Positions 1 through 64,000 of a DNA stretch of 64,000 nt are shown piece by piece (position 1 is the first letter of the stretch; each line of letters starts with the position of its first letter). Position numbers and translations under genes: made by a program. Source of the DNA: Bugula neritina. Its lineage: Eukaryota > Animalia > Bryozoa. The notes under the pieces are model-generated. The model saw only the letters and a list, made by a program, of their open reading frames with translations, was not told the DNA's origin and searched no databases. The stretch covers positions 19,389,700-19,453,699 of the forward strand of contig OZ037768.1 of the NCBI GenBank assembly GCA_964035545.1, read 5' to 3'.

Positions 1-498
1 TTGACTGCCATTATTGAGACTATTGTAATTTGATGATGGCTAGTAGAGCAGTGTTTGCTGGTAGACTCAGGTGGCTGTGGTTGGTTCTTGTCAAGTATTT
101 AATATGTGATAATGTTGGAGTACATCTTATATTATGTAATTATTTATAATTATATTAGCTGAGCACTAAGTTTGTATGTTGAGTTTTTTCTCTCCATGTT
201 GTCATTTATTATGAAGTAAACAGTAGAGCAGCTCAATGAATTATTCAATACTGACTCGTAGAACTTTATTATCTTCAACATAATCTGCTTAGTTCCATGT
301 TTAAAGCAAGTCTTTCTGTGTGAGAAATATGTTTGATATTTGTTATAGTGCAGCTGCAGGTATATTATTGGACATATCTCCGTTACTGTATTATACTAGA
401 AAGTAGAAACTGTATGTAGTTGTGTCAGCTGTTGTGATGTCACTGTAGTCTGTCTGTGTGTCTCAAACTGATACAATCTGGTGTTATTTTATTTACAG

Positions 499-635
499 GG
501 AAACTCTTGCAGACATTTCCAAGAGAAAGTCTTGATGTGAGTGATGTTGTGCATGACATTGCTGTGTATAACGGAGACAAGGTGTTTCTAGCATGTGGAG
601 AGGATGGACTGAGGAGATACACAATAAAATACTAA
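499..635 (+). CDS. Terminal coding exon of a gene starting upstream of the window; beta-propeller blade-like peptide
   Basis: Acceptor ttatttacag|GG at 498/499; open frame (G)KLLQTFPRESLDVSDVVHDIAVYNGDKVFLACGEDGLRRYTIKY* with TAA at 633-635; AATAAA at 666-671. The DIAV..D.VFLA.G..GL pattern resembles NHL/LVIVD/WD-type blades. Confidence 0.55.
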
Positions 636-1479
636 ACTTATCAGCTATATTTTACTAATTTACTAAATAAAGTTTATTTATAAAAACATTTTCTGACTAG
701 TTGTATGAATCAGTCGCATATGTTCCTACTTGTAGTCACAAGAAATTAAAATGCATTAGCGCAGCTGTTATACTTGAGAGGTAAATAAAAGCTGAGCCTC
801 AGGTTAACCTGCAGGTCTACAAATACTAAGAAATAAACCTCACACACTGAAAGTAATAAATAACTTGAGTGTATATGACAGACATGCAGGTGCAGAGTAA
901 CTCAAACATAACTGTAGACAACATATTTCTAACATTACATAATCATGTCTCATGTCCAGTTCAGAAATTAGCAATCACATGTTAGCATAAGTGGCACTGA
1001 AGCTTATTTCCTGATCAATAGCAGAATAATTATAATAAATCATTTCTAAATTTAAACTGTTTTGCAGATTAGACTTTGATATCAGGAAGTTTTGTTGAAT
1101 ATGTTTGACTTTGCAATGCATACTTTTTGGATAACTATATTATCCTTAATCATGTTCACATGTCAAGAAGAAAATGCAGATTTCAAGGTCACCAGAGGAA
1201 TAGAGATGAAAGAGAACTCTGAGTGGATGTCTTACAGATTTATTCCAGATAAATAAGAATAAAGTTTCCCAGAAGTTGCATGAAGTATCAAAATATTTTA
1301 TATGCTGAAATGTAAAAAAGGCTACAATGTATCTATATGTTATTATAAAAATTAAAATTGTACTCACTACATTACATTATCTCATACCTCTGTTCTCGCT
1401 GCAGCAATTGTTGTAAGTGTTCCATGTAGTTGAATAGGCTGTGTATCTTCCCACAGTTTGCACTGCTAGCTGCTAGTTG

Positions 1480-1582
1480 TAAAATATTTGTGCCTACTGG
1501 GATTCGAACCACAGACCAATGGCTTGCAAGCTGCAGTGCCAACTGTTACATTACAGGGGCTAGTGGGTAATTTCAACACTAC
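1480..1582 (-). mobile_element. Degenerate tRNA(Ala-like)-derived repeat, family A
   Basis: Minus strand reads gtagtgttgaaattacccactagcc...tgtaatgtaac...ttgcaagcc...GGTTCGAATCCC (B box); homologous to 8403-8516, 17555-17660 and 41671-42670. Confidence 0.6.
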
Positions 1583-2300
1583 AGTCTACAGTCTACAGTC
1601 TACACCAATGCTTTTCTGTGCAATGTCGCAGCTATGAAGATTTTATCTCCTATAGACAATGAGAATGCATTTAGCATTTTCTGCTTTTCTTGGGATAATA
1701 ATTGGTTGAAATTACTAAAATAATTTATTTACCTTCATTAATACAGTTTATGACCTTAACCTTAACCTTTGTACTAAAAAATTAGCACGTAGAGTTCTTC
1801 ATCTCACCATTCAAATGCTTCAAGATGTCTATTTCGGCATGTTTATCAGAAAAACGTCTGCATGCATGCAAGGTGTACCCTCACAACAAACATTAAAGTA
1901 GTTCTCATTCCAATTTAATGTTGGTCACAAGAAATAAACAAAAAGTAGTAACTATAATTTACACATTTTACTCTGCTAATGCAAAGTTTATTAATTTGTT
2001 GTAAGCTTTTTCAGCATTTGACGTTTTAGTTAAGCTGAAGTTGTTACTTGACTATTCAAATTTATTGCAAAACATATTTTGTCATTTTTTACAATTGTTT
2101 AAAGCTGTGACTACTCTGCGCTTTCACCACTGTAAATCTATACGTCAATAAAAGTCAGAAACCTTTTCATTTTCCCTCTTTCATTAAAACCTTTTTATTG
2201 AAACTTTGCATAAGTGATTTTATTGCGCAAATGTTTTCTATTTCTCAACAAAACACAGATATTTTTATATGAGTAGTAAAAGTACTTTTTTTCTATATAT

Positions 2301-5300
2301 CATCATCATCATCATTATCATCTTGCCGATTGTCGTGTCCGACTATGACTTCTGGTGTATCATTAGTCTCTATCTGGGTCTTTCAAGTGACAGCATTTGC
2401 CATTTACCGAGATATATCCCCTTGTCTTTAAGGTTGCGTTTAATGGTATATTTGTAACGGAGACTCGGTCTGCCAATGTCACGGGAGCTTTTTTGTTAGC
2501 TGTGAGTATAGAACTTGTTTTGGGATCCTGGTGTTGTTTAATCTGTTGATATGTTCGACCCATCTTAGATTTCTTTGGATGAGGGTGTCATATAAACTGG
2601 TAATGTTGGTTTTCTAAAGGATCTTCATATTGGATACAAAGTGCCACCATTTCACTGACAATATCTGTCTTAGCTGATTCATAAGAAAGGCATTCAGCTT
2701 GTGTGCCTTGATTTTATAGACTGTCCATGACTCCACTCCATATAGCAGTGTAGATAGAACAATGGCTTGGTAGACTGCACATTTTGTCTTGGTTGTCAGG
2801 TCTCCGTTATCCCAAACCCTTTCTCGTAGCCTTCCGAAAGTTTGTGATGCTTTTGACATTCTCAACGGGAGTTCTTGATCAAGTTTGTTGTTGTTTGTGA
2901 TGATTGAGCCAAGATATTTAAAGTTCTTGACTGTGTTGAGGATTTCTCCATCTATACTGATCTTTTTTCCCTCATCATGTTTTCCTGGTGGTGGTTGATA
3001 CATCATTTCTGTTTTGGTTATATTTATCTTCAGTCCAAAGTCTTTGGCAGATTTTGCGAAACGGGTGATGACTTTTTGAGCCTGCTGATGGTAGTAGGCA
3101 ACAAAGGCAGTGTCATCAGCAAACATGAGTTCTCTGATGAGTACCTTTCTTGTTCTGGTGGAAGATTTGAACTAATTGACATTGAACAAGTCAGCGCCAG
3201 GTCTTGATTGAATCCATACACTCTTATCATAGCCATCAAAAGCATGGTTCATAACCATAGTGAGATAGATAGAGAACAGGGTCAGAGCTAGCACGCAGCC
3301 TTGTCTTACACCGTTTGTGATCTCGAATGGTGCTGGGAGATCTCCTTTCAGGTTGACAGAGGCTTTCATTCCTGTATGTAGGGCTGCAATCAGGTTAGTG
3401 AACTGGTCTGGGCAGCCAAGCTTTCTTAAAACCATCCACAATGTCGATCGGTTTACTGTGTCAAATGCCTTTGTGAAATCAACAAAGATCATGTATAGAG
3501 GCATATTCTGTTCTATGCATTTTTCCTGAATCTGTCTTAGTGAGAATATCATGTCTGAGGTGCCTCTACCTGCTCGAAAACCGCACTGAGTTTTTGGGAG
3601 AAACTGTTCTACATGTTGTGTAAGTCTATTGAGTAATATACGGGCAAATACCTTCCCCGGGATAGAGAGTAGTGAGATGCTACGGTAATTTCCGCAAATG
3701 CGCCTGTCTCCTTTCTTGAAGATCGTGACTAGCTGTGCATCTTTCCAATCTTGTGGTACCTCTTCGTTTCTCCATGACTCTGTGATGAGTTCAGTAAGCC
3801 TCAGTATAAGCTCTGCACCACCTTTCTTCAACAGCTCAGGATGAATACCATCAACTCCTGGTGACTTCCTGTCAGAGAGCGCATTTACACCTCTCATAAT
3901 CTCTGTGACATCGAGAAATTCATTTATCTATTTTTGGGTTGGCTGCTGGTGTATGTGACTGGTGATGTCAGGGTTCGCATTTCCTGTTTTATTTAGGAGT
4001 GTTTGGAAGTGCTCTGTCCATCTCTGCATCAAACCATCTATCTGGGTGAGGAGGGTGTGGCTGCACTTGTCAAATAGTTGGTCTGGGTGGTTTACACGTG
4101 GACCCCAGACTGCCCTCATGTTTTTGTAGAAGCTTCTCATGTCATTTCGGTTAGCCAGTTCCTGCAGTTCAGCTGCCTTGTCTTGCCACCATTTTTTCTT
4201 TAGTTCACGGCATTTCTTTTGAAGTGTTCTGTTACATTCCTTGTACTTTCTTTTGGTTTTCCTGGTCGATCGGTTCATGACAGCAGAACGTGCTAGGTTC
4301 CTCTCACTTAATAGGTCTTGTAGTTCTATAGAGTGTTCATCAAACCAGTCCTCGTGTTTTCTGCCAACAGTGCCTAGCTTCTCCTTCGAAGTTTCATAAA
4401 CTGTGTTCTTAAAGTTTTTGCATGCGTCGTCAAGTGTTCCAGGTGTTCTCAAGCTCAGTTTCTCACTTAGTGCTGTTTTCAAGTCATCAAGTATTTTCTT
4501 ATCTTTCAATTTGTTGGCGTTGAGCTTTTTACTTGTTTGTTTGAACTTCTTCATTTTTCTTTTGATGATGAGGCTAGTGCGTGATTTTATCATGATATGG
4601 TCTGTGTTGCAGTCTGCCCCACGCATTGCTCTGGTGTCGTGTATGTCCTTCAAATCACGTTGACGGGTGATGACATAGTCAATCAGGTGCCAATGCTTGG
4701 ATCGGGAGTGCATCCATTAGTTCTTGTGGGCTGGCTTATGTTTGAAAAAGGTGTTGGTGATTGCAAGTTGAAATTGGTTGCAAAGGTTCAGAAGACGTTC
4801 ACCATTAGCATTGATTTTTCCAGAGCCGTGCATTCCTATGACATTTTTCCAGGTAAAAGAGTCGTCACCTACGCAAGCATTAAAATCACCCATAAAGATG
4901 ATTTTGTCAGAGATATGGATATCCCTCAGCGTCTGGTTGAGCTGGTCATAAAAGCTATCAATACTTCCAGTAGTATTGGTTATTGTTGGGGCATAGATTG
5001 TTACAATGATACAGTAACGGTCATGTTTCAGTGGTAGTCTCAATGTCATAATTCTGTCATTTACAGGTTTAGGATCCTCGCAAAGTTTTGATGTGATGTT
5101 GTTACTGATGGCTAGTCCTACGCCTGATTCGCTCTTCTCTGATGATGGTTTCCCACTCCAGTAGATAGTATATCCACTCTCCTCACGTATACAACCGATC
5201 TCAGCAAATCGTACTTCACTCAATGCAGCAATGTCTATTAGGTAGTTTGACAGCACCTTTGATATAATGGCGCTTCTTCTTTCTGGTCGTTCAGCGTATA

Positions 5301-5820
5301 AACGGTCTAGCATGGTTCTGATGTTTCATGATGCTAGGTTAAGTTTATTATGGGGTTGGACCTTTTTATCCTGGGCGACGTCTGGCCAGTATAAGTATTC
5401 TTTCTTGTGTGACTTCATGATACAACATGTGCTGGCAGGAATTTGTGAGGCTACTGTGTGGTTTGCCAGTTGGCACAGCAGCCCTCTCCACTATGCAGTG
5501 TCAATTAAGCTGGCAAGGATGATCCAAGATGAGCTCAGACTCTGAGTAGTCGCAGTGACCGGCCGGATATAGTTCAGCGAGTGAAGAATAACCGCCCTTG
5601 CAGGATGTCAAAAGCCTGTCTTTTTTGTCTGGGTGTAGCTCCCATAGATCTCTGAGCCGTTAGCCTGGTAGAACCAGTTACCAGTGCTAACCACGTGGAG
5701 GTGCCTCAGAGTCTTGATGATTGGTGACTTTGCCAGTTAGTACTGGCACTTCGTCGCCTCAGCATCCTTATTGTGTCTTCCTCCACTTTAGTAAGCTTAG
5801 CAGACATCCACCATCACCAG
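2301..5820 (-). mobile_element. Full-length, decayed RTE-clade non-LTR retrotransposon (APE endonuclease + RT)
   Basis: ORF fragments 4717-5313 (RPERRSAII..DIAALSEVR, GDFNA), 3928-4713 (HLIDYVI, TDH), 3172-3897 (KSPGVDGI, QCGFR, FVDFTKAFD, GVRQG), 2614-3126 (FADD, FKYLGS) broken by stops/frameshifts; (GAT)n 3' tail at 2301-2322; 16-bp TSD with one mismatch at 2285-2300 and 5821-5836. Confidence 0.93.
5646..5766 (-). ncRNA. HDV-like (nested double pseudoknot) self-cleaving ribozyme in the RTE 5' UTR
   Basis: Minus strand: P1 GAUGCUG(5766-5760)/UAGCACU(5689-5683); P2 CUCUGAGGC(5711-5703)/GGCUCAGAG(5658-5650); P3 ACC/GGU closing L3 UCCACGU(5699-5693); P1.1 GG(5682-5681); P4 CUGGU-UCU-ACCAG; J4/2 GCUAAC with candidate catalytic C at 5663. 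Confidence 0.82.
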
Positions 5821-5903
5821 CTTTTTTTATATATATGCCAATATTAACTTGTGTCTATAAAGTAGAAGATCTGTTGCCAGTTGGTATGTAATATGCTTCT
5901 TAA

Positions 5904-6106
5904 GAGCCATAGTCTAGGGGTTAGAGGGCTGGCTTAATCAACACAATTTCATGGGTTCGAATCCCAGTACCTGCCACTGGTGTTGTTAAGGAGACATAAT
6001 TGCTCGTGCAACATATGAAAAAGTCCCTAGCCCAAATTTAAAAGAAATATTTTCCATCAGTGGTTCTCACAGGGATAGTGGCTATAAACTTGCCTAAGTT
6101 TATATA
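5904..6106 (+). mobile_element. tRNA-derived SINE, family B
   Basis: A-box-like tagtctagggg, B box GGTTCGAATCCC; body homologous to 18296-18502; flanking direct repeat atgcttcttaa at 5893-5903 and 6107-6117. Confidence 0.75.
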
Positions 6107-8402
6107 ATGCTTCTTAATTACATGATTTTCTATAGTTACCAAATAATCTCACATAACGAAAACATAATATTTAACTGAATACTACACCACCATGCAAGTA
6201 TCTTTTTGAACTTAAATCAGTGAATAATATTTATTTAATATTGCATGCAAATTATTAACCAGCATTTCTAATAAACTATAGTTGATGTTTACTGCTTGTT
6301 TTTAGATGTTCCCTCCTTGACTGCATGCTCACACTTGTGTCTAGGAGAAAAGGAATGTGTTGCTACTCTGTATGACATTTCTCTACACGATTGTCAACTC
6401 TTTTCTTACTGTTTACTAGATGTCATTTCTACACATAGCAACACCGACTTAGTTTACATGAATAAGCGTGGCGTCAAAACCAAGTTATACAAGGGTGAGT
6501 AAATACAACATGACTTCATTAATTGCACTTTAAAAACTAGCTGTTAAACAAACCTAATATTATAGTAAAGTAAGAGAAAAAATGTGCACATATAGCTATA
6601 AAAGATCTCAAATTAAAATATGCCTTATTTTCTAATCAGCATACATCAGTATAATGATATGCAAATAATATATAAGATAGTAATCTTATATAATAATGCT
6701 TTTGGTTATATAATATGTGTACTTGTTAAGCCATAGGTTGGGACCTGAATGAAATAGATTTCACTTATTAACTTTTTGCCTGCTATTTTTACCAAAATAG
6801 TTGTTTTCATTATTTGTAAAAGTTAAACTTTAAGCTGCGCAAATATTATTATATAATGAGATTAAAGGTAAGTAATTAAAGAAAATAGTTTTATATTCTT
6901 AGGCATAGCAATGCAGTGTAAATATGGAAAAGTAATGCATTTAACAGATAGCATACCTAGATTAGAATAATAAATTGCATAATATTATTACATGCGATGA
7001 ATGTTCCTACATGTAGTAAAATTTGTAAAAAGATAATTCTATGTATCAAATTTTATAAACATGTATCATCATAGTTACTCAAGTGTATGAGTCATGAGAA
7101 ATCCTACAGATTTTAATTGTTATTTTGACTCATTAGATTGTCAAGAGGCATTTGAGTCTGGAGCAAGATGTCCTGGTGTCTACACACTGAGAGATCCAGA
7201 TACTTCTATGGAGTTTGATGTATACTGTGAGTTTGACAGTGAACATGGCTGGACTGTGATACAGAGAAGACTGGATGGTTCTGTTGACTTCTACAGAGGT
7301 TGGGATGATTATGTGGCTGGATTTGGCAACCTGTCAGGAGAATACTGGCTGGGTTAGTTTCAGATTTGATATTATATACATAATATTATTTTAATTTTAC
7401 TTTACTGACTTGCTTTGCATTATGAATTAAACATACGGTATTGGTTGATCAAAAAGATCTGGCTCAGTAGCTGCTAAGACAACCAATGCATACTATTACC
7501 AATCTACATGTATGTATAGCTTCACAGTATCATTATCGTGACAATCAGTACACTTTTTATATTCATTTTTTTGGTCAATTAAGGTTTGGACTACATCAAC
7601 TACTTGACTGCCACCAACAAAAAGTTGAGTATCTATCTGGAAGATCATGAGGGAGAAGTGAGACACGCTGACTATTCCACTTTCTTCATTAGTGACAGCT
7701 CTACAAACTATATGTTGAATGTAAGAAAACAAATGTATTGTTGAAATAACAAACAAAATAATTATATATCTTATTTTTGGTATTGACTGGTTTACAAATA
7801 TATCATGTAGTATATACTAACTTTAACGGCAGGTTTGAGAACTGATTACAGCTGTACCTGTATAACTAAAAAACTAACATCATTTATGCCGTCAATTATC
7901 AGATGCCATGCTGAATATAAAAATTACTCCTTTCACAGCCACCAACCTCTGGGTCACTATCTGTAGAACCAATACTTCCAAATTGTCGCTCTCTCCAAAA
8001 GCACTACTTTCCAACTACTTCCTTTCATGATCATTACCTTTATATTCATTATCTACAGTAACTATTTCTGCAGTCAGAGTCACTAATCCAGAGCCACCAC
8101 CTTTGAATTCACTCTCTCCAAACTCTCTCTACCACCTTAGTCTTTACCTCAAATATCACTCTCCGCATACTCCCTACTTTACAGTCAAGCTAAGGTATCT
8201 ATGCTAAAAGCAAGTAATGTTATAATGACATCATATTTTCTCCAGTTCTCGGGATACAGTGGAGATGCAGGAAACTCTTTGTCAGTTCACGGTTACCCGT
8301 TTAGTACTAAAGATGTGGATAATGATGAAAGTGCTGATAGTTGTGCTCATGTATGTACAGGTAAGACACGTGTGCCATAATGTTAATAAACTGCAAGTTG
8401 AC

Positions 8403-8516
8403 ACTAAAAAAAACTTTACTCCTACAGGGTACCGAACCCAAGACGTCTGGTCTTGCAAGCAAGCATGCTAACCATTAGCTAGGGTACAAGGCTACTAAAT
8501 AATCACAATTCACTAT
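8403..8516 (-). mobile_element. Degenerate tRNA(Ala-like)-derived repeat, family A
   Basis: Minus strand: taatggttagcatgcttgcttgcaagaccagacgtcttgggttcggtaccc; similar to the other family A copies; absent at the homologous position of FReD copy 2. Confidence 0.6.
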
Positions 8517-9086
8517 AAACACAAGTAATGCAGTTTGAATGCAGCATAAACTTGAGTTGGTAATTAGTAATAAAGAAAAAATTTGAAAATATTATTCAAA
8601 TGCTGTAAATTAAACTATAAATTAGTGCACATGAAATAACACAACTATAAACATAAAAGCTACAGTCATTACTATATGAACTTAACAAAGCAACTATACC
8701 AATAAATATAATTGATGTTTGATATACACTCTATGGACTATAACACATGATTAATATAAGCTTTTACTTGAATGGTAAGCTAAAGCTTTATAAATTTTAC
8801 AATAGTTTATTGGATCTTAATTATTATACAAATGGAGTGACATGAAAGTATTGTTCTATTAATCTGGAAATCATCAAAGATATAAAATAAATTGTAAAAT
8901 TTTTTAACATAACAGAAACAATAAATTGTGAACAATTTAATAGGTCACTAATTTCAGCAGCATATATTCATTTATTATAAAATAGTGCAAAAAAATTAAG
9001 CCGATTAGGATCTAATAAAAAGCTTAATTTTAATAAAAAGCTTTGCTGTAAGATTTCAAAATTGATTTAATAGTTTAAAATTATTG

Positions 9087-9470
9087 TTGAAGAAAATAAA
9101 CTTGAACGGATTTTTGTAGTTTTGGTTTCTGAGCAACGATGAAGTACTAATTCAGCATTGCTCAGCAACCAAAACCACAAAAATCCGTTCAAGTGTATTT
9201 TCTTCAAAATCTTATATGAAGAAATTATTTTTAAATTTGCTTTAACTGCTAATGTGTGCGCTTATACCAAAATATCTATCACCTAAATGAACAATTGTGT
9301 AGCATAATTTGAATTCTAAGTAGCAGACAAACTTTAAACTTTTAATGAGTTTGCTCTTTATACAAAGGTTCAACCTATTCACTTTGGGAGGGCACGACTC
9401 TCATTGTAAAGGAGATATTGGAGCCCATTGAAAAGGGTCTATTAATCTTATGAACTTATAAGCCAGCACA
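9087..9470. repeat. Interspersed repeat containing a ~120-bp hairpin (9087-9207)
   Basis: ttgaagaaaataaacttgaacggatttttgt...acaaaaatccgttcaagtgtattttcttcaa is an inverted repeat; the hairpin and the downstream ttgggag...gggtctatt block recur at 27381-27600. Confidence 0.75.
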
Positions 9471-11835
9471 TGCAACCCATGCAGTTATCATTAATATTGT
9501 GTTTCAGGAGCCTGGTGGTATTCTAGCTGTCACTCTTCCAACCTGAATGGTGTCTGGTATCCAGGAAATCCATTGGATGTAGACAATGCACCTTTTGCTA
9601 AAGGAATTGTTTGGTACTACTGGAGAGGATTTGATTATTCATTGAAAGCAACCGCTATGAAAGTTACCAGATAGTTTTGCTTTGATTTACAACTATTGTT
9701 GTTGAAAAGCTTGTCCAACGTTGAAGTTATATATTATAGCCACCAAATCTTTCACACTTTGACAAATTGCAAGTAGCTTTAAGCCAGTTTAATATTTTAT
9801 GTTGCATAAAAAGTAAACAATCACCAAAAAGGTAAAGTTAATAACCAAATTTGAAAGCTATTTTTACGTATGCATATTTAAATTTGTACTTGGCGTATTG
9901 TTTCTGGTTGTAACTTCAATGAAGTCAGTTACCATGTCACCAACTTCTATCATGCAAATGTGCCATTTTGGTATTATAGCTACATAGGTGTTAAACTTCT
10001 TGCATCAATATAACTTATAATTTGTTATTTAGATTATTTTCGAAAATTCTTTGCTTAACTTTGTGCCTACTTAAAGTTGAAGTCAACGATTAACTTGTTT
10101 TCACATAAATAGCAAGCTGTAATAAATTTGGTTGGGAAACTGGCGTCAGCGTAGCACCTATAATATGTGCAGTTTATAATAGTTTAGGAAAATAAATCAG
10201 TTGAACATATTACACTGCGTTATGTGTTCTCATTTATTACCTAATAAAGTGCCAAAAAAAGAACAACAAACAATTTGAGCTTATTTAGATTCCGATTGTG
10301 GTTCAAGCATGCTTATTCAGTAATTTATATATTATAGATACGCTGGTTTTAATTTTTGTGTACTTGATTCTAGTGTGTTTTAATAAATCTGCAGAACTTA
10401 TAGTATTTAAATCAAAACATATTATTTATTTACACGAATATACAATTATACCTCCTCTTTTATGAATAAGCATCAATTTACATATAATAATTATATATTG
10501 CCTAGCTATATACTGATAATCAGAAGGAGAGATATGTTTGATCAACTAACCATGCAAGTCTTTTTAAATATCATGTGTTATTGATTAGAATATTTAATTT
10601 CTCTACTTTAATGACAGTAAAATTAGTCTCATGGCCAGACCTGTTGTGAAATGGTTGTTTTCCATACTTTTATCGGTTATATAATACAAAACCAATGACA
10701 GAAAAGAGGAACTGGGGCAGCTACTTGAAACTGGAATATATATCAAGTTATAGCTGATCAATGCTGCTGTGTATGAAACATAAACTGCGATATGTTATTT
10801 ATAATTATTATTTACATGGATATAGAATGGCTATAGTATTACAATGAAATTAAGTACCACTTCATCTGACATGCATATCTTTGCTACATACCTATAATAT
10901 TCTATAAGACATATTTTATAACAAAGTTCGCAGTTCCAAACATAGCATATGATGGCTGAAGTAAAGGCCATGATGCATTTAGAACATATATGTAAATAAA
11001 GAGATCTTCAACTAAAATAATTAATACATAAAATGACTAACTTTGGATTTTAACAATCCCAGACATATTCTTTTGTTACAGAAACAAAACGTTTGTTGCT
11101 ATATTGTCAAAATTTACAGTAATCATATAGTTTGGAAAATTTAATAGCCATGACAAGAGATATTAAAATGCAAATATGAATTTTTTTCCTCTCATAATTA
11201 AAAAATTATGGGCTTTTTGCGAATAAACAAAAAAATATTAGAAATAAATAAATCTATCGCTGTTGACACATAAGGAAAGGTATAGGTTGAATAACCACTT
11301 TGTTTTTAAATCCTGAATTTTTTTAGTTCATTAACTGAAAATTCCTGTGTGTGTTTTACTTAACTTTTCATTTTGTGCTACATATAGGGGTTATAAATAA
11401 AGAAATTTATTATTGTAACTAATACAATCTATTATATTGCAAACAGGCACGAACCTTTACCCCGTTGGGACTACTGGGTAATTACATCACAACTATTTAT
11501 ATATAAACACATATTATCACAAAATATGTTTTTGGTAAATTTTATACTAGAGTGCTCAATAAAGTGAAACTGCAATATGACCTGAAAAACCTTTGCATGC
11601 AATACTTCTAATTTTACTTTCAACCATAAACATAATTAACCAAGTATAATATATATCTATTTAATTGCTAACAAGTTACTAGTCAGTCACATTTACCATG
11701 GGTGATTGTTTTTCAAGGAGGTTGGCAGTTAAACATTATGTCATCAGCTGCATGGCAGCTTACAACTTCCTGATCAATAGCAGAACCTCAACAGAATAGG
11801 TTATCAATCCTTCTGATCATTTTATGCAGTTGAAA

Positions 11836-14800
11836 ATGTTTTACCAGGTAATGCAAACCTTTTTGATGGTTGCATCATATCTGACAGTGTTTGCATCTCA
11901 ACAAGAATTTGCAAGTTTCAAGATCATTAAAGGAGTAAAGCTGAGAAAGAAATCTGAGTGGAGTTCCTACAGAATAATCACAGGTAAGAAATGAAGAAGC
12001 TTTTTCTGGGCTGAATAAATTATCACTAGACTGCTCTGTGTTTACTAAATCGCATAAAAGGCTACAAGATGTTTATGTTATGTTACCATAAAGTTTAAAA
12101 TGGCAAAGATGTGTTATATTTTTTGCATAGAGTAAAGATCTGGTTTTCGCTGCATCTTAATTTAAGTGTCCAGTGCAGCTGCTGAGCTGTGCGATTATCA
12201 ACTGTAACAACATAACACATTAGATATTATTTTTCTACAGTTTACACTTTAGCACGGATGCTTTATATGGCACAGATGCCTATGCTCTGCATGGGCACAC
12301 ATCCTGCATGATAACTCAAATCATTGCTTATTGATAACAGTTTATTATATTTCCATATATATAAAACTGTAACTTGTTAGAAGCATGAGTAGTGTGGCTA
12401 AAGGCCTTCTCCAAAAAAATTTTACAAAGGTCTTCGACAAAAAAGCACTTGCTAAAACACTGCTAGTTCCCGATGCTTAGTTATGCATGGCAGTGCAGTG
12501 AATGATAAAATTTATTTTCAAATTGATAAAAATGAATTTTGGCATTTTCTGCCTTTTCGCGATAATAATTAGTTAAAATCGTTAACAGAATTTAGCCATG
12601 CAGCTTTATTGATATTATTTATAAAAATTATGCTATTTGGAATAATATATGTATACATTCTCAGAAAATAACTTAATACTCCATGAATAGTAGCACATGC
12701 AAAAATGAAAAACAAACCAGCCAATCAATGCTCTAGACCCTAGAATAACCAATTCCCATGTAGTCTAAATCATTTGCAACATAAGAAAGTCTGAGGCAAG
12801 ATATTATAAATAAAATGGCAAAGAGAGAGAATGTAAAGTCAGTATAGGTAGTAATCATATTTTAACAAAAATAAAAATAATCTAACATTATATTTTGTGT
12901 CTACTATGAAAAATGAAGCAATAGCTTCTTCAGTATATAATGTCACCTGAAATATCAAACCATAGCAAATTGGTTTGGTTTGAGCTGAAGGGTATTTCAG
13001 CTGTATTTTGCTGACTTATGAGCAAAGTACCTATAATAACAAATGTAATAAACCATCAAGAGTTTCAAATTGTGTCTTCTGTGGTGCCCAGCAAACCATG
13101 TTTGTCTCCCATGGTATAGGTTAGTTATGATACTTGTTAATTATAGGTTGTTGTTTGCAAATAAAATAGTGATCAGTCGAGTATTAAGCAAGACAATATT
13201 ATAGCAGGTGGTTTTAAAGTTAATAGTTAAAATGCATGTATCATTTATTTATTGCCATTAAGACTTTGAACAGTGCTTTTTATTGTTATCAAGACTGTCA
13301 TATCTGTTAAAAATAGAAAGCACTTTTCATTCCTGTTTTGCTTAAATAAAAAACGGGCTGGATCAATTTGAATTTGTGATAAGCTGAAAATATGCTGCCG
13401 AGAAATATAATTTTTTTTTAAAAAAACTTTTAATTTCCCTCTTTCACTTCAGTTTTTTTATTTGCTAAACTAGAAGTTTTACATTTATGATGTTATATAA
13501 CAGGTGATGCAACATTGCATATTTTATATTTATATGCTAGCATTCATTTATAACTAGAAAATAAGATATATGTATTGCCATTTGGTATAATGCTTCTTTT
13601 CTATCATAAATTTATTATACAAGAAAAATATAATAGTAAAAAACACATAAGACCCTCTAAAATCAAACTAGAAATTGAACAAATCCCCCACAATTTCCCT
13701 ACAGCTTATTTTATTGAAACCTTACCTAATGACTAATGGGAAGATTTTATTGTTTGGCATCAAATTATACTAAGTGTATTAAATTTTAAACTTTCAAGTA
13801 ATTAGCCGTTGCTAGCTAAATGTAAACATTCAAAGTATTTTAAATAATATGTTTAGTGCTTACTATTGATTTTTAGATGCCCCTTCCTTGACTGCATGCT
13901 TGCACTTGTGTCTAGAAGATAAGAAATGCGTTTCCGCCCTATATGATGTTTTTCTACAAAAATGTCAACTTTTTTCAAGCTGCTTACCAGAAGTCTCTTT
14001 TACAGATAGCAAAACCGATTTAGTTTACATAGCTAGAAAGTATGGTGTTTCAAGCAAGTACAAAGGTGAGAAAGCACAGAAAACCCTTAGTTGTTGCTAT
14101 AGAAAAGTTTTGCATGCAAAAGAGTTACTCAGTGTGTTAATTATTATAAGTGCACCTAAGAAACCCAATATTGTTATGCTGAAATAAAAGACAAAATGCA
14201 CATAGCAAAAAAAGAACTCAGATTAAACTATGCCTTCCTCCCCATTAGCATGCATCACTATAACTATAACTATAAATATACTAAAGTTGATACTACTATA
14301 TTTATCATCTTTTATAAGCAAGTAACATCATATTATACAACATCCCAATAGATTGTCAAGAAGCATTTGAGTCTGGAGAAAGATGTCCTGGTGTCTACAC
14401 ACTAAGAGATCCAGATACTTCTATGGAGTTTGATGTATACTGTGAGTTTGACAGTGAACATGGCTGGACTGTAATACAGAGAAGACTGGATGGTTCTGTT
14501 GATTTCTACAGAGGTTGGGATGATTATGTGGCTGGATTTGGTAAGCTCACAGAAGAGCACTGGCTGGGTTAGTATCAGAATTATAATATTACATATGACA
14601 CAGTTTATACTTTACTATACCATTTTGCTTTGCATTATGAAGTAAACATACAGTATTGCCATATCAAAAAGTCTGGCTCAGTAGTCGCTAAGACCTGCTT
14701 ATATACAGTTAATACATACTATATTAAAATCTATAGCTATATACATGGTAATTAGTATACTTAATATTCACTGTTATATCAACTTAGGTTTGGAGTACAT

Positions 14801-16397
14801 CAACTACTTGACTGCCACCAACAGAAAGTTGAGTATCTATCTGGAAGATCATGTGGGAGAAGTGAGACATGCCAACTATTCCACTTTCTTCATTAGTGAC
14901 AGCTCAACCAACTATACTTTGACTGTAAGAAATTAGATTTCCTATTTTAATAAATATTAACAAATATACATGCATATGTGCGTGTGTGTGCGTGTACCCG
15001 TGTGTAGTATATACATATATACTCCTTCAGTTCTCAGGATACAGTGGAGATGCAGGAAAATCTTTGTCATCTTCTGGTCAACCGTTTAGTACTAAAGACA
15101 TGGATAATGATGAAAGTGCTGGTAGTTGTGCTCAAATTTGCACAGGTGATTTGCTTATGCAAGAAAATGTTAATAAATTTCTTAAGTGTTGATAAATTTC
15201 AAGTGGTGCAGTTTGATTACAGTCATGGGTCATTTTACTTAATTTAGTACACGCTGGAAATCTCCAGTTTTTAGCAATTTTTTACAATTCAGCTGCTAAT
15301 GAACATGGCCTTTTGCCCAAAACTAGTAAAATATGAATGAACACACCTAAATAATCAAGGTTCTGCTTAATTTTGCTTGATTTCCCATGTTTTTTTCCTA
15401 ATTATTCAGCCACTTTTGATTTCGGAGAGTTATGGTTTTTTTCATAGCACTCTGCAATCAAAAGTGCTGAATAATGAGGGAAAACTATGGGAAATCAAAC
15501 AAAATTAAGAAGAACGTTGATTATTTAAGTGTATTCATTCATATTTTACTAGTTTTGGGCAAAAGCCCTTGTTCATTAGCAGCTAAATTGTGAAAAATCG
15601 CTAAAAACTGGAGATTTCCAGTGTGTACTAAAATAAGTAAATAACCCTCATATGTTACTGAATATCTACATGTCATGGAGTTGGTCTAAAAAAAGAAATT
15701 CAAAATATTTAAATCAAACTAGCAAAAATTACATATGAAATAATGTAACAAAACACAACTAAACATAAAATCTTCAGTGATTATTAAAGCTTATAAGCAA
15801 AACAATTGCAAATGAATACTGACATTTATTATATACAGATTATATGTATATAGACTACATATATAATCAGTATAAGATTTTACTTAAATGGTAAGCTTAT
15901 GCTTAATATATTTTTAATTAAGCATAAAACTTGTTTATTGAAATTTATTTATTATAAAAATGAAGTGACAACAAAGTCTTAACTTATTAATCTGGAAAAT
16001 ATTAAAGACATATAAAGAAATGTTAACATTTTCATACAACAAAAAACAGATTAAATGACAAGAATTTTTAGACAACTGATTTCAGTGGCTGCTTTCCTTA
16101 ATTTAAAATTCTAGCACAAAAATTTAAAGCTACTTAATTAGTCCAATAGATGCTTTAATTATAATTAAAGACTTGTAAAGCTTCACATTCTATTGAATCC
16201 TTTAAAACATGCCATGAATTCTTCCACAAAAATACAAATATCAAAATTGATCAATAAAAAGGCTAATTTTGACAGAACTTTTTATTTTTAAAATTAATTA
16301 GTGATATCAAACAAACGATAATAATAAATTTATACTAATTAAACATCAGTGTCATTTTTTTAACTTAGGCTTAGAATTTTTTTTAATTTACAAAGTA

Positions 16398-16484
<87 letters not shown>

Positions 16485-16892
16485 CTATTTAAAAGTAACC
16501 TGATTGAGGTGCTCCATATGCAGAGAAAATAACAAAAATGTGATGCAAGTAATGTTGCGTATTATTGTTATATAAACATAACAACATAGGCATTTCTAAA
16601 TAGTTTTTGCTTACAGTTGTAACCTATGTCAATTAACTATGAGCGGTAAAAATGTATTAAGCAACTATAATCCACAAACCAGATTGACAATCTATAATAT
16701 ATTTGGCAGCTTGATTATGTTTCAGGAGCCTGGTGGTATAGGAATTGTCACTCCTCCAACCTGAATGGTGTCTGGTACCCAGCTAGTCTATTGGATGTAG
16801 ACAATGCACCTCATGCTAAAGGTATTGTGTGGGCAAAATGGAAGGGACAGAAATATTCATTGAGAGCAACGAGTATGAAAGTCACCAGATAG
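11836..16892 (+). CDS. Secreted PAN/apple + fibrinogen-domain (FReD; ficolin/tachylectin-like) protein, copy 2, 323 aa
   Basis: Exons 11836-11983, 13877-14065, 14352-14567, 14788-14924, 15031-15145, 16726-16892; all GT-AG and phase-consistent; hydrophobic N-terminus; C-x3-C-x5-C-x11-C module; full FReD motifs. An in-frame upstream ATG exists at 11824. Confidence 0.9.
15227..15647. mobile_element. Almost fully palindromic 421-bp MITE / foldback element with 4-bp TSD (Sola2-like termini)
   Basis: Arms of ~195 bp are reverse complements; GGG...CCC ends; TCAT at 15223-15226 and 15648-15651; not present in the homologous intron of copy 1. Confidence 0.85.
16400..16482. repeat. (TA)n microsatellite
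   Basis: Uninterrupted TA run of ~80 bp. Confidence 0.98.
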
Positions 16893-17554
16893 CTACATTT
16901 GCTTTGAGTTACAAATACTTTGTTAAGAAGCTTTTTCCAGCGTTTTAGTTTTATAAAGCCATAATTTTTTTACACTTTAACAAATTACAAATAACAACAT
17001 ATGTACGTTTGAAGATGCACGAAGAGTAAACAATTACTACTATATTTGTCACAAAAACCGAATATATAATTAGTTGCATTTGCTGTGTTGTAACTTTAAT
17101 GAAAACAGCTAACAAGTCACCAAACTTCATTATGCACATGTGTTAGTTTGACATAATTCTATAGATTTTAATTTTTTTGTATAAATACAAACTTTATTTG
17201 AATTCTTTTTCAATATTTTTCAACATTTTTGTGCTTATTTGGAGTTGAATTTTTTCTATAAATATTATATACACTATAGCAACCTTTTTATACATCCTTC
17301 TATTTTTTTCATACTATATATACTCACTTCCATGTTAAAAATAAAATATGCATAGATATAATTTTTAACTCAAAACAGGTTCCTTTTTATTGTAATAGCT
17401 GCCATCAGAAAACTTTACTTGCAATATAGAAAGGAAATAGCTTACGGGCTATTCAAGGCTGATAATTAGCTTTTAGTTGATTACATTTCTTGTCTTATAT
17501 AAGTGCCTATTGCTTGGCAGGGTTTTCAAATTGCCACAAGAACTAAACTTTGTG

Positions 17555-17660
17555 TAGTGTTGAGCTTACCCAGTGGGTGGTACCTGTGGTGTAATGATTA
17601 GCACGCCAGCATGCAAGCCAAAAGTCTTAAGTTAGAAACCCAGGGGGCAAAATTTTTATA
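17555..17660 (+). mobile_element. Degenerate tRNA(Ala-like)-derived repeat, family A
   Basis: gtagtgttgagcttacccag leader, A box tggtgtaatga, tgcaagcc, decayed B box, gcaaaattttta tail. Confidence 0.6.
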
Positions 17661-18295
17661 TACTGTGTAAAAACAAAGGTGAAAATAAGCTCTTAATAAC
17701 TTCATGGAATACATTTAATAAGTATAGCTGCTATAATTATTTTCTGCTATAATTCCTCTCAATCAGCAACTAACTCTAGAAGTTTATATTGAATTTTAAT
17801 GTGGTTGTATAAACAAAAAATATCGTTTTTCATCAGGGGTTTCTCACAGGGATGGAGATTACAAACTTATGCGAGTTTTTTTTTAGATATTATATACGCC
17901 ATTGATTATAATATTTAGTTTCTCTGCTTTTGTCAATAAACTTATTCCCGGCATGACCAGGGCTGTTACAAAATAGCTATTTTCCATTTTTTATTGATTA
18001 TAATGCAAAAGCCAATAAAAGGTTATGACATTGTAGCTATAATTATAATTAATGCTGTTGTGTGTGAAACATGATACGCTGCATACTTTTAAATATTAGT
18101 TATACATCATGGATATATAATTATTATTGCGTTACACTAAAAATTATTATGCAATTCATATGAAATATATATTTCCCATCTACTTATAATATTCTAGACA
18201 CGGCTTATACCGTGCATTAGCAGTTCCAGACATTGCATATGGCTGCTGTCATTGAAATAAAGGTCATTAAATTCATATTATGTTATAAACAGACA

Positions 18296-18502
18296 GGGAG
18301 CAGCCGTGGTCTAGGGATATAGAGCGTTTGCCTATAATCAAACACGAGGTCATGGGTTCAAGCCCAGACAAAGGCCATTGGCGATGTTAAGACCAGCATT
18401 CAGTCATAATTGCTCCTGTGCCTCATGTCTAAATAAATCTTTAGCCCGATTTAACTAAAACCTTGTCCATCAAGAATAGCGACTATAAACTTTTGCGAAA
18501 TT
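18296..18502 (+). mobile_element. tRNA-derived SINE, family B
   Basis: A box tggtctaggg, B box ggttcaagccc; 18-19-bp TSD ttatgttataaacagaca(g) at 18278-18295 and 18503-18520; homologous to 5904-6106, with fragments near 17830-17880 and 44390-44500. Confidence 0.85.
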
Positions 18503-19047
18503 TTATGTTATAAACAGACAGTTCTTAGGCTGAAATGAAGGATAAACAATGAATCTCTGTTGACATATATGTCGATTATCTTACAGCTGCATGTGCCTTT
18601 TTAAATCCTAGATTTCATTAACCTGTCAGTTGAAAAATTCAGTATATGTAATAATCAATTTTTGCTTGTAAAGCTATATATCTTATCCTGAACAAAAATT
18701 AAAATGAATAATTATCAAAATTGTGTTTTTTTTCATAAGAGGATGAAGTTTTCAATAGAATATGAGACTACAAAATAAACTGAAAAATTGGCTAAACTTC
18801 TAATTAAACTTTTACCCATAAAAGACTAGTGGATCAAATAAAAAAAGTATTTATTTAATAGGTAAAAAGTCAGTAAACATCCTTCTATACATATACTTAC
18901 AATGAAAAACTGTCTTTAACGGAAGTTGGCAATTAAACATTGTTATCAGCTACATGACAGCTTTAAACCAATTTCCTGATCAATAACTTGACTTCAACAG
19001 AGCTGGTTATTATTTCTTTGAGATCTGATCACTTTATGCAGTTGAAA

Positions 19048-22152
<3,105 letters not shown>

Positions 22153-23802
22153 TTTATCATCATTGATGTTAGCGCACTATAGTGTACAAGTTAAATATTA
22201 GATAACCAATATTTTTCCGTAAGGTGTTCAAAGCATAACTAATCATGCATGCTATAGTTACAAATTGATGTAGTTGAATATATGTTTTAGAAATAGGCTA
22301 GGGTTGCGTATTCTGGTATTAATATTGATGTTAAATGATAAAATAATGCCTTGGCATGTGTTATATTAACTAGAGTTCATGTCTTACTATATACTTGATA
22401 GATTTGTCTATGTGAATATTGTTTACTTGTTATTGTTATAGTTAACATGTATAGGTGATATTTGTGTATCTCTTGCTTAACAGGTAATCTCAAGATTTCA
22501 CAGTGTTATCATTTTCGTTCTTATTAGTTGCACCTAATAAATCTACAATGTATTTCATTACAAATCAGCACCATCATGTCACGCTATATTATTACGCTAT
22601 ATACCATTCAATACCAAAAAATAACAGCAAGCGTGCACTGTAGAAGATACTACAAGTGCAAGAATAAAACACTCCAAATTATGTTTACTAGGAGAACCAA
22701 GTATTTGCAAGGAACAGAAGTTGTTTAACCCTGCTTCATGCCAGCGGTAGGAGTTGACTAAATGCAATATAATACATGATTTTATGACCAACTAACTGGT
22801 TTTTTGGATAAATAATATTATTTATTTATAAGCTATAATTTATTGTTTAAAATGTGTGTAATACATCATGTCTAAGAAAACAAACTCGTTTATTTGGTAA
22901 ACAAAACCATCTTAATAAGCATGTCTAAGTTATTAACGCAATTAAAAATGTTACAGCTTTTTATTCAATAAACAATTGTATATATACAAAGTAATTTGGT
23001 AGACAACATGACTGACAATCCAAGAAAAAACAAGGATAACAATACAAAAGGCAACATAACAAATACTTGCAATTAACCTTTAATTTTAATAAAATAATTG
23101 TCTATAAATATATCCAGTCATAAAAATAACCAACAACTATATCGTAGCTAGTGGTGGTTCTTATTTATTGGCAACTGGCTACTGGGTAGAAGTACAGTTG
23201 TGGCACCATTCAGAGAATATGAATATATGTCATTGTTGCATTCACTTGCCAGTCAAACTATAACACCTACAAACAGAACATGAACACAATAATCAGATTT
23301 CTAAAATCACCAAAGTAAGACCACTGAAAGAAAAATATTAATTAAAGCTGGGGAGTTGTAACTAATTAGTGTATTTTACACTGTGAAAGTTATAGTTGTG
23401 AAAAAATAAAGCATTTAACAATTCGCTAACAACTTTACTATCCCAACCAGATGATTGGTTAGAGAGGTTCTGTATAGAACTGAGAATGCTGAAGTTATTG
23501 CAGAAACATTCAAATAAGATTCAGTCTGTGAAGACTAACAAACCAGTCGCAGACATATATTATCTAGATTCTATGCAGTGCTATCTAAATTAAAATCAAT
23601 TTTCAACAAACCACAAATAAAATTTTCGAGATAATTGTCGACTACATTTATGAGAAAAGATGTTAAGACTGCAGAGTTCAGCTAAATTTGCAATGAGTAT
23701 AGCTGCAGTGTAGAAGTGCCAAACCCAATCTCAGCACAGGAAATGAGGTCACATAGCACAGGTACTAGCACTCACCTGTAGCTAGTGTCAGTCAGCTACA
23801 TC

Positions 23803-26800
23803 TCAGAGAATGACACATGAACAGGAGTTGGCTTTCCTTGCCTGAAAGACAACAATACTAACATAACACCGCATTAAACAAGTCAGCTAGTTTACATCCA
23901 CATATACATTTAAGGACACAAAAACTAAGATTCAACAAAATTGTTAGGATAAGGGCCAAGATAAAATCGATTAATTGCAGTTGCACATGCAGCCTGGTAT
24001 CACCCTTTACAAATAAACACAATTATAAAGGTCTTCTCCAGTAGAAACAAATTTCTAGTAAAAATAGCATTTTTTTCAAGAAGTACGACGCCACTATTCA
24101 AATGCTACAGGAAATTTAACTTGAATTGTTTCTTTGTTTACAAAACTCAATTGTTTTCAATTAATTAATCTACAATTAATTCAATGATTTCACAGATAAT
24201 TAGCCCAAACTTTATTACACCATTATTATATGCTTTTCGATAGTATATTTAATAGGTAAAAGCCTTTGAACTTTGGTAATTAAATTACTTATAATCATGA
24301 CAAAAAATTTCAAGTATTTCATCAAAAACTTGCTCTAGACAGAAAACTATAGCTCCACAAATGCAACATAATTCCAAAGAACAATTCAAGACAGCAGGTA
24401 ACTAAAGCAGCAGAGATAGTCAGAGAAATAACCCCTGCATAACGTAAGGCTCACTCACAGTGGTGTAGAACGCTTTAGATTGTCCACTGAGGTCTTCCGA
24501 CTTGGCCACTAAATCATCCAGCTTCTCTCCTCTGTTTAGCATTGCTTCCAGAGTTTGATGCTAATACAAGAGGAAAAAGGCATAAGCAAAGCAGCAAAAT
24601 AAAAGGAGCTGCTGTATAGTATTTAGTACTTAACGAACTCCATCTTTCAAAGTGGCTCATCACCAATATATTACACAGCAGTAATAAAATACTACAAACC
24701 ATGTCACCCAAACTGCTACAGGATTAAATTTATTGATATTCACATCAATGTAAAACTACCTAACTAGCTTACAATAATGCTAGAGTAAATGTAACATTCT
24801 GAAACATGGAAATATTTGTAACTGAAAAATCGCAAAAAAACGACGATACTTATTTGATCTTCCTTTTTCAAGCTTGCAAATGTAGACAATTTCCTAACAA
24901 ATGTAGACAGTTTCCTAACAAATGTAGACAGTTTCCTAACAAATGTAGACAGTTTCCTAACAAATGTAGACAGTTTCCTAACAAATGTAGACAGTTTCCT
25001 AACAAATGTAGACAGTTTCCTAACAAATGTAGACAGTTTCCCAACAAATGTAGACAGTTCCCTAACAAATGTAGACAGTTTCCCAACAAAGTCACGTTTA
25101 GTAATGATGCTAAACCCATCAGCAACTCATTGTAATGTCACACAGTAGATGGCTTCACCTACTAACACAAGTCTTACTATAACACATATATGAGAATCTA
25201 CCTACCAGTATAACTTTAGTTTCATCTACTTCCGCCTGAACACGAGACAGAGCGTCTGATTCTCTTGGATTCTGTTAAATAAAATGGCAAAGTTAAAGAA
25301 CCATAGTATATAAATATGCCAGCCTGCACACAGCAAGGTAATACCAACACCCATGAGCTTCTACTACTCATACACCAGTTATAGTATAACATCTGTGGAG
25401 AGAGTATAATATAACACACTATGTAGAGTATATAATATAACACACTATGTAGAGAGTATATAATATAACACACTATGTAGAGAGTATAATATAACACACT
25501 ATGTAGAGAGTATAATATAACACACTATGTAGAGAGTATAATATAACACACTATGTAGAGTATATAATATAACACACTATGTAGAGTATATAATATAACA
25601 CACTATGTAGAGAGTATAATATAACACACTATGTAGAGAGTATATAATATAACACACTATGTAGAGAGTATAATATAACACACTATGTAGAGAGTATAAT
25701 ATAACACACTATGTAGAGAGTATAATATAACACACTATGTAGAGAGTATAATATAACACACTATGTAGAGTATATAATATAACACACTATGTAGAGAGTA
25801 TAATATAACACACTATGTAGAGAATATAATATAACACACTATGTAGAGAGTATAATATAACACACTATGTAGAGAGTATAATATAACACACTATGTAGAG
25901 AGTATAATATAACACACTATGTAGAGAGTATAATATAACACACTATGTAGAGAGTATAATATAACACACTATGTAGAGAGTATAATATAACACACTATGT
26001 AGAGAGTATAATATAACACACTATGTAGAGTATAATATAACACACTATGTAGAGAGTATAATATAACACACTATGTAGAGAGTATAATATAACACACTAT
26101 GTAGAGTATATAATATAACACACTATGTAGAGAGTATAATATAACACACTATGTAGAGTATAATATAACACACTATGTAGAGAGTATAATATAACACACT
26201 ATGTAGAGAGTATAATATAACACACTATGTAGAGAGTATAATATAACACACTATGTAGAGTATAATATAACACACTATGTAGAGTATAATATAACACACT
26301 ATGTAGAGTATATAATATAACACACTATGTAGAGAGTATAATATAACACACTATGTAGAGAGTATAATATAACACACTATGTAGAGTATATATAATATAA
26401 CACACTATGTAGAGTATATAATATAACACACTATGTAGAGATTATAATATAACACACTATGTAGAGTATATAATATAACACACTATGTAGAGAGTATAAT
26501 ATAACACACTATGTAGAGAGTATAATATAACACACTATGTAGAGAGTATAATATAACACACTATGTAGAGAGTATAATATAACACACTATGTAGAGAGTA
26601 TAATATAACACACTATGTAGAGTATAATATAACACACTATGTAGAGAGTATAATATAACACACTATGTAGAGTATATAATATAACACACTATGTAGAGAG
26701 TATAATATAACACACTATGTAGAGATTATAATATAACACACTATGTAGAGAGTATAATATAACACACTATGTAGAGAGTATAATATAACACACTATGTAG

Positions 26801-29800
26801 AGAGTATAATATAACACACTATGTAGAGAGTATAATATAACACACTATGTAGAGAGTATAATATAACACACTATGTAGAGAGTATAATATAACACACTAT
26901 GTAGAGAGTATAATATAACACACTATGTAGAGAGTATAATATAACATCTCTGTAGAGAGTATATATAATATAACACACTATGTAGAGTATATAATATAAC
27001 ACACTATGTAGAGAGTATAATATAACATCTCTGTAGAGAGTATACAACTAAAAGACATACAGACTAAAGTCAGCTCACCTGGTATTGTGACAGCAGAGAT
27101 TCACCATTGGGAAACTGCAGACTTCTAAAATAGACAGAAAAATGAATTATGAGTCAATGGTTAATGAATAGTTAGTGCTTACACATACAGCAGATCGACT
27201 TTTAGCGCATGAACCGTTGTATAAAGAGCAAACTCATTAAAAATTTAAAGTTTTGCCGCTACTTAAAATTCTAATCATGCTATAGAATTGTTTGTTTAGG
27301 AGATAGATATTTTGGTATAAGCACACATATTAGCAGTTCAAAAAATTTTTTCAAAAATATTTCTTCATGGGTAACTTTGATGGAAATAAACTGAAAGGAT
27401 TTTTGTGGTTTTGGTTGCTGAGCAATGCTGAAGTGGAACTCTACCATTGCTCAGAAACTAAAACCACAAAAAAATGAATTCAAGTTTATTTTGCTTCACC
27501 AATTTCAATTTGGGAGACCACAACTCTTGATTGTATGGGAGGACATTGGGGACCTTTGAAAGGGGTCTATTGAAAAACAATGAAAATTTACAAGCACCAT
27601 AACTGAAAGAACAGTTCATCACAAAGGGGTGAGTATGCAAACAGAACATGGGGGAGCAACTCCATTGAGTTGACCATCAAACTATAACTACTTTACTATA
27701 GTTATCTGTTATAATAGTGTTACTAACCCTGGAGCAGCAGTCTTCCAAGAAGATGGGGGATTAATCTTTGTGAATTCATCTAGCACCTATTAAATGCAGC
27801 ATACTATAACATATTGTATTCAATTAAGGAGCTGTGCTAAGAAAAAGCTGCAACTTCCACCACCTGACACCCATGTGTACCTTAATGCTACAGGCATAAT
27901 TTAAGTACCTCAAGCAGGAAATGGACTAGAATAGTTTTCAGCCATGTACTGTGGAATCCAAATGAAAATACTTCAGAAAAAATTAAAAACTTGGAATGCC
28001 CACAAATTAATTAGTTAACTGACAATGCTGTATCAATGTGCATTGAAGGTTGGGTTTTCAAGTAGTCAAAGCAAGTGTGTCTTGAGGGACACCCCGGATT
28101 CTATATTTAAAATCAAACATCCTGCTAATATTGCACAAAATTTATCATAATAGAATAATCAATATCTAGTAAAGTTTAATTTGAACAATCATGGGGTACG
28201 TGCCAGAACACCTCAAACATCATATTTTAAATATAGTATCACATGGAATCCTATCTAGCATATAACAATAGGAGCAATCAATATTGTGTGTTATAATTGC
28301 AGAATGTTTATTTTTAGAATTGTACTCCTCATAAACAAAGCTAAAATTGAAGCATATGGAGTAATTATTATTTATTGAAACTTGAACAATAAAGGCTATT
28401 GTAGGTTATATATTAACATATATCAATTTTTGCAGTAGTGTTGAAAATTTTTTATAAAATAGGTTAAGCCAAGAATTGAAGCAGTAAAAGATTTGGAATA
28501 GCATCTAATAATAAGAGGTATGTTAATTTAGCCAACTAACCTCATTTATAATGAAAATATAAATGATTTGATTTATTTATTTACTGTTTTTTGAATGGCT
28601 AAAAGCTTTATAACATTTAATTACAGACTAAAGTTCTAAGACACTTAATCACACAACAGGCCGGAAACCAACTACACAATTTGCTTCTTATTGTTTTGTC
28701 TCGACTATAGATAGAGATGTTCATAAGTAGCCATAAAAATAAAATGTCTTTTCGTCTAACATCAACTAACTTAGCTCATAGCACTAATACTAAAGAACTA
28801 GTACAGAGTAATGAAATTGTTCTAGTACAAGAAAATCAACAGATTTATTGTTAAGCATTTAGATTATGCATCTGAGTGCTTGTAATTAAAGAACCTAAAG
28901 CTCTATCACTCTAATAAATTAATTACAAATATAGTACAGCATGCTGATTACCCACCTTATTGATAAAACTGTGCGCCACTCTCTGTGGGTATTCATGATC
29001 AGCTATGACGACAGCTGATAACCCGTCTGACTGTACAAACACATGACACAAGTAGTCTACAACAATACATCACTGTATACATAACAGAAACTACAAACTA
29101 TCAACAAATATAAGATACATAATACACTACTGATTTCACTTCATATAGGATACTAGCTATTAAGTAGTTACCTACCTTTCTCTTTTACGGAAGCCCTGGC
29201 TCCAACAGTTGTTCTTTCAACAATGAGCTTACTTGTGAAGTTCATGAATTCTTTGACACTAGAATGTATACGTTATACAAGTCATACTACATTTTCATGC
29301 ATTCAAACGAAACTTACAGCTCTGTATTTTCACCATATAAGTCAATTGCATGCTTGAAATATGGGTAGGCCTAAGAATGAAATTAGCATATAACCAGGCG
29401 TTTGAAAATGTTTTTGGGAACTCAAGTTGAAAATACACAGAAATAAAAGATTAACTGACTCATAATCTAAAGTTTCCATGGCTTTGTATTTAGCCTGAGT
29501 TACAATTCAGTAAGAGCATAATGTCCTAAAATCATTCTATTTTGCATTGAGCCTTTCAACTACAGTGCAAAGTTAATTTTTTTAATTTAAAAAACATAGC
29601 AAAACCAAAACGTATCAATTAAACATCTACCAATGACAACTACTGCAACCCATGTCCCAGCAATTATTTGAGAGATAATCTCCACTTATTATGTTGAAGA
29701 GACCCAATTATAAATCTATACAAGTAATGAAAGAAATGGAAACATTCAACACATTCAATGTGAATAGATTTGGGTTGATTACAACTTCAGGAGTGTGCAT

Positions 29801-30327
29801 GCTGTTGCTGAATAGCAATTTGCTAGCAGTTTAAAGATCTATAATGAAGCTTAGACTTGACACTTGAAACTATTTTTTAAACACTGGAAAATTTATAGTC
29901 ACCAGAGCAGCTGGGCAATGAGATGTTAGGAGTTGGAGCCAAAATATGATCCATAACTTTTTTGCAAAAAAAGGCTTTTGGAAATGTAAGCAGTAGAATT
30001 TTATTCTTAAACAGATGCAATGCAACATATTTATGTGTGTTTTATTTCTTCAACTTGCTTTGTATACTTAAATTTGGATCTGATTAACAGATAACATACA
30101 AGGCTACCCAGCAGACAAAATATCTTATATGGAAGGATAGACATAAGTGCTATGGAAACTGGATTATCTAAAGCAAAGTGAATTGATAGTATAACGAATT
30201 CACTACTAGTCAATTACCTGGATCTTTGAAAGAAACTGAAGGTGGACAAGTCATGTGCGGCATACAGCTGAGTAACTTTCGCAGAGCTCGGCTCTTTGTA
30301 GAACACTTCTAAAGCAACCAGCTTCAT
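23803..30327 (-). CDS. YKT6: Synaptobrevin homolog YKT6 (longin R-SNARE), 201 aa, 8 coding exons
   Basis: Exons 30327-30218, 29258-29176, 29056-28956, 27786-27728, 27124-27079, 25271-25206, 24560-24459, 23841-23803 give MKLVALEVFYK...FSFFQRSSVKEFMNFTSKLIVERT...DYLCHVFV...EYPQRVA...YQNPRESD...VQAEVDETKVILH...[37 protein letters not shown]. Confidence 0.97.
24877..25090. repeat. 21-bp minisatellite, ~10 copies
   Basis: (CAAATGTAGACAGTTTCCTAA)n in YKT6 intron 6. Confidence 0.97.
25399..27044. repeat. 26-bp minisatellite, roughly 60-65 copies
   Basis: (TATAATATAACACACTATGTAGAGAG)n with 24/26/28-bp variants; fills most of YKT6 intron 5. Confidence 0.98.
27381..27600. repeat. Second copy of the hairpin-containing interspersed repeat
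   Basis: ggatttttgtggttttggttgctgagcaatgctgaa...cattgctcagaaactaaaaccacaaaaa plus the ttgggag...gggtctatt block, matching 9087-9470. Confidence 0.75.
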
Positions 30328-31210
30328 TATAGCTCGGTGTGATTGAAGTCTCTAAAACCAAAAAGTAAAATACATAATTTTTTTAATTAAGCAGATGAAA
30401 ATGTTAGAATTTGTAGACTACACTAACTTTAGTATGGCTACTTGTTTATAGTAAGTATAAACGATTATCTTTTTATTTTATATCTCATAAAATTCAAAAT
30501 ACATAAAAATATAAGGAGTTTAATGTTACACTGAACAAGCATTTTATTGGTTTAATAGAAAGTGAGACTTACTTTAAACTTTTTTCAAATTAGCAAAATG
30601 GTGATTGTAATTTACTTATGATTTATATTATAGTAGAGCAAAACGTTGAGCAAAATTTTACTTTGGATTATTTGTTATAGCCTTGGGTATAACCTCCCCC
30701 AAAAAATAAACTAACTAGAAGCATTTTTTTATTTTTTTCATTATTTTCTTTTTATTACCTTTATTGAAAAAATATTTCTGATTTTCAACTTTGTATATAT
30801 GGATTTTGAGTATCAATCATTATTATAGAATCTACAGTATAATAATGATATATTGCAACGATTATAGTGACTGATAATGATAAAACGATTATCAAGTGAT
30901 TAGGACACTAGTGATAACTCTTCATTAAACAGGCATGTTCACCCTAAATTGCAGTTGTGAGTTGTACTACTACTATAAGTATAATTATCAATTATAATTA
31001 CTGATAGTATTATTAACCAGAAAACCAGTAACTTTAAATCCATCCGGATCAGTGAATCTAGGTCAATGGTAGAAGACTTCACCAGCCTAAACTGTAGCAT
31101 AACAGTAACAGGTAATGATAAGAGTGATAATTATAATAATTTTCATGAAAAAATGATAATGATAATAATTCCAGCATCAGTATGTCATATTTAATATGAA
31201 TATAAATATC

Positions 31211-31695
31211 GGGTGCAGGTCATTTCGTACGCATGTCATTTCGTGCCCACTTTTTCAGGTCGTTTCGTACACATCTGATTGGCTGTTTCGTACACATATA
31301 CATAAATTAATTTAAACTTGTAAATATTTTTTTGATATTTATTTGTTATTTGATGTATGAGTAGTACAGCAATAATAGATTAATATAAAACATTAGCATT
31401 GATCAAAATAAAACCAAAAAAGTAGTAGCGTATTCAATAATGATTTATAATGATATAAAAATAAAGATCAACGCATTTAATTTTATCATAGATAATAGAT
31501 TAATATAAAACATTGATCTATAGGCGGCCTGGGTTGCAATAAATTAGTAAACTAGTATCATTTAACTTTCAACTGATTATCCAATGAATTAATTTATTAT
31601 TCATTTTGGGTACGAAATGGATAGCAGTTTGTGTACATTTTTTATACAAAACAACTGGTGTACGAAATGATTTGTGTACAAAATGACAGTAACTC
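31211..31695 (+). mobile_element. Non-autonomous DNA transposon (MITE) with imperfect TIRs and 8-bp TSD
   Basis: Ends gggtgcaggtcatttcgtac / gtacaaaatgacagtaactc, subterminal (t)ttcgtac repeats; TSD taaatatc at 31203-31210 and 31696-31703; inverted second copy at 58680-59145. Confidence 0.8.
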
Positions 31696-33830
31696 TAAAT
31701 ATCAACATGCAATACTTAAAAGCTTAAACTTTAAGTTATAACTTATAGCTTATTTATAATATTAATTGCAAATAAGAATATAATTACTATGGTTATCATC
31801 ATGCAGCTGTCACATGATATTATAATAATAATTAGTCTAACCCACTACTAGTATTACTATTAGTATTAGTATTACTAGTGCTCTATCTATTACTTATCAC
31901 TTAGGCCCCATTCACTGTCCCTTGTGTTAACTGTTAGTGCTACCATTAAGTCTTAGTGTTAAGTAAAAGAACTACTTCAAGTAAACTTAAAATTAAATTT
32001 GATGCCTATAGAGTATGACAGTATAACTATGAGTATAACTATAAGTATATATTGATAATTAAAATCATAATGATAATGGCATTGGCTTAAGCTTATAAAA
32101 TTAAATCTTCATTACTACTACTATTAGTATTAGTATAAGTATTAGTATTACTATTAGTATCACCATAACTATGACTGACTATCAGTATCACTATCACTAT
32201 CACTGTAAGTGTATCAGTATCACTATGATACAGTGACTATGACTATCAGTTATCAGTTGATGTTATCAGTAGGCTAATGAGTTGCTACTAAATTTAAATT
32301 TAAAAAAAGTTTACTTGTAGCTTTTAGCTAATTAATCTAAACTTCAAATTTAAATTGGTAAATCACTAAATATCCAATTTAAACAAAAACTGACCCTCAA
32401 ACTCAAACTGAAACTGAAGACGAAGTTCAAATCGTTTAGTTTTACCTTAAACTAAAACTTTCTTTGGGGTTTGGTAGACTAATTACACCAGTTTTGTAAC
32501 ATTGATAAGTGCAAGATATGTTTAAGACAGCTATGTCATCTGAAGTAAACAAAAAGAAATGAGTATTACACTTACTGTGAATATGAGACTCGTATGACCC
32601 TGACTCACGATTACGTAGTATTGTTTTAGTATTTTCTGACTACTATTATCTGACTGCTGTTACACCGGAAATGACTTTTCTACTTGGGCCTCTACAATAG
32701 CAAGTGTGTACCAAAGTTGGTGTCAACTCTAGTCAAGGCCAAGTACCAGAAATGTATGTTCAGTTGTTTATATTATGATGTTTAAAATTTTAAAAACTTA
32801 CTATTATTTTGAACAAATTAATTTAAAATATTTGCCTATTGAAGTTCTAATTTGATAAAACTTTCCTGTTGTTGTAGCAACCAGTATGATACGCTTCGCG
32901 CTTTATCGGTACACCCTAAGTAAACTCAAATGGACAATGCACAGTTCCAGTGACAGTGATTATGCCGTAGAATTGTAATATAGATGCCAAGAGCATGACA
33001 AACAGATTAAAATATTACTTACTAGAAGTATATAAATTGTTATTTTATTGCATCATTGTTTATTTTAGTCATTAATGTATAATGTAGTATAGGCCTCTAA
33101 ATTTAAATGGGCTTGATAACGCTAACTCTAAGACTAAGAGTAAGAGTAAGAGTAAGATTAGGACGGACTGAGTAACACTAACTGTAAATGATTAAATCAC
33201 TAGTCTAACAGATAAGTAACGACTTCAAGTTATAACCATCAACTTTTAGTAATAACTTTTGTTTTGAGATTATTTCCAGGCTTTGCTTTTTTAGTTTTAG
33301 GCTTTATGTTGTCAGTTTTTTATTGAGTCAAAGTCGCAGCAAATTAACTTTAAGTTAATGGCTAATCAGTAAGCAGCTAATGAGTAATCAAGTCAAGCAA
33401 TGCTTCAAGCAAAATAAATTCAAGCTAATTATTCATTCAATGACCTAAACTAACTTGAGTAACTTAAAAATTGTAATTTGATACAAAATATGGAATAAGC
33501 AATGGTTTTTTTAAAAAGTGATCTACATAAAATAGATCATGATGAATAAATAAATTTATTTAGCCTACTTTGAAGTGTGAACACGGCTTAAATTTTTTTT
33601 GCATTTTGGAATTTTAGCTAGAGCTAGTTGATTTGATTAGAAACAGTTTCAGTTTTACATTTATTGAAACATATTTAATTGATGGCTAAACTTAGATTGT
33701 TGGAATCTCTTTGCTAACCCAAATTGATATATGACTAAATGCTGCAGCTATTGACTTTTGCCTACATTATATATTTGCTACTTTGTAAATACTAATATAT
33801 GATTTACTAACAAATGAAAACACCTAATAT

Positions 33831-34136
33831 TGTGGTGGTTCGTGGAACTACCAGCAGCACAACATGTAGGGTCGCGTAATTGACCCGGAACAATGGATAG
33901 CCAATTAGCGTAGTTGATAGTTAGCAGCAATTGTAGTTTCCCGCTGCTAACTCAGTCGAAGCTAGAGTGTGAAATAGATTAGATGTGTAACTTGTCGGAA
34001 ATAATGTATCGTGTTTTTGTAATGTATAGTTGTGTATAAAATATACTCGTTCACTCGACTTAGCCTGGTGTAGTTCTATACTAGATAAATAGACTCTCTG
34101 GATAGCATATCAACCCTAAATCTGAAAAACATAACA
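33831..34136 (+). repeat. 5' LTR
   Basis: TGTGG...TAACA; direct repeat of 38773-39078; TATAAAA near 34035. Confidence 0.97.
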
Positions 34137-34137
34137 G

Positions 34138-34155
34138 TGGTGGCAGCGGTGGGAT
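34138..34155 (+). other. Primer-binding site complementary to the tRNA-Leu 3' end
   Basis: TGGTGGCAGCGGTGGGAT, 1 nt after the LTR; its reverse complement ATCCCACCGCTGCCACCA is a eukaryotic tRNA-Leu 3' end. Confidence 0.85.
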
Positions 34156-34167
34156 AGTGCATCCAAG

Positions 34168-35070
34168 ATGGAGACTGAAAATGCTGAAACTCAACCACCG
34201 GCAATCGAAGGTGAGCGTAGAGACAATGCTGTAGAGACAATGCCTGTTAACCATGTAGTAGAAGAGCGAAGGGTTCCGCGAGAACTAGCTGAAGACCGCT
34301 ACAGGTTAAAGGCGCCCACCTTCACGGGTGAAGAGGAGGTGGAACAATTTATTCAAGAGTTTAGCGACGTAATGGACGTCGCTCAGTGGCCCCCTAGGGT
34401 GGCCCTGCTGAAGCTTAGAATGGCATTGATGGACAAAGCCAAGCCCTATGGGCTGGGCGTAGACATTGATAATATCTTTGCTTCTCTGCGGGCCCGCTTT
34501 GGCCTCTCGGCTACAGATGCCAGGGCCCGATTACAGAGGTTGCGGCGTGATCCCCGCACCCCGCTGCGGGAGCATGCCGCCGCGGTCATGAAGCTGGCAC
34601 AGATCGCGTACAGCGACTTGCCCCCAGTCAACCGCGAGAGGTACACCCTCGACGCTTTCATAGCATCTGTCGACGATCTGGGTCTCCACCACCAGTTTCT
34701 AGCTAGGGGAGTCACCACCGTTGAAGATGCTCTGACTGAGGGGGAAGCTTACCTCCTAGCTAACCAAATGCATAAAAGTCGCGGAAGCTCCCGCCAAGTG
34801 GAGATAGACCGCGCAGACACGGCCGCGGGACAAGGGGAGGAAACCCCCGCCGCGGCTGCCGTGTCCCAGTTGGCGACGGCATCAAAAGTCACTCAACTGA
34901 CGGACATGCTAGCCAAGCTGATAGCAACACTGACACCGCAAAACCCAGTGAGTACCGCCCCTGAGCCCATGCGGCCATCGGCGCCGCCACAGGGAGAAAC
35001 AGTCAGTTTTTGCTGGGAGTGCGGAAATCAAGGACATTTCCTACTACAGCAAGTCTCTCTCTCCCGCTGA
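34168..35070 (+). CDS. gag: Gag, truncated within the CCHC knuckle
   Basis: 300-aa ORF directly after the PBS; capsid-like helical region; CWECGNQGHF lacks the final Cys because of the deletion junction at ~35040. Confidence 0.85.
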   Translation: METENAETQPPAIEGERRDNAVETMPVNHVVEERRVPRELAEDRYRLKAPTFTGEEEVEQFIQEFSDVMDVAQWPPRVALLKLRMALMDKAKPYGLGVDIDNIFASLRARFGLSATDARARLQRLRRDPRTPLREHAAAVMKLAQIAYSDLPPVNRERYTLDAFIASVDDLGLHHQFLARGVTTVEDALTEGEAYLLANQMHKSRGSSRQVEIDRADTAAGQGEETPAAAAVSQLATASKVTQLTDMLAKLIATLTPQNPVSTAPEPMRPSAPPQGETVSFCWECGNQGHFLLQQVSLSR

Positions 35071-37384
35071 ACGAAATTACTGCACTACCCGCAAGGAGCT
35101 GCTGGCAGTAATCAAGTCAGTGAAGCACTTCAGACCATACCTATATGGCAGGAAGTTCCGGCTGCGTACGGATCATGCCTCGCTGATCTGGTTGTGCAGG
35201 AGAGCAGAGCCCTCTAGTCAGGTCGCCCGGTGGCTCGAAATCTTAGCTGAATTCTCGTACCGGATCGAACACCGACTGGGCAAGAGACACAGCAATGCGG
35301 ATGGGTTGAGTCGCCGACCTGACGGAGGTTGCAAACAGTGTCTCAACATCGAGAGGAGGGATGGAGGTCCCCCACGATGTGAGTTGGAGACGCTGGCTCA
35401 TCACGGAGCACCGTTTGACTGGGATCAAGGTCAACTCAGGCAAAGAGTTGACGAGTCCCCGGAGGATGTACAAAACCTCCGCGCCAACCCTGTACTGGCC
35501 GGTAATGTTTGAGAGCTGAAGAAGCTCCAAGAAGAGCTGCCTGGAGTCGTGGCAGACATCTACCGGGCCAAAAAGGAAGGGCGACGACCCAGCGAGGAAC
35601 GCATACGACAGGGATGCGCCGAGTTCCGGCTATACTGTCAGCGTTGGGACTCGCTGCGGATCGGGCAGGATGGGTTGCTAACCATCTCTCTAGCTGCCAG
35701 CGGCAGACACCCGGGAAGGAAGAGGGTAGTCTGCCCCACAGCCATCCGCCGTGAGTTGATTTGGGATACTCACAAGCAGGCCCACGCAGGGGTCAAGCGA
35801 GTGATATCCAAATTACGACTCCGGTGGTATTGGCCGCAGATGGAGCGTGACGTCCGGCTCAGAGTCAAACAGTGTGAGATCTGCCAGGCCAGTAAGCATA
35901 GCCGCCCCCCTTGTGAAGCAGGACGGCGGAGGCTATATGCTGGTAGGCCCTGGCAGGTAGTCGCTGTAGACCTGGTCGGACCCATGCCCATGACCCCCAG
36001 AGGCAATAATTGGATCCTAGTACTAACCGACCACTTTACTAGGTGGGCGGATGCTCTGGCTATCCCAGATGCATCAGCCCCAACAGTGGCCAGGGCACTA
36101 GACCAACATGTATTCTGTTATTTTGGGCTTCCCGAACAGATACACTCTGATCAAGGCGCTCAATTCCAGTCTCAACTGATGAGCGACCTTTGCCACCTCT
36201 GGGGAGTAAATCAGAGCAGGACCACCCCCTACCACCCTCAAGGTAACGGGGTGGTGGAGCGCAACAACCGGATGCTAGGTGATGCGCTCCGGAGTCTCCT
36301 CCTTGGACGAGGTCAAGAGGAATGGGATACGGTGTTGCCGCAAGTCATGCGTGCATACCGTAGCACCCCACACACCAGTACTGGTGAGACCCCAAACCTC
36401 TTGATGCTCGGGAGAGAGACTCGTGTCCCTGACCATCTCACCTATCACGTTCCAGAGCAAGATAACTCAGTCCACGAGTATGCCAGTGAACTAGTGGAAC
36501 GGATGAAGGCCGCACACGATATACTGCGCCAACAGCAGTGGAAGGTGCGGCACGAAGATTCCGATGAACCACCTCTCTATCAAAGGGGAGATAAGGTGTG
36601 GATGGTCAATTACCGTAGGCGCCGCGGACAGGCTGATAAGCTGAAGCCTAAGTTCGTAGGCCCCTACGTGGTCGTCGAGGCTATGCCCAATCATACGTAC
36701 AAGATTGAGCGCTCAGGACAGGTGTCTATCCAGAATGAGTCTCGCTTGAAACCGTATTGGGCTAGCCCTGACGGAGTGGGAGAAGCCCCCCCGTTGTTAG
36801 AGCCCAGGAGGCAGACAACGACGCGCGGGCGACGGCGGCATGGACCTGAATACGAAGTGGTCATACCGCGGGAAGAAAACTTGGTGAGAGAGGAGCGGCA
36901 GCTTCTACCAACAGAAGCGTGTCCGCCACCGCCAAGTCTGATTCCATCACTTCCAGAAACCGAGCCGGTTCCGGAAGTGCAAACCCCCACGGAGGGAGGG
37001 GCTCCATCCGGAGAACAAGAAGAGGTGACTGCTGACGGTGAAGTAGAGACGCCATTAGAGGCCCCTACTAACGAACCGGCAAGCGTGTCACCCCCCCTAG
37101 AGAGGGGACAGCGTACGAGACAACCCCCCGCATACTTGAAAGACTTCGTATGTGACTGCGTTAAAAGCGGCACACATGAAAGTCTAGGGGAAAACCGTAC
37201 GAGAAAAGAATCGAGCAAATGTGGGAGTTGTCAACACCACGGAAATATCAACTTTTGTATCGGCGGAAGTAGAAACAAAATTCATCCGCCGGGTGCACAA
37301 AGTCTTAATCACGCACCCCAACCACGTTGCTCGATCTTTTCATACGCTGATGCAGTCAAGAGTAGACGTGTTTCTAAGCAGTAG
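35042..37384 (+). pseudogene. pol: pol remnant: C-terminal half of RNase H plus integrase (HHCC, DDE, GPY)
   Basis: YYSKSLSPAERNYCTTRKELLAV...FRLRTDH...NADGLSR; in-frame TGA at 35510-35512; then HKQAH..CEIC, VAVDLVGP, IHSDQG, PQGNGVVERNN, GPYVV, RTRQPPAYLKDF. No protease or RT motifs. Confidence 0.92.
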
Positions 37385-37408
37385 TTCAAACCATTTCACA
37401 TATTCAGT

Positions 37409-38485
37409 ATGTCTTACGACGACAGATCGTGGGGTGAGTTAACTATATCTTAATACGAAACTAGATTGCATCGCTCAGCTCTGACTCACTGAGTCAATCG
37501 AGCTGGAGATAGGTTAGTGAAATACCGTAGTAAGAACTCAGTTTGACTTAGAGATTTTCATAATCTCATTGCAATACGGTTCTATCTGACTATTCACTAT
37601 CATTAATCTCTACGAGGTAACTGAATTAGGAGTTGCCAAGCTGTTCAAGCTGACAACACAGCAGTGTAATGTACTAACACTGTTGAAACTTTTTCAGATT
37701 ACACTCGACCCGCTACAACCAGGGTACGGGATAGAACACTTCCCGCTCCGTATCCGGAGGACTATACTAGTGGCGACCGGCCTGAGCCACTACGCCGCCG
37801 TTGGCGGTGGGTGTCTCCACAAACCGAAGAAGAAATAGAAACAGCCTGGGGGTCCAGAGGACGGACGAGATGCCAGATCTGTGGTGAAGATTGCGCCTCC
37901 CACCGCTCCCTTAAACTACACGTCAATGCTCATCTCCTACTGACCTTCTGCCCCTGCGGGTACAATGATGTGTATCCCTACCCCGTCACCAGACACAGAG
38001 CGGCGGGCTGTTTCCCTGGAGAAAACTATGTGGTCGACGCTAAGCTGTACCCGGAGTTCCTCACATATATACGACCTCTGGTAAAGAAGGCCATGCTATT
38101 AGCCGTTCTATCCTCGGGGTTCCAACGTGTGTTAGACAACGCCCGCCAACAATCCCCGTTGGTGTCTGACCGCCCTCAAATTACATACACCCCCGAGGAA
38201 ACTACATATCCAGAAGAAGGAGAGATCTCCCCTACCCCGGCAAAGAGACGGACCAGGTCCCCCAGTCCACCCTTACGCCGCAGACGGACACCGTCCCCCG
38301 ACCCGGTACGACTAGCCACAGTAGAAGAACGCCTCCTACGATTACAAGAAGAGTTCACCCAGCTGGCACCAGACCTACTTAACACTACAACAGGACTCTT
38401 CCAGCTCAAGGGATCCGTATGCCGTATGAAACGGAAACTGCGTACATGCCAAGCCAAGCACCGGCGTGCCCAACAAGGACTCTAG
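37409..38485 (+). CDS. Predicted spliced accessory ORF3 of the gypsy element (C2H2 zinc finger, RS/Pro-rich basic tract, coiled coil), ~270 aa
   Basis: Exon a 37409-37433 (ATG...TGG G|GTGAGT), intron 37434-37697 (ends ttttcag), exon b 37698-38485 open in the matching phase; CQICGEDCASHRSLKLHVNAH, CPCG..H...C, RRTRSPSPPLRRRRTPSP. Confidence 0.7.
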
Positions 38486-38772
38486 TTAGACTACTCGGGG
38501 TACTCCAACTCTGCCTCTCGGGGGAAGCCCAGATGTCATGTAAATGTTTGACTGCTTAACAGGTTATCCCCTGTCTAACACCACAGCTAGCTAGTATTCC
38601 TCGTCTATCTACAGCTGGCCAATTGTATGCAACGGATCGTTATAATGACTCTGTCTATTATTATGTCTCTTCCTGTATATCATGTATTATTTTGTCCACT
38701 GATGTATGCAATTACTATTGAATGTTTTTTTATATATATATCAGAAAGATGGCTTTCTGCTGGTGGGGGCGG

Positions 38773-39078
38773 TGTGGTGGTTCGTGGAACTACCAGCAGC
38801 ACAACATGTAGGGTCGCGTAATTGACCCGGAACAATGGATAGCCAATTAGCGTAGTTGATAGTTAGCAGCAATTGTAGTTTCCCGCTGCTAACTCAGTCG
38901 AAGCTAGAGTGTGAAATAGATTAGATGTGTAACTTGTCGGAAATAATGTATCGTGTTTTTGTAATGTATAGTTGTGTATAAAATATACTCGTTCACTCGA
39001 CTTAGCCTGGTGTAGTTCTATACTAGATAAATAGACTCTCTGGATAGCATATCAACCCTAAATCTGAAAAACATAACA
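38773..39078 (+). repeat. 3' LTR
   Basis: Copy of 33831-34136, preceded by ggtgggggcgg and followed by the TSD. Confidence 0.97.
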
Positions 39079-39749
39079 ATATCCATCATTAAATAAAAAT
39101 TTTATTTATCAACTAATATTTTGTGGTCTAGACTTGGTTTATACCCCTGACAATGGTATGCAGTTTAGCCACGAATATGAATGAAATATATTTATGAATT
39201 TTAATTTTTAGCGAATTAATCATCTTGCACATTGCATGTGATATTAGTCTTATTATTTGCTCATCAGTTTAATATCAGTAAAACAGTTTGTCATTGTAAC
39301 TTGAGTGCAAAGAATGTTAAAATTGTTTGCAACATGTTACCAGCTTTTCTAAAAATAGTTCCACAAATAATTAACTTCCTTTCTCAAAAAAACTTCAAAG
39401 CTGCCTTGTTTTACTATACTTTTTTTTCAATTTTGTTCCGAAAAATTATTTGTCAAGCATGATATGCTGTTTTATCACTTTTCAAATTGCCAATGAAGTG
39501 TTGGCTATACTTGAACTTGTAAAAATCTCAATTGAAAAGTTGAAAATAAAATATTGAAGCAATGTGCTACAATGAAAGGATGCATAAAACCACTTCAGCA
39601 TTTGTCAGTCCTTTATAATGTTTTTATTAATTTATGTCTTTGTAAATTGCAGCCATATGAACTGTATGCCCTTCCAGCATGAATTGACTATTGCATGATA
39701 TAGTAGAATATTCTGGAATCTTCACTCTTCTGATTGGTTGTAGCTTGTG

Positions 39750-42700
39750 ATGGAAAAATCAATGTCAGTCAAGTCTGTTCTAGAAAGCCTTTGTGTGATT
39801 GGTCAGAAGCAGTTGGAAAAAGGAAACCTGCATAAAGCGAAGGCGGCCTTTGAATACTTGTACAGGAAATCAAAGCATGTCAACAGTAAAGTATATGAAG
39901 AAGCAGCTCTGATAAATTTAGCCGCTACACACATAGAGGCAAACAAACCCGACACTGCAATCAACTGCCTCAAGACTGCAATTGGGCTCACAACTCCCAA
40001 TGCTAACTATGGTGATATTAATTATAACCTCGCTATTGCATATGAGATGTTGGATAATAAAAAGGAGGCTAGTAAAGAGTACGACCTCGCTATACAAGCT
40101 TACTCTCAGTTGACCCCAGTCACCTCGGATACTTTGGCCAATGCGGCAATCAAAGCTGGGATGTTACACATGAAACTAAAGCATTATAGAAGAGCAAACG
40201 AATGCTTTGACATATCCACCTCCAAACTGTCAGAAAACCCATCAGTCATTCAGCTGGCTTCTGTTTTGTGTCTCAAAGCGCAGTGCCTTGTGAAGTCTGA
40301 CAAAACAGTTAGTGAAGCTGTTCAGGTGTCTGAAGAATGTCTCAACTTGTGTAAATCAGAGGATCAAGATTCGTTTGTTGGTAAATCATTATCTTTGTCA
40401 TTATTTTTCAATCAAGTCTTGACTTTTGGTCAAGTCATTATCGTTTGGTCAAGTCATTATCTTTTCGGTCAAGTCATATTTTAAAAACTAAATATGATTT
40501 AAAGCGGTTATCCAGATTTTCAAAGAACCGTTGTTTCTACAAAATTTAAAATTTTGAAATTAATAGAATGGGAATTTTTTCGTTTCATTGCATGACTACC
40601 TTATTTTCGTTACGTATCTACTTGTTTTATGTGCGGTTTGCATTTATGATGGCGTGAAGTTTAGCTTGTATTATAGATGAAATAAACTTTGATTTGCTAT
40701 TTTACAGTAAACCTATGCAACGAGCTGGGCCTTGTGTTCACCCAAAGTAAGCAGTATGAGAAGAGTGTGGAATGTTTTCAGTTAGCACTGAAAGTTATAG
40801 AACATCTAGGAGAAGGTGTGGTACCGAAGGCTAAAGAAGCTGCAATATTGCAAAATTTAGGAGCTGTTTTAAACTCTTTAGGAAAATTCAAGGCAGCTAT
40901 TGCTTACAGCCTCCGAGCTGCCGATATTTATGGTAGGTTAATGCTACTGTACATGTTATACAGAGTCATATTTTTGTGTTACACAAATACGCGCTCGAGC
41001 TGGCTTGCTCCCTCACACACACCCACACGCCACACACGACCCACACTTTTTTTCAAAAGTAGTGCAATTCTGTGATGATGGTAACCACACACACTTTTTA
41101 AGAATAGTACAAGCGTAGCAATTTGCTTAATAAATTATATTTTGTAATAATTGTAACCTCATCTTTCTAGCAATAATAAATTTTGCTTTCTTATGTTTTT
41201 AGTAAGCCTGCATAAGCAACTTTATAGTTGTGTTACTTCGGTCACTATCAGCTAAGATATGCCTTCCACACATCATCTGGTGACAGTTGTCAATAAAAAT
41301 GTTTAGCACATGTATGATATTTTAGGTATGACTGGAGTGCGTAGCTGCCAGTGCCACTGCTTTCTCAACATTGGTTTCAGCTACAGTCAGATAAAATCAG
41401 CACAAGCTGGAGATGAGTGTGAGCAGTACTACCACCACGCTTGGCTTGCTGCCAAAGACACAGGTAATAGTCTCCGGATGTTACTTTTAGTAGGTGCGTG
41501 GAATGTTACTGTTACTCTCTGTTTTGTCTTGTCTAATAAAATCTTCTGTTATGATACCCTTTCTTACTAGCCGTGAAAGTTATTTACCATTGTCAGTATA
41601 CACTTATTAGTTTTTAATGAAATAGATTGTGATTGAATTTTCTTGAACTTAGAGTTTACTTTGTGTTTCTGTAGTGTGGAGTTTACCCAGAAGTTCATGT
41701 GGTGTAATGGTTAGAGTAGGGCCAAACGACGCGGGTTACCCACTCGGGCAACATGCGGGAATCCCGTTTAGCTGAAAATTAGCGTAGGGCCACACGAAGC
41801 GTTTTACACGTGCGTGACATGCGAGAAATCCCGTTTAGCCCAAAAATTGGACGTCGTGAGCGGGATTTTCATTTGTCTAACATGCTGAGCTAGAAGTGTG
41901 GGAAGCTCGTGCGTGTTTGATCTAATTGGTTTATTATCATTTAGCAAGCACAATTTTTTTATTTCAATTTGAGGTTTTAGCTTTTAGCGAAATGAATTAA
42001 AACAGTTTCATATAATTTGCATTTCTGCTTTTATAATATCTAAAGTCACTTTGCCGATGACGTAGTTTTATAAACAAACGTCTGTAGGAGAGCAGTAAAG
42101 TTTAACGCTAACATCATTGGCTAATAAATTTTTGCACTCACAACACACGCACTGTGTGTGGCAGGTTTATGTGGGTACGGGTAAGGGTTTTCTCGCACGT
42201 CACGCGCGTATAAAACGCTTCGTGTGGCCCTATGCTTAGACTGTTGTGTTCGGGTTTTCATGCAAGTAGCATGCTGAGCAGGGAGTGCAGCAAGCCCGTT
42301 TGGATTTGATCTATTTGGCTAATCACCATTTAGCGAGTACAGTTTTTTTATTTCAATTCACGTTTTCATTTTTAGTGAACTGAAATAATACAGTTTCATA
42401 TAGTTTGTATTTCTGCTATTATAATATCTAAAGTCACTTTGCCAATGACTTAGATTTAAAAACAAACGTCTGTAGGCGAGCAGTAAAGTTAAGCCCTAAG
42501 ATTATTAGCTAAAAAATTTCTGCACCCACAACCCACGCGTTCCTGGGACAAGTTTTCGAAAATTTGGACTCGCATGCAGGAAACCTGAGTCATATGGCCC
42601 TACACTTAGCGCGTTTGTTTGCAAGCCAGAGGTCTCTGGTTCGAATCTTAGTAGAGGCAAAATTTTATAGTTTCCAGATTTACCTGTGACTAGGTTGTCT

Positions 42701-45700
42701 GCTGTGACTGTTTGTAGGATTAGTACGTGACCAGTGGCAAGCATGTGAAGGTTTAGCTGGTATATCTCTGTACAAAGGGCAGATTGACAAGGCTATAAGA
42801 TTCTACCAGAGCGCTGTAGGCATGTGTGCTGTCACTGGCTCCAATGCCTCGGAGCAGGAGAGACTGGTCAGAAAGTTGTCTCTTGTGCTACGATTGAAGC
42901 AGTCTGCAAATTCTGCTTCTTCAGCCGGTACTTAAGCTCTTACTATGCGTATTTGTTAGGATTGGATACTTCTAGCTAGGTCTTGTTCTAAAATAAAGCT
43001 TGATAGCTACTAGATAAAGAATTTTATACTTTATTTGTCTATACAATCACATTTAGTAGTAGAGAAATTAGGATAGGCTAGGTTCTTAAAATTTCTTTAT
43101 AAATTTTGGTTTAGGGCTCGCTTAAAGTTCTTGTGAGAGGATAACTTCTTTTGCTACAATTTTAATTTAGCACACAGTCTTTTCTCAGTTTCTCTATTAC
43201 TGCACCTACCTCTATACAATCATTGCAACAGGCGATGACTGTTAAGGTAGTTAAATATCTCAACTTGATAATTGAGTTATAATAGTTTAATTTGATTACT
43301 AGCAGATAGATTAATTGGACTAGTTTTAAATTATCACTATCTACAGACTAGTCAACTTAATAATAGTCAAATCAGTTGTAAAATTGAGAAGACGTGCATC
43401 AAGGTTTTATTGAATGGAACGATTATTCTAGCAGGTTCTCAGGTGCCTAACTTATCTCCTGCTGCTGTCACTACTACTGCCACTACTGCTGCCATTACTG
43501 CTGCCGGTTATCTATCTTCTCAGTATGTAACACCAGTACCAAGTACACCTGCACTACCTTTTCAGATATCAAACTCAGTAAGTTTGCACTCTGGCGTTTT
43601 AAGATATATTATATTTACTAAATCTTAGAGTGAAAGTATAAACTGTTTTTTCTTCGAAGTTTGTATTATGGGACAATTTGTTGCTGAAATGCTGAGTTGT
43701 TGAAAATAATGGAAAATATCATGGTTTTTTTATTTTTCCCAAGTTGCCATTGTATAAATTTAATTCCCCGTTGAAAATTTCTGTATTTTGGATTACCTTG
43801 TATTTGTATTTGTATTTAGAGCCATTCTCTCACATGACAAATCTCAAGTCAAAATGCACTTCATCTGATATCATGTAATAGGTTAAACTTGATTTCTCAT
43901 TTACACTTCTTGTTTTGCGCTGCGTTCTCTGTCTAATTTTAATATCTACTGTTTGGCCTTCACTATCCACTCCTTCATCATTTACCCCTCTCAATTTAGT
44001 CATCACTATCCACTCCTTTCTATCTAGTCTTTACTACCCACTCCTAGCTATCTGATCTTCTGCATCCACTCCTTCCTACCTAATCTTTTCTATTCTCATT
44101 CTAAGTCTAGTTCTCATTATCCGTTCTTCATTATTTACTCCTCACTATCCAGACTAGCACTTTGTTTCAGCACTCTTCTGCAGTCATCTTGGCAACTTCT
44201 GCTGCTGTTAGACCTACTGTAGATGTCAGCACCTATGCAGGACACAACAATGACACTGGTCTTTACGGTGGAAAAAAGAGAAAGCGCAAACGTTTCTCGT
44301 GAGTTATAATTGTATTTGAATTTGCGTAAGCTCTTGCAGCCATGATCTGTTAGTTGAAGCACGGTCTAATGTACACTTAGTCATGTATTTTAATCCTGGC
44401 TGGGCCATCGGTGATGTCAGAATAATAATAGTTGCTGTGCCACAGTATGCTTAAAAGTCCTTTCATCATAGCTTCTTACGAGGATGGAGACTTTAATCAA
44501 ACATGAACATTTTTATTTTCTTCGGCTCTTGCATGTCTGTAATGGAATAATAAAATCGTTTTATAATGTTTTGCCAGGCGGCGCTCTAAACAAGAAGGTC
44601 ATGCTTTACATGAGCCAGTGCATCGAGGATTGGGCACATATAAGTCTATAGATGGAGAAGGGAATCTCCATAATTTTCCTGGGGATTACATGTATGTGTC
44701 TTGTGCAATTTAGCTCATATGCTGTTTTCCATATGTAATAATTAGTCATTGCACACTTAAGATATGATAGCTTTGTTATTAAGAGAGCACCTATTTAGGA
44801 AACAATTACTCCTTCTATTAACTAACATCACTAGAATTATTATTATGATAATATAAACTAGAAAACGTTTGGTAAATCTGTATTTAATACATAAATTCTC
44901 TGTTGCTAAAATGGTTTTAATAGTTTTATGTGTAGGTTAGAATCGTATGTTTATTAGCTTCACAGAATCTTAGAAATTATGTTTTAATGTCTTTTTTGAT
45001 TTGATATTTTGTGCACTGGCTTGATTTTAACAACAAAAGCTGTCTTCTGATGCTATGAATATAATATAAGTATTATAGTATATAAGGTGTTTACTGGGTT
45101 GGTTCTTTGCTATACAATGTTTATTGATGGTCTTAGTTTGTTTCATAAGGCATTGCTCTGCAGTAACATATTTCATTAGCTGACCTTTCACTGTACTTTC
45201 TTAGAGTGAACAAAGGAAGAAGAAGACACTACAACCATGACGATGCTTCCAGTATTGTTGTTGGGTTAAAAATCAAAGGGTTAGCTGTCACTCTTGAGGA
45301 ACCAGAGTGAGTAGATTTTGCTCAACTTCTATAGCCTCGATTTGCTACTAATATTGTTATTTTAAAGGTTGTTTTAAACTGTGCATACTTTGACATATGC
45401 TGTTCAAATCGCTATCATAATAATTTTTCAGCCTCTCATAATTAGTCTATTGTAACTTAAGAATGTAAATTCCAATGTTGAAGATGTTGAATGTTCGGAT
45501 AGAGCAATATCAAAATCTGCATAACGAATATTTGCGCTCATAAAAATGACTAGAGTAAAAAATATGTTTGAAATTTGTTTAATCCCAATCATTGCGTACA
45601 TAGTATGCTGGTGTTGAATCATATCCTATAGCATTGTAACTAAACCAACAAGCTTCTAACTTTAAATTCAAAATTTTATATCATGTCATCAAGCAGACAA

Positions 45701-48700
45701 TGTCATTTACTCAAAATTTTGATGACAGGGAACCAAGAGTGAGCGGAGGTAAAAGTAATCATTTTGACCAGCTAGACTCTAGTGATGTGGTGGTAGTTCG
45801 GCCTATGAGCAGAGGTTTGAAGCATCGCCGTAGTAAACTAGATCTTGATTCAGAGTTAGAAAAGGTGGAGAGGGATTTCAGTTCTGAAGATGATGAAAGT
45901 ATAACGTAAGATTCTATACTAGATATTGTCTCAAAACACCAGACAAGTTGAACTGATAAATAGTGTCATATTATGTAGTCAAACATGTTTGTTCTATTTA
46001 CCAGTTACTTTTGTTATACATTAAATTTCTATGCAAAGCATTTGTAGCCTGAATAAATTGCATAAATTAAATAATACTATAATAATCATGATCACCTGGG
46101 AGCTGTTGCAATGTTGATTTTATGTATGAATTATGCTTCCTTTTAAAAACTCAAAGAGCGAAAGATTATATAATATTTATTATGTTTCATGAAATAATTA
46201 ATGTAAATTTATAATAACGTATTATCTTTCACCACAAAGTATGAATGACTAGCAATAACTCCATACAATACAAAAAAGTACTCACCTGAGATATATTAGC
46301 TAGAATTGATATGGACAATTTTCTGAGAAATTTCTGAAAAAATTTAAATTTATGCTACATGCCTCAAAATCTTAGAGCAAACCTTTTAATTAATTGGCTT
46401 AATTATGAGACATATTTTGTTCTGTGACTGACAATATACGGCATTCATGCTGTTTGCCTGCATCCCATCACAAATATCACATAGCATTGTGATGGTTTCA
46501 GCATTTTAAGTATGTTAAGTGGTGTTGTGCTCTGAGAATTTGTTGCATGCCAGTGCTAAGTTTGCTTATATAAATTAACAACCCAGTAAATATTAATTTT
46601 GAAACAAGTTTTTAGCTGCTAACCAGTTCTTTTACTTTGTTTTTGCAAGTTGTCCTAACACGATGATTTATAGGTTTGTATAAATTTCTTTTGTGCAATG
46701 CTTACATCTTTCTACTTTACATGAAAATTTTTGTGCTTTTTTGTGCTAGGTAGACTCTAAATATAACCTTGAGCTTTTTGACATGAGAATACAAGAGGTC
46801 TTTAGGATTGCTAAAATTTAAATGGAAAAATGTATCAAGCTTTAGGACAAAAGTAGCTGAATTTGCCTTAAATTTTCTCTGCAACACGAAGATAAACATT
46901 TTGAAAATCTGCAATTTGAACACTCTGTCTATGATATTATATAGAGACAGTAGCAGCTGGGTGAGTGAAAGCGATGAATTGGAGGCGGTAATGAATAGTA
47001 CAGTTATTGAGAACAGATCATATGGGTCGTAAGTTATTTCTTTACAAAATAAAATAGTTTATTTTTCTAGAAACTAGTAACTACACATATAAGTTTGTCG
47101 TAAAAGCTCTTAATTTGAAATAATGATTCAACTCACAAACTTTCTGTTGAATTAGGTTCTGCTGATTAGTATTTTTAAATGTTGAAATTTGTAAAAATTT
47201 TGCTGAAAATGTGAACCATTTCTTGTAGATTTGTAAAAGGTGAAGCCATTGAATCAACCAACTCATCTGCTAGTGAGTCAACACCTAAACGACCCGATAA
47301 AGGAAAGCGTTTAATCTCTGCCAAGAAAAGGTACTTTTCATGAGCTACGTAGTAAACTGGTAAATAATGCAAGTACTCCGTGACTGGTACTAAATCAGCG
47401 GTATTCTGCACCTCAGTTGCCTGTTAATTAATTTTGTGTTTCCCTAGATGTTTGGTTATCTGAATTGTCTCTTGCAGTTGTTTCAAGGTTTCCCAACGCA
47501 CTGGAGACCCACTTCTACAAGCTGCTGATGCTGACCAGCATTCTGATAGCGAGCATTCAGATTTGAGTGATGACAAGGTCATCGAAAGGTGAGTCTGTAA
47601 TTGTAGACTTATTCTTCAGGTGTTGTAAAAACCTATGTAAAAGTCAATTTCATTAGATGACTGCCTAGTTATATATTTTGCATCATCTGAGCCTCTTTGT
47701 CACATGTAACTTGTAATTGCTATTTTCTTGTCTTTACACAGCGCTATATAAGAAATGAAATAAATCTCTGCTGTAGAAATATTACCTGAGATATAATACA
47801 GATCTTTTTAAATTAGATGTTTTCTAAATAATTATAGCAAGGTCTTTATTAATTTATTAACACCAGTTTGGCATTGTTGACATATATATTAATTATTCTC
47901 CTATGCATGTACTTTAATAGTTCACCCAACGATCAGCCTAGAAAAAAGATTGTCTTTAAAGAAGATGAAAACCTTACAATCTATGATACTGGGGCTCAGA
48001 ATTTGAGAGAATATGAAAGAAAACTTAGCCGTTTGGGTAAAATATCAAATCAATCAACATTAGTTTTAATTATATACTATTAATTTTGCCACATTTCAGA
48101 TATGCATCTGAATTGCAATTCTCTTTGAAGCTGGTAAATTTGACATATATAGTAGGTAAATGCACAGTTAATTTCTATCAGCTATTATTTTGCTTAGGTT
48201 CAAAGTTATTAAAAGAAAATGTATTGCCTAACCCTAACTGTATATAAATGTGATATATGGATTAATGCTATTTAAATTATGTTATTGTTCTCACCTAGAT
48301 GCAACTGTAGTCCTGTATGTGACAAATTTGGTTTTGCTTATATAATAATATGTTTAATAATTTTCTTATAATGTCATTAATTTTGTTATATTTGTTTTCG
48401 GGCAGGCTGAGTGGTCATTTTATAATAATATTGTTATACTATTTTTCAATAACACCTTTACCAAAATGTAATGGCATAACAAGAAACATACATCAAAATT
48501 TGGCAGTATCCATAGCATTATGAACTCTTATCAACTAAATATTTTTGCAAGTATATGCAACTTTGCTACAAGGCCTGCTTTTTGAATAGCTAATAAACTG
48601 TTTGATTTTTAGAATCATCTGATGTAAGTTCTGGCGAAAGTGAAATGAGCGGTGACTCAGATACGTATCATTCTGAAGATGGTAACTTATTATGCTATAA

Positions 48701-50185
48701 TATTCTTGACACTGCAATAAATTATATAATTTATAGCATTTAGTTTAACAAAATTTTGAGTTATTATTATAACACAAGGAAACTTGGTGTAATTGTCTTC
48801 TCGGCCAGACTGAATTTTTTGACTGAAAATCAAGAAAGTGTAAATAAAGTATTTTTAAACAGGCTGTATTATTATGCATGGTTTATTCCTTTATGTAAAC
48901 AGGTGTGTTTCAAGAGACTTGAATGATGGCCACTATTTAGGCCTTTATAATGTTTCTATTTTTGTTAAACAGTTTCATATAAAACCGGTAGATATATACT
49001 TGCCTTCTAATTGTAGACAATGAAACCAGTGAGAAGAAACTATCAGTTGATCCTGCAACTGGTGTGAATTTCTTTAGGACCAAAGGTAAGTTACAAACTT
49101 CTTTTGTGAGCAAATGAAGGAGGGACTATGATTATATAATATTATATGGACTGGTATTTATTGCAACATTATTTTTCTACTATATGTATTTTTACCATAA
49201 TATTATGTTGATGATAAAGTCTATCAGAGCACTTGGCACTCTGGGTTGAAGTTGTCTTCACTTGTATACTACAAACTATATTAGAGCTATTTTGAGCTGA
49301 GGGGGTCTTGATAATTGGTTGAGGTCTCAACAGCCAAGAGTAAAACATCAGCAGTATATCTTACAGCATAATTAGTATTTATTGGTTAAAGCCCTAAATT
49401 AAATAGGCTAATGAAATTCAGCCAATAGCATTCACTTTGTATTTCATGTTTTGGTGTATTACACTAGCTGTCAAGGTGATTGAGCCAACCTATGCAACCA
49501 TAGAAATTGCTACCACGTCAGCCCCTCTACAGAATGCTCCTCCAAAACTTCCGGCTAGAAACTACAAAGACCAGACAGCTGCAAGTGATGATAACTCCGA
49601 TGAAAAAGTTGAAAGTGATCTGGATGAAGTCAGTTCAGGTGGCTTTGCTGAGATGAGCAGAGGTGAAAGGTGTGTACGTTTGTTTTGAAATATTCGCTAT
49701 AGAAATATGCTAGTCTAGTAAAATGACTTAGTAAGTTGACCAAGAGTAGTTCTTGGATCCTGGATGAAACTGTTTTACCAACTGCCAATAGGAAAGGATG
49801 TTTTACGGTTACCAGGAAGATGCGATACAATTTCTGTAGAAGCTATTATCATTCTGCATTCTTCAAACAGTTTTTCTGAAGGCAAAACCATTTACTGGTT
49901 ATAAATATTTTGTTGATGTGCCCACATTTATATCCTAGTCCCTTTTGATATAGCTATGCAACAAGTGGTACTGGTAGTTATGATATTACACTGGATGAAA
50001 GTCATACTGAAGTACTGCACATTTCTTTTAGGCAGTCGTTGATAACATAAGATAAATTGTTTTATTGCAGAGAGCAATTTTTGTACGAGAGACAAAAGAG
50101 ACAGAGTAAAAATGTTAAAGTGGTTAAGTGGAAAGCTAGCAAGACAGATAAACAGCAAAAATCAAAAGCATGTGTGGTCATGTGA
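39750..50185 (+). CDS. TTC24: Tetratricopeptide repeat protein 24-like, with a long low-complexity C-terminal half and CaaX; ~17 exons
   Basis: TPR exons 39750-40380, 40708-40932, 41326-41463, 42718-42927 (QWQACEGLA..GQIDKAIRFYQSA...ERLVRKL, as recalled for TTC24). Further GT-AG exons, less certain: ~43435-43577, 44171-44298, 44578-44691, 45205-45306, 45729-45905, 46945-47028, 47229-47330, 47479-47588, 47921-48036, 48613-48681, 49017-49085, 49469-49669. Last exon 50071-50185 ends KSKACVVM*. Confidence 0.8.
41714..42605. mobile_element. PIF/Harbinger-like MITE (outer), TTA TSD
   Basis: TIRs gagtagggccaaacgacgcgggtt / aacctgagtcatatggccctacac; TTA at 41711-41713 and 42606-42608. Confidence 0.8.
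41782..42235. mobile_element. PIF/Harbinger-like MITE (inner, related family), TTA TSD
   Basis: TIRs gcgtagggccacacgaagcgtttt / aaaacgcttcgtgtggccctatgc, extending to ~50 bp; TTA at 41779-41781 and 42236-42238; internal sequence homologous to the outer element. Confidence 0.85.
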
Positions 50186-50791
50186 CCATGGAGGTTATAG
50201 ATGTGATGAATTTCTTAAACTTGATGACTCTACCGAATAAACTATTTTGAAATATGGTCTATTTGCAAGAAATTGATTACAAGAAAATATTATTGATGAC
50301 TTGAATTTCTTTTAAATGTTTGTTTTTATTGATGCAAAAGATTTTTTAAATATAGGTATATTATGTTGTATTACATGCTGCTATAACAACATTTTAAACC
50401 CTTGAAAATAAGGTCAATTTTCAACCTTATGCTTAATGAATTTTTGTGTACACCACAATATGCCATTAGATGCCAACACGTGGTTTGACTACTATTTTGT
50501 GAAGGCTGAAAAGTGGAGGGCTAGCTGTGAGCCAGGAAAGTTTTGCTAGCGCGTCTCTATCTGTAATCATTATGATCTATTTCAATTGTTTGACTTTATC
50601 AACCAATTTTAGCCATTAGATATTTTTATATTCAGCCATTTTAGATGTTTTATTAATAAATACTTTTTTTAAATACAGTAATTGATTTTATAGATATTTC
50701 ATCACTATATCAACTCGAAATTCCGCACATACCCTTCATGATTCTACAAACTCTATATTCTATATACAAGTCAGTCTATATACATATAAGT

Positions 50792-51037
50792 TCAGACAAA
50801 GGGCCTTCCACTAACATCTCCTGAGCCACCAGTTTGATGTGTCTGACCCATATTTATAGCTGATGCTTCTTTTTTCAACATTCCAACTACATTTGCTAAG
50901 GCATGTGGGTTTACCCCAGTCTCTATTAGCCTGACACATATGGCCAATTGTTCTTCTGTCAACCCTGTGCCTAAAACTCCACTGATTTCAGATAGTAACT
51001 TCATTGTCTCAGCACTAGTAGTCTTTTCGGCTGGCAT
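50792..51037 (-). CDS. MZT1: Mitotic-spindle organizing protein 1 (MOZART1), 81 aa, single coding exon
   Basis: ETMKLLSEISGVLGTGLTEEQLAICVRLIETGVNPHALANVV matches the MZT1 signature (EIS.LL.TGL....L.ICV.L.E.G.NP.AL..V); ATG at 51037; acceptor ttgcag just upstream (51062-51063). Confidence 0.93.
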   Translation of the reverse strand: MPAEKTTSAETMKLLSEISGVLGTGLTEEQLAICVRLIETGVNPHALANVVGMLKKEASAINMGQTHQTGGSGDVSGRPFV

Positions 51038-52599
51038 GCTGGAAATACCAGGGTTGAAAAGCTGCAATATATACAGTATGTACTAATATATATAATTATA
51101 CCATATTCAAGCACTTTGCGCCTATCAACAAGCTTACAGACATGTACCTATAAAAAGACATAGTAATCTTTGCTTGCAATATGAATTCATATCAGGTACA
51201 AAAATTATGAGGCTGGTGACACTCGCATCAGATAAGCCTGCCAAGGAGCTTCATTAGTTATAAACGTGCTGTTGATATACAAAAACTAGTCACAGAAAAC
51301 TGCAAAAGTACTGAGTATATAATTATGAAGAGTATAAAGAAAATGAAAATAGCCAAATATAAAATTTGCATCAAGAGAAAAGGCATAGATGAAGGTACAA
51401 CATCGAGCAATTCCATAAATGCCACAGCTGTGAAACTAACTTCAAAAATGATAACATGAATGAGAGAGCTGATGAGTGAAAAATTACTCTGCATAGTCTT
51501 TTAGGAGAGTAGCAGAAATTAAGACAATATTGAAACTGGCTAAAACTTGGATGGTTGAACAAGATAGACTCTTAGCTGCTTTAGGCCAGAGACTCTCACT
51601 GAAAATACTGGCCATATTAAAAGAACAAGGCAGCAAAAAGTGCTATATAGTAGCTATAAGAAATGAAACCTTGAAGCAAGTACACAGTAAATGTGAAAAG
51701 TGACCAGGAGAATGTAAGAAGAAATATCCTTAAATGGATTCAATAATACACCAAAAGTAGCATAGAGTTCATTTGTTCTAAAGAACCAGAAGCAAGAACC
51801 AATTTGGTCATCAAGTGGAATAGATGACACTTTAAATTGAAATAGATGTGAAGATTGAACAATGATTTAGCAGACACTGATAAGCTGCTAAAATAAGCTA
51901 ACATTCATTTAAACTATCAGTACCATACACATAATTTATTTTTCATTGTCAATCTCAACAATATATTCAGCAGTAACTAAAGATTGAGATTAACTGTAAG
52001 TCTAACAACTATTACTATAAGTATACAGGACAGTCGAAAGTATATGCATCTTTGGTGTTTTATATTATTTATTTATGATCACCATACAACGTTAGTCCAA
52101 CTCAGTTCAAGTGTCACTTTTACTTTCAGCTGAATCACAATAACCATGATCATTATTAGGATATCCAGTACCACTATCACTGATATTCAATATGAATGTA
52201 ATTTTTCAAGTCAGTAACTAAAGCTAACATTAGTAACTGTGAGTGTGAGTTTAGATGAGATCCATTACTAAATCTAAACATTAATGAAACATTCAGAGCG
52301 AATACTAAATAGGTATTATAATCATAATTAATTGTAAATACTTAAAATATGGAAATAACATAGGTCTCAGTATTATAATTTATAACTATAGTACAAGTAT
52401 AAGTCTGGTAGGGGATAAAATTAAATTTAAATATTATAATTTAAATCACTATTATCTATTGTTAATAAATCTAAAACTAATGTATCATACAGTGTATGAC
52501 ATTGACTATAAATAGTATATTTAATTTAATAGTCAATATCAATAAATTTATAAAAAACTAAATTGAAAAAAACTACCACGTTTACATTTAATTTAAGTA

Positions 52600-53120
52600 A
52601 AAGTCTATTACTCTCAGTCTTACTATTACTATTAGTGCTACTGTGCATGTTAATGTTGTCGCATCCAAGCTAATGCTAGAAGTAGAAGTAGTACTGCTAC
52701 TAGTACTACTACTACTATTACTACTACTACTAGTACTACTACTACTAATACTGGTAGTAGTAGTATTAGTTTTAGTAGTACAGGTAGTGGTACTTTCACT
52801 ACCCTACGGGTACCAGTAACTGTAAGTGTAACTTGTAATACTACTAGTAGACACTAGTACTACTACTACTACTACTAGGTCTAGTAGATAAGTAGACGTC
52901 GACGATAATATTAATACTATTAGTATTACTATTAGTATTAGTATTACTATTAGTATTGTAATTATATTTATAAACATGAGTAGTGGTATTACTAGTAATA
53001 GTAGTACTACAAGTACATGTAGATGTAGTACTAGTAGTACTAGTAGTACTTGTACTTCACTACTTGTACTTGTAGTACTACTACAAGTAGTAGTAGTAGT
53101 AATTGAGACTGAGTGAGTGC
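52600..53120. repeat. Cryptic (TAC/TAG/TAT)n low-complexity tract
   Basis: Alternating actactact and agtagtagt runs on both strands. Confidence 0.9.
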
Positions 53121-53954
53121 GAGTGGATCAGGAAGGTTTAACTTTAGTTTAAAGTTTAAACGCAACAAATAAATAATTACAATGTATCAAGATGAATATT
53201 CAAACTAAACAAACATATTCGTCAAAATTAAAGATTTATAGGCTGAATTTTAATATTTATAAATTATTTAAATTTAGTGTTGGTGGAAGCTTTTTGAGAA
53301 TTTTCATGAATTCTCTACTACTAGAACCAAATCAAGGTGTTCATTTTAAACTGTGTAGTTGGTAAATTCTTTAGAAGAGGTCAATGAAAGATCTAGACAA
53401 ATCAGTTATTACGGCGACGGTTACATATACCCCCATTGTGTAGGTTAAATAGCTTCAAACTTAGGTAAACGTTTTGAGCTTATTTATACAGGCGCGGGTA
53501 TATTCTTTATTTTGCTATCACTGTATATATTTTATTGTGTTGCGTACTTTTAACAGCAATAGTCAATTAACATAGTTTAGAAGTGAAGGCATGATATTAA
53601 TATAAATATTAATAATTAATATAATTTAAATTATATAGTTATAATTATATTCATACTCATACTGATACTTCTACCTCGCACATTTAATTTTAATCACTGT
53701 TGCTCACTGTGAATCAATTTTGAGTTTTAGATATAAAACAAACAGTAAAGCCCAATCAGTGAATCTAAATTTATTAATATTTCATTTGTAAGGCCGAAAA
53801 AATGAAATTGGTTTTACTTTTTAGTTTTTAACTATCACATTCTGATTCACTGTCAGTATTGGCGATGCCTTAGCCTATGGCTATGGTAACCGTAAAGGTG
53901 ATTTGGCAATAAATATAATCGGTAATCATTAACAAAACTCAAACTGACAGAAAA

Positions 53955-56337
53955 ATGAATCTAAATATCAATACAGAGTCTCCAGCTCATCTTAAAGATA
54001 AACCACGGAATTCTCTTGCACCTAGTAAAAGCACGGTTTACGTTTCCAATTTGCCTTTTTCGCTTACTAATAATGATCTACATAAAGTATTTGACAAATA
54101 TGGAAAAGTTGTGAAGTAAGTCTAACCGATGTTAATTACTATTCATTATGTTTTTTAAAGTAATGCTCAGTTTTTGCAATTGCTGGTGCTACTGTCACAA
54201 ACAACACCCTATAAACTTAAGGTGACCATTATTGCTAAATAAACAATAATTAATTTGAAACACAAATTAAATCTGTTTATTCAATTTTGAAAAATAGCGC
54301 AAGAAATATATATGTTTTGTTTGTTTCATTGTACTATTTTAGAATAAATACTGTTTTATAATCACTCAGGCGTATGCGTGTGTTTGTAAATGTTGAGCTG
54401 GTACTAGTAGTTATTATACATTCTATGTATTTATAGGGTAACAGTTGTTAAAGATCGAAAATTAAGAAGGAGTAAGGGTGTAGCTTTCATTCTCTACCTT
54501 CGACCAGATGAAGCATGGGCAGCTGTTAAGGCTGTTAATCAAACCACGGTAATGCTACTTCTCATTATTTATGTCTCATGTTATTGAAACTGCTTTAAAA
54601 GTTTATTGAATTAGACATCAAGGCTGTAGTTAAAATTCTTACCTTGGCATAAAATATGCTACCAGCAAATATTTTAATTTTGAATTTTGAAATTTAGATT
54701 TGTAATATGAAATTTTGCAGTTTAAATCCAAATGCAGAGTTTAAAACTTGTATCTGGGGACAGTGTAATGGATTTTAACGCTCTAGTAATTACATCGCGT
54801 CACTATTATAATGGACTTGGCGTAACTTTGTAAATACTGTTAAATGTTGTAATTATAGCTAAGCTCTTAGCGTAGTGAATAACGTAATAATTGTGAATTG
54901 CCTTCCTATTTTTATTGTTTGTTTTTAAGTTACTGTAATAGTTTTTGGAGTTATGTTTCCCCGCCACTTCTTTTTATAGTAATCTGCAATAATTTATGTG
55001 AGCTGAGGTTCGGCCAAAGTCGGAACCCAGGGCGCGATTTCGGAAGGGGTATGTCCGATTTCGGACGGATTCTTCTGAAGTCGGCAACCGGAACTCCGAA
55101 TTTCGGACCCCCATTGTGGCAGGAACTGTTTGCAGTATATAAAGGCGAGCATCTCCAGTATCAAATCAGTCTAACACTGGAGCTCGCAGAGGAAACTACT
55201 ATATATATCAATAAAGGCTATTAGAATCAACATTTCACAAAGACTTTTATTCAACAATTAATAGTACTGGCATGCAGACTACTTAATCTGTTTCATTAAA
55301 CCCGCAAAATCATAACAACAGTCTAAAATCAAGAAAATATTATTGTTTCACTTTTACATATGCTGTTATATTGGTGTTGCCAAAGATATTTTGCAGTGCT
55401 TATAGCAATAAGCTTCAAAACAAAACTCTTTGTCCAAGCTGACATTCTTATAACATTGTAATATTCTCTTTGCAGATGTTTGGCAGAAGTATATCTTGTA
55501 GTATAGCAAAGGACAATGGAAGGGCACCTGAGTTTATAAAAAGAAAAGAATACAAAGATAAATCACAATGCTATGAATGTGGCGTAAGTCAAGTATTAAT
55601 TCCTGTGGCATAACGTAAAAGATTCTGAAGTTCTTGAGTTTTACATTAATCGTTGTAGATATTGTAAGTTCTAGGACATGGCATAAATTTATTGCTGCAC
55701 ACTAAATAATTGCCAAGGTATAGCAAGTTATTTTAACACATGACAATCAATGTTCATAGATGACTTACACGATTGAAGTTGCCAACACATTTGAATTTGT
55801 TTTCTTATCTTTCAGCAAGCATTTTTATAACCTAATAAAAGTGGTTTGTATATGTCACTATATAAACTCTGTGACTGACATGGAATTTAGGTAATACAGT
55901 TATATTAATATACTATTGAGGGCAGACTGTGTTTTCTTTTTTATTACTCTTTGGCTCTTAGTTTTGGGTTTTGTGATTAAAATACATTCACCTAATTTTA
56001 AGAACGAGTAATTTTTTCCCAACCAGTACATTCCAAAATATGCATGCTATGTGAAGTATCTACAGCACTGCACCTACCCACCGCTGTTTAGGTTTTATCG
56101 TGACTTTTGTAAAAATACGAAATTTTCACACTTGGTGGACAGGAAGCAACAGCTATACTATTTTATTATTTTTTCTTTATTTTTTAGGAAGAAGGTCATC
56201 TAAGCTATAAGTGCCCTAAAAACATTTTAGGGGAGCGAGAACCTCCTCCTAAAAAGAAGAAAAAAACTAAGCAATCCACTGACAGTGATGATGATTTTGA
56301 TGGTGATAAAGTTATTGTAATTAAAAAGTCTAGTTAG
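53955..56337 (+). CDS. ZCRB1: Zinc finger CCHC-type and RNA-binding motif protein 1 (U11/U12-31K), ~176 aa
   Basis: Exons 53955-54115, 54437-54548, 55476-55583, 56188-56337 give [35 protein letters not shown]...R.SKGVAFIL...[12 protein letters not shown]....[33 protein letters not shown]. The exact C-terminus is less certain. Confidence 0.96.
54764..55317 (+). mobile_element. Solo LTR (554 bp) in ZCRB1 intron 2
   Basis: TGTAATG...CATAACA termini; TSD ACAG at 54760-54763 and 55318-55321; TATAAA near 55138, AATAAA near 55210; CpG-rich core. Confidence 0.8.
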
Positions 56338-58679
56338 ATTTTTTGAGTATGTGTTGACACAGCTGCAAGTTGTTACTTGGTTGAGTCAAAACTTGTAGTA
56401 AATTCTCAAGTATTGTTTTTATTTTTTTATTTATGTCGTTTGTATGTAATATATAAAATATTCATTAAAAGTTACTGCTGCAAAACTCACCATCTTCCCC
56501 CTATGAATAGCCTCAATAGCTTCAAGCGCATCTTTTATTTCACTGGTCTGTTCTAATGATTGCGCTTTTTCTCATCATTGCCATTTCTAATAATCTTTAG
56601 TTTACAATTTTTAAAACTAAAGTTTAGGGTGATATAATAATGTATATTGTAAATTATATAGTATAAATTCTAATAAATTAAAATAATCTCATAATAACTG
56701 TTTTTTATTAATTTTTCAAACAGAACGAGCTTTCGCTTCATTTTGGTAACACACTATCAAGTTATGAATCTAACTCAAATATTCCATGTCTCAACTATGG
56801 ATCAAAGGTAAAAAAAGTTTAGTACGAAGTCGAGTCTCCCAGAGTTTTAAGCATCTTTAGTTCACTGGACCATGTATAGCTCAGTAGTCTTGATTTTATT
56901 TGTTTGTAAAAAAGATGGAGTAAAATTAAGTTTATTTTGTTATGAAGATTTGACAAAATATTGCCGTTATAAATATATAGTGTGTAATATACTTTGGCTT
57001 CAGGTCATTTAGATATCGGATTTTCATTTTCTACATTCTTTTTATCTGTTGAGACATTTCCATTACTCAACTGTAGTTGACAGCTAAATAAAATTATATA
57101 ACAGAAAAACAATTGATGCTTTTTATCATTAAATATTTAATGGCTTTTGTTGTGTATATAATGAGATGTTGCATAAGACAATTGATAAAAGCTTGCCACA
57201 TTTGAAGTTTAGAATCTTAAGATGATGTGTAAACACAAACATTCATTTATACTTTATGCTTTCTACTTTTGGTTGACATCACAAATTTCAAGTTGATCAA
57301 TTTGAAATTAAACTATAACAGAGTGAGGCTGGGTAGATATATGGTAGGGGTAGTAGAGCTTCATCTTGCAATTTAAAACCCTGACCAATAAAAGGCATGC
57401 ATGTATTGTATTTTGGTTCTTCGACTATATAAAGGCATAACATGTGAACATGCACAACTCCTTTTGACTGCAGTATGTAAAAATATTTCAAGGTACTAGC
57501 TGCATGTGCTATAGCATTGACTATACATTATAACATACATGTGCACGTAAACACACAATTCACATGATGGTTTATTCGAGTTATCTACTTATTCAGAGTC
57601 GCAATTTCTACAAAGAGAAAAACTCCGATTTACAATGACAACCGAGTTACGCCAAGTCTATATTTTAACGATACATAATATTTCATTGTATCTAAACGTC
57701 TACAACGAGAAGCGCTAGAAACAGCACTTATTTAGGGGTGACTAATTACAGTGTTGGTATACACCCCGTTGTTCTGCCTCAAAGCTCTATATCCCCGAAC
57801 CATTGCACTCAGTAGCTCCCAACTTGGTGCTGCTTTAGGACGGATTTCGTCTACAATGGTGCGCAAGAACAGCTTCTGTTAGTGTTATATTACATTAAAA
57901 ATAATAATATATGCATTATGATTAGTTTTGATCACAATGACAATGTGTAGATTGAGTATTTATAGTAATTATTAGTGCATGATTTTATAAATGTAATTGC
58001 TGTTTGTTGGTTTTCTTAGTTTTTAATTTATTTACGCGTAGTCTATTAGTATTAGTATTACTATTACTATTAGTATTAGTATTAGTATTAGTATAAGTAT
58101 TACTATCACATTCACTATGTCTATTACTATTAGTATTACTATTACTATTAAGTATTAGTATTAAACTTAGAGTTAGCATTACATTTAGTTTTACTTTTAC
58201 TTTTAGTTTTAGATTTACTAAAAGTAAAACAGTATAACTATAAGTGGTTTACCATTACGGATTAGTAATTCACTAATTGACTAATTCACTAATTACTAAT
58301 TAGTAATACTAGTAATAATGTTCATCATGATCATAATAATTATCAGTGTTTTTAAATTATGATACGTTGGTTATTGATATTTTAGATAATTATATATGAA
58401 GTCATAATGATTGTAAATGTTTGTCTCATAGTGATAGTCATTATCATTATGATTATTGACAATTCAAATATTGATCTGAATTATAATCATAATCATAATG
58501 ATTGTGATGATTATGATGGGAAAATTGCAGTTTACACTGTGATTGTTATGTGTTACAATTGTGATTGTAGTTATCATTATCACTATGTACATGTTGATGT
58601 GATTACATGACTAAAACATATGTGGTCACTGAGTCTTGGTCGCTGCTTCTACATCCGCTATGGCAATATTAACTTATTT

Positions 58680-59145
58680 GGGTTACTGTCTTTTGTATAC
58701 AAAATGGTCGTTTTGTACACAAACTACTGTCTATTTTGTACACAAAATGAACAATAAATTAATCTACTGGATAACCACTTGAATGATGCTAGTTTTTTTA
58801 TTTATTGCATTTAATCATGTATCTTTCACACCTCCCATGTACGACGTCACCTAGCCTATTAGTATTTTGTATTCAGTTTCACTAGTCTATTGTCATTGAT
58901 CAATCATCATTGTTTTATACTAATCTTAAATTTATTATGATAAATGCGTTAATATTTATTTTCATATAATAGCTGTACTGTAAGTGCATGGTTCATACGT
59001 AAAACAATAATTAAATATCAAAAAATATGAATTTTGATTAATTTATATTGATTATTTAATGTGTACGAAGTGACTTATCATATGTGTACAAAACGACCTG
59101 AAAAAGTAGGTACAAAACAACTTGTGTACGGAATGACCTGCACCC
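58680..59145 (-). mobile_element. Inverted copy of the 31211-31695 MITE
   Basis: Starts gggttactgtcttttgtatac, ends gtacggaatgacctgcaccc; no clear TSD. Confidence 0.75.
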
Positions 59146-59610
59146 TATTATTATAGTTAACCCACCTCTCCATGACTAGAATAAAAATAGGTGTCATAAT
59201 ATTTGTTGCTTTATTAAATATTTGGCTCAGTAAAACTGTTTCAAGTTGAAACCCCTAAAACAACTCAACAAATACAGATAAAAGCCGGAGATTAAGTTTT
59301 GTAGCTTTAAATCTTGGAAATTGCAACACTCTGCAGTGGAACTATTCTACCGAGAAATCCTACTTTAATATTAGTTTTCTACATTCCTTCGGTTCAACTT
59401 GACAGTAACTCAAAAAGCAAGTTAGTTCATTGAACAAATACATTGGAATAAAATAACAACCTTAAATTTTACTTTTTGTTTCAAATAAGCCCCGTCTTCT
59501 ATTTCATGTAGAATAGTAGCATAATCTGATGAACTGAGCTTTTTGGAGTCTCAGGTTGATGTCAAGTTTTAAATTTGCCAACCGCTGTTCTCGATCAGCT
59601 TTCCCGAAAG

Positions 59611-62600
59611 ATGTCGGGTGACAAAGTTGTCAGCCGGAAAAACTCCACTAATATCATGAAAGAGAAGATTGTCAAATATTATGAAATTGTTTTCCAGGTA
59701 TTTATGTTTTCATGTTTGCCAACCTTCATGTTTTCCATCACAAAGAGCTTTGATGCGGTTTTATATTATGTATAAATTTGTTTCAGGCTGGAAATCCATG
59801 TGATGAAAATAGAAATTTCTGGAATGAGTTCTTCTTGCTGCGGGTGAGAAATTAGAATTTTCTATCTGTTCTGTTGCATTCGCACGTTTATTAACACAAT
59901 AGTAAGGTTAGAAAAGTCTATTTTCCAATACATACTTGTCTGTAGTTGAGTAAAAAGCGCCATTGGTGTGCTTTATGCTGGCTTCAACAAAAAAATTATT
60001 TATCAGTCTGCTCAAAAACTAATTTCTTTTTTGGTATTCGAAGCCAACTAAAATTTTTAATATTCATGTACATATTATTTTAACGTCAGCAATCTGTTTC
60101 GTATTTAGTGATTTAATTTGGTAATCTGCTCTGTCTATGGGTAGCTACTTCTTGGATACTATGTGATATATAGAATATGGTATATATGATATATAGTTGG
60201 TAAATTTAATATAGTATATATGATTTAATGTATATAATATATAATTTTTATAGGCAAATGTTGAGTCGTTGCAGAACCAGTTTGTTGCAGTATCTCCCAG
60301 TGATCTTCCAACCGTAAAAGTAAGTTTAGATCTGTAACTTTCCACACAGTTCTTTATGTCTTATATCAAATAAATAAATAAAAAATGATATTTAGCAGTT
60401 GTGTCTGTTTGAGAAATTAATACTATTGATATTATCTTAAGATTTTATATTTTTTGTGTTGAGTTATATTTAGAACTACTCAATTATGGTGCATTGTAGA
60501 AGTCTTAGCAAGACTTTGTCATTTTCAGCAGGTTTTAATCCATTGCACTGACTAAACTCTAAGCTAAACAATAACTGGATGAAATTTGACCTTATAAATT
60601 TGAGTTCAAGTAATAAATTGGCATTCAGTGATTAATATATTAGACTAAAGAGAACAGGCTACTCACTGAAATTGTATGATAACGTTAGTAACATACTTAA
60701 GTTATTTTTTCATGTATGTACAGCAGCTTGTTTTGGTTTTCTATTTTGTAGGTGAATGTCAATGACTTATTTGCAAGATGCACGGATCAGCTCAGTGACT
60801 ATCACGCTATAAAAATAGTTAATGCCATTCAGGTGAGTGCTCTGTGTTGTGCATCATTCCTTAGGATTTCATGAATTATTCACGTTGATAATTAATCTTT
60901 CATGATAATAAGAAAGCTTTTTTAAATGGAAATTTGTAAGCTGCGCCACTATCACACTATGAATAAGAGTTGTAATAGAATTTTAGTGCTCAACTGCCAT
61001 GGTTTCAGTGAAAATTAGCCAGTTGGTAGTGAAGGTACGTTTCTGAGGCAAAGATGTAGGTCACAAAAGTAGGTTAATAGACTGAAATGCAACAACTTTC
61101 TCTGCACTTATATTATTGTTATGTGTTTAGCAACAGAAAATTTACTTACAATCATATAAGTTAAATTTCTCTTTAAAAAGACTACCACCCATGTAGAAGT
61201 CACAGTTTTATTTACAGTGATCCAACACGTGTTGGCACCTTTCCTTCACACATAATAAGGGTTGCATGTTAGCAGTCCTGGTATATAGTCAAACTAGTTT
61301 TTTGCTGTTAAATTTAGGTAGTTTGACAAGTTTTGCTGTCGACGCCTTTTAGCCATCAGCGGGCTTGAAATTAACCAAGAAACTATTTTTTGTACTGGAA
61401 ACATATTATGCAATGTTTTTTAAACAAACCACTTGAAATAACATAATACATTTTTAGGCCACTTTCCCTTTTTACACGATGACATTGCATGATACCTGGT
61501 CAGTCATAGGTTTTCTAAAAAGAAGTGTTAGGCAGCAGAAAGACTTTTGGTTTTGTGTAAAAACAGTCGAACCTTGACTTCTTCCTATGATAGTGTAAAC
61601 TGCATCAGCTTGTATACTGCAGACAATGTGTGGCTTGGTGAAAGGAGCATTTGCTCACTCAAAGGGAGACTACGGTTTTGATGTTATAGAGCTTCTCATG
61701 GGCTTCGAACAAGCCGATGGCATAATGCAGGTACTTAGGTGTTGCACCGTTCTTGCCTTTGGATGTTTTGGTAATTTTAATAACTTAGTAATAGCAACTT
61801 TTAAAATCAAGTATTTAAAATAAATGTTATACTCCCAGTCATTATTTACTGGCCATCGAAGCTATTTACTTTTTCAATAGCTATACATTATCTTAGCCAC
61901 TAGTATTTGCTAGTGTCTTGTTGCTTTGTGTGCTGCAGTCGTTGATGGAGAAGGTTCACCGGATACTCACCAGCTCGGAGAGTGGGGTCAGTCTGAAGAA
62001 CATTACGCTGCGCTTCCTGCTTACTATAGTCACTCTTACAGAGAATGTCAGCCAAAACACTATTCTGGAGTACTTGATGATACATCACATATTTGAGGCT
62101 CTGCTGGCAGTGAGTAAATCTCTTTAGCATAGAATATTCCTTGCCTTGTGTTCTGGTATAGCGATGCATCGTGATCAGTACATTGTCACTAGAACTGTTG
62201 CTTGGAGCTAAAGTTCAATTTGAGTTTCTGGTTGAAGTATAATAGCAAGAAATCACGGGACAAGCTCATTTTCAACTTTAGTTTTCTATTTACACAGTTA
62301 TTTATCTGTACTCAAAGCCTTCATGTAAACACTAATCCATCTACAAATACACACAAGATGCGAGTGCATTGTGTCTACTGTCTGGTTTAGAAGTTGTTTT
62401 CTCCTGTAGATGCTTAGTGATTCCAGTCTGAGGGCTGATCATGGAAACGATACGGTGCTGCTGTTGATGTTACTTGTGCAGTATAGGAAGTACGAGTCTA
62501 CCAACCCATATATAGTCAGCTTGTCTATACTAGACAGTGATATAGCTCTCAATGTATGTATTTAAGTACTTTCAGCTTACATTTTACCCTTGTGTATGTT

Positions 62601-64000
62601 CAAGCATACGTGCAAATAAAGTTTAATTATAGTGGATTTTCAAGCCTTTGTAAATGTTGTTTTACTAAACGAAGCTAGTGTTGATTTTATATAAAAATTG
62701 TATTAGTTTAAAACAGATGAAGTGATTTAAAAAATATTTATGAAACCTGAAGACCTGCATTTCTTGCATCATTGTACCACTATTATTTACTTACACAACT
62801 GCCTGCTTATATTACAGGTTGTGTTGTTTGTAGAAGTTTTAACACTTCCAATAGTCAACTTTATAACTTCAATAAAGTGCAAAATGCCGTTTTTAATATT
62901 TTTTTGAACAAATAATTTTATAATCATGTCACTTATGGTTTTATGTTGCATGTTTTCTTTTAAAATTTTTGGTGATTGCCTTTCTTTTGCAGGGCTTATC
63001 ACAAATAATAGCACTTTCCCTTATTGGATATAACAGGTAAATAGAATATCGCTAAAGTATATTTTAAGGTTTTTGCTATGCTCACTTTACAATAGTACAA
63101 AGCTTCCATCTTCTGACTGTAATCAATTTTACAGCTAAGTAGTTTTTGTAGAGGCTAATTTAGCTGTAGCTGGTGTTGTGAGTTTTGTCATTGAATGTTT
63201 TATAAATGGCATTTGTTTTGCAATTGTTGACATGGCAGTTATTTGTATTGCAGACATTACAAGGACAAGATTAGCCAGCATAAGCCTTCTGGTCTAATGT
63301 CAACATTCACTAGCATGGTCAGTGTTCATATGTATGCTTATTTAGTCAAATATCATTTCCATTAAACCAACTTATACAGCATGTTTATGTTTTTTATTGT
63401 AACCGTTGATACATTGGGTTTTATATCTTTCAGGTTGGTAGTATGTTTAGCAGTGATGAAACAGTTAAAGTCAAATTTAAGTAAGTCACAACACTCATAC
63501 TTATCTTGAACTGCTAAAAGTCCTTTGAAATATTTGCAAAACATGTTCTGTTGTGGCTTTATATTGTTTTCTATTAGTGAGAGTTGTCTATACGCTTCTT
63601 TCACTACACCTGGATACAGAACACTTGAAACCTCCTCTCCAATAGCTTCTAAGCTTCTCCCCCCCCCCCCCCCCCTGCCTTTAGACTCCGCCCTAACTGC
63701 CTCTAGACTCTGCCTAAATAGTCTTTAAACTCCATCCTAACAGCTTTTAGATTTCTTCATAGCAATTTCTAGAGTCCTCCCCCAACAACTTTTAAACTCC
63801 ACCCTAACAATATTTAGACTCCGCTCTAACAGTTTATTGATGTTTCTGTAGAGTTGCTAGTACTGCATAGAGATTACAAGCAGCCTGTGCCAACCTTATG
63901 CTTATAAACTCGTAAAACTTATCTTATAGTCTGTATAATATTTTGACTCATTTTTATTTGCCCTCCTTAATGTTTTAGGCCTGATACCCCTTTACTGCTA
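59611..64000 (+). CDS. ARMH3: Armadillo-like helical domain-containing protein 3 (C10orf76), 5' part; continues beyond the window
   Basis: Exons 59611-59697, 59787-59843, 60254-60319, 60752-60832, 61623-61730, 61939-62109, 62410-62553, 62993-63036, 63254-63317, 63434-63480, 63979->64000 give [79 protein letters not shown]. Confidence 0.95.
63640..63835. repeat. Degenerate ~24-bp tandem repeat plus a poly-C run
   Basis: Recurring tttagactccgccctaac-like units in ARMH3 intron 10. Confidence 0.65.

What the first reader, a model, noticed from the sequence alone, without database searches (positions are those of the whole stretch)
5646..5766. HDV-like self-cleaving ribozyme at the 5' end of the RTE LINE
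Seen: on the minus strand every element of the HDV fold occurs in the correct order: P1, a J1/2 hairpin (GGCGAC..UGCCAG/CUGGCA..GUCACC), P2, P3 with loop UCCACGU, the P1.1 GG, a perfect 5-bp P4, and J4/2 GCUAAC. There is one mismatch in P1 (A-C) and one in P2 (G-G), consistent with decay of this copy. Established: HDV-like ribozymes process the 5' ends of R2, L1Tc and some RTE retrotransposons. Inference: this is a member of an RTE-borne ribozyme family in this lineage. The predicted cut (5' of 5766) lies ~54 nt inside the TSD-defined 5' end (5820), so this copy either came from an uncleaved transcript or gained extra 5' sequence.
Basis: partly seen in the sequence, partly recalled or inferred. 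Interest (0 to 1): 0.8.

Follow-up and report, generated by a model that had tools for sequence, protein, structure and literature searches.

The report
Decayed HDV-like ribozyme heading RTE LINE
The stretch is a worn-out copy of a hepatitis-delta-type self-cutting RNA at the front of an RTE-type jumping gene; the predicted cut is at the element's first bases (5819/5818), not at 5766, and the mechanism is already known for this class of elements.

Summary
The catalytic core (P2, P3, L3, P1.1, P4, J4/2 with C5663) is real. It recurs at the 5' end of four diverged subfamilies of a 3.5-kb APE+RT LINE in this genome. P2 covaries strongly: 6 of 12 pairs change on both sides, 92.8% of cells pair against 52% or less for slid controls. 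The best Rfam hits are HDV-like models, below threshold.

It pairs well only here and in L004, where P1' is mutated (here CACCACU to UAGCACU), and such a site turns up in 57% of shuffles. In the other subfamilies it is the base of a J1/2 hairpin. The real P1 5' strand is the element's first seven bases, GGUGGUG (5818-5812 here). It pairs 7/7 with CACCACU in subfamilies A, B and C.

In the young subfamily B, target-site duplications place the element start exactly on G1. Two metagenomic relatives carry compensatory P1 changes. No copy starts at 5766.

This copy is dead: one P1 mismatch and a broken ORF. Cleavage was not tested. The scan already reported the same ribozyme on the young family elsewhere in this genome. 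It is a new member of a known kind.

The parts
5821..5836 (-). 5' target-site duplication (ATATATATAAAAAAAG)
   Evidence: Matches 2300-2285 at 15 of 16 positions.
2301..5820 (-). Decayed RTE-type LINE copy of subfamily A. APE fragment 5313-4717; RT fragments 3897-3172 and 3126-2614; (TGA)n tail 2320-2301.
   Evidence: Pfam Exo_endo_phos and RVT_1 on the ORF fragments. 65.6% identity to the young subfamily B over 3.3 kb. 84% identity to the intact relative L091.
5812..5818 (-). P1 5' strand, GGUGAUG (GGUGGUG in the other copies). Predicted cleavage is 5' of G5818.
   Evidence: Pairs 6/7 with 5689-5683 in this copy and 7/7 in the A, B and C copies. TSDs of subfamily B put the element start on G1. 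P1 covaries in L102 and L107.
5770..5811 (-). J1/2 hairpin a. Its base is decayed in this copy.
   Evidence: MFE folds of A, B and C copies each give a hairpin directly after P1.
5716..5766 (-). J1/2 hairpin b. GAUG 5766-5763 pairs with CAUC 5719-5716.
   Evidence: MFE fold. A hairpin of different sequence sits at the same place in B and C.
5703..5714 (-). P2 5' strand: C5711-C5703, plus a 3-bp extension A5714-A5712.
   Evidence: Six of 12 pairs show changes on both sides across subfamilies.
5690..5702 (-). P3 (ACC/GGU) enclosing L3 UCCACGU. C5698 and C5697 pair with the P1.1 GG.
   Evidence: Conserved in all subfamilies. Subfamily A's majority core ACCUCCUCGUGGU is identical to the drz-agam-1 consensus ACCUCCuCGuGGU printed. 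This copy has A for U at one L3 position.
5683..5689 (-). P1 3' strand, UAGCACU. It is mutated from the family's CACCACU at two positions.
   Evidence: Alignments; table.
5681..5682 (-). P1.1 GG
   Evidence: Conserved; 90.9% of cells paired with the L3 CC.
5665..5677 (-). P4: CUGGU-UCU-ACCAG
   Evidence: 97.9% of cells paired. The closing pair changes U-A, A-U, G-C among subfamilies.
5659..5664 (-). J4/2 GCUAAC, with the presumed catalytic C5663
   Evidence: GGCUAA is kept in the A, B and C copies of the table and in the relatives L091, L102 and L107. It matches the J4/2 of the Rfam HDV-like consensus lines.
5646..5658 (-). P2 3' strand: G5658-G5650, A5649 bulged, extension U5648-U5646.
2285..2300 (-). 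3' target-site duplication

Best explanation
Window 5818-5646 (minus strand, 173 nt) is a decayed copy of an HDV-like self-cleaving ribozyme. The ribozyme forms the first 170-185 nt of an RTE-type (APE+RT, 3.5 kb, microsatellite-tailed) LINE family.

Inferred fold:
- P1 is the element's first seven bases (GGUGGUG, with G1.U) paired with CACCACU directly after P3.
- A J1/2 insert of about 100 nt forms two hairpins.
- Then come P2 (9-12 bp), P3 ACC/GGU, L3 UCCNNGY, P1.1 GG/CC, P4, and J4/2 GCUAA with the catalytic C (C5663 here).

Inferred mechanism, by analogy with R2, L1Tc and RTE ribozymes. The element is transcribed as part of a longer RNA. The ribozyme cuts 5' of G1. This frees an element RNA with an exact 5' end that still carries the whole ribozyme. 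Target-primed reverse transcription copies it to that end, so new insertions start at G1.

Shown here: the conserved core, covariation in P2, P4 and P1, and coincidence of the predicted cut with the TSD-defined element start. Inferred: catalysis, co-transcription, and any role in translation.

The window copy has one P1 mismatch (A5814xG5687), an L3 change and a broken ORF. It is a relic.
For: 1. Core models R1 and R2 find the core only at 5' ends of this LINE. Hits: 7 subfamily-A copies, 12 subfamily-B copies with identical cores, and decayed C and D copies.
2. Pair counts: 92.8% of cells paired against 26-52% for slid partners. Eight pairs change on both sides, six of them in P2. Covariation score is 0.355 against 0.169 for shuffles, reached by 0 of 500 shuffles.
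3. The terminal GGUGGUG pairs 7/7 with P1' in A, B and C. Shuffles put a 7/7 site at nt 1 with P = 1e-4.
4. Subfamily-B TSDs (CAGAATTTAACT, CAGTATGTT, CAGTGTAAT, TGACA) abut G1 exactly. Three copies lack only G1.
5. Relatives from metagenomes:
   - L091: 84% identity, intact 1031-aa ORF, intact ribozyme.
   - L102: RTE-like protein, 30% identity over about 1000 aa, E = 5e-138, with P1 GUUGGUU / AACCAAC.
   - L107: P1 GGUUGGU / GCCAACC.
   The last two give compensatory changes in P1.
6. The best Rfam hit of subfamily A is HDV-F-prausnitzii (15.6 bits). For subfamily B it is drz-agam-1 (23.1 bits, E = 0.012). Both align P3, L3, P4 and J4/2.
7. The generic core pattern gives 19 hits in this genome against 0 for the reversed control. 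In metagenomes, 56 of 83 hits also have a 7/7 P1 and a P2 of at least 4 bp.
8. Long J1/2 loops (216-498 nt) and cleavage at the element's 5' junction are documented for R2, R4, L1 and RTE ribozymes (PMC3774820).
Against: - No cleavage assay was done.
- P1 is invariant within this genome. Its covariation rests on two single-copy metagenomic relatives whose element boundaries are unknown.
- Rfam scores are below the gathering thresholds. The long J1/2 removes the P1 5' strand from the models' reach.
- The public runs gave only assembled contigs. These stop 15-45 nt short of the 5' end and cannot show RNA ends.
- An exact 5' end could also come from a fixed transcription start.
Confidence: 0.85

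Rival explanations
1. P1 is 5766-5760 with 5689-5683, the cut is 5' of G5766, and the 54 nt upstream are uncleaved leader.
For: In this one copy the pairing is 6/7. L004 also reaches 7/7, through its own mutations.
Against: P1' is mutated in this copy. With the family's CACCACU the pairing is 5/7 in most A copies, 2/7 in B and 3-5/7 in C. Sites this good occur in 57% of shuffles. GAUG 5766-5763 forms the base of a hairpin with CAUC 5719-5716. No copy starts at 5766. Six of the seven family-A copies that retain this region, the window's among them, begin at 5816-5820, and the seventh is rearranged there.
Confidence: 0.04
2. The conserved pseudoknotted fold is a non-catalytic 5' UTR structure, for example a binding site for the element's protein or a translation-initiation structure. 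The exact 5' end is set by a transcription start.
For: Catalysis is untested. R2 ribozyme folds are reported to bind R2 protein and to support translation (PMC6765202). An exact 5' end is also what an internal promoter would give.
Against: The nucleotides kept invariant are those needed for catalysis: the J4/2 C, the L3 U...G, the P1.1 GG/CC, and the G1.U base of P1. The same core signature marks canonical compact HDV-like folds in metagenomes.
Confidence: 0.08
3. Chance resemblance with no functional RNA structure.
For: Rfam hits are below threshold.
Against: Covariation across subfamilies that are 65% identical overall. The reversed-pattern control gives 0 hits against 19. The terminal P1 has P = 1e-4.
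Confidence: 0.01

Closest known systems
HDV-like ribozymes at the 5' ends of RTE and other non-LTR retrotransposons (Ruminski et al. 2011, as cited in PMC3774820 and PMC6765202; Rfam drz-agam-1, RF01787)
   Same: Double-pseudoknot order P1-P2-P3-P1'-P1.1-P4-P2'. Subfamily A's majority core ACCUCCUCGUGGU is identical to the drz-agam-1 consensus printed. CUAA in J4/2. The ribozyme sits at the element's 5' end, and the predicted cut is at the element's first base.
   Different: A J1/2 insert of about 100 nt with two hairpins, so Rfam models score only 15-23 bits. P1 is made from a terminal (GGU)n repeat. Activity is not tested here. The original paper was not available to read.
R2 retrotransposon ribozymes (Eickbush and Eickbush; PMC3774820)
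   Same: Large J1/2 loops: 216-498 nt in silkmoths, where part of the loop is needed for activity. Conserved P1.1, P3 and L3. Processing of a co-transcript.
   Different: R2 is site-specific in 28S rDNA and carries a different endonuclease. In most species R2 cleavage lies upstream in 28S. Here the element is dispersed, has an APE endonuclease, and the cut coincides with the element start.
L1Tc ribozyme of Trypanosoma cruzi (PMC6765202)
   Same: An HDV-like ribozyme in the first bases of a dispersed APE-type LINE. It releases the element from longer transcripts.
   Different: L1Tc's ribozyme is compact (77 nt) and belongs to a different LINE clade.

Membership tests
HDV-like self-cleaving ribozyme | Nested double pseudoknot, in the order P1, P2, P3, P1', P1.1, P4, P2' | tested here: met
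   All helices are in order in A, B, C, L091, L102 and L107. 92.8% of cells are paired, against 52% or less for slid controls.
HDV-like self-cleaving ribozyme | Helices supported by compensatory changes | tested here: met
   P2: six pairs change on both sides. P4: one pair. P1: 2-3 changes on both sides against L102 and L107. P3 and P1.1 are nearly invariant.
HDV-like self-cleaving ribozyme | Catalytic C in J4/2 | tested here: met
   GCUAA(N) is conserved. The C is kept in the copies examined, and also in decayed D (GGCCAA).
HDV-like self-cleaving ribozyme | 7-nt L3 with a leading U, CC for P1.1, and a G at position 6; G.U at the base of a 7-bp P1 | tested here: met
   L3 is UCCNNGY in A, B and C. 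P1 is G1.U in A and B, and G1-C in L030, L102 and L107. The feature list itself is from my own knowledge of HDV ribozymes.
HDV-like self-cleaving ribozyme | Scores above the Rfam gathering threshold for an HDV-like family | tested here: not met
   15.6 bits against GA 44 (RF02682). 23.1 bits against GA 37 (RF01787). The models cannot span a 100-nt J1/2, so the P1 5' strand does not contribute.
HDV-like self-cleaving ribozyme | Mg2+-dependent self-cleavage 5' of G1, giving a 5'-OH | not testable with these tools
   Only an indirect indication: TSD-defined element starts fall on G1.
RTE clade of non-LTR retrotransposons | A single ORF of about 1000 aa with an N-terminal APE endonuclease and an RT; element of about 3.3-3.5 kb | tested here: met
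   The B element is 3.49 kb. L091 has a 1031-aa ORF with Exo_endo_phos and RVT_1.
RTE clade of non-LTR retrotransposons | Short 3' end finishing in short tandem repeats instead of poly(A) | tested here: met
   (TGA)n or (TGAA)n tails in B copies and in the window copy. The criterion is from my own knowledge (Malik and Eickbush 1998).
RTE clade of non-LTR retrotransposons | RT phylogeny groups it with named RTE elements | not tested
   No tree was built against reference RTE, CR1 or L2 sequences. 'RTE-type' therefore rests on architecture alone.

The most novel reading that the evidence does not exclude
The roughly 100-nt J1/2 insert, always two hairpins but with different sequences in each subfamily, may be a functional module that this ribozyme lineage needs for folding or for binding the element's protein. 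That would resemble the 35-nt J1/2 segment required in silkmoth R2. Building P1 from a terminal (GGU)n repeat may let the cut site slip by whole repeats and seed GGT microsatellites. One copy carries (GGT)112 at exactly this position.
Probability: 0.25. Interest if true: 0.5.

Novelty: new member of a known kind. Interest (0 to 1): 0.35.

Why it matters
It adds a well-supported, multi-subfamily example of ribozyme-defined 5' ends in RTE-type LINEs. It has a young, probably active subfamily (12 copies with identical cores) and an intact relative that could be assayed directly.

It also shows a pitfall. In a decayed copy, a mutated P1' can pair by chance with an internal 7-mer and shift the apparent cut site by 52 nt (5766 against 5818). 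Only comparison across copies reveals the true P1.

The mechanism itself is established, and the scan had already reported it in this genome. The value here is mainly in annotation and method.

Tried and rejected
- **Rfam.** A 12-kb scan at E up to 10 gave no HDV hit. Only narrow scans gave sub-threshold HDV-like hits.
- **Public reads.** All runs that hold the element are kept as assembled contigs. Their kind (RNA or DNA) is only guessed. Contigs end 15-45 nt inside the 5' end and none enters the flank of L017. With 12 near-identical copies, this cannot separate cleavage from an assembly break. No conclusion on expression or on RNA ends.
- **Ruminski et al. 2011 and Webb and Luptak 2011.** Not held in the library. 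What is known about RTE ribozymes is cited through PMC3774820 and PMC6765202.
- **MAFFT alignments of whole ribozymes.** These misaligned the 5' repeat and P4. P1 was counted with a script anchored on the core instead.
- **Pile-up of 5' ends at 5766.** None found.
- **Large protein search, structure prediction and complex prediction.** Not used, because the proteins are not in question.
- **Organism.** Not identified. Other notes of the scan mention cadherin and HELLS introns, so it is an animal.

Full report
**Observation.**
- P1: G5766-G5760 with U5689-U5683, with A5765xC5684.
- P2: C5711-C5703 with G5658-G5650, with G5704xG5657.
- P3: 5702-5700 with 5692-5690.
- L3: UCCACGU.
- P1.1: G5682 G5681.
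- P4: 5677-5673 with 5669-5665.
- J4/2: GCUAAC, with C5663.

The stretch folds well: -50 kcal/mol, z = -4.7. In that fold, GAUG 5766-5763 pairs with CAUC 5719-5716 as the base of a hairpin.

Rfam gave nothing in a 12-kb scan. In a 231-nt scan the best hit of 4227 families was HDV-F-prausnitzii (15.6 bits, E = 1, below threshold). It aligned P3, L3, P4 and J4/2.

**Setting.** Downstream on the same strand lie fragments of an APE endonuclease (5313-4717) and a reverse transcriptase (3897-3172, 3126-2614). The element ends in a (TGA)n tail at 2320-2301. It is flanked by a 16-nt target-site duplication, 5836-5821 and 2300-2285, with one mismatch. The ORF is broken into at least four pieces, so this copy is dead.

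**Other copies of the same subfamily (A).** The genome (216 Mb) holds six to seven other copies of this 5' region, at 88-94% identity. Every copy that retains the 5' region starts at window position 5816-5820. None starts at 5766.

In all the others except L004 (CACCAUU), the seven bases after P3 read CACCACU. Here they read UAGCACU. The element's first seven bases, GGUGGUG, pair 7/7 starting with G.U. In the window these bases are 5818-5812 (GGUGAUG), and they pair 6/7 with the mutated P1'.

The G-G in P2 is present in all A copies, so it is a family trait and not decay.

**Diverged subfamilies.** A covariance model of the core (P2, P3, P4) was searched over the whole genome. Besides subfamily A it found:
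- Subfamily B: 12 copies with identical cores.
- Subfamilies C and D: decayed copies.

A and B are only 65.6% identical over 3.3 kb. All subfamilies keep P3 ACC/GGU, L3 UCCNNGY, P1' CACCACU, P1.1 GG and J4/2 GCUAA.

P2 is rewritten: CUCUGAGGC / GGCUCAGGG in A, CUUCAUACU / AGUAUGAGG in B, with further changes in C and D.

Pair counts on the model-fitted alignment:
- 92.8% of cells are paired, against 26-52% when partners are slid.
- Eight pairs change on both sides, six of them in P2.
- Covariation score 0.355 against 0.169 for shuffles, reached by 0 of 500 shuffles.
- This alignment leans towards the structure. The slid control and the plain sequence comparison give the same answer.

The subfamily-B core's best Rfam hit is drz-agam-1, an HDV-like ribozyme (23.1 bits, E = 0.012). 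Its consensus ACCUCCuCGuGGU equals subfamily A's majority sequence.

**P1 and the cut site.** Subfamily B is a 3.49-kb element with copies 98-99.5% identical.

Its target-site duplications abut the first G of GGTGGTGGTGGATGG in four copies: CAGAATTTAACT, CAGTATGTT, CAGTGTAAT and TGACA. Three copies lack only that G. So the first seven bases of the element are the perfect partner of P1'.

In the 106 nt upstream of P2, only nt 1 and nt 4 (the repeat register) pair 7/7. Shuffles give any 7/7 site in 1.8% of cases, and one at nt 1 in 0.01%.

In the window itself, four upstream 7-mers pair at least 6/7 with the mutated P1', and 57% of shuffles contain such a site.

**J1/2.** Between P1 and P2 lie about 100 nt. 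In A, B and C they fold into two hairpins of unrelated sequence, separated by AA and followed by UCAAGA and P2. Long J1/2 loops (216-498 nt) are documented for R2 ribozymes, and part of one is needed for activity (PMC3774820).

**Relatives outside the genome.** A generic core pattern (ACCTCC NN G N GGT N7 GG N AAC ... GGCTAA) gives 19 hits in this genome and none for its reversed control. It gives at least 120 stretches in public metagenome contigs. Of 83 hits examined, 56 also have a 7/7 P1 partner and a P2 of at least 4 bp, mostly in the compact canonical arrangement. The signature is therefore a good marker of true HDV-like folds.

Three hits are relatives of this family:
- L091: 84% identical to the window element over 3.49 kb, with an intact 1031-aa APE+RT ORF and an intact ribozyme.
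- L102: a 994-aa APE+RT protein, 30% identical over its length (E = 5e-138). It has the same UCAAG-P2 frame and P1 GUUGGUU / AACCAAC.
- L107: the same CCAAGACUCU...GGGAUCU frame, with P1 GGUUGGU / GCCAACC.

Compared with GGUGGUG / CACCACU, these carry two to three compensatory changes in P1. The element boundaries of L102 and L107 are unknown, because each is a single contig.

**RNA evidence.** All public runs that hold the element are stored as contigs of guessed kind. Contigs cover subfamily B to within 15-45 nt of its 5' end and do not enter the flank of L017. This cannot show RNA ends.

**Mechanism.** By analogy with R2, L1Tc and RTE ribozymes (PMC6765202, PMC3774820), the element is read as part of a longer transcript. 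The ribozyme cuts 5' of G1 using the J4/2 C. The freed RNA keeps the whole ribozyme and is copied to its exact end.
- Shown here: fold, covariation, conserved catalytic positions, and coincidence of the cut site with the element start.
- Inferred: catalysis and co-transcription.

**Comparison and novelty.** HDV-like ribozymes at RTE 5' ends, cutting at the element's first base, are known. An earlier follow-up of this scan (s1-442905) reached the same conclusion on the young family at another place in this genome. I reached it independently and tested it here. This finding is a new, decayed member of a known kind.

What the report adds:
- The corrected P1 and cut site for this copy.
- Covariation across subfamilies and across samples.
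- The two-hairpin J1/2.

Noticed in passing
L002:1746-2214 (G000:C9, about 590524-590992): In one subfamily-A copy the terminal (GGT)3 that forms P1 is expanded to a perfect (GGT)112 (337 bp). Directly upstream lies (TA)65.
   Followed up: partly
L021 / L039 (G000:C3, about 21377900-21377960): A subfamily-B copy has an inverted duplicate of about its first 23 nt between the TSD and G1. It looks like a snap-back of the cDNA at the RNA 5' end.
   Followed up: no
L007 / L008 (G000:C2:28036332-28036597): A subfamily-A copy has its first ~105 nt inverted relative to the rest. The breakpoint falls at about window 5715-5726, resembling a twin-priming inversion.
   Followed up: no
L018 and L020 (G000:C2:21834583; C3:5825826): Two subfamily-B copies are 5'-truncated at the same base. 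Both start at ACCAAGAGC, about nt 20 of the element.
   Followed up: no
L172, L173, L175 (G000:C3:20011406, 20039578, 21378593): A second HDV-like core in this genome: ACCTCCTNGTGGT GAGAGTC GG.AAC ... GGCTAA, with a covarying P4. No complementary P1 strand was found within 220 nt upstream. L173 and L175 share about 100 nt upstream of the core.
   Followed up: partly
L036:3303-3305 (copy L017, G000:C2): This young subfamily-B copy has a single in-frame stop inside the APE domain, in an otherwise open ORF of about 1030 aa. Other copies were not checked.
   Followed up: no
L017:1750-1850: The flank of this copy is a repeated sequence (91-95% direct repeats in L036). In one run guessed to be RNA it has very high summed contig depth.
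   Followed up: no
window 9084-9210: A long near-perfect hairpin gives sub-threshold matches to several plant and animal miRNA-precursor models on both strands (best MIR5998, 66 bits against GA 180). It is probably a MITE-like inverted repeat.
   Followed up: no
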